DNA from: Waterburya sp.
GTDB taxonomy: Bacteria > Cyanobacteriota > Cyanobacteriia > Cyanobacteriales > Xenococcaceae
DNA length: 64,000 nt
Assembly: GCA_965217895.1 (NCBI GenBank)
Contig: CBDCJV010000002.1
Span: 800,001-864,000, forward strand
Direction: 5' to 3'
Shown here: piece after piece, positions 1 through 64,000 of the stretch
Position numbering within the stretch: position 1 is the first letter of the stretch
Layout of the letters: the number at the start of each line of letters is the position of its first letter
Made by a program: the position numbers and the translations under genes
The notes under the pieces: model-generated
What the model was told of the DNA's origin: nothing
Database searches by the model: none
The model's input: only the letters and a program-made list of their open reading frames with translations

Positions 1-2178
1 TATAAATCAATTAATTTACCCGTACACCAGCTAAACTATAATGGCATTCCTCATCAGTATGTGGGGCGTATTCGGGCTTTGAGCGATGGTTTAATTTATT
101 CGCTGGGACTAACGCTAGCAGGAGTAGTGCTGTGGATCTGTCATCTTTATTTGAGCTTAGAGCAAATTACCTTACTGGCAATTAGCTTAACGCTATTGTT
201 ATTGCTGGTGCGCTTGCCTATGGGAAGATTTTATACTCGCAGTTTAGAAGAGATGATTCGCTCTGATAGTATTAATTTAGATGACTTTAGGGATGAAGAA
301 ACTCAACTACCACCTCAATCAAGTAATGTAATTCGGGAGTTTTTGACAGATAGCGATCGCTATACCCAAATTAAAGGTTTAGAATTAGCTGCCAGTGTCG
401 GTAATCCCCAACAGTTTTTTGCTGAAATCAAAGCTTTATTGCCTGATGCTGATAACTCACTCCGTCAGGGAATATTGAAGTTGTTTAGCAGGAATCTCGA
501 TCGGGTAACTCTGGAAAAGTTTGCCCATCTTTTGAGCGATCGCAATCCCCAGACTAGGGCAGCTAGTTTAGAAGTTTTAATTACCAATGAATACAATTTT
601 GAACCTAAACAACTGCAAACGTTAATTGTCGATCGAGACAAAGAAGTAAAAACCTTGGGTTTACTTGCTGCATTTCAAAGCAGCAATGCGGGGGATTTAG
701 ACTCTAGTATTGCCGAACAGTTTTGGCAGACAGAAATAACCGATACCACCGCTAAAGCGATCGCTCGTGTCGTTGGCTATAGCCGAAACCCAGAATTTAT
801 TACCCTAATTGAATATTTACTGCCCCAGGTAAGCCCAGAAGTTAAACAAGAAACCCTAACTGCTTTAGCTAGTTTAGCTCATCCTCAAGACCATAACATA
901 GCCAAAATTGCTCTAGCCGAAATCAATCATTTTGAACCAATGGTGAGGGTTGCAGCTTTTAAACTTTTAGAAATTACCCGCTGTCCGCAAATGCTAAAGC
1001 CAGTAGCTAAGGGATTGAGCGATTGCCATGCTCAAGTTCGCCAACAGGTAGCAAACACTCTGGCAGCTTATGGTAAATCTGGTTTAGCTGTAGCCAAAGA
1101 TAACTTAACTGCTGATAATCCTCATGTGGTTAATACGGCGATCGCAGCTATTGGTAAAGTAAAGAGCAAACAGGCTAACGAAATTTTGTATAAGCATCTC
1201 ACCCCAGAATTTCAGAATCTAGCTTATACTCGCCGATGGCAACAGCAAATACCTGCTCAAGATCCAAGCTGGAAGCTACTAGCAGTGGCGATTGAAGACT
1301 ATCAGCAACGTTTATTACAAAAGGTTTTATATATCCTCTCCTGTTTGGGCTACTCTCGCACCGTGAATTTGGTAACGCGAATTTTGGCAACTAGCGATCG
1401 CCGTGACTTAGCCAACGCCGTAGAAGTCCTTTCTTCAATTAATCACCGTCGATTCATTCAACCTCTAATACCCTTATTAGAACAGACGGTATCGGCTAAG
1501 CCTAATATGCAAATCGAACCTACTCCCCAATGGCTGAGGAAAAAAGGCTACAAAATACTCTTAGAGGCATTAGAATCAGGCGATCGCTGGATTAAAACAG
1601 GTGCATCTGTAGCCTTGGCAGTTGTCCCTACCGCTTTACTCAAAGATCCCGATCCTATCGTACAATCAGTAGCACGAGAAATGTTCTTTCCTGCCGATCG
1701 GCTTAATTCTCCCGTTAGCACCTCTATGAATCGACTGCTTCTACTGCGAAACATTGCTTTATTTAAAAACCTTTCCCTAGATGAACTCTTTCCCATCGAT
1801 CGGGCTTTAGAACAAAGGCAGGTATTGGCAGGAGAAACTATTTACACCGAGGGAAGCTGGGGCGGACACCTCTATATTATTGCCGAAGGAAAAGTACAAA
1901 TTGTCAAGCAGCTTGATGGCGAACAACAAGAAATCAAGCAGTTAACCACAGGTCAATATTTTGGCGAGATTGCTCTGTTTGATGAAGCCCCCCGTTGGGA
2001 TGGCGCGATCGCTCTTGAAGACTCTATCTTACTCAGCTTAGAAAAGAAACGCTTTATTAGCCTTATTTCTCAGCGTCCCCATATTATTCTAGAACTCTGT
2101 CGCTTTTTGAGTAAAAGACTACGGGAAACCGACAAATATATGTCTGCAAAGAAAATGCGCTCAACGCCAAAGGGATAA
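1..2178 (+). CDS. Membrane/HEAT-repeat/cyclic-nucleotide-binding protein (5' end outside window)
   Basis: The frame is open from base 1. TM helices are followed by HEAT-like repeats and a C-terminal cNMP domain (GQYFGEIALFDEAPR). Confidence 0.8.
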   Translation, partial: YKSINLPVHQLNYNGIPHQYVGRIRALSDGLIYSLGLTLAGVVLWICHLYLSLEQITLLAISLTLLLLLVRLPMGRFYTRSLEEMIRSDSINLDDFRDEETQLPPQSSNVIREFLTDSDRYTQIKGLELAASVGNPQQFFAEIKALLPDADNSLRQGILKLFSRNLDRVTLEKFAHLLSDRNPQTRAASLEVLITNEYNFEPKQLQTLIVDRDKEVKTLGLLAAFQSSNAGDLDSSIAEQFWQTEITDTTAKAIARVVGYSRNPEFITLIEYLLPQVSPEVKQETLTALASLAHPQDHNIAKIALAEINHFEPMVRVAAFKLLEITRCPQMLKPVAKGLSDCHAQVRQQVANTLAAYGKSGLAVAKDNLTADNPHVVNTAIAAIGKVKSKQANEILYKHLTPEFQNLAYTRRWQQQIPAQDPSWKLLAVAIEDYQQRLLQKVLYILSCLGYSRTVNLVTRILATSDRRDLANAVEVLSSINHRRFIQPLIPLLEQTVSAKPNMQIEPTPQWLRKKGYKILLEALESGDRWIKTGASVALAVVPTALLKDPDPIVQSVAREMFFPADRLNSPVSTSMNRLLLLRNIALFKNLSLDELFPIDRALEQRQVLAGETIYTEGSWGGHLYIIAEGKVQIVKQLDGEQQEIKQLTTGQYFGEIALFDEAPRWDGAIALEDSILLSLEKKRFISLISQRPHIILELCRFLSKRLRETDKYMSAKKMRSTPKG

Positions 2179-2222
2179 GAAATTCACCCTTTGCTGAATT
2201 CGGATTTAATAAGCATCTGACA

Positions 2223-2651
2223 ACAGTTAGAGCAGTTAGAGCAGTTAGACGAGCGACCCCCCCTAAAGGGTTCGACAGTTTGACGGGCGACATAAACGCC
2301 TTTTCGGGCGGTCAACATTCTGAGGAAACCCTACGAGGGCGATTATTCAAGGCGAACTAAATTCGCCGAATCTCGCCCTCAGAATTACGCCCTCAGAAAC
2401 CACAGGCGACGCGCCCTCCTTATGCCGGTGAAACCTTTCGACACTTTGCTCAACGGGTCATAGACCCGCAACGCAAGTGTCTCACCACCGCAACTGTCTC
2501 ACCGCGTCGCCGTTAGGCGCAAACGCCAGTTCCTTCGCCCTCAGCAGTCGCTCTTTGTTGGAAACCAACAAGATCGCGCTGCTTCGCAAGTCGGGAAACC
2601 CGCCCACCGGACTGGCTTGGGAATGCGCGAGGGAGACAGTTAGAGCAGTTA
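2223..2651. repeat. GC-rich mosaic of nested small hairpin elements bracketed by CAGTTAGAG tandem repeats
   Basis: Many short inverted repeats (ggcgacgcg/cgcgtcgcc, ttgttgg-aaa-ccaacaa, cgggtc-ata-gacccg) and CGCCCTCAG x3, with 9-mer repeats on both sides. Confidence 0.7.
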
Positions 2652-3018
2652 AAAAGCCTAATTTACTGCTCAAAAAGGGCTTAGATAGCTGTTGTTTCAT
2701 TCTTAATTAAATTTTGTCCGATGACATTTTCCAGCCTTTGAGGGCGATCGCGTCTTTTATTTGAACAAAACCTCGCCCAGATGCTTTAATTGAAGCTAAC
2801 ACCACATTAAATTTAGTTATGCAACCTCAATTTACCATGAAAGAAACTGGAACTATACAAAAGTAAGGCAATCGGCAAATAATTAGAAACAGATTAATTT
2901 ACTCACTAGATTAATTATCTTTTATCATCATCTTAGTTATCATCGTAACAAAAAGTAATACCATAAGAAATGAGCATTGTAGAAAGTATCTTTTAAGAAA
3001 AGGAGTTGGCTTTATATC

Positions 3019-3663
3019 ATGATTCGCCTTTTACTAGTAGACGATCAAGAATTGGTATATCAAGGATTGCGGGCAATGTTAAATTTAGAATCGGATATGG
3101 AAGTTGTAGGAGTGGCAAACAACGCTCAGCTAGCCATTCAACAGGTAGAAGTTTTACAACCAGATGTAGTGTTGATGGATATTAGGATGCCCGTCATGGA
3201 TGGCAGAGAAGCCACTAGAATTATATGTCAGCAATTTCCCGATACTAAGGTTTTAGTACTTAGTACTTTTGAGGAAGACGATTATATTGCTCATTCAATC
3301 GAGGCAGGGGCGCAAGGATATTTGCTTAAAGATATGCCTATAGAAGATTTGGTTGATTCAGTTAGATTAGTCAATCGTGGATACAGTGTGATGAAGGATA
3401 GATTAAGGGAAAAAACAGTCGGCAACGAGGCAAGTAGTAACAGCACAGAAACAGAACAGTCTAAGTTGGCAAAGTTAACTCCAAGAGAGATAGAAGTATT
3501 CAATTTAATTGGTACTGGCTGCACTAACCGCGAAATTGCTGAAAAACTTTATATCGTCGAAGGTACGGTTAAAACTCACGTTACCAGTATTCTCAATCGA
3601 CTCGCTCTAAGTAATAGATTGCAGATTGCCATTTATGCTAATTCTGTCAAGCAAGCGTGTTAA
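3019..3663 (+). CDS. NarL/LuxR-family response regulator
   Basis: REC domain (LLVDD...DVVLMDIRMP) plus LuxR HTH (LTPREIEV...TVKTHV). Confidence 0.95.
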   Translation: MIRLLLVDDQELVYQGLRAMLNLESDMEVVGVANNAQLAIQQVEVLQPDVVLMDIRMPVMDGREATRIICQQFPDTKVLVLSTFEEDDYIAHSIEAGAQGYLLKDMPIEDLVDSVRLVNRGYSVMKDRLREKTVGNEASSNSTETEQSKLAKLTPREIEVFNLIGTGCTNREIAEKLYIVEGTVKTHVTSILNRLALSNRLQIAIYANSVKQAC

Positions 3664-3811
3664 AATCCAGGGCAACCGCACGCTTTTCTTTACGTTTAAT
3701 GAGAGAGAGAACGATTCCTTTAGCGGTGCTTTCATGAGTTAAAAGATTAGGAGAGATAGCGAACTACAGCCAAATCCTCTGCGCTATGACCAAGACATTC
3801 TTAATTAATGA

Positions 3812-3965
3812 CTGATATTACGCAGCATGGGGTCATGGAGTAGTGAGTAAGGAGTATAGAAAATAGGGTCGATCTTTGGAGTGGTGGAGTGATGGAGATA
3901 AAGGAGTAATTACCCCAAACACCCCACTACCCAGTCTTCACAGATCGATAAATGCGTAACATCAG
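3812..3965. mobile_element. MITE-like element
   Basis: 13-bp terminal inverted repeat ctgatattacgca / tgcgtaacatcag (1 mismatch); internal GGAGTGRT-type repeats. Confidence 0.5.
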
Positions 3966-4109
3966 CGTCCGACGAATTTTGATTCGTAATGTTAGAAAGA
4001 AACAAATTACCCTTTACCCAGTTTTAACAGATTAATTTGTTTCTTAGGAGTTAATGACTAAAATCAACCAGGGTATTAATAATGGCTTAATTTAAACAAA
4101 AATCTTTAT

Positions 4110-5285
4110 ATGAAAATTTTTATCAGTACAGGAGAGGTTTCTGGAGATTTACAGGGTTCAATGTTGATTAAGTCCTTGTATAAAATAGCTGCTCAAAAGA
4201 ATATCAATCTCGAAATTGCTGGATTGGGTGGCGATCGCATGGAGGCAACAGGAGCAGATATTATTGCCAATACCGCAGCTATTGGCTCAATGGGATTTGT
4301 AGAAGGATTACCGTTTGTCTTGCCAACGATAAAGATTCAAAGCCTGACTAAAAAATATATTCAGACAAATACCCCCAATATTTTAGTTTTAATTGATTAT
4401 CCTACTCCTAATTTAGCTCTGGCTAACTATGTAAAAAAATATTTTCCCAAAATACCAGTAGTATATTATATTGCCCCCCAAGATTGGGCAGTACCAATGT
4501 TAAATAATGCCTCCAAAATTGCCCAGGTTGTAGATCGCTTACTGGCAATTTTTCCTGCCGAAGCTAAGTATTTTAGCGATAAAGATATTAACGTTACCTG
4601 GGTGGGGCATCCTTTGCTCGATCGCTTGGTAACTGCACCAGATAGAAATCAAGCCAGATTAAATTTAGGCATTGAGCCAAAGGAAGAGATTATCACTCTT
4701 TTGCCTGCTTCTCGCCAGCAGGAAATCAAATATTTGCTGCCTGTGATCGCTCAGGCTGCACAGCAAATTCAGCAGCAAAAACCTAATCTTAAATTTTTGA
4801 TTCCTGTATCTTTGCCTAGCTACACAGACGCAATCACCTCAGCAGTTAAGCAACACAATCTATCTGCAAAAATATTAACAGGTGACAAAACTTTAGATGC
4901 GATCGCTGCTGCGGATCTGGCTATTGCCAAATCAGGTACGGTTAACCTAGAAATTGCCTTGCTCAATATTCCCCAGGTGGTTATCTATCGCGTTAATCCT
5001 CTGACTGCCTGGATAGCTCGTAAGATATTGCACTTTTCTATTCCTTTGATGTCACCACCTAACCTGCTCCTCAACCAGAAAATAGTCCCTGAATTACAGC
5101 AAGAAGAAGTAACCGCTGATAATATTGCCACTGAAGCGATGCAGCTTTTAACAAATGATCGAACTCGACAAGAAATAATAGCAGGGTATCAACAGATGCG
5201 ATCGCTTTTAGGCACCGTCGGAGTTTGCGATCGCACTGCGATTGAAATCCTTAACTTAACTAACAAGATTCCCATCAATACTTAG
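4110..5285 (+). CDS. lpxB: Lipid-A-disaccharide synthase
   Basis: Motifs STGEVSGDLQG, VGHPLLD, LLPASRQQE and KSGTVNLE. Confidence 0.95.
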   Translation: MKIFISTGEVSGDLQGSMLIKSLYKIAAQKNINLEIAGLGGDRMEATGADIIANTAAIGSMGFVEGLPFVLPTIKIQSLTKKYIQTNTPNILVLIDYPTPNLALANYVKKYFPKIPVVYYIAPQDWAVPMLNNASKIAQVVDRLLAIFPAEAKYFSDKDINVTWVGHPLLDRLVTAPDRNQARLNLGIEPKEEIITLLPASRQQEIKYLLPVIAQAAQQIQQQKPNLKFLIPVSLPSYTDAITSAVKQHNLSAKILTGDKTLDAIAAADLAIAKSGTVNLEIALLNIPQVVIYRVNPLTAWIARKILHFSIPLMSPPNLLLNQKIVPELQQEEVTADNIATEAMQLLTNDRTRQEIIAGYQQMRSLLGTVGVCDRTAIEILNLTNKIPINT

Positions 5286-5957
5286 CTGCAACAAAGTTTT
5301 GGGTGTTCATTGGTGGACGTTCATAGTCTATTGCTTTTTGGCGTGCTGGCAACTCAATCTTTTTGGCTGGCAAATCTTCATAGGAAACAGTTTCTAGAAA
5401 GTGACTGATACAGTTTAATCTTGCCTTTTTCTTATCGTCAGCCTCTACTACATTCCAAGGAGATTCAGGAACGTCTGTAGCTGCAAACATATCATCTTTG
5501 GCTCGCGAATAGTCTACCCATTTTTCCCTGGCTTTTAAATCCATAGGGCTAATTTTCCAGCGTTTTGTCGGATCTTCGATTCGATCTTGAAAACGTTTTT
5601 CCTGTTCGCGATCGCTGACGGAGAACCAATATTTAATCAGGATAATTTGCGATCGCTGAATCATCATTTCAAACTGGGGACACGATCGCATAAATTCGTT
5701 GTATTCATCATAGGTACAAAAGCCCATTACCTTTTCTACCCCAGCGCGATTATACCAACTGCGATCGAACAATACTATTTCCCCTGCTGCGGGGAGATGA
5801 GCTACGTATCTTTGAAAATACCATTGAGTTTTTTCGCGATCGCTTGGTGTCCCCAAAGCCACCACTCTACAAACGCGGGGATTTAAACATTCGCTTTAGA
5901 TTTCTCCTTACTTTTTTTACCGCTTTTTTCGGTTTCAAAACCATTTTTATCACTCAT
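5275..5957 (-). pseudogene. ppk2: Polyphosphate kinase 2 with a frameshifting internal deletion
   Basis: The C-terminal part is typical PPK2 (FDRSWYNRAGVE). The ATG at 5957 gives MSDKNGFETEKSGKKSKEKSKA, joined out of frame to ECLNPRVCRVVAL. The Walker A segment is absent. Confidence 0.8.
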
Positions 5958-5999
5958 ATTTCCTATTTCTCTTTAGTTAGTTGTTGATTACCAAATAGC

Positions 6000-6116
6000 T
6001 AAGTAGATGGGTGGAATTAAATATAAAACCGAATAAGCAAGATATTACGATCTATTTTCGTTACTCGTTACTCAAGTAACGAGACTATCTTCTAATTAAT
6101 TTGTCCCATCTACTTA
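6000..6116. mobile_element. MITE-like element
   Basis: Terminal inverted repeat taagtagatgggtggaattaa / ttaatttgtcccatctactta, with internal TTACTCG repeats. Confidence 0.6.
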
Positions 6117-6148
6117 TATAGCCACAAGCTTGAATTTCTGAAAAGCTT

Positions 6149-7633
6149 TTACTTTAGAGTTTTGCGTTTCTCTACATTTATCGCCGTAGTCTTTGCACCC
6201 CCAGTCAAAACATCAGACTCTTTAACAAAGCCACTGTATGCCTCCATCCCATGTTCACTAATGTCTAAACCTTGGATTTCGGCTGGTTCGTGAACTCGAA
6301 TCCCGATAGTTACCTTTAGCAAAGTCCAAACAATAGCACTAAAGACAACGGTAAATGCTCCTACCGCTAGAATTCCAATAATTTGAGTCAAAATATTACC
6401 GCTACCAAAGATACCTACCGCCAGAGTTCCCCAAATACCACAGACCAAGTGAACTGAAGTTGCGCCAACAGGATCATCGATTTTAAGGTTGTCAAAGAAA
6501 CCAACTGAGAAGACGACAATAATACCAGCGATCGCGCCAATTATAATGGCAGAGACATAACTAACATCGTTGCAACCAGCGGTAATGCCTACCAATCCTG
6601 CCAAAATACCGTTGATAATCATCGATATATCGGGTTTGCCGTCTTTGATCCAAGAAGTAAAGGTAGCGGTCGTACCACCTGCTGCTGCTGCCAAATTAGT
6701 TGTCAGAGCAATATAAGGAACGTTAGCATCTGCGGCCAGTTCTGAACCAGGATTAAACCCAAACCAGCCAATCCACAGGATCAAACAACCTAGAGTTGCA
6801 AAGCCCATATTATGTCCTGGTATCGCGCTAGATCTACCTTCTTGGTATTTACCAAATCTAGGACCTAAGATTAAAGCACCAACTAAAGCTGCCCAGCCAC
6901 CCACGGAGTGAACCACCGTCGAGCCAGCGAAGTCTTTAAACTCCATGTTACTTAACCAGCCTCCATCCCACACCCAATGCCCTGTAACGGGATAAGAAAC
7001 AGCCACTAATAAGGTACTAAAAATGAGAAAAGCAGCAAACTCAATTCGTTCTGCTACAGCACCAGAGACGATGGTTGCAGCCGTGGCAGCAAAGGCTACC
7101 TGAAACAAAAAAGAGACTGCGGCTGGTACGGCTTGAGGATAGGGATCGTCGCCGTAAAGAGCAGGATCGCCATTGAAGAAAAAGCCCTGAGTACCAATAA
7201 TAGAATTACCTTCTCCATACATTAAGCCATAACCAATTGCCCAGTAAGCAAGAGTTGCGATCGCAAATACGATCAAGTTTTTTGCTAGAATATTCACCGC
7301 GTTCTTTTGGCGACAAAATCCTGCCTCTAGCATTCCAAATCCAGCATTCATAAAAATTACTAGAATCGAACTAGACAAGATAAAAACCGTGTCCAGCATC
7401 ACCCTAAGCTCATCAACGTTTTTAGGAGCTTCAAAATCTTGAGCGGAGGCTGCTGCATTCCAAAGAATAACGATTAATGCTGCTAAAGGAATACAAGCGA
7501 GCCAGTAGGGCGGAAAATATCTAAATATTGCTTTGATGAGTTGGGGAATTGAAGCACAAGACTGTGAGCTTGGGAGAATACTTTTATTCTTTGGTAGGGA
7601 TATGTTCTTGTTTCTTGATAATTTGAAATTCAT
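6149..7633 (-). CDS. amt: Ammonium transporter
   Basis: Motifs [22 protein letters not shown] and [14 protein letters not shown]. Confidence 0.97.
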
Positions 7634-7714
7634 TAATTCTGAGACTAACTTGGAAGGATTTTGCGATCGATAAGGGATAAAACTTATACCAAATTGAATG
7701 GTATTTACTACAGA

Positions 7715-7810
7715 TATAGCAATACCAACTGTGCTTAAGACAATATAAATCTTAGGGGCGAATAGCCCCTACATAAACCTGATGTCATAACCTAAAAACG
7801 TAAAGCTATA
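7715..7810. mobile_element. MITE-like element enclosing a REP-like hairpin
   Basis: Ends tatagc...taagaca / tgtcataac...gctata, with internal taggggc-gaata-gccccta. Confidence 0.45.
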
Positions 7811-7825
7811 CTACAAATAATGATG

Positions 7826-9997
7826 TTATTTGATAAACAGCATTTCTTGATACTTAGGTAGAGGCCAAAGCTCATCAGCCAATTCTCCTTCTAGAGCATC
7901 TGCACATTCTCTAATTTCATCCATTAGAGGACGAATAGTTTTAGCAAAATACTGCATATGTGCTTCTGTTGAATCAAAGTCTTTTTTATCCAAAGCTGCT
8001 TCCAATTTACTTGTCTGTTCCACTATTTCGTTAGTTAGCTCGCCAGTTTTTTTAGCAATTTTAAGATTGAAATCAAGCCCTAATTCTTTAAATCCAGCGA
8101 TCGCTGCTGATAATTCAGTTACGTATTTTATGGCTGCGGGATAAAACAAGGTTTTCGCCATGTCAACTACTAGCTTGGCTTCAACCTCAATTGAGAGTAT
8201 GTATTGTTCTGCATAGACTTCAAAACGACTTTCTAACTCTTTAGGTGAAAGAACGCCAGTTTTCTCAAATAATTCTTCAATAGATTTGTCTTTGAGATAT
8301 GGCAGGGCATCAGCGGTAGTAGGAAGATTAAGTAAACCACGCTCTTCTACAGCCATTTTATGCCATGCTGCTGAATAGCCATCTCCGCCAAAAACAACTG
8401 CGCCGTGGTCGTCCATAATTTCTTTAATTATGCTGAAGATAGCAGGTTGAAGTTCAGTTCCTGCTGATAACTCGCCTTCAAGCTTGTTGTTGATCCAATC
8501 TAAAGAATCTGCCAAAATTGTATTCATGGCAATTAATGGTCCAGCAACAGACTGGTTAGAACCTACAGCGCGAAATTCAAAACGGTTGCCTGTAAAAGCA
8601 AAAGGAGAGGTTCGATTTCTGTCCCCAGAGTCCTTGGCAAATGTAGGCAGAGTTGGTACGCCAAAATCCATAGTGCCACTTGGCATACATCCTGTTAGCT
8701 CTCCTTTCTGAATTTGATCGTATACATCCTCTAATTGAGTACCGAGATAAACAGAAATAATTGCTGGAGGAGCTTCGTTTGCACCTAATCTGTGATCGTT
8801 GCTGGCAGTAGCTACTACAGCACGCAGCAAAGGACCAAACTTATGTACTCCCCGAATGACCGCGGCGCAGAAGGTCAAAAATTGAATGTTTTCGTGTGGC
8901 TCTTCTCCAGGATCGAGCAGATTGCCCTGGGTTGAGTTTCCAACTGACCAGTTGACGTGCTTACCAGAGCCATTAATGCCCGCAAATGGTTTTTCGTGCA
9001 GTAAGCAGACAAAGCCGTGCTTTTTAGCAGTATTGCGTAAAATGGTCATGGTTAGCTGCTGATGATCCGCAGCAGCATCGGCCGATTCAAAATAAGGTGC
9101 AAGCTCAAACTGACCTGGTGCTACTTCATTGTGTCTAGTTTTGGCAGGGATGCCCAGACAGTACATTCTTCTTTCTACTTCCTGCATAAAGACCTGAACT
9201 CGCTCTGGAATTGCCCCAAAGTAATGATCGTCAAATTGCTGACCTTTGGGTGGAGTTTTGCCAAACAGAGTTCTACCTGTCAACAGTAAATCGGGACGGC
9301 TATTGGCAAAAGCAGCATCAACCAAAAAGTATTCTTGTTCTGCGCCACAGCTAGAGCTAACAGGAGCAACATCACTATAGCCCAACTGTTTGAGAACTTT
9401 TCTAGCAGATTTGTCCATCGCCTCAATCGAGCGCAACAAGGGAATTTTTTTGTCTAGAGCTTCTCCCGTCCAAGAAACAAATACAGTGGGTATACATAAA
9501 GTTACGCCATTGTCGGTTTCCATGACGTATGCTGGGGAGGTAACATCCCAAGCGGTATAGCCTCTAGCTTCAAAAGTTGAGCGAATACCACCGTTAGGAA
9601 AAGAAGAGCCATCGGGTTCGCCTTTAATTAAGGTTTTACCAGAAAACTCAGAAATTACCGTGCCATCACTTTGCACGGAAATAAAACCATCGTGTTTTTC
9701 TGCTGTGGCGTTGGTTAAGGGATAGAATACGTGGGCATAGTAAAGTGCGCCTTTAGACATTGCCCAATCTTTCATCGCTGTTGCTACAACATCAGCTACT
9801 GAAGGATCTAGTTTGACATCAGATTGAATAGTTTTTTTCAAGGATTTGTAAACAGCTTTAGGAAGACAAGCCTGCATCTTAATTAAACTAAAGACATCTT
9901 TTGCCCACATACCTTCGAGGGTTTCAGGAGGCTTGACCGCGATCGCTTCTCTCTCAGTAACTTGATAGACAGCCTGTGTTCTTGGCTCGTATCCCAT
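7826..9997 (-). CDS. glnN: Glutamine synthetase type III
   Basis: 723 aa; motifs [21 protein letters not shown] and [18 protein letters not shown]. Confidence 0.97.
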
Positions 9998-10201
9998 AAC
10001 ACTTATCCCTTGCTAGATATTTGATTTACAGGATCTTAAATGATTGCTGTTTCTATAAAAAGTATAAATTATAACTTTTGGCAGATGATTCTAGTTAAAT
10101 TTACTTAATTATTGTTACGCAATAAAACCAAAAATGAGTAGTTTTGATGATATTAAAATAATCCTAAATAGAAATATTTATCGAGTCCAAGTATTTTTTG
10201 C

Positions 10202-11431
10202 TCAGTTAATTAACATTGCTTTTACCTTTTCCCCCTTACTGATGAACTTTTGACCAACAGATGCGATCGCCAGACCATTAGTCTGTGCCAAATTAATTAA
10301 GTTACCCGAACTATGGCTGCCACCAGCTAAAGCAAATTCATATTTACCATCTACTAAATGTAGTTGTCCCCAGAGATAGGTTTCTCGTTTGCCAGCAGCT
10401 TTTAAATCGTGGCGGGTAGTAGCATTAACAAACTTCGGTTGATAATTATTTTGTCCTGAGAGTTTTTTGAGTGCAGGTTGGACAAAACGCCAACAGCTAA
10501 CTAATGCCGAGACAGGATTACCTGGAATGCCAAAATAGAGACAGCTATTATCATTAAAGGTAGCTACAGTTAGAGGCTTACCTGGTTTAACCGCTACGCT
10601 GCGGATATGTAGTGTTCCGCCTAATTCTGCCAAAATGCGGTCAACATAATCATAATCGCCAACGGATACGCCTCCAGTGGATAAAACTATATCTGCTGAT
10701 TCTATAGCTTGAGCGATCGCCTTTTTTAAAGCCTCTGGTTGATCGCCTACAATACCTAACTTAATGGGAATCCCACCATTACTTGCCACAAAGCTAGCTA
10801 GGGCATACTGATTAGAATCTACAATTTGTCCTGGTTGCAAAGTTTGTTCGGGAGTTACTAGTTCATCTCCAGTAGATAATATCGCTACGCGGGGATGACG
10901 ATAAACCGATAACTTTGTGCATTGTGCAGTAGCCAATACGGCAATTTCGGGTGCGCCAATTTTAATTCCCGCTGCTAATATTGGTGTCCCTGCCTGATAA
11001 AATGCTCCCTGGTGTCGCACAAACTCTTCAGGTTCGGGTGCAGCTAGGATAGTAACTTTATCCGCTTCTCTTTGGGTATTTTCTTGGATTACAATAGTAT
11101 CAGTTCCTGGAGGCAGCATCGCGCCAGTAAAGATACGAGCAGCCTGTCCTGGCTTGATATCTACTTTAGGGCGATCGCCCGCAGCAATTTCGGTGACGAC
11201 ATTTAAGTGTACAGGATTCTTTTCAGCAGAGGTTTTCACATCTTCATAACGCACTGCATAACCATCCATTGCCGAATTATCCCAGTGAGGAAAGTCTAAT
11301 TTGCCGACAATAGGTTTAGCTATAGTTCTTCCCTGAGCATTTTCCAAAGTAACCGTTTCACTATCATGTTCAGAACTGAGAACCTGAACTAAATCGAGAA
11401 TAATATCTTCAGCTTCTTTAACAGGCAACAT
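10202..11431 (-). CDS. moeA: Molybdopterin molybdotransferase
   Basis: Motifs NSAMDGYA, TGGVSVG and PGNPVS; start placed at MLPVKEAE. Confidence 0.95.
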   Translation of the reverse strand: MLPVKEAEDIILDLVQVLSSEHDSETVTLENAQGRTIAKPIVGKLDFPHWDNSAMDGYAVRYEDVKTSAEKNPVHLNVVTEIAAGDRPKVDIKPGQAARIFTGAMLPPGTDTIVIQENTQREADKVTILAAPEPEEFVRHQGAFYQAGTPILAAGIKIGAPEIAVLATAQCTKLSVYRHPRVAILSTGDELVTPEQTLQPGQIVDSNQYALASFVASNGGIPIKLGIVGDQPEALKKAIAQAIESADIVLSTGGVSVGDYDYVDRILAELGGTLHIRSVAVKPGKPLTVATFNDNSCLYFGIPGNPVSALVSCWRFVQPALKKLSGQNNYQPKFVNATTRHDLKAAGKRETYLWGQLHLVDGKYEFALAGGSHSSGNLINLAQTNGLAIASVGQKFISKGEKVKAMLIN

Positions 11432-11562
11432 AAAACAACAAAGTTTAGAGTCCCAAAGGACTTGTGTGCATGGAGTCGGCAAAACAATACAATTAAAGAG
11501 GAAGTCTTTTGACTGGACATCTGTGAAGCTTCCTCTAGTTTAAACTTAAGCAAATTATAGCA

Positions 11563-11874
11563 ATGAGCAACATACAGATAGAATCAGACCTTAAAGAAAT
11601 CCTTAATAAGTTCGATCAAAAGCTCGATCGCATACAGAAAGACGTTACAGATATAAATCTGAGATTAACTAAGGTAGAAACTAAACTAGACGGCACGGTT
11701 GAAGATATCAAGGAAATTAAAGGCTCACAAAAAGCGCACCGCCGATGGCGAGGTTTCCTCGCCATGTCGCCGGAGCAAGAAGCGCAGATTTGGACATTGA
11801 TTGGCGTTTTAATTACTGCTGTCGGTGGCTTTGTTGTGGCGGTGGGACGTTCTGTGCTTTCATTTAATCCTTAA
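11563..11874 (+). CDS. Small coiled-coil protein with C-terminal TM anchor (DUF4164/XhlA-like) carrying a 16-aa insertion
   Basis: Heptad-rich N-terminus followed by QIWTLIGVLITAVGG. Confidence 0.7.
   Translation: MSNIQIESDLKEILNKFDQKLDRIQKDVTDINLRLTKVETKLDGTVEDIKEIKGSQKAHRRWRGFLAMSPEQEAQIWTLIGVLITAVGGFVVAVGRSVLSFNP
11732..11786. mobile_element. 48-bp small hairpin insertion with 7-bp flanking direct repeat
   Basis: AAGCGCA at 11732-11738 and 11780-11786; hairpin atggcgagg-ttt-cctcgccat at 11745-11765. Confidence 0.7.
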
Positions 11875-11928
11875 ATTTTTTTAAGGCATGGGTAGATTAT
11901 TCTTTATAAAAACAAACTATCTTAAATC

Positions 11929-12474
11929 ATGTATGACGATAACCGACTTTATAAGCCTGATTATAAGAAATATCCCAAAGTTCCCATAGATAGACGAGTA
12001 TGGGCATTTGCGATCGACTTTCTGAGCATTTGGTTTATTAGCTCCTTTTTTGCCTCAAATCTGTATGTTCAGTGGCTGGTATTTCTACCCCTTTGGTTGA
12101 TTATGCGAGTGCTGATCGTGGAAAAAAATAAAGGTCAAAGTTTGGGCAAATGGGCATTTGATATCAAAGTCATCGATCCGCGCTTTAATCGAGTACCCGA
12201 TTTAATGAGCTTACTTAAACGAGAAATAATGGTAGGTGTGTTTGCAGCTTTGGCGATCGCAGGATTACAAAATCTTACGAATGGTTTATCTGTATTGCTT
12301 CTGCTTAGTCCTTTGGCGATAGATTGCTCCATATCTTTACTAGATGAAGAGGCGAACCTAGCTGGGCATGACCGAGTGGCACGGACTTTTATGGTACAAA
12401 CAGAAAGAGGTTTTTCTCTAGACTTAAGACTTAAAAAAATATTTGGTCAAATTCAGCGGAGTATGCGAAAATAG
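11929..12474 (+). CDS. RDD-family membrane protein
   Basis: Motifs RRVWAFAIDF, GQSLGKWAFDIKVI and HDRVART. Confidence 0.85.
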   Translation: MYDDNRLYKPDYKKYPKVPIDRRVWAFAIDFLSIWFISSFFASNLYVQWLVFLPLWLIMRVLIVEKNKGQSLGKWAFDIKVIDPRFNRVPDLMSLLKREIMVGVFAALAIAGLQNLTNGLSVLLLLSPLAIDCSISLLDEEANLAGHDRVARTFMVQTERGFSLDLRLKKIFGQIQRSMRK

Positions 12475-12576
12475 TAAGCTGCGTGTCAATACCGCGATTA
12501 GAGATGCTTTCTGAGCGTCGGTCAGTATGTGAGTAAACATAACAATATATAAATAGATAATCCCTGAGCAAAAATC

Positions 12577-12771
12577 ATGGCAAGCAAGAAAGGCGTTCGG
12601 ATAGTTATTACTTTAGAATGCACTGAGTGTCGCACCAACACCAATAAGCGATCGCCTGGTGTATCTAGATATACCACAACCAAAAACCGTCGCAACACTA
12701 CAGGCAGAATGGAATTGAAAAAATTCTGTACTCATTGCAACACCCACACCGTTCATAAAGAAATTAAGTAA
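12577..12771 (+). CDS. rpmG: 50S ribosomal protein L33
   Basis: ITLECTEC...YTTTKNRRN...ELKKFC. Confidence 0.98.
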
Positions 12772-12811
12772 TTTCTTAAACCAAATCAATCGAATAACTT
12801 ATCAAATAATC

Positions 12812-13027
12812 ATGGCATATTATCGTAAACGTCTTTCCCCAATTAAACCTAGCGATCCTATCGATTATAAGGACATAGAATTGCTGCGCAAATTTATCAC
12901 TGAAAGAGGCAAAATTTTGCCCCGTCGGATCACTGGCTTGACTGCACAACAGCAAAGAGATTTAACTGTAGCGGTAAAAAGAGCTAGAGCGATCGCTTTA
13001 TTACCTTTTGTAAATGCAGAAGGTTAA
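12812..13027 (+). CDS. rpsR: 30S ribosomal protein S18
   Basis: [26 protein letters not shown]. Confidence 0.98.
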
Positions 13028-13127
13028 ATAACCCTTGTTTTTGCGGTTTAATGGCAATAAAAAATCAGCGAAAAGTAAACTAAAGCAAGTAAAATAAAGC
13101 TTACTGTCGTAATCAAGTACAAAGCTG

Positions 13128-15143
13128 GTGGAACAAGGAAAGCTGATTGAATTCAGAGTGCAAGGAGAACGTCGTCTTGCAGTTGCCGAAAGACCAGAAG
13201 GAAAAAAGGATTGGATCGTAGTTGATGCAGGGGGACAATCTCACAAGATACGTCCCCAAAGAGTTGATTACACCGTCGAAGGAGTTCTTTGTGAACCTGC
13301 GGAGATCCCCAGCTTTTTAGCAGAAGTTGAATCTTATTTAGACCCTGATAGTCTAGAAATAGCCTGGGAAGTATTAGTCGAAGATAGCAGCACCGTTACT
13401 CCACAGCAAATGGCGGAACTGTTGTTTTCCGACCGAAGCCCAGCACCTTGTTATGCTGCTCATTCTCTTTTGAGTCAAGACAAAATATATTTCAAGCAAA
13501 AAGCCGATTGCTACGAACCTAGACCAGAATCTCAGGTTGAAGAGATTAAGCACCAGCTAGAGGTTCAAGCACAAAAAGACCGTCAGAAAGAAGAGTTTGT
13601 TACTCATGTCAAAGAAGCTCTAGAAGGAAAAGAAATTGAATGGAGTGAAAGCGATCGCCTTCGCTTAGAATCGATTGAAAAATTGGCACTTCAAGCTGAC
13701 AATGCCCCTAAATCTGTTCAAGAAATACTCAAAGAAATTGGCAAAAATTATGATGCCCAGGCAGCTTTTCAACTATTAGTGGATATAGGATGGTGGAGTG
13801 AGCATGAAAATTTATTTTTGCGTCGCAGTTCTTATCCGATAAACTTCTCTAGAAAGGTGCTTGATGTGGTGCAGCCTCGTCTTCAATTAGATCCTGCCGA
13901 AGCCGACGACAATCGTTTAGATTTAACTTATCTCAAAGTTTGTACCATTGATGATGAAAGCACCACTGAAATTGATGATGGTCTGAGCATTGAATATTTA
14001 GCTAACGGTACAGCCAAAATTTGGGTTCATATTGCCGACCCGACTCGCTTAGTTGAGCCAGAAGATGAACTAGATTTAGAGGCTCGTCGCCGTAGTACTA
14101 GCCTTTATCTGCCTACAGGTATGGTTTCTATGTTTCCGACGGAGCTAGCAACAGGACCAATGAGCCTGGTAGAAGGACAAGTGTGCTGCGCTCTTAGTTT
14201 TGGCGTAGTGCTTGACGAAACAGGAGGAATTCAAGAGTACGAAATTCATTCAAGTCTAATTAAACCCACTTATCGTCTTACTTACGATGATGTGGATGAG
14301 ATGTTGCAGCTAGGGATACAGAATGAACCCGAAATTCCCGATTTGGCTCAAAAATCCCAACTAAGACGAGAATGGCGCAAATCTCAAGGCTCAATTCAAA
14401 TCAAGATGCCAGAGTCGGTGATTAAAGTCAAAGATAACGAAGAAGTAACCATTGAACTGATTGATAGCTCTCCCTCGCGCCAGCTAGTTGCGGAGATGAT
14501 GATCCTAGCAGGTCAGATTGGCGGGAAATATGGAACAGAACATAACCTGCCATTGCCCTACAGAGGTCAGCCACAGCCCGAATTACCCTCCGAAGAAGAG
14601 CTACTCCAACTTCCTCCAGGCCCAACTCGTTTTTGTGCTTTGCGTAGCTGTATGCCTCGTAGTGAGATGAGTATGTCGCCGATTCGTCACGCTAGTTTGG
14701 GTTTAGATAGCTATGTCCAGGTAACGTCGCCGATCCGTCGTTATACAGATCTTTTGGCGCATTTTCAAATCAAGGCACATCTGCGGGGCGAAGAATTACC
14801 TTTTTCACGGGAAGAATTACAGGAAATTGTCTACAGCGTTAGCAGTTCATCCTATGAAGCAACTCTGGTAGAGCGTCAAACTAACCGCTACTGGGGATTA
14901 GAATACCTGCGACGTAACGCCGAATGCGTCTGGGATGTCTTAGTCTTGCGCTGGCTAAGGGAAGATGAAAACTTAGGTCTGGTTTTAATTGAAGATCTGG
15001 GTATGGAATTGCCCCATCGCTTTGATCGCCCTGTAGCTTTAGGCGATCGCTTAGAAATGCAGGTGACTCGTGCCGATCCTCAACGAGATGAAGTACGATT
15101 TAGAGAAATAACTGAAGCAGAAATTCAGGCAACCTCGTCTTAA
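13128..15143 (+). CDS. rnb: RNase II/R-family (RNB domain) exoribonuclease
   Basis: Motifs TIDDESTTEIDDG, VHIAD and TSPIRRYTDL. Confidence 0.93.
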   Translation: MEQGKLIEFRVQGERRLAVAERPEGKKDWIVVDAGGQSHKIRPQRVDYTVEGVLCEPAEIPSFLAEVESYLDPDSLEIAWEVLVEDSSTVTPQQMAELLFSDRSPAPCYAAHSLLSQDKIYFKQKADCYEPRPESQVEEIKHQLEVQAQKDRQKEEFVTHVKEALEGKEIEWSESDRLRLESIEKLALQADNAPKSVQEILKEIGKNYDAQAAFQLLVDIGWWSEHENLFLRRSSYPINFSRKVLDVVQPRLQLDPAEADDNRLDLTYLKVCTIDDESTTEIDDGLSIEYLANGTAKIWVHIADPTRLVEPEDELDLEARRRSTSLYLPTGMVSMFPTELATGPMSLVEGQVCCALSFGVVLDETGGIQEYEIHSSLIKPTYRLTYDDVDEMLQLGIQNEPEIPDLAQKSQLRREWRKSQGSIQIKMPESVIKVKDNEEVTIELIDSSPSRQLVAEMMILAGQIGGKYGTEHNLPLPYRGQPQPELPSEEELLQLPPGPTRFCALRSCMPRSEMSMSPIRHASLGLDSYVQVTSPIRRYTDLLAHFQIKAHLRGEELPFSREELQEIVYSVSSSSYEATLVERQTNRYWGLEYLRRNAECVWDVLVLRWLREDENLGLVLIEDLGMELPHRFDRPVALGDRLEMQVTRADPQRDEVRFREITEAEIQATSS

Positions 15144-15163
15144 TTTAGGGGCTGACTTAGAGA

Positions 15164-16381
15164 ATGAACATACTTGAAAGCTTGAAGATGGCGACTTCTA
15201 CTCTGGTTGCCAATAAGATGCGCAGTAGTTTGACAATGTTGGGCATTATTATCGGCAACGCTTCGGTAATTGCCATGGTGGGAGTAGGACAAGGAGCAAA
15301 AAATCTAGCTTCAGAACAGTTTGAATCCCTTGGTCCTAATGTTCTGTTTGTTGCACCAGGGTCGTCAGAAGAGAGACGCACTACCTTTAGCCAACCAAAA
15401 ACTCTAGTTTGGGATGATGCGATCGCGATCGCCGATCAAGTACCTAGCGTTAAAGAAGTTGCTCCCCAAATTAGCGCCAATAGCCTAATTACCTATCGTA
15501 ATCGTAACAGCAGCGAACAAGTAATCGGTACTACCCCTGAATACTTGACAGTCAGGAGTTTTGAGGTAGATCGAGGCAGATTCTTTAATGATGAAGATGT
15601 CAAGCGCAATCAGCGAGTAGTGGTTTTAGGTTCAGAAATAGCCCAGAGGTTCTTTGGGCAACAAAATCCTTTAGGTAAAAAGATGAGAGTTAAAAACATT
15701 AACCTGGAGGTAATTGGAGTCTTAGAAGCTAAGGGAGCTTTTTTGGGCAGCAATCAAGATCGCACCGTATATCTTCCCCTAACAACAATGGCGAGTCAAA
15801 TTGTCGGCGATACTTCTCCCTATGGGACTCAGGTAAACGTTATTTCCATTGCTGCTAAAAATGAAGATAGTGTTCGTGCTGCCAAGCTACAAATTGAAAA
15901 TCTCTTGCGGTTGCGCCACAAAATTACTGGTCAAGATGATTTTAGCGTCAATACTCAAAAAGACGTATTACAGATTGTAGATACAATCACCAGTGGTTTA
16001 ACTGTCTTGCTCGCTGCGACTGCCGGTATCTCTTTATTGGTCGGCGGCATTGGCGTAATGAATATTATGCTGGTGGCGGTAACAGAAAGGACAAAAGAAA
16101 TTGGCTTACGTAAAGCGATCGGTGCCAAGGAAGGAGATATTTTGTGGCAGTTTTTGATTGAAGCAACAATTCTTTCGGCAGCAGGAGGTGCGATCGGTAC
16201 TGTAGTTGGTGTCACGGGAATTGTTTTGGTGGGTACATTTTCTCCCCTGGCACCAACTATTTCTCCACTAGCTATTTTACTGGCTGTAGGAGTTTCGGGA
16301 ATAATTGGTCTTTCTTTTGGAGTTTTTCCTGCTAGAGCAGCAGCCAAGCTCGATCCTATAGTTGCTTTAAGAAGTATTTGA
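15164..16381 (+). CDS. MacB/FtsX-type ABC transporter permease
   Basis: Motifs RSSLTMLGIIIG, GGIGVMNIML..VTERTKEIGLRKAIGA and AAKLDPIVALR. Confidence 0.93.
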   Translation: MNILESLKMATSTLVANKMRSSLTMLGIIIGNASVIAMVGVGQGAKNLASEQFESLGPNVLFVAPGSSEERRTTFSQPKTLVWDDAIAIADQVPSVKEVAPQISANSLITYRNRNSSEQVIGTTPEYLTVRSFEVDRGRFFNDEDVKRNQRVVVLGSEIAQRFFGQQNPLGKKMRVKNINLEVIGVLEAKGAFLGSNQDRTVYLPLTTMASQIVGDTSPYGTQVNVISIAAKNEDSVRAAKLQIENLLRLRHKITGQDDFSVNTQKDVLQIVDTITSGLTVLLAATAGISLLVGGIGVMNIMLVAVTERTKEIGLRKAIGAKEGDILWQFLIEATILSAAGGAIGTVVGVTGIVLVGTFSPLAPTISPLAILLAVGVSGIIGLSFGVFPARAAAKLDPIVALRSI

Positions 16382-16641
16382 AAAATTTTGGCGTTGCTAA
16401 TATGAAGTATGAAATCAAATAGTAATCTTGTTAATCAGAACTCAGGTTAGATTAAGCATATAGATGTAAAATCGTTTGTTTTTCCTGATACTTTATTGAA
16501 TATGCTACTGTTCGCTCAAATTAATGTTTTTTAAGCCAATGTAATTTAAAATACTATTTCAAGATAGAGTTTTATATTTAAAATCAGGAAAGAGAATTTT
16601 TACTGCTAAAGCAAAGCTGCATTTAGCTAACAAAAGAACCA

Positions 16642-19350
16642 ATGAATCATGTTAATTTGAGTTTAGCCAAAGACAAAATTGCTGAAAAGCTGGGTTATTT
16701 TCCTGCTTTTTTAATACCAGCAACCGAATCTGCTGCAATTTTTCGTAGCTTAGTCGAGCAAACATTTAGTGCCTACATCAATAATCCTTTACCAAAGGTA
16801 TTTAAAGAAAAGCTTTTTGTCTATCTTTCACGCAGTTGTGGCATCAGTTATTTAACTATATGTCATAGCTGTGGCTTGAACTCTTTGGGGATTAGCGCAG
16901 CAGAAATTTTGACTTTAGATGATATTAAATATCCTCTAACCGAGTCTGATATTGAAGCAGATATACAGCGTCTAAATAACCAGCAGCAAACAGAAAATTG
17001 GCAGCCTGAATTCCAAACTGAAGCCAGTTTACTGCGTTGCTGTAGCCTAATATTTTCCCAGCCCAATCGAACGCTTGCTTGCGCTGAAACTCTTAAAAAG
17101 TTATTGGGAATAGTTAATTACAATTACTTGATAATTTTTTTAGGCTATATTAAGCTTTGTCATCAATGGATTAAGGATAATCCTCATATTTCTCACGAGC
17201 AGGATCGACGTTCTCAGCTGCATTTAGGCTCTTTGTTGCTGTCGCAAATTAAATTAGCTGGTTTTTTTCAGGCAGCCGATGCAAAATTATCTAATCAGAA
17301 GCAAGAAATACTAGAACTTGACCATCAGTCTGAGCCATTAGTTGAGAATACTGATTTAGACTCTAGATCGGTAACTTTTTCAACCTTGACAGCTTGTTTG
17401 GCGAATATTCCTTTGCCCATAATAATTCACGATGGCTCGGGCAAGATTTTATACTGCAACCATAGCTGGTTAGAAATTAGTGGTTTTGACTCTTCTGAAA
17501 TATCTACTATTAGCCAGTGGAAGCAAAAGGCTCAAGTTAAAGTTATACAGTCCCAAAGAGTTGAGCTATCTCCTAATATCCCTAGCAAATCACTATTACC
17601 GATCGAAAAGTACGCTATTCAACTACAGGAAATAGCAACAGAAACTAGAGAAATGCTGCAAAAGATAATAGAGTCTTTGATTAGCTTAGTTTCTGGAAAA
17701 ACTCATATTGAAGCTAATGATTGCACAATCGAAGGAGAAAAATTCAGCATCCTGACTGGCAAGGGTGAACAGCGGTTTTGGCAGTTACACTCTGCTTCTC
17801 TTGATTATGACGATCGCAATTTAACAATATCTGTGGTTAAAGATATTACTGATATTTATCAAGCAAACGCCATCCTGGAATTAATTTCCAAAGCGACAAA
17901 AACTGGCATTTGGAGTTGGAATTTAATAAATAATCAGATTGATATTTGCGATCGCGGTCGAGCTATTTTAGGCTTAAACAATTTTGATGGCAGCTACGCT
18001 AGCTTTTTGCAGTCGATTCATCCTGAAGAGCGAGAATCTGTCGATTTATTGATGATTAAGACGATTAAAGCTCATAAAAACCTGAATTTAGAATATCGCG
18101 TCGTTAAACCTCAAGGAAAAATCGCTGCTATTAAAACTAAAGGAAATTTAGATTATGATGCCCAAGGAAAAGCAATTAGGCTCAAAGGAGTGGTGAGCGA
18201 TATTACCGAACACAAGCTGACTCGACCTAAAAAACCTAGGCAGATTACCAACCAGGCTCAACCTCAAAACACAGCCCAATACATCGAAAAGCTAGAGACT
18301 TTAATCAGTCTAATTCCCTATTACTTATTTGTAGTAGACGTATCCACCGAGACTATCTTTTTTACGAACAAGGCTTTAGCAAAAAGTCTGGGCTTAGTTG
18401 ATGATCGGCTCCCCAAAGGAAAAGCGATCGCCGAATGTTTTTCGCCAGAATATACGCGACAAATAATTTGGCAACAGCAACAGGTGTTAACCTACGACAA
18501 AGTGCTTCATTTACAAGAAGAGGTAAAATTTGCCGATGGAGTTCACTATTTTGATACTATCGTCACGCCGATTAAAAATGATGAGGGAGAAATATATGCA
18601 CTACTTCATACTCTTAATGATGTTCAAAATATGGCTGCTACTCAAAAAGCTCTTTCACAGCGTAGTCTTCAGCTAGAGGCTGCCAATAAAGAATTAGAAT
18701 CTTTTTCCTATTCTGTATCTCACGATTTACAGTCACCCCTAAGAATTATTAATGGCTTTAGTCAGGTGCTGTGGTCAACGTGCCAGTCCGATCTAAACGA
18801 CCGCGCTAAACACTATTTAGAGAGGATTCAAGCCAATAGTCAAAAGATGAGTGATCTGATTGACGCTTTATTGGAGTTGTCTAGGGTAACTCGCAGCGAA
18901 ATGAAGTTGATTGAGGTTGACCTAAGTCAGATTGCCCAAAATATTATTGAAGAGTTGCAAACACAAGACCTCGATCGCCAGATAGAAATAAAAATTGCTC
19001 CCGATCTTAAGGCAATAGGAGATCCTCAATTACTGAGAATTGTCTTAGATAATTTGCTTAATAATGCCTGGAAATACACCTCAAAGCGATCGCTGGCAAA
19101 AATTGAATTTGCTACTTTAACTGCTAATGGAGAACAAACCGCTTTCTACGTGCGGGATAATGGTGCGGGTTTCGATCAAGACTATGCTGATAAGCTGTTT
19201 ACTGCTTTTCAACGACTCCACAGTCAAGCTGAGTTTCCTGGTACAGGAATTGGTTTGGCTACTGTACAGCGTATTATATATCGTCATGGGGGCAAGGTCT
19301 GGGCAAAGGGAGAATGCGATCGCGGGACAACAATTTATTTTTGTCTTTAG
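16642..19350 (+). CDS. Multi-PAS sensor histidine kinase with an uncharacterised Cys/His-containing N-terminal domain
   Basis: H-box SYSVSHDLQSPL, NAWKYT, DNGAGF and GTGIGLA; PAS/PAC-like segments. Confidence 0.9.
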   Translation: MNHVNLSLAKDKIAEKLGYFPAFLIPATESAAIFRSLVEQTFSAYINNPLPKVFKEKLFVYLSRSCGISYLTICHSCGLNSLGISAAEILTLDDIKYPLTESDIEADIQRLNNQQQTENWQPEFQTEASLLRCCSLIFSQPNRTLACAETLKKLLGIVNYNYLIIFLGYIKLCHQWIKDNPHISHEQDRRSQLHLGSLLLSQIKLAGFFQAADAKLSNQKQEILELDHQSEPLVENTDLDSRSVTFSTLTACLANIPLPIIIHDGSGKILYCNHSWLEISGFDSSEISTISQWKQKAQVKVIQSQRVELSPNIPSKSLLPIEKYAIQLQEIATETREMLQKIIESLISLVSGKTHIEANDCTIEGEKFSILTGKGEQRFWQLHSASLDYDDRNLTISVVKDITDIYQANAILELISKATKTGIWSWNLINNQIDICDRGRAILGLNNFDGSYASFLQSIHPEERESVDLLMIKTIKAHKNLNLEYRVVKPQGKIAAIKTKGNLDYDAQGKAIRLKGVVSDITEHKLTRPKKPRQITNQAQPQNTAQYIEKLETLISLIPYYLFVVDVSTETIFFTNKALAKSLGLVDDRLPKGKAIAECFSPEYTRQIIWQQQQVLTYDKVLHLQEEVKFADGVHYFDTIVTPIKNDEGEIYALLHTLNDVQNMAATQKALSQRSLQLEAANKELESFSYSVSHDLQSPLRIINGFSQVLWSTCQSDLNDRAKHYLERIQANSQKMSDLIDALLELSRVTRSEMKLIEVDLSQIAQNIIEELQTQDLDRQIEIKIAPDLKAIGDPQLLRIVLDNLLNNAWKYTSKRSLAKIEFATLTANGEQTAFYVRDNGAGFDQDYADKLFTAFQRLHSQAEFPGTGIGLATVQRIIYRHGGKVWAKGECDRGTTIYFCL

Positions 19351-19474
19351 GGCGTGTCCGCATCTGTTGCACTTGCAACAAATTAATTCAGCCTGTTTTG
19401 TTGTAAAGCGATCGCCGTTCTTTTGAACGACTTACTGCGCTTTTCAGTTGAATAGAACACAAAAGTTTAATCTG

Positions 19475-19562
19475 AAAAGCTAAAAGCTAAAAGCGCAGCG
19501 CATTCGCGCAGTCCGCCCTAGCGGGCTTCGATGCTTCGCATCGTGCAGCTAATAGCTAAAAA
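19475..19562. repeat. AAAAGCT heptamer repeat interrupted by a GC-rich hairpin insert
   Basis: aaaagct aaaagct aaaagc[...cgatgc-ttc-gcatcg...]agct aatagct. Confidence 0.55.
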
Positions 19563-19609
19563 CCAGTTAATCTCGAACGTAGTCTACCCAATTGAAAACT
19601 GCTATAAAT

Positions 19610-21163
19610 CTATTCCAAAAAATAGGTTGCTAAACCCAATTTTGCTAGCGATCGCTCTGCCTGTTTGGCTTTATCCCGATTGTTAAACGCTCCTATTTGT
19701 AATAAAGATTGTCCCTCAAATACAGTCTCAAAAGCTTCGGGATAGAGCGATCGTACTTCGGTTTCTTCATGGCTATCTAAGGCTTCAACTAAAACTTTAT
19801 ATTTAACTGGGTTGGTAGACGAACTACTGATTGTCGGCGGGAATGGTACTGGTTGAAGTTGAGCAGTTTCAGCAGTCGGCAAAGAGGAAGCAGTAAACAC
19901 CAATTCTTTGTTGCCCGTACTTGGTTCAGTTACAGGAGGTGGTGCAGGTAAAGAAGGATTGGCAGTAGTATCTATTGTTGGAATAGGTGCAGGTGCAGGT
20001 GCAGGTACAGGTGCAGGCGCGGGTAGATCTAATTGGGCAACCGAGGGTTTATCCGTACTAAGTAAAGGTAGGAGAGGAGATGACTTTTGAGTTGAGTTAT
20101 TAAGGGCGGTAAATTCTCCGCTATCAAAATTGATGTCACCTTCGGTTTGTCCACTAGTTTGTGTGCCGACTGCTACAATCTCATTTTTAGTAGCATTTTG
20201 AATGTCTAGTTTTCTATTGCTACGGAAAGTATTGTTTCCAGGTTCTGAACTAGTACCTAAATCAACCTGAGAATCGGCGATCGCCGTTAAGCCAGAGTCC
20301 CCAGAATCGATAATCTCATTATCTCGCAACACAGCTTGAGAATTGCCTTCTAAGATAATACCAATGCGATTGCCGTCAAAGGTGTTTTTGGTTAGGGTAG
20401 GGGCAGCATTCTGTACGACACTAACCCCAAAACCTGTATTTTTAAAAGTGTTATCGGTGACTTGTGGTTGAGAAGTACCATAGACAAGTAAACCGTTGCC
20501 AGAATTATTATAAAAGTAATTATTGGCGATGACGGGAGAACTATTTCCGTTAACAGAAACCCCAGTATTACCATTGCGGGTAAAAGTATTGCTAACTATT
20601 TTTGGGCTGGAAGACTCAAGCCATAAACCATGTCCCCGTGACTGGATATTAGTTACAGTAACTCCTGTAATACCTGCTGCATCTTTTAAAGCGGCGATCG
20701 CCACATTCTGTCCTGCACCTGTAGGGCTGATAAAATAGCCACCGCCTTGAATGACAGTATTGTAGCCTTGGTTATCAGCATCACCTTTGAGAGTAATTTT
20801 AGCTTGAATAACCAAGGGAAAAGTTTCTCCTGTTTCTTGGCTATATGTCCCCGATGCCAGCTTAATCGTGCTGCCAGAAGTAGCTACCTTTAAAGCTTGA
20901 GTAATAGTTTTGAAGGGGGCGAATTTTTCGCCTGTTTGCGAGTCATCTCCTGTTTTGGGATTAACGTAAACGATATTTTTGTCTAAAGAGGGTATTTGAG
21001 CCGTTACACTTTGAGCCAGACTTGGTTGAGCTTGCAATACAACATTTACAGGCAAAGTAAAGGTCAATACCGCTAATAACCAAGTAAAACGTTTATTCTT
21101 TCTAGATTGCTTGAGTTTTATCAAGCTGTTTCGATAAGTTTTTTGGCGATCGCTGCTTTCCAT
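19610..21163 (-). CDS. DUF1565 / parallel beta-helix exported protein with Pro-rich linker
   Basis: YVNPKTGDD...PFKTITQAL, GETFPL, beta-helix repeats and a PAPAP linker. Confidence 0.85.
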   Translation of the reverse strand: MESSDRQKTYRNSLIKLKQSRKNKRFTWLLAVLTFTLPVNVVLQAQPSLAQSVTAQIPSLDKNIVYVNPKTGDDSQTGEKFAPFKTITQALKVATSGSTIKLASGTYSQETGETFPLVIQAKITLKGDADNQGYNTVIQGGGYFISPTGAGQNVAIAALKDAAGITGVTVTNIQSRGHGLWLESSSPKIVSNTFTRNGNTGVSVNGNSSPVIANNYFYNNSGNGLLVYGTSQPQVTDNTFKNTGFGVSVVQNAAPTLTKNTFDGNRIGIILEGNSQAVLRDNEIIDSGDSGLTAIADSQVDLGTSSEPGNNTFRSNRKLDIQNATKNEIVAVGTQTSGQTEGDINFDSGEFTALNNSTQKSSPLLPLLSTDKPSVAQLDLPAPAPVPAPAPAPIPTIDTTANPSLPAPPPVTEPSTGNKELVFTASSLPTAETAQLQPVPFPPTISSSSTNPVKYKVLVEALDSHEETEVRSLYPEAFETVFEGQSLLQIGAFNNRDKAKQAERSLAKLGLATYFLE

Positions 21164-21361
21164 AATCTAGCTCCTTAATAATGGATATTGCTTGTGAATT
21201 AAAGTATCAAAATAAATATAAAGTGTTTATATCTGAGCAATAATCAATCAGCTTTTAGTAGTTTTGTTCAATTATTTAGTAATTTAAGACTGCACATAGT
21301 AAATAACGTATAATTGCCTAAGTTTCAATTTATTGACCCTATATATAATATTTGTCTGAGC

Positions 21362-22096
21362 GTGAAAATATTTGTTTATCATACTCCTGAAAGTACTCCA
21401 AACGACCTATTGCCCAACTGTGCCGTAGTTATTGACGTTTTACGAGCAACCACTACAATTGCCACCGCTCTTGATGCAGGTGCAGAAGCTGTCCAAGCAT
21501 TTAGTAACATAGAAGAATTGAAACGTCAATCTGATTTATGGTCAGCAGATAAGCGTTTACGAGCAGGTGAGCGCGGGGGTGAAATGGTAAAAGGCTTTGA
21601 TATGGGCAATTCTCCTCTTGCCTGCACTCCTAAATTGGTAAAAAATAAACGATTATTTCTTACCACTACCAACGGCACTCGTGCTTTACAAAGGGTGGAA
21701 CAAGCTCCCCAGGTGATTACCGCAGCCCAAATTAATCGCCTGGCAGCAGTTAATTATTTGCTCGAAACTCAACCAGAAATAGTGTGGATGGTAGGTTCGG
21801 GCTGGCAAGGGGATTATTCTGTAGAAGATACAGCTTGCGCTGGGGCGATCGCTCAGTCGATTTTACAGCAAAGCGATGTATCTAAGATTGAGCTATTTGG
21901 TAATGATGAAGTGATTGGCGCGATCGCACTTTATGAGCAATGGCAAGATAATCTGTTAAATCTCTTCCGTCTATGCAGTCATGGACAGCGTCTTCTCAAG
22001 CTTGATGGAGACGAAGATCTTAGATACTGTTCGCAAACCGACATTTTGAATGTTTTACCAATTCAGAAAGAGCCAGGAGTTTTAGTTAAGCGTTAA
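21362..22096 (+). CDS. comB: 2-phosphosulfolactate phosphatase family protein
   Basis: Motifs [24 protein letters not shown] and TTTNGT. Confidence 0.92.
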
Positions 22097-22287
22097 AAGC
22101 AGTTAATAGGCATTGGAAACCAGTAATTTAAGTTCCGAACAAGAAAACGGATAGTAAGAAAATAACAACAAATAAAGAAAATAAACTTGAAAAAGAACAA
22201 GCCCTTGAGCTATTTTGGGGATAATATGTAGTAATCCTCAATTTCTCCCAAAGGTGGAATCGCTGAAACCTTTGATATAACTGGAAA

Positions 22288-22358
22288 AGCGGATGAGGGG
22301 AATCGAACCCCTAGCTTTAGCTTGGAAGGCTAAGGTATTACCACTATACGACATCCGC
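22288..22358 (-). tRNA. tRNA-Gly(TCC)
   Basis: Minus strand gcggatg...catccgc acceptor stem, D-arm tagtggtaa, anticodon loop ctTCCaa, T-arm ggttcgattcc; CCA not encoded. Confidence 0.97.
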
Positions 22359-22542
22359 AGATAATAACCTTTTAGGCGCAATAATTATATTAACTATATT
22401 TCGTACTTTGGTCAACTGCTTTTGTGGAAAAATACGGTAATTCCAAATATTTCAAGAAGTAGCCAGGAGTCAATTGATGTCACCAGATGTATTCTGAAAG
22501 CAAAGACAAAGCCCAATACTTCTGGCTTAAACTTTGTTATTG

Positions 22543-22630
22543 AGTAGTAAGTAGTAGGTAGTAGGTAGTAGGTAGTAGGTAGTAGGTAGTAGGTAGTAGG
22601 TAGTAAGTAGTAGGTAGTGGATAGTGGGTA
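22543..22630. repeat. STRR-type heptamer tandem repeat (AGTAGGT)n, about 12 copies
   Basis: Directly visible tandem array. Confidence 0.95.
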
Positions 22631-22856
22631 ATTATTACCCAAACTAAGATTTACCGAGCGCAATTGTTAACCGAAAAGTATCAAGATAAAGCCCATATAG
22701 AAACGGAAACGCTCATCAAAAGAGTTCGGCAAAAACAATTAAGATATCGCTCTTGGTTTGGGACAAGAGAAATGGGGCGGAGGAAAAGTTTTATTTTTTA
22801 TTCCTTTCACCTTTACTCCGCCCTAATCCCTAATCTCTAATCCTTTATCCATCAAT

Positions 22857-23804
22857 TCACCCCTGCCACATTTTTTCAATTACTGTTTCGGGAGTGATAT
22901 CAGACAAATTAGCCGTTGACGATTGAACAGCAACACAGTTTTCGTTATGGGGTGGAAGTTCTTTGCTATCTTGAGTATTCAACAAAGCAATTGTATATGT
23001 ACCCGTAGCTACTGCTAGCTGCATCGAAGTGCTGTCATTACAGAGAATTAAGTTAGCACCAGCAATTATAGCTGCCATTTTACCCACATCGGGGGGCGCG
23101 ATCGCCTTAATATTGTTATTAGCTGACATGATGACGCTCACCCAATCTTGATTAGTATCTGTTTGTAACAGCACAATAGCTAAACCTGTATTTCTTTGTT
23201 CAATATCCTCAATAATTCGTTGCCAACTTTTAAGTGGATAGGCACTAATATCTGGTGTCTGAGATTGTTCGTCACTAAGCAAAATATAGCCACTATCTTT
23301 GATAGATAAACGCTGCTGTTCTAATTCTGCCCAGTCAATATCTTCTTTTGGTACATTGATAGTGACGGTCGGACAGGGAGCAGCAATTCCTAAGCCAGCA
23401 ACCAAATCATGATACATCTGGGCTTTGTATTGCTCTGGTTTGCGAGCAACAGAATTGGATAAATATATCGGAGAATCATCCTGAAAACCTACTCTAGTAG
23501 GTATACCATTAAGCCACAGCAGTAATTTAATCCGCCAAGTAGTTTTAAGGCTAATAACTGCATCATATTCGCGATCGCGCATAATCCCTAATAGATTGAG
23601 ATAATCAGCGAAGCTATTGCGGTCTTGAAAATCGAACACCAAAACCTCATCAACATTTTTGCAGACTCGGTAAGCTTTTTTAGAACTGGGTTCTACCAAA
23701 ACATCGATCTCCGCTTGGGGATACTGTTTTGCTAGAGTCTCTATGGTGGGGAAAAAGAGAAGTTGATTGTCGATGGAGCCAGGCACGAGGGCTAGTATAC
23801 GCAT
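22857..23804 (-). CDS. Glycosyltransferase family 9 (heptosyltransferase-like)
   Basis: MRILALVPGSIDNQLLFFPT...NDSTSMQLAVA; start placed at MRILAL. Confidence 0.85.
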   Translation of the reverse strand: MRILALVPGSIDNQLLFFPTIETLAKQYPQAEIDVLVEPSSKKAYRVCKNVDEVLVFDFQDRNSFADYLNLLGIMRDREYDAVISLKTTWRIKLLLWLNGIPTRVGFQDDSPIYLSNSVARKPEQYKAQMYHDLVAGLGIAAPCPTVTINVPKEDIDWAELEQQRLSIKDSGYILLSDEQSQTPDISAYPLKSWQRIIEDIEQRNTGLAIVLLQTDTNQDWVSVIMSANNNIKAIAPPDVGKMAAIIAGANLILCNDSTSMQLAVATGTYTIALLNTQDSKELPPHNENCVAVQSSTANLSDITPETVIEKMWQG

Positions 23805-23898
23805 TCTTATGAAGAAGATATAGTCCTTAATTTTATCTGTGGTCAATTTTAGTAGATGATAGAGCTAAACAGTTGTATCTTTAGGAAAACATCATTAA

Positions 23899-24588
23899 AT
23901 GCACTTATTGATTCCTGCTGCGGGGATGGGTCGGCGAATGGGTAGCGATCGCAATAAGCTTCTCATGGAATTACTCGGAAAACCTTTACTAGCATGGACT
24001 CTACTCGCAGCAGAAAATTCTTTGAGCCTTGAATGGATTGGCATTATTGGACAACCTACAGATTTTGCCGATTTTAAAGATATTCTCAGTCAATTAAATC
24101 TATCGAAATCAGTAGAGTTAATTGTTGGTGGCGATACTCGTCAAGAATCGGTTTACAATGGCTTACAGGCTTTGCCAAAAAGTGCTGAGAGGGTTTTGAT
24201 CCATGATGGGGCGAGATGTTTGGCAACTCCTGAATTATTTGACCGCTGTACTGCTGCTTTTAATAATTGTCAGGGTTTTATCGCAGCCGTATCAGTGAAA
24301 GACACAATCAAAGTAGTCAATAAACAAGGAATTATTATTGATACTCCAGATCGCAGTAACCTCTGGGCAGCCCAAACTCCTCAAGGGTTTGAGGTGGAGA
24401 TTTTAAAGCGTTGTCACTTTAAAGGAAAAAAATTAGGTTGGTCAGTTACCGATGATGCTGCACTGTTTGAAAGATGCGAGATGCCCGTCAAAATTGTGGA
24501 GGGAGAAGAAACTAATTTAAAAGTGACTACTCCTGTGGATTTGGCGATCGCCGAATTTATCTTACGGCAAAGACTAAAATTATCATAA
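23899..24588 (+). CDS. ispD: 2-C-methyl-D-erythritol 4-phosphate cytidylyltransferase
   Basis: Motifs PAAGMGRRMG, HDGAR, QTPQGF, TDDA and NLKVTTPVDL. Confidence 0.97.
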   Translation: MHLLIPAAGMGRRMGSDRNKLLMELLGKPLLAWTLLAAENSLSLEWIGIIGQPTDFADFKDILSQLNLSKSVELIVGGDTRQESVYNGLQALPKSAERVLIHDGARCLATPELFDRCTAAFNNCQGFIAAVSVKDTIKVVNKQGIIIDTPDRSNLWAAQTPQGFEVEILKRCHFKGKKLGWSVTDDAALFERCEMPVKIVEGEETNLKVTTPVDLAIAEFILRQRLKLS

Positions 24589-24642
24589 GGCATAGAAAAA
24601 TTGCGATCGCTTATTAATCAAGACAAAAAACCTATTAGAAAA

Positions 24643-25065
24643 ATGACTGCTCTCTACGACCGTGATTTTAATCTTTGGATACAAAAAACTGTATCAGACC
24701 TAAAAAATAAAGACATGAATCGAATTGACTGGAGTAACCTAATAGATGAAATAGAGGGAATGGGTAAAAGCGAGCGTCGAGCTTTGCAAAGTTATTTAGA
24801 AAGGCTGCTAGAATACCTTCTTAAATTAAAGTATTGGGATGCAGAACGAGATCGTTGCGAAAAAGGATGGAAAATAGAAATAATTGAGTTTAGATCGCGA
24901 ATCGAAAGAATTTTATCTGATAGTCCCAGTTTAAAAAATTATTTAGCCGAAATTTATCCCCAAGCTCATAAGCTAGCTGTTGCCAAAATGTCAATTGTTT
25001 TTGATTTACCTGACAATGCTGTTATTTCAAAATCATTTGCTTTAGCTGAAACATTTACAGACTAG
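24643..25065 (+). CDS. DUF29-family protein
   Basis: LYDRDFNLW...DWSNLIDEIEGMGKSERR...SPSLKNYL. Confidence 0.9.
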   Translation: MTALYDRDFNLWIQKTVSDLKNKDMNRIDWSNLIDEIEGMGKSERRALQSYLERLLEYLLKLKYWDAERDRCEKGWKIEIIEFRSRIERILSDSPSLKNYLAEIYPQAHKLAVAKMSIVFDLPDNAVISKSFALAETFTD

Positions 25066-25285
25066 TTATCAGTTTCGTATTTTAACTGTCAACTTTGTTG
25101 ATAAATTCTCAATGTCTATAGTTTTTATCTATAAGCTGAATTGGTAAATTTACTCGCCATCAGAGCAAATATTTCGGTATCTTACGTTTAGGTGATTTTT
25201 TAATAAAAACCATTTGGATTCAAGTTTAATTCCCCTCGACGATAAATATTCAATGCTTAATGTTCAATTAAATAAGGAGATGTAG

Positions 25286-26974
25286 ATGTCTGACAATCGC
25301 CGAAGCCAAGAAGTAACCCAGGGAAACCAAAGATCACCTAACCGCGCTATGTTGCGCGCGGTAGGTTTTGGAGATAATGATTTTACTAAGCCCATTGTCG
25401 GTTTAGCTAACGGCTATAGCACTATCACTCCCTGCAATATGGGAATCAATACCCTCGCGCTACGGGCAGAAACCGCCCTCAAAGAGGCTGGGGCAATGCC
25501 GCAGATGTTTGGCACAATTACTATCAGTGACGGTATCTCTATGGGTACAGAAGGAATGAAGTATTCCTTAGTCTCCCGCGATGTAATTGCTGACTCGATT
25601 GAAACTGTCTGTAATGGACAGAGTATGGATGCTGTGCTAGCGATTGGCGGTTGTGATAAAAATATGCCTGGGGCAATGCTGGCGATCGCTCGCCTAAATA
25701 TTCCTGCTATCTTTGTTTACGGTGGCACTATTAAGCCAGGTAAACATAACGGCGAAGATTTGACCGTAGTTAGTGTTTTTGAAGCAGTAGGAAAATTTAG
25801 CGCGGGCAAAATTGATCGGGCTGAATTGGATGCCATTGAACACAAAGCCTGCCCTGGTGCGGGATCTTGCGGGGGAATGTTTACCGCCAATACTATGTCC
25901 TCGGCGTTTGAGGCGATGGGCATGAGCTTACCCTATTCTTCGACGATGGCAGCAGAAGACGAGGAGAAAGCCGAGAGTACTGAAAAATCAGCTTTTGCTC
26001 TGGTTGAAGCGGTCAAAAATCAAATTTTACCCAGCCATATTTTGACTCGTAAAGCTTTTGAGAATGCGATTACGGTAATTATGGCAATAGGAGGCTCAAC
26101 TAATTCTGTCTTGCATTTACTGGCGATCGCCAATACGATGGGAGTCGAGCTTACTATAGACGATTTTGAAACTATTCGTCAGCGAGTCCCCGTAATTTGT
26201 AATCTTAAGCCATCAGGGAAATACGTTGCCGTAGATCTGCATAAGGTGGGTGGCATTCCTCAAGTTATGAAAATGCTTTTGGCTCATGATTTGCTCCATG
26301 GTGATGCTTTAACGGTTACAGGTAAAACTATTGCCGAACTCTTGGCTGATATCCCCGAAAACCCTCCCGCAGATCAAGATGTAATTCAACCATGGGATAA
26401 TCCTGTCTATCCCCAAGGGCATCTGGCAATACTCAAGGGCAACTTAGCTAGTGAAGGTTCAGTTGCTAAAATCAGCGGCGTAAAAAATCCTGTTATTACT
26501 GGTCCTGCTAGAGTGTTTGAATCAGAAGAAGAATGTTTGTCCGCAATTCTAGACGGTAAAATCAAGGCTGGAGATATCATCGTCGTCCGTTACGAAGGTC
26601 CTCAAGGTGGTCCAGGAATGCGAGAAATGCTTGCTCCCACTTCGGCAATCATTGGTGCGGGCTTAGGAGACTCTGTAGGACTAATTACCGATGGTCGTTT
26701 CTCTGGTGGCACTTACGGCATGGTCGTCGGTCACGTTGCCCCTGAAGCTGCCGTCGGCGGAACAATTGCTTTAGTCAACGAAGGAGATAGCATTACCATT
26801 GATGCTCGTCAAAAGTTATTGCAGCTAAATGTTAATGATGCAGAATTAGCCAAACGTCATAGCCAATGGCAGCCACATCAACCTAAATACACTAGGGGAG
26901 TTTTGGGTAAATATGCCAAACTGGTTTCGACTAGCAGTCTTGGTGCAGTTACAGATCTAAATTTGCATAATTAA
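25286..26974 (+). CDS. ilvD: Dihydroxy-acid dehydratase
   Basis: Motifs [24 protein letters not shown] and TDGRFSGG. Confidence 0.98.
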
Positions 26975-27014
26975 ACGGCGTTATTGCCTGATTTGAATCT
27001 CGCGTATTTTTTAT

Positions 27015-27470
27015 TCAGGCAACGTTACTCTTAGTCATTACCTGATTAGATAAATTATGCAAGCAAGCTTTAGCTTCTTCTAAATCATAGGAAAAAGGTT
27101 TGGGTAATGGCTGATAATCTCTCGCGCTTGGTTCACCATTTCGCAAAACAGCATTAACTAGTAAGCAATCTTGATTTTCAAAATTAATTGCACCGTGTAA
27201 AATTCCTCTGGGAATTATTGCCACCTGTGGCACATCTTCGCTCAGGGGAATATATTGATATTGCTTGTTATATAAAACTACTAGTACAAAACTTCCTCTA
27301 ACTACTAGTAGCTGGTCAGTTTGTTTTTTGTGAACAAAAAGGTCATCAATAACATTAGCTGGTACTTTAACAACAATAGTTTCATTACTAGATTGAGGCG
27401 TATAAAATTCCGCCATTCCTCCTTGAATAGATTCAATTGGTTGAATGGTTACACCTTGAATTAATCCCAT
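27015..27470 (-). CDS. RmlC-like cupin protein
   Basis: Cupin motifs LFVHKKQTDQL and IPRGILHGAIN. Confidence 0.75.
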   Translation of the reverse strand: MGLIQGVTIQPIESIQGGMAEFYTPQSSNETIVVKVPANVIDDLFVHKKQTDQLLVVRGSFVLVVLYNKQYQYIPLSEDVPQVAIIPRGILHGAINFENQDCLLVNAVLRNGEPSARDYQPLPKPFSYDLEEAKACLHNLSNQVMTKSNVA

Positions 27471-27729
27471 AATTTTAGTTAGTTATCAAAAGTCTATAGA
27501 TTAAATTTTATTCTTTCCTTTCTGTAGACTAAGGTTATGAATATTAATTTCATTATGGCAAAAAAATGTTGACAATTTACTATAGTTAGTATCTATATAC
27601 ACAAAATATAAGTTTGTTTGAAATTATTTTTGAAAATAGTAGCAAGATTTACACTTTATTAGATGTATTTCCATCTTCAATGTTTTCAAATATATTTAAT
27701 CTACTTTATTTTGTATTTGCTATTCTTAA

Positions 27730-29274
27730 TTAATCTTGTTCATAATCTCCACCTGAACCATATTTCCAAGTATCTAACCAACGATGATAGTAATATTGCT
27801 GGGTTGGAGATAGGTTTTGGGCTATTGGTTGAGCAAATTTTGCAGCATTAAATAAACCACTGTATATTGCCAAATTAAAATAGTGAACAATCCAGTTAAC
27901 AAAAGAACTAACGCCAATTTGAGGTAATAAAGGAAATACTAGTTTTGGGTTAACTAATGGCAAAGTTTTAGCCAGAGGAGCAAACTGGATTACATCCTGC
28001 AAAAATGGTTTGAGGACATCATCTCCCAAACGATCCATTACTGCAAAAACACCATTCATTAAGTTGTTGATCTGTTGCGGATTTACTTCTTTGCCTACCT
28101 CGACGCTCATAGTTTGCTGAAATAACCAGGTGACAGAAATATTAGGTTGATATGGTTGCAACAAAGCTAAATCTTTACCGCTCAGTTTATCTACGGTTAA
28201 AGCCTCGTCAACGCCTTCAGTTAGACGTTTTAAATGGCGAATCATTGCCCCAAAGCCACCAAAGCTGACGGGAGATTGACCCCCTGCACTGTCACCTACA
28301 GGTAAAATGCGATCGCATTTTAATTCGATCGGACTATTTTTATAAGCAGGAAAAAAGCCAAACAAGAATCGCTGAAATTCTAGCTGTTCTAGCTCAATGT
28401 TTTGATACTCTGGCAAAAGCCTGAGATATTCGTCCATAAAGTATTCTAAGCTAGGTCTTTGGGGGTTAGCATCAAGATAGCTGAACATATAGGTAGTGCG
28501 ACCATCTTGGGCAGGAAAAGCCTCCCAAAAATACTGACAGTGGTTGATAATTGGCGTAAAAGAATAAATCAAATCTCCCGTATTGTTTCCAGGAAAGCCT
28601 TGAGCGCAGCTACCAACCACAACGCAAACCGCTTCGGGTTTTGTTCCTTTTCTTGCCTGTTTAATAATCGGTGAAAAATGACCCATGGCATCGACTAATA
28701 GGCGAGCTTTAATCGTTTTATCTCCTGCTTCAATTGCTATTCCATCAGGATGAACTGTCGCTGATTTGAAGGCTGTATTTTCAAGCAGTTTGCCTCCAGC
28801 TTGAAGAAATTTTTGCTTGAGTTTTTCTAATAGATAAACAGGATAAACACCAACATTTAAGACATTTTCTACCCAAACTTCTTGTTCCTTTTGAAAGCTA
28901 ACTCTGGCGGGATTGTATTCTGTAGCGATCGCTTTTTCTAACTCTTCTTCAGTCAAAAGCTTTAAGTCAATCAAGGTTTTTAACTCATTACGAGAAATAT
29001 TCCACTCTTGCTCTCTGCCTTTTAAAATTCCTCTTTCAATCAAGCTAACCTGCCATCCTAGTTGCTGTAATGCTGCACCCAGCAAGATGCCTAATGTTCC
29101 ACCACAGATAACAATATCTGTATCTAATTTTCCAACTTTCTCTGAACTATTAGTAACAACTTCGGTTGCGTCAATCTCTCCATTACGCAAGGCTGACCAA
29201 AATTTATCTGCTTGTCGCAATCTGGCTAGTACATTGTCTGATTGTTGAGCGAGTATGGTTTCGGTTAAGGTCAT
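27730..29274 (-). CDS. cruP: FAD-dependent oxidoreductase, CruA/CruP lycopene cyclase-like family
   Basis: Motifs [25 protein letters not shown] and [10 protein letters not shown]. Confidence 0.75.
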
Positions 29275-29378
29275 TTGGAACAGTTAGAGCAGTTGGGACA
29301 GTTAGGGCTACAATCTATTATGGTGTAACCTTAAGTATTTTGTTGCATCGCTTAAAGTTATTAGAACAAATAAGAATT

Positions 29379-29759
29379 ATGGCTAATAGTCGTCGCGTAG
29401 CTCGCGTAGCTGCTTTAATTAAGCGGGAAGTCAGTCAGATGCTACTCAGCGAAATCAAAGACGATCGCGTTGGCGCAGGCATGGTAAGCGTTACTGACGT
29501 TGATGTTTCGGGTGATTTGCAACACGCTAAAATTTTTGTCAGCATTTATGGCACAGAAGAAGCTAAAGAAGAAACAATGGCTGGTTTAGAATCGGCGGTT
29601 CATTATGTCCGTAGAGAATTGGGTAGTCGAATGCAGTTAAGACGCGCGCCTACAGTCAAATTTCTCGAAGATCGCTCTCTCGAAAGAGGAGACAGTATGG
29701 TACATCTGCTTAATAAAATTAGTCAAGAGCGACAAGAAAACCCAGAGACAGTAGAGTAA
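29379..29759 (+). CDS. rbfA: Ribosome-binding factor A
   Basis: [19 protein letters not shown]...[13 protein letters not shown]; the likely start is internal to the ORF-track call. Confidence 0.95.
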
Positions 29760-29802
29760 ATGTTCAATATTTAAATGCTCATTGATAAATGATAAATGTT
29801 CA

Positions 29803-31386
29803 ATGAAAAAAGATTTATCTCTCAAAGAGCAAATTGCTCAAATGATCGTTGTCCGTGCTTCTGGTTATTTATTTGACCATCAGATTCGCTATCCTGCTTG
29901 GGAAGCTACTAATGCTCAGTTACAACAGTGGCTAGGAGAATTTAACTTAGGTGGAGTTATTCTTTTGGGAGGTAGCAGCGTTGAACTGCAAAAGCGATCG
30001 CAACAGCTACAGGATTGGGCAAATATTCCCTTATTAATCGCAGCAGATATTGAAGAAGGTATCGGACAGCGTTTTCCTGGAGGTACTTGGTTTCCACCGC
30101 CTATGGCCTTGAGCGCAATCTATGAGCAAGATCTTTTGCAAGCGCAGCATTATGCTACTCAGATGGGAAAAGTTACGGCGCAAGAGGCTTTAGCCGTGGG
30201 TATAAATTGGCTACTTGCACCTGTCGTAGATGTAAATAATAATCCTGATAACCCTGTAATTAATATTCGGGCTTTTGGCGATCTCCCTGAAGTAGTAAGT
30301 GCCTTAACTGCTGCTTTTATCAAAGGGGCAAAAACCACTTCTATTTTAACCACTGCCAAGCATTTTCCAGGACACGGAGACACCGCCACAGATTCTCATT
30401 TAGACTTACCTTCTTTAGCTCATTCCGAAAAGAGGCTAGAAACTGTTGAGTTGCCACCGTTTCAAAGTGCGATCGCAGCAGGAGTTGATAGCGTGATGAC
30501 GGCGCATCTTTTGATTCCAGCTTGGGACAAGCAAAAGCCTGTTACGCTTTCATCTGAAATTATCACCGAAAAATTAAGAAACCAGTTAGGTTTTAATGGT
30601 TTAGTAGTTACGGATGCTCTAATTATGGGAGGAATAACTAAGTATGCGTCTCCCGCAGAAGTTGCTGTCATGGCAGTTGAAGCAGGAAATGATATTTTAT
30701 TAATGCCCGATAATCCTGAAGTGGCGATCGCCTCGATCTACGATGCAGTTAAATCAGGACGCATTAATGAACAAAAAATTAATCAGTCTTGGGCGCGTAT
30801 TTGGCAAGCTAAACAAAAGGTAATTCAATCTAAGACTGAAGCTTTAGAGTTGTCTAATAATGCAGCTAGGACAATAGTAACTTCGATTCTACGAGACTCT
30901 TTGCAAGCTAGAGGAAATATTCCGCTGAGAATTGAAGATAAGCAAATTCACCGCAACCTGATTGTGGTTGATGATGTATTAAATGCCCCATTCTTAGATA
31001 TTCATACTCCTGCTATTGCTATTCCTCAGCAGCTTAACTGTCAAAGACAAATAGTAGACCACGGTACTTTAAACTGCATCTTGTCAGATTGGCGACCTAC
31101 TCTTTTACAAGTATTTATTCGGGGTAATCCTTTTCGGGGTAATGCTGGTTTAACCGCCAATGCCAAACAAATTTATCGGCAACTAATAAATAACGGACAA
31201 GCAAAAGGAATTATTATTTATGGCAGTCCCTACGTATTTGATTGGTTCAATTTAATTAATTCAAATCTGCCCATAGTATTCAGTTATGGACAAATGGAAC
31301 AAGCTCAGGCGATCGCTTTAAAAACTTTATATGGTCTTGATTCTAAAGTTTTACCACCTAAGTTGCAAAAAAACTTTGGATTTTGA
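29803..31386 (+). CDS. Glycoside hydrolase family 3 (beta-N-acetylhexosaminidase-like)
   Basis: Motifs ADIEEG, KHFPGHGDT..DSH and VTDALIMG. Confidence 0.92.
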   Translation: MKKDLSLKEQIAQMIVVRASGYLFDHQIRYPAWEATNAQLQQWLGEFNLGGVILLGGSSVELQKRSQQLQDWANIPLLIAADIEEGIGQRFPGGTWFPPPMALSAIYEQDLLQAQHYATQMGKVTAQEALAVGINWLLAPVVDVNNNPDNPVINIRAFGDLPEVVSALTAAFIKGAKTTSILTTAKHFPGHGDTATDSHLDLPSLAHSEKRLETVELPPFQSAIAAGVDSVMTAHLLIPAWDKQKPVTLSSEIITEKLRNQLGFNGLVVTDALIMGGITKYASPAEVAVMAVEAGNDILLMPDNPEVAIASIYDAVKSGRINEQKINQSWARIWQAKQKVIQSKTEALELSNNAARTIVTSILRDSLQARGNIPLRIEDKQIHRNLIVVDDVLNAPFLDIHTPAIAIPQQLNCQRQIVDHGTLNCILSDWRPTLLQVFIRGNPFRGNAGLTANAKQIYRQLINNGQAKGIIIYGSPYVFDWFNLINSNLPIVFSYGQMEQAQAIALKTLYGLDSKVLPPKLQKNFGF

Positions 31387-31568
31387 TTTTTTAAAATCTA
31401 GAATTAATCTTAAATCTTAAAAAAATCCTAGGAATTCTTAAGATTTAAAAGAATTTTGTTATTTTGGATACAGCGAACAAATTAATTTTCTTTCAATTTC
31501 CAACGGTTTTGGTTTATAGTTAAAGGTAAGACTTTAAATTAATTCATAAATTATTTCGGAGAAGAATC

Positions 31569-31811
31569 ATGTATACTACTACTGCATCCCCCTCTTTTTC
31601 TATTAGATATTCGATCGAAACTTTAAAAGATGAAGCGCGTCAGTTAATTGAAACAGGTATAGTAAATCGTCAGCAATCTATCTACACTCTCTGCAAATAC
31701 ATTCCTGCCCGCGAATGGGGAAAATTAGAATGTGAATTAGAAAGATATGACTATTTATTGCGTGATTCTATTGGTGATTTGGTTTCCTATGACAATTGGG
31801 AAAGCGACTAG
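31569..31811 (+). CDS. DUF4327-family small cyanobacterial protein
   Basis: LKDEARQL...RQQSIYTLCKYIPAREW..ECELE..DYLLRD. Confidence 0.85.
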   Translation: MYTTTASPSFSIRYSIETLKDEARQLIETGIVNRQQSIYTLCKYIPAREWGKLECELERYDYLLRDSIGDLVSYDNWESD

Positions 31812-31948
31812 TACCGCTACGCCGAAGTAATAGGTAATAAAAGATTTAAATATTGCTCAGGGCAAATTGTCAGTTGTTGTTGAGAAAATGTAGATTTGTG
31901 ACCGACGGTAGTTAAAATAATTTAGTTGTCTAATTCTGTTTTTCTACT

Positions 31949-33340
31949 GTGAGCAAGCAAAAGACCTGGAGCGATCGCTTTGAATCGGCACTAAATCCTG
32001 CGATCGCTATTTTTAATGCCAGCATCGGCTTTGATATTGAATTGATTGAGTACGATTTAACTGGCTCAATTGCTCATGCTAAAATGCTAGGTAAAACTCA
32101 AATAATTGCTGATAGTGAAGCAGAACAATTAGTTGCTGGCTTAGAACAGATTCGTACTGAATACCAGCAGGGAAACTTCAATCCAGGGGTAGAAGCAGAA
32201 GATGTCCATTTTGCTGTAGAAAGACGACTAACAGAGATTGTTGGCGATGTGGGTAAAAAGCTGCATACGGCGCGATCGCGCAACGATCAGGTAGGTACAG
32301 ATATCAGACTGTATTTGCGAGCCGAAATCAGAGAGATACAGCAATATTTAAGGCAATTTCAGGCAGCCTTGCTAGCTCATAGCGAGCAGCACATAGAAAC
32401 TTTAATTCCAGGCTATACCCATTTACAAAGAGCGCAGCCAATTAGTTTAGCGCATCACCTCCTGGCATATTTTCAGATGATCCAACGAGACTGGGAAAGA
32501 ATGGAAGATATTTATAAACGAACTAATATATCTCCTCTTGGCTGTGGTGCATTGGCAGGAACAACTTTTCCTATCGATCGCTCATATACCGCCCAATTAC
32601 TAGGATTTGATAAAATCTACGAGAATAGTCTTGATGGAGTGAGCGATCGCGATTTTGCGATCGAGTTTCTCTGCGGGGCTAGTTTAATTATGGTGCATTT
32701 AAGTCGTTTAAGTGAAGAGATGGTTCTTTGGGCATCTCAAGAATTTAGCTTTATCACTCTCAAAGATACTTGTGCAACAGGATCGAGCATCATGCCTCAA
32801 AAGAAAAATCCTGATATACCTGAGCTTGTACGGGGCAAAACAGGCAGAGTTTTTGGACATCTCCAGGCAATGTTGGTAATTATGAAAGGCTTACCTTTGG
32901 CTTACAATAAAGATTTACAAGAAGACAAAGAAGGAATTTTTGACGGGGTTAAAACCATCAAGGGTTGTTTAGAAGCAATGACTATTTTGTTAGCAGAGGG
33001 AATCGAATTTAAAACAGCCAGACTAGCAGAAGCCGTCGCTGAGGATTTTTCTAACGCCACCGATGTTGCCGATTATTTAGCATCTAAGGACGTTCCCTTT
33101 CGTGAAGCTTATAATTTGGTAGGGAAGGTGGTAAAAACCAGCCTAGCTGCTGGAAAACTACTAAAAGATCTAACATTAGAAGAATGGCAACAACTGCACC
33201 CTGCTTTTGAAGCCGATATCTATGAGGCGATCGCTCCTAAACAGGTAGTTTCTGCCCGTAATAGCTATGGTGGTACTGGTTTTGAGCAGGTACATCAGGC
33301 GATCGTTAGAGCTAAGTCTTTACTAGAAATCAAGGCTTAA
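31949..33340 (+). CDS. argH: Argininosuccinate lyase
   Basis: Motifs [19 protein letters not shown] and [12 protein letters not shown]. Confidence 0.98.
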
Positions 33341-33402
33341 AACTTGAATTTCGGCATTTAACCACTTAAATCTGACAATTAATCCTATTTGATATTTTTT
33401 TT

Positions 33403-33864
33403 ATGGGTCGTTTTTGGCGATTTTTTTCAACTGTACTTGGTATTATCTTCCGCCATCCCGTTACAGGCACAACCATTATCCCCGTGTTGCCCGATGGTCG
33501 TATTGTCTTAATTCGGCGTAGTGATACTGGGCAGTGGGGATTGCCTGGAGGCATGATTGACTGGGGAGAAGATATTCCTCATGCTGCTAGGCGAGAATTA
33601 AGGGAAGAAACAGGTTTGAAATTAACCAAAATCAAAAGTTTACGAGGTGTTTACTCAGACCCTCAGCGAGATCCCCGCTTACACTCAATTTCTATTTTAT
33701 TAGAAGTAGAAGCAGAGGCGGTCGGTGAGCTTATCCCAGAGGATAAACTAGAAGTGTTGCAGGTCAAAGCATTTACTAAAGATGAATTGCCTTTGGGTAA
33801 TCTCAGTCACGATCACGATCGACAGTTAAAAGACTACTTTAAAGGTGCTGTGGCGATCGCCTAA
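33403..33864 (+). CDS. NUDIX hydrolase
   Basis: Nudix box LPGGMIDWGE....AARRELREETG. Confidence 0.93.
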   Translation: MGRFWRFFSTVLGIIFRHPVTGTTIIPVLPDGRIVLIRRSDTGQWGLPGGMIDWGEDIPHAARRELREETGLKLTKIKSLRGVYSDPQRDPRLHSISILLEVEAEAVGELIPEDKLEVLQVKAFTKDELPLGNLSHDHDRQLKDYFKGAVAIA

Positions 33865-33992
33865 TTCTGTTTAAAAGATTTTATTTCGTGGCGATCGAAA
33901 AACCATTTCTTGCTAGGAAGTCTCGCTACGTTGTGGCTGAAGCTAAGGAAAAGGATTTAGTTGCTAAATAATAGAGCAATTAAAACAATCTT

Positions 33993-35201
33993 TTGCCCAA
34001 CCTTTATTCTGAAATCGCTTTGAATCAATCTATCGCTTCAAATCTAACCAAGTTATACATTTTGCGAGGACTAGCTTTTGCTTGGTTTCCTATTCCGACT
34101 ATTGTTTTATTTTACGAGAGTCATGGACTGAATTTAGAACAGGTAGTCTTACTTAAAACCATCTTATCCTTATCAATTTTGGTGCTAGAAGTGCCATCGG
34201 GATACTTAGCTGATGTTTGGAGTAGAAAAGCCTGTCTAGTTGTGGGTAGTGGGGTTTGGGTTAGTAGCTGGCTAATTTACTGTTTGGGAAGTTCTTTTAG
34301 CGAATTTGCGATCGCCGAAATATTAGCAGGAGTAGCAGGAAGTCTGATTTCAGGGGCGGACACTGCTCTAAGTTTTGATAGCTTATTGCAGTTAGGCAGA
34401 GAAAAATATTATCAAATTTGGGAAGGAAGACTAGTTGCGATCGCTGGCATTACTGAGGCGGTATGTGGCATTATTGGTGCTGCGATCGCTTCTGTTAATC
34501 TAGTTTATCCTTTTTATCTCCAGACAGTTTGTTTAGTTATTTATTTTTGTTTGGCATTAACTTTAGTTGAGCCTGAGTGTCATCAGCCTATTGCTAAAAA
34601 TCAGAAATTAGGGCAGCTTAAAAGTATTATTCTTGATGTATTCAAACGTCCCCGTCTACGATGGCTGATTTTGTTGAGCGGTACTTTTTCTAGTGCTAGC
34701 TTTTTAATTGTTTGGTTGTCTCAGGACTATTTAAAACTATTAAATATACCCATTCAGGCTTTTGGTTGGGCGTGGGCAATATTTCATCTGGGTATGAGTT
34801 TGGCTTCGGTTAATACTCATCATTTTGAACGTATCTTAGGCATCAAAAAAGCTACTTTGATTTTGGTTTTATTGCTAGCTTTTGCTTATATTGCTCTGGG
34901 CAGTATTGAGCAAGTCTGGGGAATAGCTTTTATTATGATTATCTATTTAGTTAGGGGTTTTTCTTCCCCACTAATTCTTAACGCTATTAATCAGCAAATT
35001 TCCTCTTCCGTGCGTGCTACCATTCTTTCGATTAATAGCTTAGTATTTCGGATTGGTTTTGCTGTTGTTGCGCCGATAGTTGGCGCGATCGCATCACGCT
35101 ATAATCTATTTACAGGCTTAACTACTGCTGGTTGCTTGTTTCTAATTTCAGGCTTATTTTGTTGGTGGCAATTAGTTAACAACAAGGCATTTTATGGTTG
35201 A
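33993..35201 (+). CDS. MFS transporter
   Basis: About 12 TM segments; EVPSGYLADVWSRK. Confidence 0.88.
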   Translation: MPNLYSEIALNQSIASNLTKLYILRGLAFAWFPIPTIVLFYESHGLNLEQVVLLKTILSLSILVLEVPSGYLADVWSRKACLVVGSGVWVSSWLIYCLGSSFSEFAIAEILAGVAGSLISGADTALSFDSLLQLGREKYYQIWEGRLVAIAGITEAVCGIIGAAIASVNLVYPFYLQTVCLVIYFCLALTLVEPECHQPIAKNQKLGQLKSIILDVFKRPRLRWLILLSGTFSSASFLIVWLSQDYLKLLNIPIQAFGWAWAIFHLGMSLASVNTHHFERILGIKKATLILVLLLAFAYIALGSIEQVWGIAFIMIIYLVRGFSSPLILNAINQQISSSVRATILSINSLVFRIGFAVVAPIVGAIASRYNLFTGLTTAGCLFLISGLFCWWQLVNNKAFYG

Positions 35202-35605
35202 TAACCAAAAGTAACTAAAAAGCTTTCAATTTTGGTTATTCTGTCTTCTAAACTCAATTTCTGAGAGTTAGAATCAGATATTTTTTGCGCAACAGTAATA
35301 AAATCTGACCAGCTACGACCATATTTTTGCTTACCGTATCTTTTTTGATATGCTGCTTTAGCATTTTTTAAACTGCCGTACTTTTCAAGAAAATATTGCT
35401 TATCTAAACTATTGTCGGAGCTAATAACAATTACTTTTGAGTTACTAACATTTAAACCAGCTTGATGTTGCTCATTAGCAATATTATGCTCTTGTTCGGT
35501 TAATTCTTGAGCAGCGATTAAAGCTGTCTTTTTAAAAGCGCGATCGTATTTATCAGCACTGGCTTTTAACTCGTCTCTAATTTGTTTTAATTGATTGAGT
35601 ACCAT
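35192..35605 (-). CDS. Hypothetical protein
   Basis: 137-aa ORF 13 bp downstream of, and co-oriented with, the next gene. Confidence 0.7.
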   Translation of the reverse strand: MVLNQLKQIRDELKASADKYDRAFKKTALIAAQELTEQEHNIANEQHQAGLNVSNSKVIVISSDNSLDKQYFLEKYGSLKNAKAAYQKRYGKQKYGRSWSDFITVAQKISDSNSQKLSLEDRITKIESFLVTFGYQP

Positions 35606-35618
35606 GAGTTTTAACTAC

Positions 35619-36023
35619 TTAATTTCCATCTAATAAACTACGACCTATAGATGCTTGATCGGTAAACATCCAATTTTTTTGAGGATCTATTTCCCAGTTT
35701 TTATTAATTATTTCTTCATCAAAAAGTAGTCTTTCTGCTTCTTGAATAAGATCAACCTTATTAGCATCAGTTTTCTTATTGTAGCGATAGCAAACTTCCT
35801 TGAACTCATCAATATTAGTACTTGTTACATCTAATTTTGACAATGCTCGATCTCTATCTTCTTTTGCCTGTGTAGCCTCGACTACATTTTTTAATAGCTC
35901 TTGCTGCCGCTTTAAATTGAGTGTGTTAACTCTATTTTCTAAGGTCTTTAATGTCCCTTTGATACCAATAAAATTATCTTTAAATTTATCTATTTTTTTG
36001 ATTATTCCTTTACGATCTAACAT
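35619..36023 (-). CDS. Hypothetical coiled-coil protein (paralog 1)
   Basis: Clear similarity to the 36121-36447 ORF. Confidence 0.75.
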   Translation of the reverse strand: MLDRKGIIKKIDKFKDNFIGIKGTLKTLENRVNTLNLKRQQELLKNVVEATQAKEDRDRALSKLDVTSTNIDEFKEVCYRYNKKTDANKVDLIQEAERLLFDEEIINKNWEIDPQKNWMFTDQASIGRSLLDGN

Positions 36024-36120
36024 AATTCTTACATTAAAATACTGTTAGTCTATCGTAAAATTTCTAATAAAGAGTATCTATGTTTAAGATCACATTTTTA
36101 GAGCGATCTGAATCTTAAAA

Positions 36121-36447
36121 TCACTCCTCAAAAAATAATTCATTGTCAAATAATGTTTTGTTCGCGTCGAAAAGCACATCTTTTTTACTAGCATAAGTCA
36201 TCTTATTAGAATTATCGCAAGCTTTCTTAAACTCCTCAATTTTATCAATTATTACATCTAATTCTGAAAATGCTCGGTCTCTATCTTCTGCTGCCTGTCT
36301 AGCATCAACTCCAGCTTTTAATAGTTCTTGCTGGTTTGACTTGAGTGTGCGAACTCTATTTTTTAAGGTCTTTAATGCCCCTTTGACACCAATAAAATTC
36401 TCTTTGACTTTTTCTATCTCTTGTATTATTTCTTTGCGGTCTAACAT
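36121..36447 (-). CDS. Hypothetical coiled-coil protein (paralog 2, C-terminally shorter)
   Basis: MLDRKEIIQEIEKVKENFIGVKG versus MLDRKGIIKKIDKFKDNFIGIKG. Confidence 0.7.
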   Translation of the reverse strand: MLDRKEIIQEIEKVKENFIGVKGALKTLKNRVRTLKSNQQELLKAGVDARQAAEDRDRAFSELDVIIDKIEEFKKACDNSNKMTYASKKDVLFDANKTLFDNELFFEE

Positions 36448-36615
36448 TGTACTTGTAGTAAGATACTGTTAGTCCATCGTAAAAGTTCCAATCAAGAGTA
36501 TATATGTTCGCGATCGCACTTTTAAAGCGATCTGAATCCAAAATCGCTTTTCAAAAAATACTGTCGAAGCATTTTAATATTATAAAAAGGACTGTTAATA
36601 ATTAATAATTGATAA

Positions 36616-37320
36616 TTGACTTATCGTTTAGTAGTTAAATCTCAACAAATACAAGAGCATAAAATAACTTTAGATGCTCAACAGCAACACTATTTATTGC
36701 GAGTATTGCGGTTAGGGAATGGCGATCGCTTTATAGCCCTCGATGGTGCTGGAAACTCTTGGTTGGCAGAAATTACGGCTCAATCAGCACAAATTATTGA
36801 ACCAGTTGCTATCAAAACAGAACTGTCTGTATCTGTGACTCTCATTACTGCTTTACCCAAAGGAAGCGGTTATGAACAGGTGGTGCGCTGCTGTACAGAA
36901 TTGGGAGTAAACAATTTTATGCCTGTAATCAGCGATCGCACTATTCTTAAGCCTAGTCTCAATAAAGTTCAACGCTGGCGCAAAATTGCCATTGAAGCAG
37001 TAGAACAGTCTGAAAGACAAATTGTTCCGAATGTTTTTGAGCCTGAAAAGTTTACTTTGGCAATTAATCGCCTTTCAGCTAACCAAGACAAATATATTTG
37101 CGTAACGCGAGGAGATACACCGACTCTCTGGAATTGTTTACCAGCTAGAACTCAGCCAGAAATAGTTATTGCCACAGGCTGCGAAGGTGGTTGGACAGAT
37201 GAAGAATTAGAAAAAGCGATTGCCGTTGGTTTTCAACCTGTATCTTTAGGCGATCGCATTCTCCGCGCCGTTACTGCACCTATAGTTGTCTGTTCTTTAG
37301 TTGTCGCTGTTTTAGAGTAG
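36616..37320 (+). CDS. rsmE: 16S rRNA m3U1498 methyltransferase
   Basis: Motifs HYLLRVLRL, TELGV, EAVEQSER, GCEGGW and LGDRILRA. Confidence 0.95.
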   Translation: MTYRLVVKSQQIQEHKITLDAQQQHYLLRVLRLGNGDRFIALDGAGNSWLAEITAQSAQIIEPVAIKTELSVSVTLITALPKGSGYEQVVRCCTELGVNNFMPVISDRTILKPSLNKVQRWRKIAIEAVEQSERQIVPNVFEPEKFTLAINRLSANQDKYICVTRGDTPTLWNCLPARTQPEIVIATGCEGGWTDEELEKAIAVGFQPVSLGDRILRAVTAPIVVCSLVVAVLE

Positions 37321-37361
37321 AAAAAGCATTTCTTCATTCCTCATCTTTTATCTCTTTTTTT

Positions 37362-37375
37362 GTAACACTCAATAC
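37362..37375. promoter_or_regulatory. Possible NtcA box (GTA-N8-TAC)
   Basis: GTAacactcaaTAC upstream of the DUF3747 gene; no well-spaced -10 seen. Confidence 0.25.
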
Positions 37376-37458
37376 GAAACAATTACTAATTAAAAGAGGA
37401 CGAAATCGTAATTTTGAGCTTTAATCTAAATCGATACAGCATTTTTTCCAGAGATACT

Positions 37459-38757
37459 ATGAAATTATCAAAAAAGTTAAAGTTAGCAGCAGTTTTCTTG
37501 AGTGCGATCGCGCTAACAAGTCCTTTACCTGCTGCTTTGGCACAATTTAGTGCAGCACCTATCCCAGCGGATCAAGTAGTAGCCGTGGCAGTTCCCGCAG
37601 GGGCAATCGGCTACAGTTTAACAATAGTGCAGCAAATTCCTGGTAAACAGCAGTGTTTTGCTGAAAAAGGTTCTCAACCAACAATTATCGAGCCACTCTG
37701 GACGACTTTTGACTTTACCAATAGCTGTCTTCGTTCTACAGATAGTAATGGCTATTCAGTAAGTCTAGATGGGCAGGATAATGGACTAGACTATCGGCTA
37801 GACGTTGTTCCTAAAGGAAACGAACTCCAACTAGTTGCCAACAGCTACCAAGATCGTTCTAAACTGGTGGTAGGTCAGACCTTTGGTAAACCTCCCAAGG
37901 GAGAATATGCCAAAATTCAGTTAAATCCAGGTTGGGAATTAACCAAAAAAGTATATCAAGGAAAAGTTTTAGGAGCTTTTTTGCTTAGTGGCGATACACA
38001 GGCGATCGCAGCAGCAGGTGGTACAGTTCCCCAACCTAGTGCCAATTTTAGCGATATTGCCAACGATATCTACAAAAAAGAGATTGAACAAGCTGTCGCC
38101 CTAGGATTTATTGCTGGTTACAAGGACAAAACTTTCCGTCCTACAGAACCTCTAACCAGAGAACAATTAGTATCAATGGCTTATGGTTCATTAGAAACGG
38201 TTAAAAGCGTACAGCTTGCTCCCCTTCCTTCCGTTCCTACTCAGCCTTATGCTGATGTTGATTCTTCTCGCTGGAGTGCTGCTAAAATTCAATGGGCTAA
38301 AGAAAACGATATTGTTAAAGGTTATCCTGATGGTTCATTTAAACCAGAACAACCTGTAACTAGAGCCGAGTTAGTTGTAGTGTTACAAAATCTAGCTAAG
38401 TTTGCTAATACCAAAGAGGGCAAACCAGCAGAATTAAAACCTACTCAGCAACCCAAGGCTTTTTCTGACACCGCAAATCATTGGGCTAGTCAAACTATTC
38501 AAACTATGTCAGCCTATTGTGGAGTAGCTTCAGCGTATCAAGAAATGGGTAATGCTTTCCAGCCTGATACCCCAGCAGCCAGAGATTACGCAGCAGCAGC
38601 AACCCTCAGAACTCAAGAGTGTTTAACAGGTGGAAAACCTAAAGGGGAAATGAATATGAAAGAGGGTATGCAGGACAACATGAAAAAAGATGAGATGAAT
38701 ATGCAAGAAGGTATGCAGGACAATATGAAAAAGGATGAGATGAATATGAACAAATAA
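37459..38757 (+). CDS. DUF3747 plus S-layer homology domain exported protein with Met-rich tail
   Basis: Signal peptide; FDFTNSCLRSTDSNGYS; SLH motifs GYKDKTFRP...TRE and GYPDGSFKPEQPVTRAE. Confidence 0.88.
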   Translation: MKLSKKLKLAAVFLSAIALTSPLPAALAQFSAAPIPADQVVAVAVPAGAIGYSLTIVQQIPGKQQCFAEKGSQPTIIEPLWTTFDFTNSCLRSTDSNGYSVSLDGQDNGLDYRLDVVPKGNELQLVANSYQDRSKLVVGQTFGKPPKGEYAKIQLNPGWELTKKVYQGKVLGAFLLSGDTQAIAAAGGTVPQPSANFSDIANDIYKKEIEQAVALGFIAGYKDKTFRPTEPLTREQLVSMAYGSLETVKSVQLAPLPSVPTQPYADVDSSRWSAAKIQWAKENDIVKGYPDGSFKPEQPVTRAELVVVLQNLAKFANTKEGKPAELKPTQQPKAFSDTANHWASQTIQTMSAYCGVASAYQEMGNAFQPDTPAARDYAAAATLRTQECLTGGKPKGEMNMKEGMQDNMKKDEMNMQEGMQDNMKKDEMNMNK

Positions 38758-38793
38758 TTAGCGTCAATCGCAGCTAATTGTTACAACCAAAAA

Positions 38794-38817
38794 AGAGAGT
38801 CTTTAAGTAGACTCTCT
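38794..38817. terminator. Hairpin between convergent genes
   Basis: agagagtct-ttaagt-agactctct with a flanking A-tract. Confidence 0.55.
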
Positions 38818-38924
38818 AAACGGCAATTAAGCCATTAGCTATTAATCTTATTTGCTTTGCTTTTTGTAGTCAGGGGGCAAAAAACTACTAACCACGAACT
38901 ACTCACTACCTACTTATTTTGCTT

Positions 38925-39527
38925 TTAGCCAACTGAAGAGAAATAAACTTTAGATTTTACTGGATCGGGATTCATGGTTTGATCTCCTTCTTGCCATCCC
39001 GCAGGACAAACTTCATTGGGATTATTCTGTACGTGTTGAATCGCTTTTAAGGTACGTAAAGTTTCATCGACGCTACGACCAAAGGAAAGGTTGTTAATCG
39101 TTGCGTGTTGAATTATGCCCTCTTTATCAATAATAAATAATCCTCTTAAAGCTACTCCAGCTTCAGGATCTAAAACATTATAGGCATTGCTAATTTCTTT
39201 TTTAATATCAGAAACCAAAGGATAAGCAATATCACCAATACCGCCTTCTTTGCGCTCAGTTTGCATCCAGGCTAGATGAGCAAATTCACTATCTACGGAT
39301 ACGCCCAAAATTTCTGTATTTAAAGACTCAAACTCTCCATGGCGATCGCTGAAGGCGATAATTTCAGTAGGGCAAACAAAAGTAAAATCTAAAGGATAGA
39401 AAAACAAGACAGTATACTGACCACGATAATCAGAAAGCTTTACCGTCTTAAATTCTTGATCGAATACAGCCGTAGCCATAAATTCAGGTGCTTCTTGCCC
39501 TACTCTTAAACATCCTTCACTGTTCAT
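38925..39527 (-). CDS. 2-Cys peroxiredoxin (AhpC/TSA)
   Basis: Motifs [14 protein letters not shown] and EVCPAGW. Confidence 0.97.
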
Positions 39528-40631
39528 AATTAACACAATATTTTTTTAGCAATCTGTAAAGCCAACGAGCCGTGTAGCCAGTTGTTTTTCCAATAATCAA
39601 TTTACCAAACTTTCGCTTGACTTGGTTTTTGTTTAGTGAACCAACGCTAACATTATTGTTCCAACTAGCTTTAAACATGGCTTCCATTAACATTAATTGA
39701 TTAGTTAATTCTTGTCCATCGATATAAGGCTTAAGATTAGTAGACACTTAAATGCTGCCATACTCTCAAACTTTTCGATGGGATAAACCTGAGATAGCAG
39801 TAACGCTCTTAATGTCAAATTAAAGTTGAATTGGTCAAAAACCAAGTTGTATTGTTTAAATTGAGAATTGTAAACTAGGATAAACAATTCTTTCTCAATT
39901 GCTAAATGCTGCAAATCAATGTCATCAATAGTTTGCGCTAGCCAGCGGGTAAATTGACTGATAGAAATGCCATAGCTCTTTGCCACACTTTTTTTGTACC
40001 TACTACCCCAATAGTTACTATGGTTTTTTAACTGTCTTTTTCTACCAGCTAGCCAGCACCACAACGCCCGTCTACCATCGCTTAGACGATTTGTGGCAAC
40101 ACCAATAGCTTCTGGAAACTCACGAGCTCACTGTTGTCTTGCACGATTAAGCAACGGGTTTTGAAACCTAGCCAAAGATTTTAACTGCAAAAACAGTTCT
40201 CGCATACGTGCTATTGGCGTAGGATTAAAAGAGATAAAGTAATTTTGTTTGCCATAATAAATATGAGCATAGCAAGCGATCGCCATCGCCTCTGCTAAAT
40301 CGTTTTTATCAGGTAAGTTGTTTTGTCGTCTGTAGCTAACAGCTTGGGTATGTCCTACCCAAAGAACTTCTACCTTTTCTCGTTCGGCAATATGCGCTAC
40401 TAACCATGAGTAGTGCATACCTGTCGGTTCTAATGCAATCGCATCAGGCTTTTGAGCTAATAAGCCAGCTATACCACTGTCGGTGAAATAAAACGTAAAC
40501 TCATCTAGTTTAGGATCTTTACTGCGTTGCTTTGATTCTTTTTTCCAATAAGCTTTTACGTCATTGGGTAAAGTCTCAAGTGACCAACAAACAGCACGAT
40601 CCTTGCAAATATCAATGCCGATAATTTTCAT
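39517..40631 (-). pseudogene. IS110-family transposase/recombinase, long form, disrupted
   Basis: N-terminal DEDD RuvC-like motifs MKIIGID, ALEPTGMHY and DKNDLAEA. An in-frame TGA at 40128-40130 continues in frame (AREFPEA...). A frame change follows AAFKC (about 39745), and no SG catalytic-serine motif is visible. Confidence 0.8.
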
Positions 40632-40644
40632 ATTTAATTGTCGT

Positions 40645-40964
40645 GGTGCTACATAACACAGGGATTTATCGCGTCTTACCAATGTCAATAAGGTCAAGAA
40701 TCTCCCTAGATCACTCGTTGCGATCAATTCACTGTCAAACCTAGACATGGAGTAGCCAGAAAAAAGTAGCTCAGTCAGGAAGGATGAAAACCTTACGCTC
40801 ACTTCTGTAGGAAACTTACACTACTTTTTTTAAGGCGGCTTTTTGAATGATTAAAAACGCGCCTTGCTACTAACTGAGATTACTCCCAGGCGAAAAGAAT
40901 CGCGAACACTTCCCGCGACATCAAATATCTTGATGTTTTGATCGCCCGTCCAAGGCAAATCTCA
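40645..40964 (-). ncRNA. Candidate structured RNA (bridge/seekRNA-like) upstream of the IS110 gene
   Basis: Nested helices found by eye: 40964-58/40881-75, 40865-60/40837-32, 40830-21/40769-60, 40756-52/40652-48 and 40707-03/40664-60. Two internal loops with ~10-nt strands. Confidence 0.6.
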
Positions 40965-41159
40965 TCAGGCGGTTATTTTTGTTGTGGCTTTAATACGGGA
41001 GATGATTGATACATCAATATCATTTTCTGTGATGGTTAAAAAGCCTTCATCAAAAGCAATGCAGTAAACCCATTTACCTTGATATGAATAAGTTTTGCTG
41101 ACAACCTTTCCTACAGTTCCAGGAATGCGATCGCCAATCTCATATTTCGGTTTGTTCAT
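40965..41159 (-). CDS. Small hypothetical protein, possible SH3/KOW-like beta fold
   Basis: Pattern PKYEIGDR..GTVGKV....W.YCI; 5 bp downstream of the preceding ORF's stop. Confidence 0.6.
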   Translation of the reverse strand: MNKPKYEIGDRIPGTVGKVVSKTYSYQGKWVYCIAFDEGFLTITENDIDVSIISRIKATTKITA

Positions 41160-41326
41160 ATCCGTTACTGTTGTCGAAGCTTGCTTAACATAAATTTGAT
41201 TTCAGCTAAACGCGATCGCTTTTGTTCGATTGTCAAAAATTGAAGTTCTAGTAGAGCATCAATATATGCCTCCTGGACTACTTCAGTTGTTTGATACGGA
41301 AGATGTTCAATTACAGTTACCAGTAA

Positions 41327-42450
41327 TACCAATTCTCCATGAAGATGCAATAAATTAATAATGGTGACACGGTGAGGAAAAATGGGAAATAAATTTCAGG
41401 TAGAAGTTAAAGAAAGTAAAGAAGAATTGAGACATCGATTGCATCATTCAGTTACCGCTAGCAGTAGAGAAAGATTACAGATGCTGTATTGGCTAAAACA
41501 AGACGCGATCGCGCTCGTGAAAAGAACTATCTCAAAAATTGAGTAGGGATGAATCCACCGTATATCGATGGCTTAAAAGATATCGCCAAGGAGGTCTTTC
41601 AAATCTACTGTCTGTAAAAACTCCTCCAGGCAAGAAAAGTAAAATTGACGCTCAAGAAATGAATCAGCTCAAAGAACGTTTAAGTCAACCTCAAGGATTC
41701 AAAAGTTATGGAGAAATTCAAGAGTGGCTCAATCAGGAACTTGGTATAGATCTTGCTTACAAAAGCGTACATAAAATTGTTCGCTATAAACTAAAAGCCA
41801 AACCGAAAGTACCACGTCCACAAAGTCCCCAAGCCAAACCTCAAGTTCAAGATGCCTTTAAAAAAAACTAAAAGACATCATAAAAGTGTTAATTAACTAT
41901 TTGGCTACAGGTCAACCAGTTCGTTACTGGTGTCAGGATGAAAGCCGTTTGGGACTTAAGACATTAGCAGGAAAAATAATTACTTTACAAGGTATCAAAC
42001 CTCAAGGAACTATGGGATGGCAGAGAGACAACTTTTATCTTTATGGGCTAGTCGAACCTTTGAGCGGAGAAAGTTTCTTTTGGGAGTTTTCTCATCTTGA
42101 TAGTCTTTGTTTCCAGCATTTTTTAGATCTGTTTTCTCAAAACTATGCCGATAGCCTAAATTTAATTCAAATGGACAATGGCAGCTTTCATAAATCTCAT
42201 CAATTAAAATGGGCTGATAACATCATTCCAATTTTTCAACCTGCTCATAGTCCTGAACTTAATCCCATCGAACGTTTATGGGAACATATTAAAAGTAAAT
42301 TAGCTTGGGAATACTGCGATAGCTTAACTCAGTTAAGAACAAAATTAAAGCAGGTTCTTGATTCTATTTCCGAAGAAATGATTGCTTCTATTTGCGGATG
42401 GGACTATATTAAATCCGCTTTATTAAGTGCAACTTCATAGAGAATTGGTA
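41327..42450 (+). mobile_element. IS630-family insertion sequence
   Basis: 23-bp TIRs taccaattctccatgaagatgca / tgcaacttcatagagaattggta (2 mismatches), flanked by TAA on both sides. Confidence 0.92.
41382..42440 (+). pseudogene. IS630 transposase (HTH orfA plus DDE orfB) with an extra frameshift near 41515
   Basis: MGNKFQVEVKES... then STVYRWLKRY in another frame; slippery TTTAAAAAAAAC before the orfA stop; motifs QDES, MDNG and SPELNPIERLW. Confidence 0.85.
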
Positions 42451-42525
42451 TAACAAAATATTTTCTTCGTATTCGCTAATTTGAAAGCTGCGATCGCCTA
42501 GTTCATATTTTGGTTTATTCATCTT

Positions 42526-42986
42526 CACCATTATGACATCCAAAGCTGTGATGCAAACACCTATAGCTAAGGGAATGCCGAACAATAGTTCTAAAGCGAT
42601 CGCACTGCAGACTAACTCTGCTGAATCACAAGCGGCGATCGCAATCTCACACAAAATCCACAGGAAAAAGCTGACGCGCGGACTGTAGTTGTCACGACAG
42701 GCTTGTGCCAAATCTCGTCCCGTTGCCACGCCCAGCTTGACACAAAGAGCCTGCAACACGATCGCCATCGGTTAGAGAGTAAGATAACACTCAGCAGCAT
42801 ATAGCCAAATTGAGCGCCGCCAGCTAAGTCAGTTGCCCAGTTGCCAGGATCCATGTAGCCTACCGCAACGAGGTATCCAGGTCCTGCATAAGCCAACATT
42901 TTGCGCCAAAAGCCTTTACCGTTGGGAATAGCAATCGTGCGATGTACTTCTGGCAAACTGGGTTGCTGTTTAGAAACGTCATTCAT
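42526..42986 (-). pseudogene. mntH: Nramp Mn2+ transporter, frameshifted and 3'-truncated
   Basis: [19 protein letters not shown], frameshift near 42770, EIAIAACD; homology ends at ITALDVI. Confidence 0.9.
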
Positions 42987-42990
42987 TTCT

Positions 42991-43009
42991 TTCTCATATT
43001 CTTCTCATA
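42991..43009 (-). promoter_or_regulatory. ManR-type direct-repeat binding site
   Basis: Minus strand TATGAGAAGAATATGAGAA directly upstream of mntH, closely resembling the cyanobacterial ManR box as recalled. Confidence 0.75.
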
Positions 43010-43339
43010 ATTTAATCTAACATACCTGATTGTCTGAAACACTAATTTTCTAAAAGACAATGATTACAAAAAGATTTGATTTACCTTCTTTTAATTAGCG
43101 ATCGCCTTTGAGTTTTGTAAGAATCATGTTTCAGAAGAATAAAAAAAACCAAAAAGAGCAGCTTGCGTATGTCTTTGCTCTGGTAATCTAGACCTGATAG
43201 GGAATGAAAATTGCGATAAATGTTATCATCTTTAAGTTGTAATCAATGCAGAATATAGCTACAAAGTAAGAAGAGCTATTCCGTTGTTCTGGAATTTCAA
43301 TTATCAATACAATAACTACAAGAGTAAAGATCGCATACC

Positions 43340-44671
43340 ATGATTCACGATATATTTATGCCCGCCCTTAGTTCCACCATGACCGAAGGTAAAATCGTTG
43401 AGTGGACAAAATCTGCTGGAGACAAAGTAGAAAAAGGGGAAACGGTATTAGTTGTAGAGTCGGACAAAGCCGATATGGACGTTGAGTCTTTTAATGAAGG
43501 TTATCTGGCCGTGATTATGGTCGAAGCAGGACAAGAAGCACCTGTAGGTAGTGCGATCGCTTTGATAGCCGAAACTGAGGCAGAAATTGAAGAAGCTAAA
43601 AAACAAGCTGCATCTCATCAAGGAGGCGCAAGCGCACCCTCCCAAGCGGCACCTACAGCAGTCACCGCACCTCCAAGTGTAGAAATGGCTAAGGATACCA
43701 CTACCACTACCGCACCAAGCAACGGTACTAGCAATCACTCTGGCAGGACTGTTGCTTCACCCAGAGCTAAGAAACTAGCAAAACAACTAGGAGTTGACTT
43801 AAAAACCCTTCAGGGAAGTGGTCCCTATGGCAGAATTACCGCAGGTGATGTAGAACAAGCATCAGGAAAACCTGTTACTGCTCCTGCTGCAACTCCCATT
43901 GGTGTTGCTCCTATGGCTACTGCTAATGCTGCTCCTGCGGTAGTGGCTGCTGCTGTCCAACCTGTTGGTGTTTCTGCTCCTGCTATAAGTGCTGGATCTG
44001 GTGAAACTGTACCTCTTAATACTTTGCAAAAAGCAGTGGTACAAAACATGATGGCAAGTCTACAGGTGCCTACTTTTCATGTGGCATATACCATCACCAC
44101 TGATGCTTTAGATCGGCTTTACAAGCAAATTAAGCCTAAAGGTGTGACTATGACGGCTTTGTTAGCAAAAGCGATCGCCGTTACCCTGCAAAAGCATCCA
44201 GAAGTTAATGCTAGCTACACTCAAGACTCCATTAGCTATAATTCTCAAATTAACGTCGCAGTAGCGGTAGCAATGCCTGACGGTGGTTTAATTACCCCCG
44301 TATTACGTAATGCGGATCAAATGGATATTTATTCTCTATCTCGCACCTGGAAAGACTTAGTAAACCGCTCTAGATCTAAGCAGCTTCAGCCTGAAGAATA
44401 TAGTACTGGTACATTTACTCTTTCTAACTTAGGAATGTTTGGAGTAGATAATTTTGATGCCATTTTACCTTCAGGACAAGGTTCAATTTTAGCCGTTGGT
44501 GGTTCAAAACCTCAGTTAGTTGCTGATGATTCAGGCATGATGGGTGTCAAACGTCAGATGAAGGTCAATATCACTTCTGACCACCGTATTATTTATGGCG
44601 CACAGGCAGCAGCTTTCTTAAAAGATTTGGCAACTTTGATTGAGACTGATGCCCAGTCTTTAACGCTTTAG
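43340..44671 (+). CDS. pdhC: Pyruvate dehydrogenase E2 dihydrolipoamide acetyltransferase
   Basis: Lipoyl motif ESDKADMDV, E3-binding ASPRAKKLA, catalytic DHRIIYGA. Confidence 0.97.
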   Translation: MIHDIFMPALSSTMTEGKIVEWTKSAGDKVEKGETVLVVESDKADMDVESFNEGYLAVIMVEAGQEAPVGSAIALIAETEAEIEEAKKQAASHQGGASAPSQAAPTAVTAPPSVEMAKDTTTTTAPSNGTSNHSGRTVASPRAKKLAKQLGVDLKTLQGSGPYGRITAGDVEQASGKPVTAPAATPIGVAPMATANAAPAVVAAAVQPVGVSAPAISAGSGETVPLNTLQKAVVQNMMASLQVPTFHVAYTITTDALDRLYKQIKPKGVTMTALLAKAIAVTLQKHPEVNASYTQDSISYNSQINVAVAVAMPDGGLITPVLRNADQMDIYSLSRTWKDLVNRSRSKQLQPEEYSTGTFTLSNLGMFGVDNFDAILPSGQGSILAVGGSKPQLVADDSGMMGVKRQMKVNITSDHRIIYGAQAAAFLKDLATLIETDAQSLTL

Positions 44672-44769
44672 GATAAAAAGCTATTAGCCCTTAGCTTTTA
44701 GCTTTTAGCTTTGATTTAACTATTATATGCAAAGCGGTATCCTTATCCGAAGGTGTGCCCTTTAGATGG

Positions 44770-44918
44770 GTAGGGTGGGCATTGCATAATACGCAGAAAG
44801 AAAGCGACAAAAATTTTCTAATGCCCACCGCAATTATATTTTGATGTTGATTATTTATTTGGTGGGCAATTATATCCTGAAACATTAATTTGCTCTGGTT
44901 ATTCTATGCCCACCCTAC
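44770..44918. repeat. REP/REPIN-like element (GTAG-type)
   Basis: Outer inverted pair gtagggtgggcat / atgcccaccctac, plus inner atgcccacc and ggtgggca. Confidence 0.7.
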
Positions 44919-45003
44919 AGGCGATCTAACAATTGTATATAATCTATTGGATTAAAAATTGTCTGTGAATTTTAATTATAAATATTGATACATCTGGAAG
45001 ATA

Positions 45004-45384
45004 ATGGACGTAATCTTTAAGGAGAGAATTATTTTGTCTAGATTCATCACTCTTGTTACTGTTTATTTTGTTTTATGTACCTTATTTATTTCTCCTGTCC
45101 ATGCCGAGATAATAAATAATCTTGACAGTGGCGCAAAGGTATTCAAAGCCAACTGTGCTGGTTGTCATGCCAAGGGGGGAAATATTGTACGACGGGGCAA
45201 AAACCTAAAGTTAAAAGCTCTTCATAAATATAAAATGGATAGTCAGGAGGCGATCGCATCTATCGTAACCAATGGCAAAGGCATTATGTCAGCTTATGGA
45301 GATAAGTTAACTCCACAAGAAATAGCAAATGTTAGTACCTATGTTTTGCAAAGAGCAGAACAAAATTGGCAGCAATTAAATTAA
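45004..45384 (+). CDS. petJ: Cytochrome c6-like protein
   Basis: Signal peptide, NCAGCH heme motif and GKGIMSAY. Confidence 0.85.
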   Translation: MDVIFKERIILSRFITLVTVYFVLCTLFISPVHAEIINNLDSGAKVFKANCAGCHAKGGNIVRRGKNLKLKALHKYKMDSQEAIASIVTNGKGIMSAYGDKLTPQEIANVSTYVLQRAEQNWQQLN

Positions 45385-45926
45385 TTTTGTTTAAAGGCAT
45401 GACGACAATCATTAAAAAGACTGTTTAACTGTTGTTTAACTCGATAAGGATTTTTTCCTCTCAACATGGCAGCAATTAGTGCTTCATGAGGATTTCTTTT
45501 ATTTTGTTTTACAGCATATATAGCTTCTTGATTAGAAAACCCGCGCTGACTAACTAACCAACAAGCCAAGACTATTCCAGTCCTTCCAATCCCTCCAGAA
45601 CAATGAACTACTATTTTTTGATCTTGTTTGTCTGCTGAAATTAAAAAAGGAATAATACGCTTGATTAATATTTTTGATGAAGGAATCTGAAAATCTTTAA
45701 TTGACTGCCATAATACAGATTCAGAATTAAATTTTTGCCTGTAGGTTGCCAATAAGTTTATTGGGTAGCGATCAAGTTGCTTACTCTCCAACAAACAGCA
45801 AACTCTACTGACTTGCTTTTGCTGCATAAACTCGATCCACTGCTCAATCGATCTTTGTGTATATTTAGGTCTGGCAGCACCGAATACTATTGATTCATCT
45901 TCAGCAGCAGGAGCAAATTTATACAT
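45381..45926 (-). CDS. Dual-specificity/tyrosine protein phosphatase
   Basis: P-loop VHCSGGIGRTG. Confidence 0.9.
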   Translation of the reverse strand: MYKFAPAAEDESIVFGAARPKYTQRSIEQWIEFMQQKQVSRVCCLLESKQLDRYPINLLATYRQKFNSESVLWQSIKDFQIPSSKILIKRIIPFLISADKQDQKIVVHCSGGIGRTGIVLACWLVSQRGFSNQEAIYAVKQNKRNPHEALIAAMLRGKNPYRVKQQLNSLFNDCRHAFKQN

Positions 45927-45994
45927 ACAATAATGGTCTTTCCAATATAATGACCATAAGAGAAAGTAATATTTTTAAATCTTAATTAATATAA

Positions 45995-47143
45995 GTGGTT
46001 TATCAAGCTCAGGATACGAGTACAGTTACAGATATTTTAGAACGGGCAGAAAAAGGGGAAGATATTTCGGTAGAAGAGGGAATTTATCTTGTCAAACAAG
46101 AAGATCCTAAAATCAAAAAAGCGATCGCCACAACTGCTAACAATCTCCGACAAAAGCAGGTAGGAAATACCGTAACCTATGTAGTTAACCGCAATATTAA
46201 CTTTACCAATATCTGCGAACAGCACTGTAGTTTTTGCGCTTTTCGTCGGGACGCTGATGAAGCGGGATCGTTTTGGCTTGATAGTTCTCAAATTATTGCT
46301 AAAGCAACCGAAGCAGTCGAAATTGGCGCAACAGAAATTTGTATGCAGGGGGGTTTAAATCTCCAGGCAAAAATAAACGGCGAATCTTTAGCTTACTATC
46401 TCAATCTTGTTAGAGAAATTAAACATAATTTTCCGAGCTTACATCTTCATGCTTTTTCCCCCCAAGAAATTCAGTTTATTGCCAGAGAAGATAGCATTAG
46501 CTACGAAAAAGTGCTGTTAGCTTTGAAAGAAGCTGGTTTAGGTTCAATGCCTGGCACAGCAGCCGAAATACTCGACGATAAGGTAAGAAATGTTATTTGT
46601 CCCGAAAAGATTAACAGTGCGACTTGGTTAGAGATAATTAGTTTGGCTCATCGTTTGGGCATACCTACTACCAGCACCATGCTATCGGGTCATATTGAAA
46701 CCAAACAACAGCAAATAGAACATTTAGCCAAATTGCGATCGCTCCAGCAAACTGCCGTTGCTAATAATTATCCAGCCAAAATCACTGAGTTTATTATTTT
46801 ACCTTTTGTCGGACAAGAAGCCCCTGCCCCCATTCGTCATCGCGTCGGTAGAGATCAACCAGATGTAGCAGAAGTATTGCATTTAACTGCCGTTGCCCGC
46901 ATCTTTCTGGGTAACTGGATACCCAATCATCAACCAAGCTGGGTCAAAATTGGTCTAGAAGGAGCGCGAAAAGCCCTGGAGTGTGGCTGTAATGATATTG
47001 GTGGAACTTTAATGGAAGAGCATATTACCACCATGGCAGGGGCGCAGGGAGGCACCTGTATGTCAGTAGAGAATTTACAACAGGCGATCGCCACTTTAGA
47101 TCGACCTTACCAACAAAGAAACACTGTCTATACGTATTTATAA
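45995..47143 (+). CDS. cofH: FO synthase subunit CofH (radical SAM)
   Basis: [26 protein letters not shown] and GGTLMEEHI. Confidence 0.92.
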
Positions 47144-47252
47144 TTATGGAGTGTATTTTGTTTCAATTCTATGAACAAACTTAAGTATCCCAAATAGGCC
47201 AAGGTTAGTTTAGTATTGTTATCTGAAATAGTAAAAAGTAAAAAATAGTTAC

Positions 47253-48191
47253 ATGAGAGTATTAGTAACTGGTGGTGCTGGTTTCCTTGGTTCCCATCTA
47301 ATCGATCGCTTGATGAAACAAGGTCACGATGTAATCTGTCTAGATAATTTTTTTACTGGTCATAAGCGTAATATTCGGCACTGGCTGGACAATCCCTATT
47401 TTGAGTTGATTCGTCATGATATTACCGAGCCAATTTCTTTAGAGGTAGATCAAATCTATCATCTTGCCTGTCCTGCTTCTCCAGTTCACTATCAATATAA
47501 TCCCGTCAAAACTATTAAAACTAATGTCTTGGGGACATTAAATATGCTTGGTTTAGCCAAGCGAGTTGACGCTAGGTTCTTACTAGCTTCTACTTCAGAA
47601 GTATATGGCGATCCTGATGTGCATCCTCAGCCCGAAGAATATCGCGGCAACGTAAATCCTATTGGTATTCGCAGTTGTTATGATGAAGGCAAAAGAGTAG
47701 CTGAGACTTTAGCATTTGATTATCATCGTCAAAATAACGTAGACGTGCGGGTAATGCGAATTTTTAATACCTATGGTCCAAGGATGTTTGAAAATGATGG
47801 TCGTGTAGTCAGTAACTTTATTGTTCAAGCTCTCAAAGGCATACCTTTAACTGTTTATGGCGATGGTTCACAAACCCGCAGCTTTTGCTATGTTGGGGAT
47901 CTCATCGAAGGTATGATGCGATTGATGAACGGTGAACACATAGGGCCAATCAACATTGGTAACCCTGGAGAATATACGATCCTGCAACTGGCTGAAACTA
48001 TTCAAAAAATGGTTAATCCTGATGCGAAATTAACTTTTGAGCCACTTCCTCAAGACGATCCTTTGCAAAGACAACCTGATATCACCAAAGCTAAAAATCT
48101 TTTAGGTTGGGAACCTACTGTTGACCTAGAAGAGGGACTGAAAATGACTATTGAAGACTTTCGTTCTCGAATCGCCAGTGGAAAAGCTTAG
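47253..48191 (+). CDS. UDP-glucuronate decarboxylase (UXS-like SDR)
   Basis: Motifs [16 protein letters not shown] and YDEGKR. Confidence 0.93.
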
Positions 48192-48314
48192 ACAAAATTG
48201 GTAAAAGAGAAGTAATATATATCCTTCCTTTCGAGTTTTTGATGTATTTAATTTTTATTAATGTACATATATCAAAAAAATTTCAGTAAATAATACAAGA
48301 GGTTAATAAGTTCT

Positions 48315-49661
48315 ATGCGTGTTTGCGTTATTGGTACGGGATATGTCGGTTTGGTTACGGGTGTATGTTTGTCTCATATCGGACACGATGTAATCTGTGT
48401 CGATAACAACGAAGAAAAAGTTAAGTTGATGCAGTCTGGACAATCACCTATTTATGAGCCAGGTTTATCTGAACTAATGAAGTCTTCGTCTGAGTCTGGA
48501 AAGTTAACCTTTACCGCCGATTTGGCAAAAGGTGTAGCTCATGGAGAAATCCTTTACATAGCTGTCGGTACACCGCCTTTACCTACAGGAGAAAGTGACA
48601 CTCGCTATGTCGAAGCCGTAGCGCGGGGTATTGGGACTCATTTGAACAGTGAGTATAAAGTAATTGTCAACAAGTCAACCGTGCCAATTGGCTCTGGTGA
48701 CTGGGTAAGAATGCTGGTATTAGATGGCAACAAAGAAGCTGGAAGCAATGTAGAACCTGTTTTTGATGTGGTTAGTAATCCTGAATTTTTGCGTGAAGGT
48801 TCAGCAGTATATGATACCTTCAACCCCGATCGCATTGTTTTAGGTGGTAATAGTGATAAGGCAATTTCGATGATGCAGGAACTTTATAGTCCCTTGGTAA
48901 AGCGCGAGTATGCTGAAGATAAGTCCGCCCCTCCTGTACCAGTCGTAGTCACGGACTTGAGTTCAGCCGAAATGATTAAGTATGCTGCCAACTCTTTTCT
49001 GGCAACCAAAATTAGCTTTATCAACGAAGTAGCCAATATATGCGATCGCGTTGGTGCCGATGTGACTCAAGTTGCTGCGGGAATTGGCTTGGACTCTCGC
49101 ATCGGCGGTAAATTTTTAAGTGCTGGTATTGGTTGGGGTGGCTCTTGTTTTCCCAAAGATGTTTCGGCTTTGGTTCATACTGCTGATGATTATGGTTATG
49201 AATCCGAACTACTCAAAGCAGCAATCAACGTTAACCAGCGTCAACGCTTGCTAGCTTTAGAGAAGCTGCAAAATGAGCTAAAAATTCTTAAGGGTAAAAC
49301 CATTGGTTTATTGGGTTTGACCTTCAAGCCAGACACTGACGACATGAGAGATGCTCCTGCACTAGACTTAATTGAACAACTCAATCGTCTTGGTGCTAGA
49401 GTCAAAGCCTACGATCCCATTGTCTCTCAATCAGGCTTAAGTCATGGTCTTTCAAATGTCAGAATTGAAACCAATGCCGAAATGCTGGCAGACTGTTGTG
49501 ATGCTTTGGTCTTAGTTACCGACTGGAAAGAATTCCTTAAGCTAGACTTTACCAAAATGGTCAAGTTAATGAACAATCCTCTAATAATTGATGGACGAAA
49601 CTTCTTAGATAAAAATGCTGTAGAAGCTGCTGGGATGCGCTATATTGGCATGGGCAGATAA
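48315..49661 (+). CDS. ugd: UDP-glucose 6-dehydrogenase
   Basis: Motifs IGTGYVG, NKSTVP, NPEFLREG and GGSCFPKD. Confidence 0.96.
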   Translation: MRVCVIGTGYVGLVTGVCLSHIGHDVICVDNNEEKVKLMQSGQSPIYEPGLSELMKSSSESGKLTFTADLAKGVAHGEILYIAVGTPPLPTGESDTRYVEAVARGIGTHLNSEYKVIVNKSTVPIGSGDWVRMLVLDGNKEAGSNVEPVFDVVSNPEFLREGSAVYDTFNPDRIVLGGNSDKAISMMQELYSPLVKREYAEDKSAPPVPVVVTDLSSAEMIKYAANSFLATKISFINEVANICDRVGADVTQVAAGIGLDSRIGGKFLSAGIGWGGSCFPKDVSALVHTADDYGYESELLKAAINVNQRQRLLALEKLQNELKILKGKTIGLLGLTFKPDTDDMRDAPALDLIEQLNRLGARVKAYDPIVSQSGLSHGLSNVRIETNAEMLADCCDALVLVTDWKEFLKLDFTKMVKLMNNPLIIDGRNFLDKNAVEAAGMRYIGMGR

Positions 49662-49665
49662 ACAT

Positions 49666-49766
49666 TAGACTTCCTTGCATAAATCATAATGAACTACTTA
49701 GAAACGAGGAAAAAAGTTAAAGGTTAAAGGGAAAATGATTTATCTTATATTTACGCAAGAGGTCGA
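49666..49766. mobile_element. MITE-like element
   Basis: Imperfect TIR tagacttccttgcataaat / atttacgcaagaggtcga. Confidence 0.45.
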
Positions 49767-49824
49767 TTAAACATTAAAGTGAACAAAAGACGCTGATGAT
49801 TTAAGCTAAATATTTTGTTAATAG

Positions 49825-49857
49825 TGCAAAGTAGAATTATCTGCTTTGCATTTTTTT
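49825..49857 (+). terminator. Rho-independent terminator after ugd
   Basis: tgcaaagtag-aattat-ctgctttgca followed by T7. Confidence 0.65.
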
Positions 49858-49886
49858 GAGTAAGATTGTACATTCATTTTTTGTTT

Positions 49887-49992
49887 TATAGCAGTCGAAG
49901 TAAAGGTCAAGACTATAAATAATTATCTCGCGCAGAGGCGCAAAGACGCAAAGAAATTAAAAGATGTCCTGATCTATGATTCGATTGCTATA
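49887..49992. mobile_element. MITE-like element
   Basis: TIR tatagcagtcgaa / ttcgattgctata; internal cgcagag-gcgcaaag-acgcaaag repeat. Confidence 0.55.
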
Positions 49993-50123
49993 AATGGATA
50001 TTTCGCACCTAAAAAAACATTTTTGAGAGTTAAATTTAAGAGGGTGTGTAATTCAGATTTGCTGTAATAAAATTTTGGATAAGGATTGAACTGAGAAAGC
50101 TTGTGTCAGTTCCAAACTAAAAT

Positions 50124-51950
50124 ATGAAGCTTAAAAGCAAAATTTTGCTGGGCTATGGTCTGTCTTTGACTTTAGTTGTCTTAGTCGGTGGTTGGGGTAT
50201 AATCAACCTGCGTCGCTTGGGTAGAGCTAGCGACGCAATTTTAAAAGAAAACTACCGCAGTATTCTGGCTGCGGAAAATACTATTGATGCACTTGAGCGA
50301 CAAGATAGTGCAATTTTATTATTTCTTTTAGAAAATAAAGAACAAGGTAGCCAGCAGTTTCGCCAGAATCAAATTGAATTTCTCAAGTGGCTAGGAAAAG
50401 CAGAAAGCAATATTACCATTCCAGGAGAAGCAGAAATTGTTGCCAGTATCGAACAGTCTTACGAAGATTACCTTACGGCTTTCTTTCGGCTACAGCAGCA
50501 AGCTAATCCTAGTACCGAAGACTACTACGAAACAATCGTACCTATCTTTGAACAAATACGCGATCGCTCTTCTCAACTGCGGAATATAAATCAAGCAACC
50601 ATGGAAGCAGCCTCGGAAAATGCTCAACAGGTGTCCCAACAGGCAATTTGGTCTATGGCGATCGCTGGAGCAACCGCAGCAGGAATTAGTTTGGGATTTA
50701 GTTTATTATTAACCCGTCGCATTGTTCAACCCCTGACAGAAATGACCACCGCTACGGAAAAGATTGCTAGGGGCGAATATGATATTGCCCTTCAGGTTAA
50801 ATCCAAAGATGAATTAGGGTTGCTAGCGCGAGAAATAACCACCATGAGTCAGAAACTTAAGGCATTTCGCGATCTCAACGTGGGTAAAACGATTATTGAG
50901 AAGCAGCGTAGCGAAGCAATTGTCCAGAGTATTGCCGATGGCATTATTGTAGTTGATAGCGAACTGAGAATTATAGCGATCAACCCTATTGCAGCCAGTA
51001 TTGCCAATGTTAAGTCAATGCTGGCGACTAACAATCATTTTCTGGATGTCTTTGATAATCGCCAACTGTATCAACATCTTAGACATACTGCCGAAACAGG
51101 AACACCTCCTCAGTTAGAAGACGATATTTTGACCGTTGAGCGAGAAAAATATACTCTGTACTATAAGTTTGCTATCACACCCGTAATTAGTGAGACAGAA
51201 AAGGTGATTGGAGCAATTTTATTGTTGCAGGATATCACTAAGCTTAAAGAATTGGATAATCTCAAGAGCGAATTTGTGGCTACAGCTTCCCATGAGTTAC
51301 GTACTCCCCTTACGGGAATGGCAATGAGCCTTAATTTACTTGCAGAAACTACAGAAGATAAGTTATCTGAGTCGGAATCAGAGCTATTAGATACCGCAGT
51401 CGAAGACGTGGAAAGGTTGAGAGGTTTAGTAAACGATCTGCTGGATTTATCTAAGATTGAGTCGGGAAAAATAGAGCTAGACTTTATAGATGTTGAAGTT
51501 GATTTCTTGTTAGATAAGGCAATTTCCGCTCTGCAAATACAGGCAGAACAAAAAGAAATCACCCTGGCAAAGCAATCTCTATCTGAGGAGATACGAGTAA
51601 AGGTAGATGCTAACAAAATCATTTGGGTATTAACTAATTTAATTGCTAATGCACTGCGCTATAGCGAACTAGGAGAAGAAATTAAAATTGGTGCAACCCC
51701 TAGAAATAGCTGGGTAGAAATATTTGTTACCGACAAAGGAGCGGGTATTCCTTTAGAATTTCAAAGTAAAATATTTGATAAATTCGTTCAGGTAGAAACA
51801 GAGAAAGATGTCGGTGGTAGCGGTTTAGGATTGGCTATTTGTAAAGAGATGGTTCAAGCTCATGGAGGTAGAATATGGGTAGAATCTACTGTTGGTCAAG
51901 GAAGTACTTTTACCTTTACTGTACCCAGAAGTCATAGCGAATCAAATTAG
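50124..51950 (+). CDS. Membrane sensor histidine kinase (four-helix sensor, HAMP, PAS)
   Basis: Two TMs, HAMP (DELGLLA), ASHELRTPL, NALRYS and GSGLGLAIC. Confidence 0.93.
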   Translation: MKLKSKILLGYGLSLTLVVLVGGWGIINLRRLGRASDAILKENYRSILAAENTIDALERQDSAILLFLLENKEQGSQQFRQNQIEFLKWLGKAESNITIPGEAEIVASIEQSYEDYLTAFFRLQQQANPSTEDYYETIVPIFEQIRDRSSQLRNINQATMEAASENAQQVSQQAIWSMAIAGATAAGISLGFSLLLTRRIVQPLTEMTTATEKIARGEYDIALQVKSKDELGLLAREITTMSQKLKAFRDLNVGKTIIEKQRSEAIVQSIADGIIVVDSELRIIAINPIAASIANVKSMLATNNHFLDVFDNRQLYQHLRHTAETGTPPQLEDDILTVEREKYTLYYKFAITPVISETEKVIGAILLLQDITKLKELDNLKSEFVATASHELRTPLTGMAMSLNLLAETTEDKLSESESELLDTAVEDVERLRGLVNDLLDLSKIESGKIELDFIDVEVDFLLDKAISALQIQAEQKEITLAKQSLSEEIRVKVDANKIIWVLTNLIANALRYSELGEEIKIGATPRNSWVEIFVTDKGAGIPLEFQSKIFDKFVQVETEKDVGGSGLGLAICKEMVQAHGGRIWVESTVGQGSTFTFTVPRSHSESN

Positions 51951-51964
51951 GAGAAATATAGTTA

Positions 51965-52621
51965 ATGTCCCAAGCAAAAATTCTGGTAGTTGATGATGAT
52001 AAAAACATTAGACGTACCGTAACGATCGCTTTAGAGTCTCTCGATTATTTCGTGCATACGGCATTTGATGGTAAAGATGCAATGGTGCAGCTAACAGGTG
52101 ATAAATACGATCTAATTATTACCGATCTTAAAATGCCTGGAATGAACGGCATGGAATTGCTGCAACAGGCGATCGCTAAATATCCTGAGATTAAAATTGT
52201 TTTGATCTCCGCTCACGGCACGGTAGATAATGCAGTAGGAGCGATGAAGCTAGGGGCGATAGATTTTCTGCAAAAGCCATTTACCCCTAAAGAACTAAGA
52301 AATTTAGTTCACAATGTTTTAGAAACTGAATCAGCAACACAACCAGAATCAGAATATAAATCAAGTTTAAAATCCGCTAAAAAATTAGCCAGAAAACGTG
52401 AATTCGATAAGGCGATCGCTCAAACTAAAAAAGCGATCGGTATAGACCCCTCTAAACCCGAAGCTTTTGACTTTTTAGGACAGCTACAGGAAACTTTAGG
52501 TGATTTTGATAGTGCAATTAAGAACTATCGTGTTGCAATTAGCTTAGATCCTACTTATCAACCTGCAAAAGATAACTTAGATCGAGCTACCAGCAATTTC
52601 ACTAACAGACCAAGCTTGTAA
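51965..52621 (+). CDS. Response regulator with REC and TPR domains
   Basis: LVVDDD, TDLKMPG and QKPF; TPR-like C-terminus. Confidence 0.9.
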   Translation: MSQAKILVVDDDKNIRRTVTIALESLDYFVHTAFDGKDAMVQLTGDKYDLIITDLKMPGMNGMELLQQAIAKYPEIKIVLISAHGTVDNAVGAMKLGAIDFLQKPFTPKELRNLVHNVLETESATQPESEYKSSLKSAKKLARKREFDKAIAQTKKAIGIDPSKPEAFDFLGQLQETLGDFDSAIKNYRVAISLDPTYQPAKDNLDRATSNFTNRPSL

Positions 52622-52655
52622 CATTGTTCATTAAACATTTAGCATTAAACATTCA

Positions 52656-53231
52656 TCAAAAAATATCGGCTAGATCTACAGTTAGCCCTGGTAATATATC
52701 CTCACCAGATAAATTATCGGGGTTGCTAATTACCTGTTTGTCTTGAGATTGGCAATAGATTTCTACTTGTTTCTCATCGGAATTGATTAACCAGCCTAGC
52801 TTTACGCCACAGCCAATGTATTCTGTCATCTTTTGTTGAGTTATAGATAAGTCATCAGTGGGAGACAATAATTCAATAACAAAATCAGGATCGATTGGTG
52901 CAAAACCTCTTTTTTGTTTATCGTTCAAGCTATTCCAGCGGTTGATTGCAATCCAGCTAACGTCAGGGGATCTCGTCGCACCATTAGATAATTTAAACCC
53001 TGTAGAAGAATCAAACACTATTCCTGTTTTTGACTGACGATTCCAATACCAAACTTGACCGAATAAATCTCCATTACGCTTTCCGCTTTCGCTTCCTGTT
53101 GGCGACATGATAATTAGTTTTCCCTTGGCATCGGTTTCAAATCTAAGATCGGGGTTTTCTCGGCATAATTGTTCCAAGGCGCGATCGCTAATTGAGTCAG
53201 TAAAAGCTTTTACATCGATGGTGTAAGTCAT
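52656..53231 (-). CDS. Uma2-family (DUF820) endonuclease-fold protein
   Basis: Motifs FDSSTGFKL, RSPDVSW, PDFVIELLSP and GVKLGWLI. Confidence 0.93.
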   Translation of the reverse strand: MTYTIDVKAFTDSISDRALEQLCRENPDLRFETDAKGKLIIMSPTGSESGKRNGDLFGQVWYWNRQSKTGIVFDSSTGFKLSNGATRSPDVSWIAINRWNSLNDKQKRGFAPIDPDFVIELLSPTDDLSITQQKMTEYIGCGVKLGWLINSDEKQVEIYCQSQDKQVISNPDNLSGEDILPGLTVDLADIF

Positions 53232-53282
53232 TTCTAGAATTTAAAATGATAGAATTCAAATTATTAGTAGCCATATAGATTT

Positions 53283-53344
53283 ATATTAGCTTTGTGCAAA
53301 CCGTCATATGATATAACGCACAGAATTTACTTGTTGGCGATCGC
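53283..53344. repeat. 62-bp direct repeat, copy 1
   Basis: 56/62 identical to 54078-54139. Confidence 0.9.
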
Positions 53345-53417
53345 ACTTCTTCTACAACTAAGAAAAGTATCTATTAATTTGTTAATATTTTTATTGATTG
53401 TTTCTCAACTCAAAATC

Positions 53418-54065
53418 TTATTGCTCAAGGAAACGTTGATATATTAATTGTTGTAACCCTCCACCTTGTCCATTGACTGTTTTAACTATACGTTCGCGAA
53501 CCATATATTTTGTGTCTAGCCAATATTGTATTTCGTTACCAGCTTTCTCGATATCCCAATATCCACTACCATCTTCATCAAAAATTGCTGTTTCATACCA
53601 CTCTGCTGAATGCAAGATCAAATCAGTTAGGTTGTGATAACGCAATGCAAAATCCTCAAAACTGATATCATATCCATAAACTGAACTGTCTTGATTCTCG
53701 TTAAATGCAATAGTTATAAATACTCCACATTCAGATGAATTTTCAAAAAGCGGGAAACGATATTGAAAAAATTTGGCAATCTCAGGGTAATCAGCTTTTA
53801 CTTGTTCTAGTTCCTCACGATATTTGTAGACTGCTCTTTTTAAAGATAAAAATTCGTAATTTTCAAACAAGAAGTCCCATCCAAACAAGCCGTCATGCCA
53901 TTGGTACAGTTCATAAACTTCAGATGGTAATTTAAAGGGAATATCTGTGACTAAATCTTTTATTTGTGAAACAGAAATACCAGGTTCAAGAGCTTGAATA
54001 CGATGGGGGGTATGTATTGCCATCTTGTTATAAATACGATTTAAACCATCAGTAAGCTGAGACAT
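53418..54065 (-). CDS. SMI1/KNR4 (SUKH)-like protein
   Basis: LEPGIS...FKLPSEVYELYQWHDG...FLSL. Confidence 0.75.
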   Translation of the reverse strand: MSQLTDGLNRIYNKMAIHTPHRIQALEPGISVSQIKDLVTDIPFKLPSEVYELYQWHDGLFGWDFLFENYEFLSLKRAVYKYREELEQVKADYPEIAKFFQYRFPLFENSSECGVFITIAFNENQDSSVYGYDISFEDFALRYHNLTDLILHSAEWYETAIFDEDGSGYWDIEKAGNEIQYWLDTKYMVRERIVKTVNGQGGGLQQLIYQRFLEQ

Positions 54066-54077
54066 TTAATTTATATG

Positions 54078-54139
54078 ATATTAGCTTTGTGCAAACTGTC
54101 ATATAATATATCGCACAGAATTTATTTATTGGCGACCGC
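54078..54139. repeat. 62-bp direct repeat, copy 2
   Basis: 56/62 identical to 53283-53344. Confidence 0.9.
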
Positions 54140-54260
54140 TTTCATTCTCGCTTATCAATCTATATCTTTGTACGGATCTATTTTTCTGGCTCTACTGCTA
54201 TGGTTTGGTAAATTAATTTAACTTAAGCTGTAGTACTATCTTTTAACTAGTTTATTCTTA

Positions 54261-54668
54261 ATGGCATCTCAATATATAGTGGTCGTTGGTTGTGGTCGTT
54301 TGGGATCTATTTTGGCTTCTCGCCTCAGTAGTCAGGGTAATAGCGTTGTAGTAATCGATCCTCATGAAAGATCTTTTAGTAATTTGAGCAGTGATTTTAG
54401 TGGATTTCAGATTACTGGTGATGCTTCTGAGATCGAAATATTACGTAGTGCTAAAGTAGACCAGGCAGACTGTTTGCTGGCAGTTACCGACAAAGATAAT
54501 ATCAATTTGATGGTGACACAAATAGCGAAACAAATATTTCAGACTTCGATTGTTTTAGCGCGGGTTTTCGATCCTGCACGGGAAAAGATTTATCGTGACT
54601 TTGGTATCGCTACTATCAGCCCGACACAGCTTTCTGCCGATGCTTTTATGGCTAATCTTCCTAGCTAA
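54261..54668 (+). CDS. trkA: TrkA-family protein (RCK-N only)
   Basis: VVGCGRLG, GDA and AVTDKDNINL. Confidence 0.9.
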   Translation: MASQYIVVVGCGRLGSILASRLSSQGNSVVVIDPHERSFSNLSSDFSGFQITGDASEIEILRSAKVDQADCLLAVTDKDNINLMVTQIAKQIFQTSIVLARVFDPAREKIYRDFGIATISPTQLSADAFMANLPS

Positions 54669-54686
54669 ATTAAAAATATATAAACC

Positions 54687-55346
54687 ATGAGAATTATCTT
54701 AATCGGCGGGAGTAAATTAGCTTATTTTCTTGCCAAACAGTTTGCCAGCAAGAATTACTACACCACTATTATTAATGCGGATCTAGACGAAGCCAAGACT
54801 TTATCACGGAGTTTAAAAGCAACAGTTATACATGGACAAGGCAGCGATCCTGCTACTCTATCGGAGGCTGGTGCGTATCAGGCTGATGTGGTTTTATCTC
54901 TGACTACTCAAGATGAAGATAACTTGATTGCCTGTCAAATTGCCCAAAAAGAATATGGCGTACCTCGTACCATTGCTCTAGTTAACGATCCCGAAAATCA
55001 GCAAATCTTTGAAAAGTTAGGTATTACCGTTGCTTTTTCGGCTACCCAGATTATTGCTAGCTTAATCGAACAACAAACGGCTACAGGAGATATTCAAAAC
55101 TTACTCCCTATAGCAGAAGGAAAGGTTAATGTTACCGAGATTGCACTAGAAGCAAACAATCCAGTAGTGGGAAAAACTATCGATGAACTGCAACTGCCTA
55201 ATGGTACTTTAATTGGCTGTATTCTACGACAGGGCGAGGTGATTGTTCCTAGTGGTGAAAATAGTCTACAGGCTTTAGATCGATTGGTAGTTATCGGTCA
55301 ACCAGAAAGTTATGGACAATTGATGCGGTTGTTGTGCAGTGAATAA
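54687..55346 (+). CDS. trkA: TrkA-family protein (RCK-N plus RCK-C)
   Basis: IILIGGSKL, DEDNLIAC and a C-terminal TrkA-C domain. Confidence 0.9.
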   Translation: MRIILIGGSKLAYFLAKQFASKNYYTTIINADLDEAKTLSRSLKATVIHGQGSDPATLSEAGAYQADVVLSLTTQDEDNLIACQIAQKEYGVPRTIALVNDPENQQIFEKLGITVAFSATQIIASLIEQQTATGDIQNLLPIAEGKVNVTEIALEANNPVVGKTIDELQLPNGTLIGCILRQGEVIVPSGENSLQALDRLVVIGQPESYGQLMRLLCSE

Positions 55347-55394
55347 TGATGTGGAGTTATAAATCTCTAAAATTATAAATGGAGAGGGAAAAAA

Positions 55395-56894
55395 TTGTTA
55401 CTTGAACGGGAAAAAACTAATCGCTACAGTCAGTTTTTACGTCAGCGTTATCGAGCAATTTTAGGCTATACGGGTCTGATTTGGGCGATCGCAGGAATAG
55501 TTATACTTTCTCCTTTATTGGCACTTATTTTTTATCCTGAAGAAATTAACTTGGCTTGGGGTTTCGCCCTACCAGGAGTGATTTTAACCATAGTTGGTGG
55601 CTTGTTATGGCGGTTTCTCGCACCAAAAAAGATAATAAGTCTTTCTTTGCCAGAAGGTTCGGTGATTGTATTTTTAGCTTGGTTAGTAGCGATCGCCGTT
55701 GGTACAATTCCCTTTATCCTGATTCAAGGATTAAACTTCACTCAAGCTATGTTTGAATCTACTAGCGGTTGGACGACTACAGGGTTATCTGTCGTAGATG
55801 TCACCCAAGCTTCTCACCTAGTTTTGCTTTATCGCAGCAATATCGAACTTGCAGGGGGTGGCGGGTTCGCTATTATCGCCCTAAGTGCTATTTCTGGGCT
55901 TTCTGGGGCGGGCTTAACCTCGGCAGAAGGTAGAACCGAACAGCTTGCGCCCAACGTCAGGCGATCGGCTAAATTGGTTTTGAGTATTTATTCTGGTTAT
56001 GCCGTTGTTGGTATTTTAGCCTTGTGGCTCGCGGGAATGGGTTGGTTTGATGCGGTTAACCATTCTTTTGCCGCCTTGTCTACGGGTGGCTTTTCTACCC
56101 GCACCGATTCAATTGGCTATTGGGATTCTCCCGCCGTTGAGGCTGTTACTATTATCCTAATGATTTTGGGTACGCTTAATTTTCTCACTAGCTATTTCTT
56201 GTTAACAGGTAAGTTTAAGTCGGTAATTCGTAATGGTGAAGTTAAATTAATGGCTTTAATTATACCCCTGTGCGCTTTAATAATTTTTCTTAGTGTAGGG
56301 GTTAATCTTTATGAGACATTAGGAAAAGGAGTCAGAGTAGCTATTTTTGAAGTAGTATCTGCTCTTTCTACTACAGGCTTTTCTACCGTTGGCTATAGCG
56401 ATTGGAATAGCTTGGGCTGGACAATTATGATTATTCTGATGTTAATTGGTGGCGGTACAGGTGCAACCGCAGGAGGCATAAAACAGTTTCGGATTTATGC
56501 TCTGTATCGGGCATTACTATGGGAGGTAAAACGAATGTTACAGCCCAAGAATACTGTAACCGAACCTGACTACTGGCAAGGCGATCGCCGTAGCTTTCTG
56601 AATGACAGCCAGATTCGTACTGTTGCCTTATTTATATTTTTATACTTTTTGGTATTCGGTCTTGGCGTAACAATTACCGCAGCCTATGGTAATCCTATTC
56701 CCGACAGTTTATTTGAATATGCCAGCAGTCTTGGCACTGTCGGACTATCAATTGGGGTGACTTCGGCTGATGCGCCTATTGGATTGCTATGGACGCAAAT
56801 TATAGGAATGTTTCTCGGACGCTTAGAATTTTTTACCGTTGCGATCGGCATTATTCGACTGTTTCAAGATCTACCTTCAATTTTGTTTAAGTAA
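55395..56894 (+). CDS. trkH: TrkH-family K+ uptake membrane protein
   Basis: Pore motifs SGWTTTG, STGGFS, STTGFS and LGTVGLS; GRLE. Confidence 0.93.
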   Translation: MLLEREKTNRYSQFLRQRYRAILGYTGLIWAIAGIVILSPLLALIFYPEEINLAWGFALPGVILTIVGGLLWRFLAPKKIISLSLPEGSVIVFLAWLVAIAVGTIPFILIQGLNFTQAMFESTSGWTTTGLSVVDVTQASHLVLLYRSNIELAGGGGFAIIALSAISGLSGAGLTSAEGRTEQLAPNVRRSAKLVLSIYSGYAVVGILALWLAGMGWFDAVNHSFAALSTGGFSTRTDSIGYWDSPAVEAVTIILMILGTLNFLTSYFLLTGKFKSVIRNGEVKLMALIIPLCALIIFLSVGVNLYETLGKGVRVAIFEVVSALSTTGFSTVGYSDWNSLGWTIMIILMLIGGGTGATAGGIKQFRIYALYRALLWEVKRMLQPKNTVTEPDYWQGDRRSFLNDSQIRTVALFIFLYFLVFGLGVTITAAYGNPIPDSLFEYASSLGTVGLSIGVTSADAPIGLLWTQIIGMFLGRLEFFTVAIGIIRLFQDLPSILFK

Positions 56895-56903
56895 ATGGTA
56901 CTG

Positions 56904-59114
56904 TTAATTTTTGACTAAACTATTAACCTTTTGACGTATTTCTGGGTTATATAATCTTAGATAGTTCCAATAGTTGCCGAATACTCCTTCTACATAATCT
57001 TTCGTTTCAGGAAAAGGTATTTGCTCTACAAAGCGATCGCGATTATTGATGTTATATGTAGTCAGCCAATCATTAACGTTGCTTGTACCAGCATTGTAGC
57101 TAGCTACCGCTAATAGTGAATTGTCATTGTAGCGATGATGATTGTGCTTAAGATACCAAGTACCAATTCTAATATTGTCTTCAGGGTTAGTTAAAGAATA
57201 GTTGGGCAACTGTATTTGTTTTGCTATCCAATTAGCAGTGGGTGGTACGATTTGCATCAAGCCTATTGCCCCAACCGCCGAGTCAATCTCAGGATCGAAA
57301 CTAGATTCTTTGCGCATCACTGAAAGAACTAGTAAAGGATTAATTTGCTCTTGTTGAGCATACTCGCGAATTTTTGACTCATAGGGAAAAGGAAATAAAC
57401 CCTGCCAGTAGGCGGTTGTTTTACGCAAAGCTTCCCACTGTTCTAATTCTTGGGGATCTTCGCGCTTAGTTAAATCCCAGATCTCCTGCATTCCTGCGCT
57501 GTAGTGACCTAGTTCCAGCTTTAATATCCCTTCGCTAAACTGCTCATTGACGGTTAGCTGCTGATGCTGCTTAATTTCTGACTGCAAAAGTAACCACGCA
57601 TCGTCATATTGTCCCAACAAATAAAGTTCCTGCATGGCTTTAGAACCCGTTGGCAAAGGGCTATAAATTTTAGCCAAATCTAAGGCAGGATTAAGAGAAC
57701 GTATCCGATCAAAGTCTCCCACCTGCCAATTTAGCTTAATTGCCGAACGCCATGCCCAATAAGATTGGGGATATAGTTTGATAATTTTCTCATAGACTAT
57801 CTTAGCTGCTTCAGGTTTACCCAGATCGGTTGCCCAAATTCCAGTTTGATAAAGTGCTTGAGGAGCAAAATCTAGTTCTAAGTTAGATTTAACAACAGGC
57901 TGCATCCATTGCCAAGCATCTTTTTTGTTGCCTTTATTAGCTAATTCTTGGGCTATTTTCCAGCGATACTCTACTGCTGCTGACGAATCGCTGTATTTAT
58001 TTAATAGCCGATCGCGAGCTTTATCTGCTGCTTTATTCTTGCCGAAACGTTCGTGAATAATTGCCTTAGAACGATAAGCTTGGGGGGCAACATCAGGAAA
58101 CTTGGCGATCGCTTTTTCTAAGTAAACTACCGCCACATCACCACTAGAAATGCTGGCTAAATATAATAAAGCCTGTCCCGCCTCTCTAGCATCATGGTAT
58201 TCACTAATTAGTCTTTGATAGCCAAGCCTAGCAGCATCCAGATTACCGTTACGATGAAATCCTCTAGCTACACGATAAAGATTGCGGGGCGTATTGGGAG
58301 CAAAAGCGTAAGCGTCTGCTGCTTTGCGATATTCATCCTCCCGCCAGTAGCCATCGGCGATCGCTTCCCAGTCTTTAGGGGTTAATTCTCCTGAGTATTC
58401 TAAGACAAGGCGATCGCGAATTTTATTTAAGTCGGCATCTCGACTATATTTTGCCAACAGCAGCAACAGACTAAACTGGTCAGGATTTTGCTGTAAACCC
58501 TGACGAGCCAGCTTTTGAGCCAGGGGATGATAGGGAAATTCCCGAATTAATCTGGCTTGATTTTGGGAGCGATCGCCATCTAATAAAGATATAGCATTGG
58601 CAGTAATCGGCGATCGAGGATAGTTCTCGATCAGCTCTTCTAAAGTACTTTGGGCAGCTTCTTCTTCTTTATTTTGTTGATAAGCCTGGGCGGTTTTAAA
58701 TAATATTTGAGGACGTAACAACGGGTAATCTTCAGCTAATCCCTGAAGGTAAGTCAAGGCTAGTTTGCCCTGCTGCTGTTGAATCAAATCCGCAGCTAAT
58801 AAGTAGCGAGCGCGATTACGGTTAATAATTATTTGTTGAGCAGAATCGCTATTTCCTTCAGCGTTACTCAAAAGTTTTAATTGGTTAGCTCTAGCCGTAG
58901 GTGCAAGCGATCGCAAATTGACTATAGGAGATACTGAACCAGCTTGTTCTTTTCTCGACTGGGAAAACAGACTATTTTGAACTTGCCAAACCCCCCAGCC
59001 TAAACTGCTAATCAAAACCAACAAAATTAATCTTTTGTTTTTTAAAGAAATTTGGGCTTGATGTTTTGCTGGTTTGCGTTTGGGTTTTTTCGAGCGCACG
59101 TGGGATTCTAACAT
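56904..59114 (-). CDS. slt: Soluble lytic murein transglycosylase (TPR plus SLT)
   Basis: Motifs RKESSF, GAIGLMQI, SYNAG and PFPETKDYV. Confidence 0.92.
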   Translation of the reverse strand: MLESHVRSKKPKRKPAKHQAQISLKNKRLILLVLISSLGWGVWQVQNSLFSQSRKEQAGSVSPIVNLRSLAPTARANQLKLLSNAEGNSDSAQQIIINRNRARYLLAADLIQQQQGKLALTYLQGLAEDYPLLRPQILFKTAQAYQQNKEEEAAQSTLEELIENYPRSPITANAISLLDGDRSQNQARLIREFPYHPLAQKLARQGLQQNPDQFSLLLLLAKYSRDADLNKIRDRLVLEYSGELTPKDWEAIADGYWREDEYRKAADAYAFAPNTPRNLYRVARGFHRNGNLDAARLGYQRLISEYHDAREAGQALLYLASISSGDVAVVYLEKAIAKFPDVAPQAYRSKAIIHERFGKNKAADKARDRLLNKYSDSSAAVEYRWKIAQELANKGNKKDAWQWMQPVVKSNLELDFAPQALYQTGIWATDLGKPEAAKIVYEKIIKLYPQSYWAWRSAIKLNWQVGDFDRIRSLNPALDLAKIYSPLPTGSKAMQELYLLGQYDDAWLLLQSEIKQHQQLTVNEQFSEGILKLELGHYSAGMQEIWDLTKREDPQELEQWEALRKTTAYWQGLFPFPYESKIREYAQQEQINPLLVLSVMRKESSFDPEIDSAVGAIGLMQIVPPTANWIAKQIQLPNYSLTNPEDNIRIGTWYLKHNHHRYNDNSLLAVASYNAGTSNVNDWLTTYNINNRDRFVEQIPFPETKDYVEGVFGNYWNYLRLYNPEIRQKVNSLVKN

Positions 59115-59264
59115 GAAGGTTACTTTGCTTTGACTTATACCTTAGATTCTGACTGGATTACCAACTGCTATTACTATCTGTAAATCAATTATTTGGAACT
59201 ATGATTTATCTCTCTGCGTCAATTGCTCATAACTAATCTCTCAGAGAAATATTTTTAATTAATC

Positions 59265-60044
59265 ATGTTTAACGCAAAATACTCCAAAATAACCACCTCT
59301 ATTTTCACTACTCTTGCTATTTCGCTAACTACAGTCGCTAATTTTGCCAATACAGCCCAAGCACAGCTTTTCCCCGAACAAACACCATCTAGAGATAGAG
59401 AATATAATCCACCTAGAGACAGTGAATATTACCCACCCAGAGACAGTGAATATTACCCACCCAGAGACAGTGAATATTACCCACCCAGAGACAGCGATCA
59501 ACAACGCAGCCGTTTTCCAACTAGTGCGCCTGATACCGTCCCTGAAGGCTTTGTTATTCCTATAGAATACGACAAGGACAAAATTCTAGTAACTCCTAAA
59601 GAGACTACACCTGTAACTTTGTTGGTAGCAGCTAATGTGCGAGATAGTCGAAAAAATACTTTGATTCCTTACGGTAGCGAGATTTCAGGAAATATTCAAC
59701 CTAGTAATGATGAAACTGGCTCATTGTTTGTTGCTGATGAGATCATTTTTCCTGACGGTACAAGCCAGCCCATTGAGGCAATTTCTAATGTCATAACCCG
59801 CACAGAAACTGTCAAAAAAGGCGCAAATGCAGGGGATATTCTTAAGGGTGCTGCTATTGGTGGTGGTGCTGCTGCCGTGTTATCAGAAATCTTTGGCGAC
59901 ATTGGGGCATTAAAAGTCCTCGGCGGTGCTGGGGCTGGGGCGATCGCTGGGCTGTTGTTGGGAGGAAACAAAGCAGAGCTAATTTCTATCGATCCCAACA
60001 ACGACTTAGACCTAACTGTGCAGAGAGATTTTACAGTTCGCTAA
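59265..60044 (+). CDS. Exported hypothetical protein with glycine zipper and 8-aa repeats
   Basis: Signal peptide; (RDSEYYPP)-type repeat x4; GAAIGGGAAA...GAGAGAIAG. Confidence 0.8.
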   Translation: MFNAKYSKITTSIFTTLAISLTTVANFANTAQAQLFPEQTPSRDREYNPPRDSEYYPPRDSEYYPPRDSEYYPPRDSDQQRSRFPTSAPDTVPEGFVIPIEYDKDKILVTPKETTPVTLLVAANVRDSRKNTLIPYGSEISGNIQPSNDETGSLFVADEIIFPDGTSQPIEAISNVITRTETVKKGANAGDILKGAAIGGGAAAVLSEIFGDIGALKVLGGAGAGAIAGLLLGGNKAELISIDPNNDLDLTVQRDFTVR

Positions 60045-60097
60045 AACTTAAGCAAGTTTTTACTATCTTGTAATATCTTTTAATATCCGCCAGACAT

Positions 60098-61126
60098 TTA
60101 ACCAAGTTGAAAGACAAAGGTTACTAAATCTCCTTTTCCTAGTGAAATGCGATCGCCTGGTCGTAGGCGATGGCGATTACCTCTTACCAAAGGAGAATGA
60201 TTGATATAAGTTCCATTAGAACTGCCCACGTCTTCAATATAGAAAGTATCTCCTTCAATCCGAATATCAGCATGAACTCGTGATACTACTTCTGAGTCAG
60301 GAAAACCAGCTACGTCTATATCAGGAGGAATTTGACCGTTTGGTTTACCAATATGAACCACATCTAGATTAAAAGGCAGTTCTATTTTAGTATTGCTTTG
60401 TAAATGAATTAGGCTGGCCGTTTGTAACTGTAGTTGAGTTGCACTTGCCCCATAATTTTCTTCTCTATTTTGAGCGGGTTTAGGTACAGACGAACCAGCT
60501 TGATTATTAAAATTAACTGATTCTAAAGGAACTCCAGGTGTTGCTGGTGGTACAGGTGGTGCTAGAGATTCTTCAAAAGGTTCTGGATCTACTTGGGGCT
60601 GCTCAAAATCTAAACTTAAGTCAGGAGTATTTGATTCCCCGGATAGAGTTTCTTCATCCGCAGTTAAATTATTGGATTTGGCTTCAGTTGCAAATTTTGT
60701 ATCTGGTACAGAAGATTCAGGATTAATTATTGTCTCTGGCTCTATTATCTCCGATACTGGGTAAGCTTGCCCAATGGTCATGTCTTCCTCTTCTTGCTCA
60801 TCCCAAGGACTTTGGATTGGTGATGTCATGGAGGTTTCAGGTAGAATATTAGAACTGGCTGCTGATAGAGGCATTTCTTCTGGCAGGGGAATTTCTTCTG
60901 GTAAAGATACTTCTTCTGATGCGAATGATGTTTCTGTTGAAGAAACTTCGGCAAGGGGGTTTTCTGCTTGTAAATTAAAACCACATTGACCACAGAAAGT
61001 AGCATCAGTTTGTACGGATGCTCCACAGTTAGGACAGCCAACTGTAGCGGGCAAAGGAGTATAACAATTTTCGCATTGCAAAGATCCTTCTGGATTTTGA
61101 TGATTGCAACTGGGGCAAGTAATCAT
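60098..61126 (-). CDS. Double zinc ribbon plus FHA-domain protein (FraH-like)
   Basis: Four CxxC motifs, an acidic linker and VSRVHA...SSNGTYIN. Confidence 0.88.
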   Translation of the reverse strand: MITCPSCNHQNPEGSLQCENCYTPLPATVGCPNCGASVQTDATFCGQCGFNLQAENPLAEVSSTETSFASEEVSLPEEIPLPEEMPLSAASSNILPETSMTSPIQSPWDEQEEEDMTIGQAYPVSEIIEPETIINPESSVPDTKFATEAKSNNLTADEETLSGESNTPDLSLDFEQPQVDPEPFEESLAPPVPPATPGVPLESVNFNNQAGSSVPKPAQNREENYGASATQLQLQTASLIHLQSNTKIELPFNLDVVHIGKPNGQIPPDIDVAGFPDSEVVSRVHADIRIEGDTFYIEDVGSSNGTYINHSPLVRGNRHRLRPGDRISLGKGDLVTFVFQLG

Positions 61127-61241
61127 AGGTATTTTTTTAAACTGACTATTACACTGCTACCGACATAGATATTTTTTTATCCCACTATATACTACCCTTG
61201 GCGTTCTAGTTTTTTACAAATCAATAAAAAAGCTTGGCATT

Positions 61242-61958
61242 TTATAGTTCGGCTGCTGCTTGACGATCCAACAGCCAGATAAGTTCTCCTTGGGGTTGAA
61301 TTAAACGTGAGGGGTAGTTTTGAGCATCGCCTTGGGCGGCAAATACTTCTTTTAAAGCAGAACGTTTATTTTCTCCAGCAACTAAAAAGACAACGCAACG
61401 AGCCTGATTGATTAAGGGTACGGTAAAAGTAAGACGAGGCTGACCGTCTTTGCTGCCGACGGTAATCAAGCGATCGCTAACCTTCAAGGCTTCAGTTTTA
61501 GGGAACAATGAGGCGGTGTGTCCATCATCTCCCATACCTAATAAGATTAGGTCAAATTTGGGCATCTCTCCCTGTTGCACCTCAAAGAAGTCTTGCAAGT
61601 CCTGTTCATGTTTTTGGGCAGCTTCAATCGGGCTGGCGAGGGTAGTATCCATGGGATGAATGTTGCCCTGGGGAATCTCAATTTTGTCTAGTAAAGCCTC
61701 GCGGGTCATAAATTGATTACTGTCATTATGGCTAGCTGGCACATAGCGTTCATCGCCCCAAAAAATGTGGATCTTCGACCAAGGTAAAGGCTGACTAGCT
61801 AAAGATTCATAAAGAGGTTTTGGGGTGCTACCGCCTGCTAAAGCGATGGTAAATTGATTTCTTGCTTCAATAGCTGCCTGTAAACGAGATAAAACAATTT
61901 CTTGCGATCGCTTTATTAAATCATTTTTGTCGGCTAAAACTTCAACAATTCTATCCAT
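61242..61958 (-). CDS. pgl: 6-phosphogluconolactonase
   Basis: Motifs LAGGSTP, WGDERYVP and LGMGDDGHTASLFP. Confidence 0.96.
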   Translation of the reverse strand: MDRIVEVLADKNDLIKRSQEIVLSRLQAAIEARNQFTIALAGGSTPKPLYESLASQPLPWSKIHIFWGDERYVPASHNDSNQFMTREALLDKIEIPQGNIHPMDTTLASPIEAAQKHEQDLQDFFEVQQGEMPKFDLILLGMGDDGHTASLFPKTEALKVSDRLITVGSKDGQPRLTFTVPLINQARCVVFLVAGENKRSALKEVFAAQGDAQNYPSRLIQPQGELIWLLDRQAAAEL

Positions 61959-62333
61959 AATATTTATAAGTTTATTTCCGAATTTGGCTAACACCAACAA
62001 TCTTAGTTGAAGATTACAGGCTGAGGTTTTTCAATTTCATAACCTTAACAACAAAACTATATTTTCTGGTCGGTTGAATACTGCTGAAGCAGCTTCTCAC
62101 CTCGTTCTCCCAACTCTGTCTTACGCTGTAGTCCCCAGCAGAACAAATCTACAGTTTGTAAGCAAGGGTTGTTTTGCGAACTCTCATGGTGAATCGAAAT
62201 TTGAGTTTGTGAGCCAAACTGTTCCTGTAGCTGCAATTTTATGTATTGGTCAAAATTGGCTTGTTCGTTTTTATTCTTACATCAATACTTTTAACTTGTA
62301 AAAGCGGTAGCGCAAACCAATAGCTAGATGAGC

Positions 62334-63149
62334 TTACAGTTCCTCAATTTCCATCTTTCTTTTAAGAGGTAACGACATTGGTTTATCATCAGCCTGGGGT
62401 AATTCTATTAGTTCTTTTTCCTTCTGTTTAACTTCTTTGGGTAATAAGATTGGCATAGGCTCTTGTTCGTCTACCCAATAGTTAGATACAGGCAAAGTAT
62501 GTTCTAAATCTTCTAGCAGTCGAGGAATTACCATTACTGCGTGTAGTTCGCCTATTCTTTCTGCTTCCTGCATTCCTGCATCAATAGCAATTGCCACATT
62601 AGCAATTGAACCACGGATAATTGCCGTACACAAACCATCACCAATTTTCTCGTAGGAAGCTAGCTGCACGTCAGCCGATTTGAGCATGGCATCTGCACCA
62701 CCCACCATGGCGGGAAAACCTCTGGTTTCTAATAAGCCAATAGAACGATTGCTTAAGCGACTATAGCCTCTTCTTTTTTGTGTCAGTTCAATTAAATGAC
62801 TACCAATCGGAAAAATTGCCTCTAAATTTGGCATAGGACGGGCAATTACTAACTTAGACACTAGCTGACCAAACTTTTCGGCGGTTTTTGCTCCTTCTTC
62901 TACTGCTAACCGTACATCGGCAATGTTGCCTCTAACTACAGCAGTACAGTATCCACTGCCAATTTTTTCATAACCCACCATGGTCACTTCTGCTGACTTG
63001 AGCATCATGTCTGCCGTACCGACAATTGCAGGAAAACTTTTGGTAGAAACTAACCCCAGCGCGCTGTCTTTGAAAGGATGCTCGCTAGTATAGCTTGGCT
63101 CTTTACTTACCCTACTTAGGGGTGTCTTTCTATATTCTAAATTAGACAT
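62334..63149 (-). CDS. ccmO: Carboxysome shell protein with tandem BMC domains
   Basis: Two BMC repeats (ADMMLKSAEV / ADAMLKSADV; YEKIG). Confidence 0.88.
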   Translation of the reverse strand: MSNLEYRKTPLSRVSKEPSYTSEHPFKDSALGLVSTKSFPAIVGTADMMLKSAEVTMVGYEKIGSGYCTAVVRGNIADVRLAVEEGAKTAEKFGQLVSKLVIARPMPNLEAIFPIGSHLIELTQKRRGYSRLSNRSIGLLETRGFPAMVGGADAMLKSADVQLASYEKIGDGLCTAIIRGSIANVAIAIDAGMQEAERIGELHAVMVIPRLLEDLEHTLPVSNYWVDEQEPMPILLPKEVKQKEKELIELPQADDKPMSLPLKRKMEIEEL

Positions 63150-63306
63150 TAAGTATTTCTTTCCTCTACAAATGTGCCACGACTAGCAGGTATTTATTTC
63201 TTCATATCCAGTGTAGTCAGAAAAATGAATCGTAAGCTTGCTTTTAGTTTAACTGATTAACCCTAATACAAGTTAAATATTAATGTTGAATATCATATAT
63301 TCAACA

Positions 63307-64000
63307 TTAAATTAGTTTATAATTGGCGATCGCTGTGGTCAATCCTTCTAAAGTAAATTCTTCAGCTTCTAAATCAAATCTGCCCAATAGTTCGCTACAG
63401 GTTTTTGACGTTTGTGGTCCAATTGAAGCAATGCAAACATCTTTTAAGATAGACTGAATATCAGTTTCAGATTGAACTTGTTTTAATAACTGATAAAAGT
63501 TGGTTACTGTTTTTGAGCTTGCAAAGGTTAGCACATCAATTTGCTGCTGTTGTAAAGCCTGCCATGCAGTTTTGTCTATTTGAGCGGGACATTGAGACTG
63601 ATAGGCAGCAACTTCAATTACGGTTGCACCTTGATTAGTTAATTCCTGAACCAATATTTCTCTTCCGCCAGTTTCGACGCGAGGAAAGAGAATCTTTTGA
63701 CTAGCTAAATCTTCAGGAAAATGAGCGACTAAAGAATCAGCTATATAGTCTGGAGGAATAAAGTCAGCTTTAAGATGTTTTGTTTGTAAGACAGATGCGG
63801 TTTTACGACCCACAACAGCAATTTTAATTCCTGCCAAAGCACGAGCATCGTAACCCAGAGTATTCAAGCGATCGCAAAAGTAGTCAACTCCATTAGCAGA
63901 GGTTAAAATAAGCCATTGAAACTGATTGATATTAGCGATCGCCCTATCTAAGTCTGTCCAGCTAGAAGGAGGGGTAATTGCTAAGGCTGGCATTTCAATT
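63307..64000 (-). CDS. hemD: Uroporphyrinogen-III synthase domain (probably CobA-HemD fusion; 5' end outside window)
   Basis: Motifs LTSANGV, TFASSKTV and SIGPQTS. Confidence 0.9.
   Translation of the reverse strand, partial: IEMPALAITPPSSWTDLDRAIANINQFQWLILTSANGVDYFCDRLNTLGYDARALAGIKIAVVGRKTASVLQTKHLKADFIPPDYIADSLVAHFPEDLASQKILFPRVETGGREILVQELTNQGATVIEVAAYQSQCPAQIDKTAWQALQQQQIDVLTFASSKTVTNFYQLLKQVQSETDIQSILKDVCIASIGPQTSKTCSELLGRFDLEAEEFTLEGLTTAIANYKLI

Follow-up and report, generated by a model that had tools for sequence, protein, structure and literature searches.

A phage-like element of cyanobacteria appears to integrate by means of an IS110 bridge recombinase, at targets defined by the guides of an RNA that would be cut from the early transcript by a hammerhead ribozyme. 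We put the probability of this reading, which draws on sequence comparison, at about 0.85. The copy in the window (the whole 64,000-nucleotide stretch that was analyzed) is the right end of a larger, split and dead prophage-like element, yet it marks a widespread family. The parts of this copy and its host flanks are as follows.

42526..42986, − strand: remnant of host mntH (5′ part, with a frameshift and a truncation); Pfam match to Nramp
41165..42522, − strand: 76-aa early-gene cassette interrupted by IS630, reconstructed with a 3-nt duplication; it starts with an 11-residue stretch
41327..42450, + strand: IS630-family insertion sequence, with a TAA duplication, 36-nt inverted ends, and DDE_3 and HTH_32 domains
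40965..41159, − strand: 64-aa cassette, the ORF that closes the early operon and terminates at the UGA within the ribozyme core
40902..40972, − strand: type I hammerhead ribozyme, with cleavage predicted between 40917 and 40916
40632..40964, − strand: non-coding stretch between the 64-aa ORF and the recombinase, 333 bases
40632..40916, − strand: predicted bridge RNA
about 40813-40802, − strand: left target guide of the bridge RNA
40786-40779, − strand: right target guide of the bridge RNA
40735-40728, − strand: left donor guide of the bridge RNA
40706-40698, − strand: right donor guide of the bridge RNA
39517..40631, − strand: IS110 (DEDD) recombinase pseudogene (PF01548, E = 0.002, below the curated cut-off)
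39516..39527, − strand: attR, the left donor arm and the GAA core (39518-39516)
38925..39527, − strand: host peroxiredoxin gene prx, the target gene, which starts MNSEG in the window

The initial annotation had described two small ORFs, an RNA and a recombinase as four co-oriented parts of a decayed element. The four parts are real, and so is the decay; all map to the − strand. Since related IS630-family copies in this genome have paired ends flanked by a 3-nt TNA duplication, we assumed a 3-nt target duplication for the interrupting copy. Excision with a TAA duplication gives the 76-aa ORF (42522-41165), while a TA duplication would give 27 aa. A 5-bp gap separates this ORF from the 64-aa ORF on the − strand. 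The recombinase contains an in-frame stop at 40130-40128 and, compared with its closest relative (L058), a 271-nt deletion near 39750 through which the serine region is gone. In the hammerhead, core GAAA is changed to AAAA at 40939 and the pseudoknot is down to 2 pairs; with these changes, this copy is probably inactive. The RNA had been placed immediately after the 64-aa ORF, but the TGA of that ORF sits inside the hammerhead core, CUGAUGA (40968-40962). At the gathering score, the sole Rfam match in the window was a tRNA.

The recombinase clade was present in 26 of 61 relatives and 41 of 401 genomes of the phylum, the window's own genome being counted in both. We took long flanks for 58 matches in other genomes, selected by match length and contig room. 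The 59-locus set leaves out L001, L003, L051, L053, L058, and L059, in which the recombinase start or the upstream region is missing or displaced; its loci are kin and not independent. Two further copies of the 64-aa ORF occur in the window's own genome, each before an intact recombinase ~25-29% identical to that of the window. In the same genome, locus C (L005) closes an 11.5 kb region containing an HTH repressor, a tyrosine recombinase, unknown late genes, and a phage lysozyme. Its intact protein matched PF01548 (E = 7e-7) and PF02371 (E = 6e-4, just under the cut-off). Among 55 full-length recombinases, the catalytic D and E were found in all 55, DxxD in 54, and SG in 43. The clade is thus assigned to the IS110 family, with a predicted DEDD RuvC-like domain and a Tnp domain carrying the catalytic serine, although the window copy is without the serine region. 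Similarity to a solved IS110 protein was faint (ISCro4, E = 0.036).

At least two module markers lay beside the recombinase in 35 of the 38 loci with at least 5 kb upstream, as detected with profiles built from the loci themselves; L118 and L120 had none and L110 had one. In intact elements, attL is followed by the lysis/structural module, a tyrosine recombinase with core genes, and an HTH repressor. Divergent from the repressor is the early operon of small variable ORFs, followed by the hammerhead, the bridge RNA, the IS110 recombinase, and attR. All called elements were 8.1 to 17.2 kb in size. The idea of a compound element was borne out, but the proposed unit of ORF, ORF, RNA, and recombinase was too small, the true element being 8-17 kb. 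A simple IS110 insertion sequence, with the recombinase between two short non-coding ends, was rejected, since left ends lie 6.8-16 kb upstream, past many genes.

The RNA upstream of each recombinase has two similar internal loops with covarying stems. When guides were assigned by the convention described for IS621 (PMC11208160), the right target guide was complementary to host DNA past the right junction, the left donor guide repeated the element end, and the four guide-to-DNA matches lay around a 3-nt (G/A)AA core. By these matches, the clade has a predicted bridge RNA with target and donor loops corresponding to target and donor DNA. At the element ends, a search for the right donor guide as an exact reverse complement gave no match; the ends fit this guide with one bulged or mismatched base.

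Of the 32 loci with at least 9 kb of upstream sequence, 22 had a cognate attL at a distance of 6.8-16 kb, and no attL was found in the other 10; non-cognate RNAs gave a call in 158 of 1792 pairings (8.8%). For attR, the corresponding values were 45 of 57 loci, several of the calls being weak, and 753 of 3192 pairings (24%). Since guide match was the criterion for calling attL and attR, the match lengths are partly built in and the controls weigh more than the lengths. Right-target matches of at least 8 nt occurred in 73% of cognate but 1.1% of non-cognate pairings. In 20 of 35 strict calls, attR lay within 10 nt of the recombinase stop, overlapping it or directly after it. The 16 elements with both ends strictly called, a set that leaves out L093 and L098 because their attR is doubtful, had 15 distinct targets and one donor consensus.

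Sister pairs provided an unselected test, since here the flank was found by the donor motif and not by the guide. In pairs whose recombinases are 83-95% identical, right guides differed, tracking the host flank. The changed guide followed the changed flank over 8-9 nt in L099/L100, L091/L092, L104/L123, L108/L109, and L046/L048. In L126 the match extended over 6 nt only, and L102, whose RNA is identical to that of L101, had one mismatch to its flank. Among contigs from a public sample, one with the empty site for locus C, a diverged allele, joined at the predicted core. An attP circle joint was not seen in two runs, which are contigs of one sample.

The guides of the window's bridge RNA place the predicted target at the beginning of prx. 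A native start of the MTTEG type was present in 26 of 30 prx loci examined, and 16 of these 26 alleles contain the exact 13-nt target; the remaining 4, the window included, have a donor-type start. In the window, attR overlaps the recombinase stop codon and provides a new start codon for prx. A matching attL was found at G000:C2:4439467, where the native prx promoter and first codons, with the left target, are followed by the core and the right donor arm, and then by o133 and lysozyme genes that are 98-100% identical to those of locus C. The right end in the window and this left end are 3.6 Mb apart and in opposite sense, from which we infer that a later inversion or rearrangement split the two halves. 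On the other side, alignments with mntH in four relatives extend up to 42526 and then continue as mntH, and the mntH portion downstream in L131 has no match in the window's own genome. By these alignments, the junction at 42526/42525 is a deletion join of the phage remnant to a truncated mntH, not an att end. An empty mntH-prx locus, which had been proposed as the comparison that would define the ends, was not seen, and the mntH side is this deletion join. Nor does the element boundary separate the RNA from the small ORFs: the element ends map elsewhere, at attL and attR.

Directly 5′ of the bridge RNA is a sequence of the form CCGC-CUGANGA-stem II-CGAAAC-stem III-GUC-GCGG. It is predicted to form a type I hammerhead with the core elements CUGANGA, GAAA, and UH, three stems, an open stem I, and a pseudoknot; the window copy departs from this at the G of GAAA. 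A lenient pattern detected a hammerhead in 41 of 59 loci, one of which (L054) was later discarded as spurious. The controls gave 0 of 59 for the reverse strand, 1 of 57 for upstream sequence, 0 of 58 for the gene interior, and none in shuffled sequence. Bulges in stem II kept a strict pattern to 20 of 59 loci. With a covariance model, 57 hits were obtained across 931 kb, and in 55 of 59 loci a hammerhead ended 0-340 nt before the recombinase start. The core pattern was passed by 48 of the 56 listed model hits. Failures were due to a long stem III alone (L002), to a change of GAAA to AAAA at a CGATCG site (the window, L006, L042, and L048), or to other changes (L054, L093, and L105). The G of GAAA is the catalytic base of the hammerhead, and CGATCG is methylated in cyanobacteria. 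The hammerhead was absent from 4 of 59 loci (L052, L057, L103, and L124); since L057 and L103 keep both element ends, the ribozyme is not universal.

The stems and pseudoknot are conserved in pairing. Two-sided changes were present at 18 of 20 pairs, including all 5 pseudoknot pairs, a value reached by 0 of 500 shuffles and higher than in all slid controls, with the caveat that kin share changes. With L054 dropped before counting, the pseudoknot had at least 4 pairs in 30 of 38 distinct loci, and its mean of 4.6 pairs compared with 3.2 in 2000 permutations, none of which reached it. Single-sequence folding z-scores of the ribozymes were weak (−0.2 to −1.9). In 15 of 38 distinct loci, an ORF of at least 40 aa stops on the UGA of the core. 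When 141 genomes were searched starting from the RNA, 29 hits were obtained, 17 of them outside the locus set; 15 of these 17 had a recombinase of the clade 138-411 nt downstream, and the other 2 lay before other genes.

In the mechanism that we propose, the early operon would be a single transcript, and the ribozyme would cut after GUC to generate the 5′ end of the bridge RNA, together with the recombinase message. The bridge RNA promoter of IS621 forms at the circle junction (PMC11208160). Because the junction here is 8-16 kb away, the ribozyme may stand in for that promoter. Recombinase and bridge RNA would then join the donor of the circular element to the host target, and new integration sites could arise when the target loop changes or the module is exchanged as a whole. 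The element may also produce particles. The initial annotation held that the RNA is internal and probably processed from a polycistronic transcript, and the conserved predicted hammerhead offers a mechanism for this. Promoter-like sites were not above chance (8 compared to 10.3 expected).

The small ORFs are tandem cassettes that start with MxKPKYxIGDR and have variable bodies, from SH3-like to cysteine-rich. The motif was matched in 16 of 59 loci; the match in L109 is spurious, and the others are in loci of the window's own genus or of genomes named Pleurocapsa. The HIP1 octamer is present in 19 of 26 cassette pattern hits, and 8 loci carry several hits. The 64-aa ORF has 3 close homologs among 5.8 billion proteins; in the ESM Atlas it gave only leads below 0.9 and o221 gave nothing. 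Neither the 64-aa ORF nor 14 aligned cassettes matched DUF1392 in Pfam up to E = 1, leaving the suggested likeness to that domain without a match. We read the cassettes as shuffled variable early phage genes, confined in our set to loci of the window's own genus; that the shuffling occurs at HIP1 is a guess. The expected recurrent linkage of small ORFs to the recombinase holds within the genus, where the ORF immediately preceding the ribozyme is usually a KYxIGDR cassette, and fails in other families, whose loci lack the cassettes.

This linkage is what would favor a compact IS110 element in which the small ORFs are dedicated partners of the recombinase, as had been suggested. We consider such an element very unlikely, since the motif is restricted to the genus, cassette bodies are unrelated to one another, the 76-aa body occurs in only one of 39 genomes, the 38 congeners giving no match, and the element is far larger. 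It is more improbable still that integration is the work of the tyrosine recombinase, with the IS110 unit being an ordinary insertion sequence for which these prophages are targets. A Phage_integrase domain does occur in most loci, and recombinases only 25-29% identical stand behind 64-aa ORFs with ~90% DNA identity. However, the whole element separates the recombinase from the right donor arm, which is found at the far end beside host DNA matching the left target guide. The predicted donor arm was not found just upstream of the RNA, and empty host sites join exactly at the core. A further possibility, which we regard as unlikely though to a lesser degree, is that an active hammerhead acts in general processing or decay of early transcripts, the 5′ end of the bridge RNA being made otherwise. 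Hammerheads near prophage integrases are known (PMC3088659) and such a role was proposed for other prophage hammerheads, 4 of 59 loci manage without a hammerhead while L120 has two, and two hits precede other genes. Against this, the hammerhead occupies a fixed position across families, about 185-290 nt before the recombinase start and directly ahead of the target loop, and all 3 hits in the window's own genome are at recombinases of this clade.

The elements could instead be RNA-guided integrative elements or satellites without a particle of their own, their "structural" genes being cargo or parts for hijacking a helper; we think this possible but doubtful. No capsid, terminase, portal, or packaging ATPase was recognized by PHROGs or Pfam in the elements scanned, where remote homologs are possible; an HK97 capsid, terminase, and portal would mark a tailed phage (Caudoviricetes). 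Tailless viruses of the Varidnaviria would have a vertical jelly-roll major capsid protein and a packaging ATPase. The jelly-roll protein of the elements, modeled as a single jelly-roll with a C-terminal helix (pLDDT 80.8), had fold matches at a level that the search tool calls common (best Z 8.5); its match to the STIV turret protein (Z 8.0, rmsd 2.9, 85 aligned) was tied with non-viral folds. On the other hand, lysis enzymes (lysozyme, M15, C39 or Tlde1-like) are present at the distal end of 8 of 22 attL-bearing elements, with 53 of 78 end-proximal ORFs scanned. The elements also have a collagen repeat and the jelly-roll protein, which together suggest spikes or fibers, an HTH repressor opposite the early operon, and a conserved first late gene of 100-130 aa. 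A 124-aa conserved late protein gave a confident model (pLDDT 95.7), whose best PDB match had Z 2.5 and which had no BFVD match at E ≤ 0.001, indicating neither a new fold nor a capsid. Word-limited searches found no relative, whether IMG/VR was scanned with the recombinase alignment, o102, and the 124-aa family or GenBank phages were searched by tblastn with the recombinase or the jelly-roll protein. An Inoviridae-like filamentous phage, which would have a Zot/pI assembly ATPase and leave the cell without lysis, was rejected, since 20 of 22 elements lack a Walker A pattern (present in only 2) and 8 have lysis enzymes. "Phage-like" is the safe term, as the elements may be satellites or may form no particle. 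We lean slightly toward a widespread group of unclassified small temperate cyanophages with an unrecognized virion architecture, an attachment site reprogrammed by guides, and a bridge RNA matured by a self-cleaving ribozyme of the early operon.

The bridge-recombinase reading resembles IS621 and the IS110 group (PMC11208160) in the DEDD recombinase, the position of the bridge RNA upstream of the gene, its target and donor loops, the same-sense left and complementary right guides, and a core inside all four pairings. The clade differs in its 3-nt (G/A)AA core (CT in IS621), its 8-17 kb elements with a phage-like module, a hammerhead in front of the RNA, an RNA about 7-16 kb from the left end and not adjacent to a circle-junction promoter, and an attR that in many cases overlaps the recombinase stop or comes immediately after it. 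Proviruses with an IS110-family enzyme at one end also include the Nf/MDA prophages of Neisseria and phiOH16/Zuza of Thermus, where the enzyme is thought to integrate and excise the provirus (PMC7058167, PMC11437467). Those are inoviruses, whereas the cyanobacterial elements encode lysis enzymes, in most cases lack a Walker A ATPase, and have many targets that track the guides; the available text of the inovirus accounts mentions neither a bridge RNA nor a ribozyme. Like the prophage hammerheads described in PMC3088659, ours have the consensus core, a pseudoknot between loop II and the sequence beyond stem I, and a place near integration genes; unlike those, they are tied to a guide RNA and one recombinase clade. 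Comparison with Rfam RAGATH-1 gave a best score of 29.8 bits, below the gathering score of 56.3. In a preprint (bioRxiv 10.64898/2026.10.21.760802), the available portions treat bridge RNA clusters and a hammerhead cluster separately and limit boundary searches to 1 kb around the gene. In the open literature, supplementary RNA lists excepted, we found no paper that joins a hammerhead to a bridge RNA or describes these cyanobacterial elements. The parts are known, with IS110 integration proposed for inoviruses and hammerheads reported near prophage integrases, and the combination appears to be new.

If correct, the proposed mechanism would join three separate observations. Hammerheads at prophage integration genes, so far without a function, would have the job of releasing a guide RNA. 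IS110 enzymes of proviruses have been assumed to be integrators, and here the guides predict both element ends and the host site. The elements on which bridge RNAs were defined measure 1-2 kb, and boundary searches of 1 kb would miss this clade. The family would supply bridge recombinases that naturally move large cargo, with a 3-nt core and numerous pairs of guide and target, and possibly a new virus group in cyanobacteria. If these are temperate phages, the integrase would be a natural RNA-programmed one that moves 8-17 kb and is governed by a phage genetic switch. Intact loci suited to testing this are locus C, in the same genome as the window, L044, and L056. As for the window itself, the named homologs point toward Pleurocapsa-like cyanobacteria.

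Right-end scars of the window clade lie at several host genes in the window's own genome (G000, contigs C1 and C2), which also holds a reduced copy and nested left ends.

G000:C2 near 2507596, 2542282, 3503761 and 3749364, 3′-end scars of the window-clade recombinase
Window 42612-43150, mntH and its upstream region
G000:C2:3749055-3749374, mini-element of ~320 bp (L007)
G000:C2:4439467-4439503, nested left ends (L128)
G000:C1:79761-79924 and C2:626730, 728554, 1567833, 1716380, 2466888 and 2811609, short non-autonomous elements with the ends of the IS630 element

At the scars, the donor arm (ATG/GTG-AAC/AAT-AGT-GAA) forms the start of the downstream host genes, lysS among them; this may be the reason that right ends survive the decay of the element. 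The window mntH carries a frameshift near 42770, and a stretch found in relatives is missing upstream of it.

The L007 mini-element retains both ends and has lost nearly its whole interior. At L128, a locus-C-type end sits 26 nt inside a window-clade left end, suggesting that an older element had its integration module swapped. The short IS630-end elements are ~100-165 bp long, with TNA duplications.

Hammerheads of the same type precede other phage- or plasmid-like genes at L147 and L148, with no IS110 recombinase found within 1.5 kb. Upstream of the recombinase at L110, L113, L117 and L120, the bridge RNA loops after the hammerhead are apparently repeated or differently built; L120 has two hammerheads, and none of the four loci gave a strong att call.

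Late genes and possible cargo were located as follows.

G000:C2:2787-10248 and 3473238-3480699, two copies of a further late-gene module
L044:11512-11886 and family (alignment A6), conserved first late gene, 100-130 aa
L057:4308-5114, TIR-domain gene directly inside attL

Both module copies comprise o102, a long protein, a jelly-roll protein, a lysozyme and o133, and a recombinase was absent from their matches. The first late protein, a candidate capsid protein, gave a confident structure model with no clear structural match. The TIR-domain gene is possibly defence cargo.
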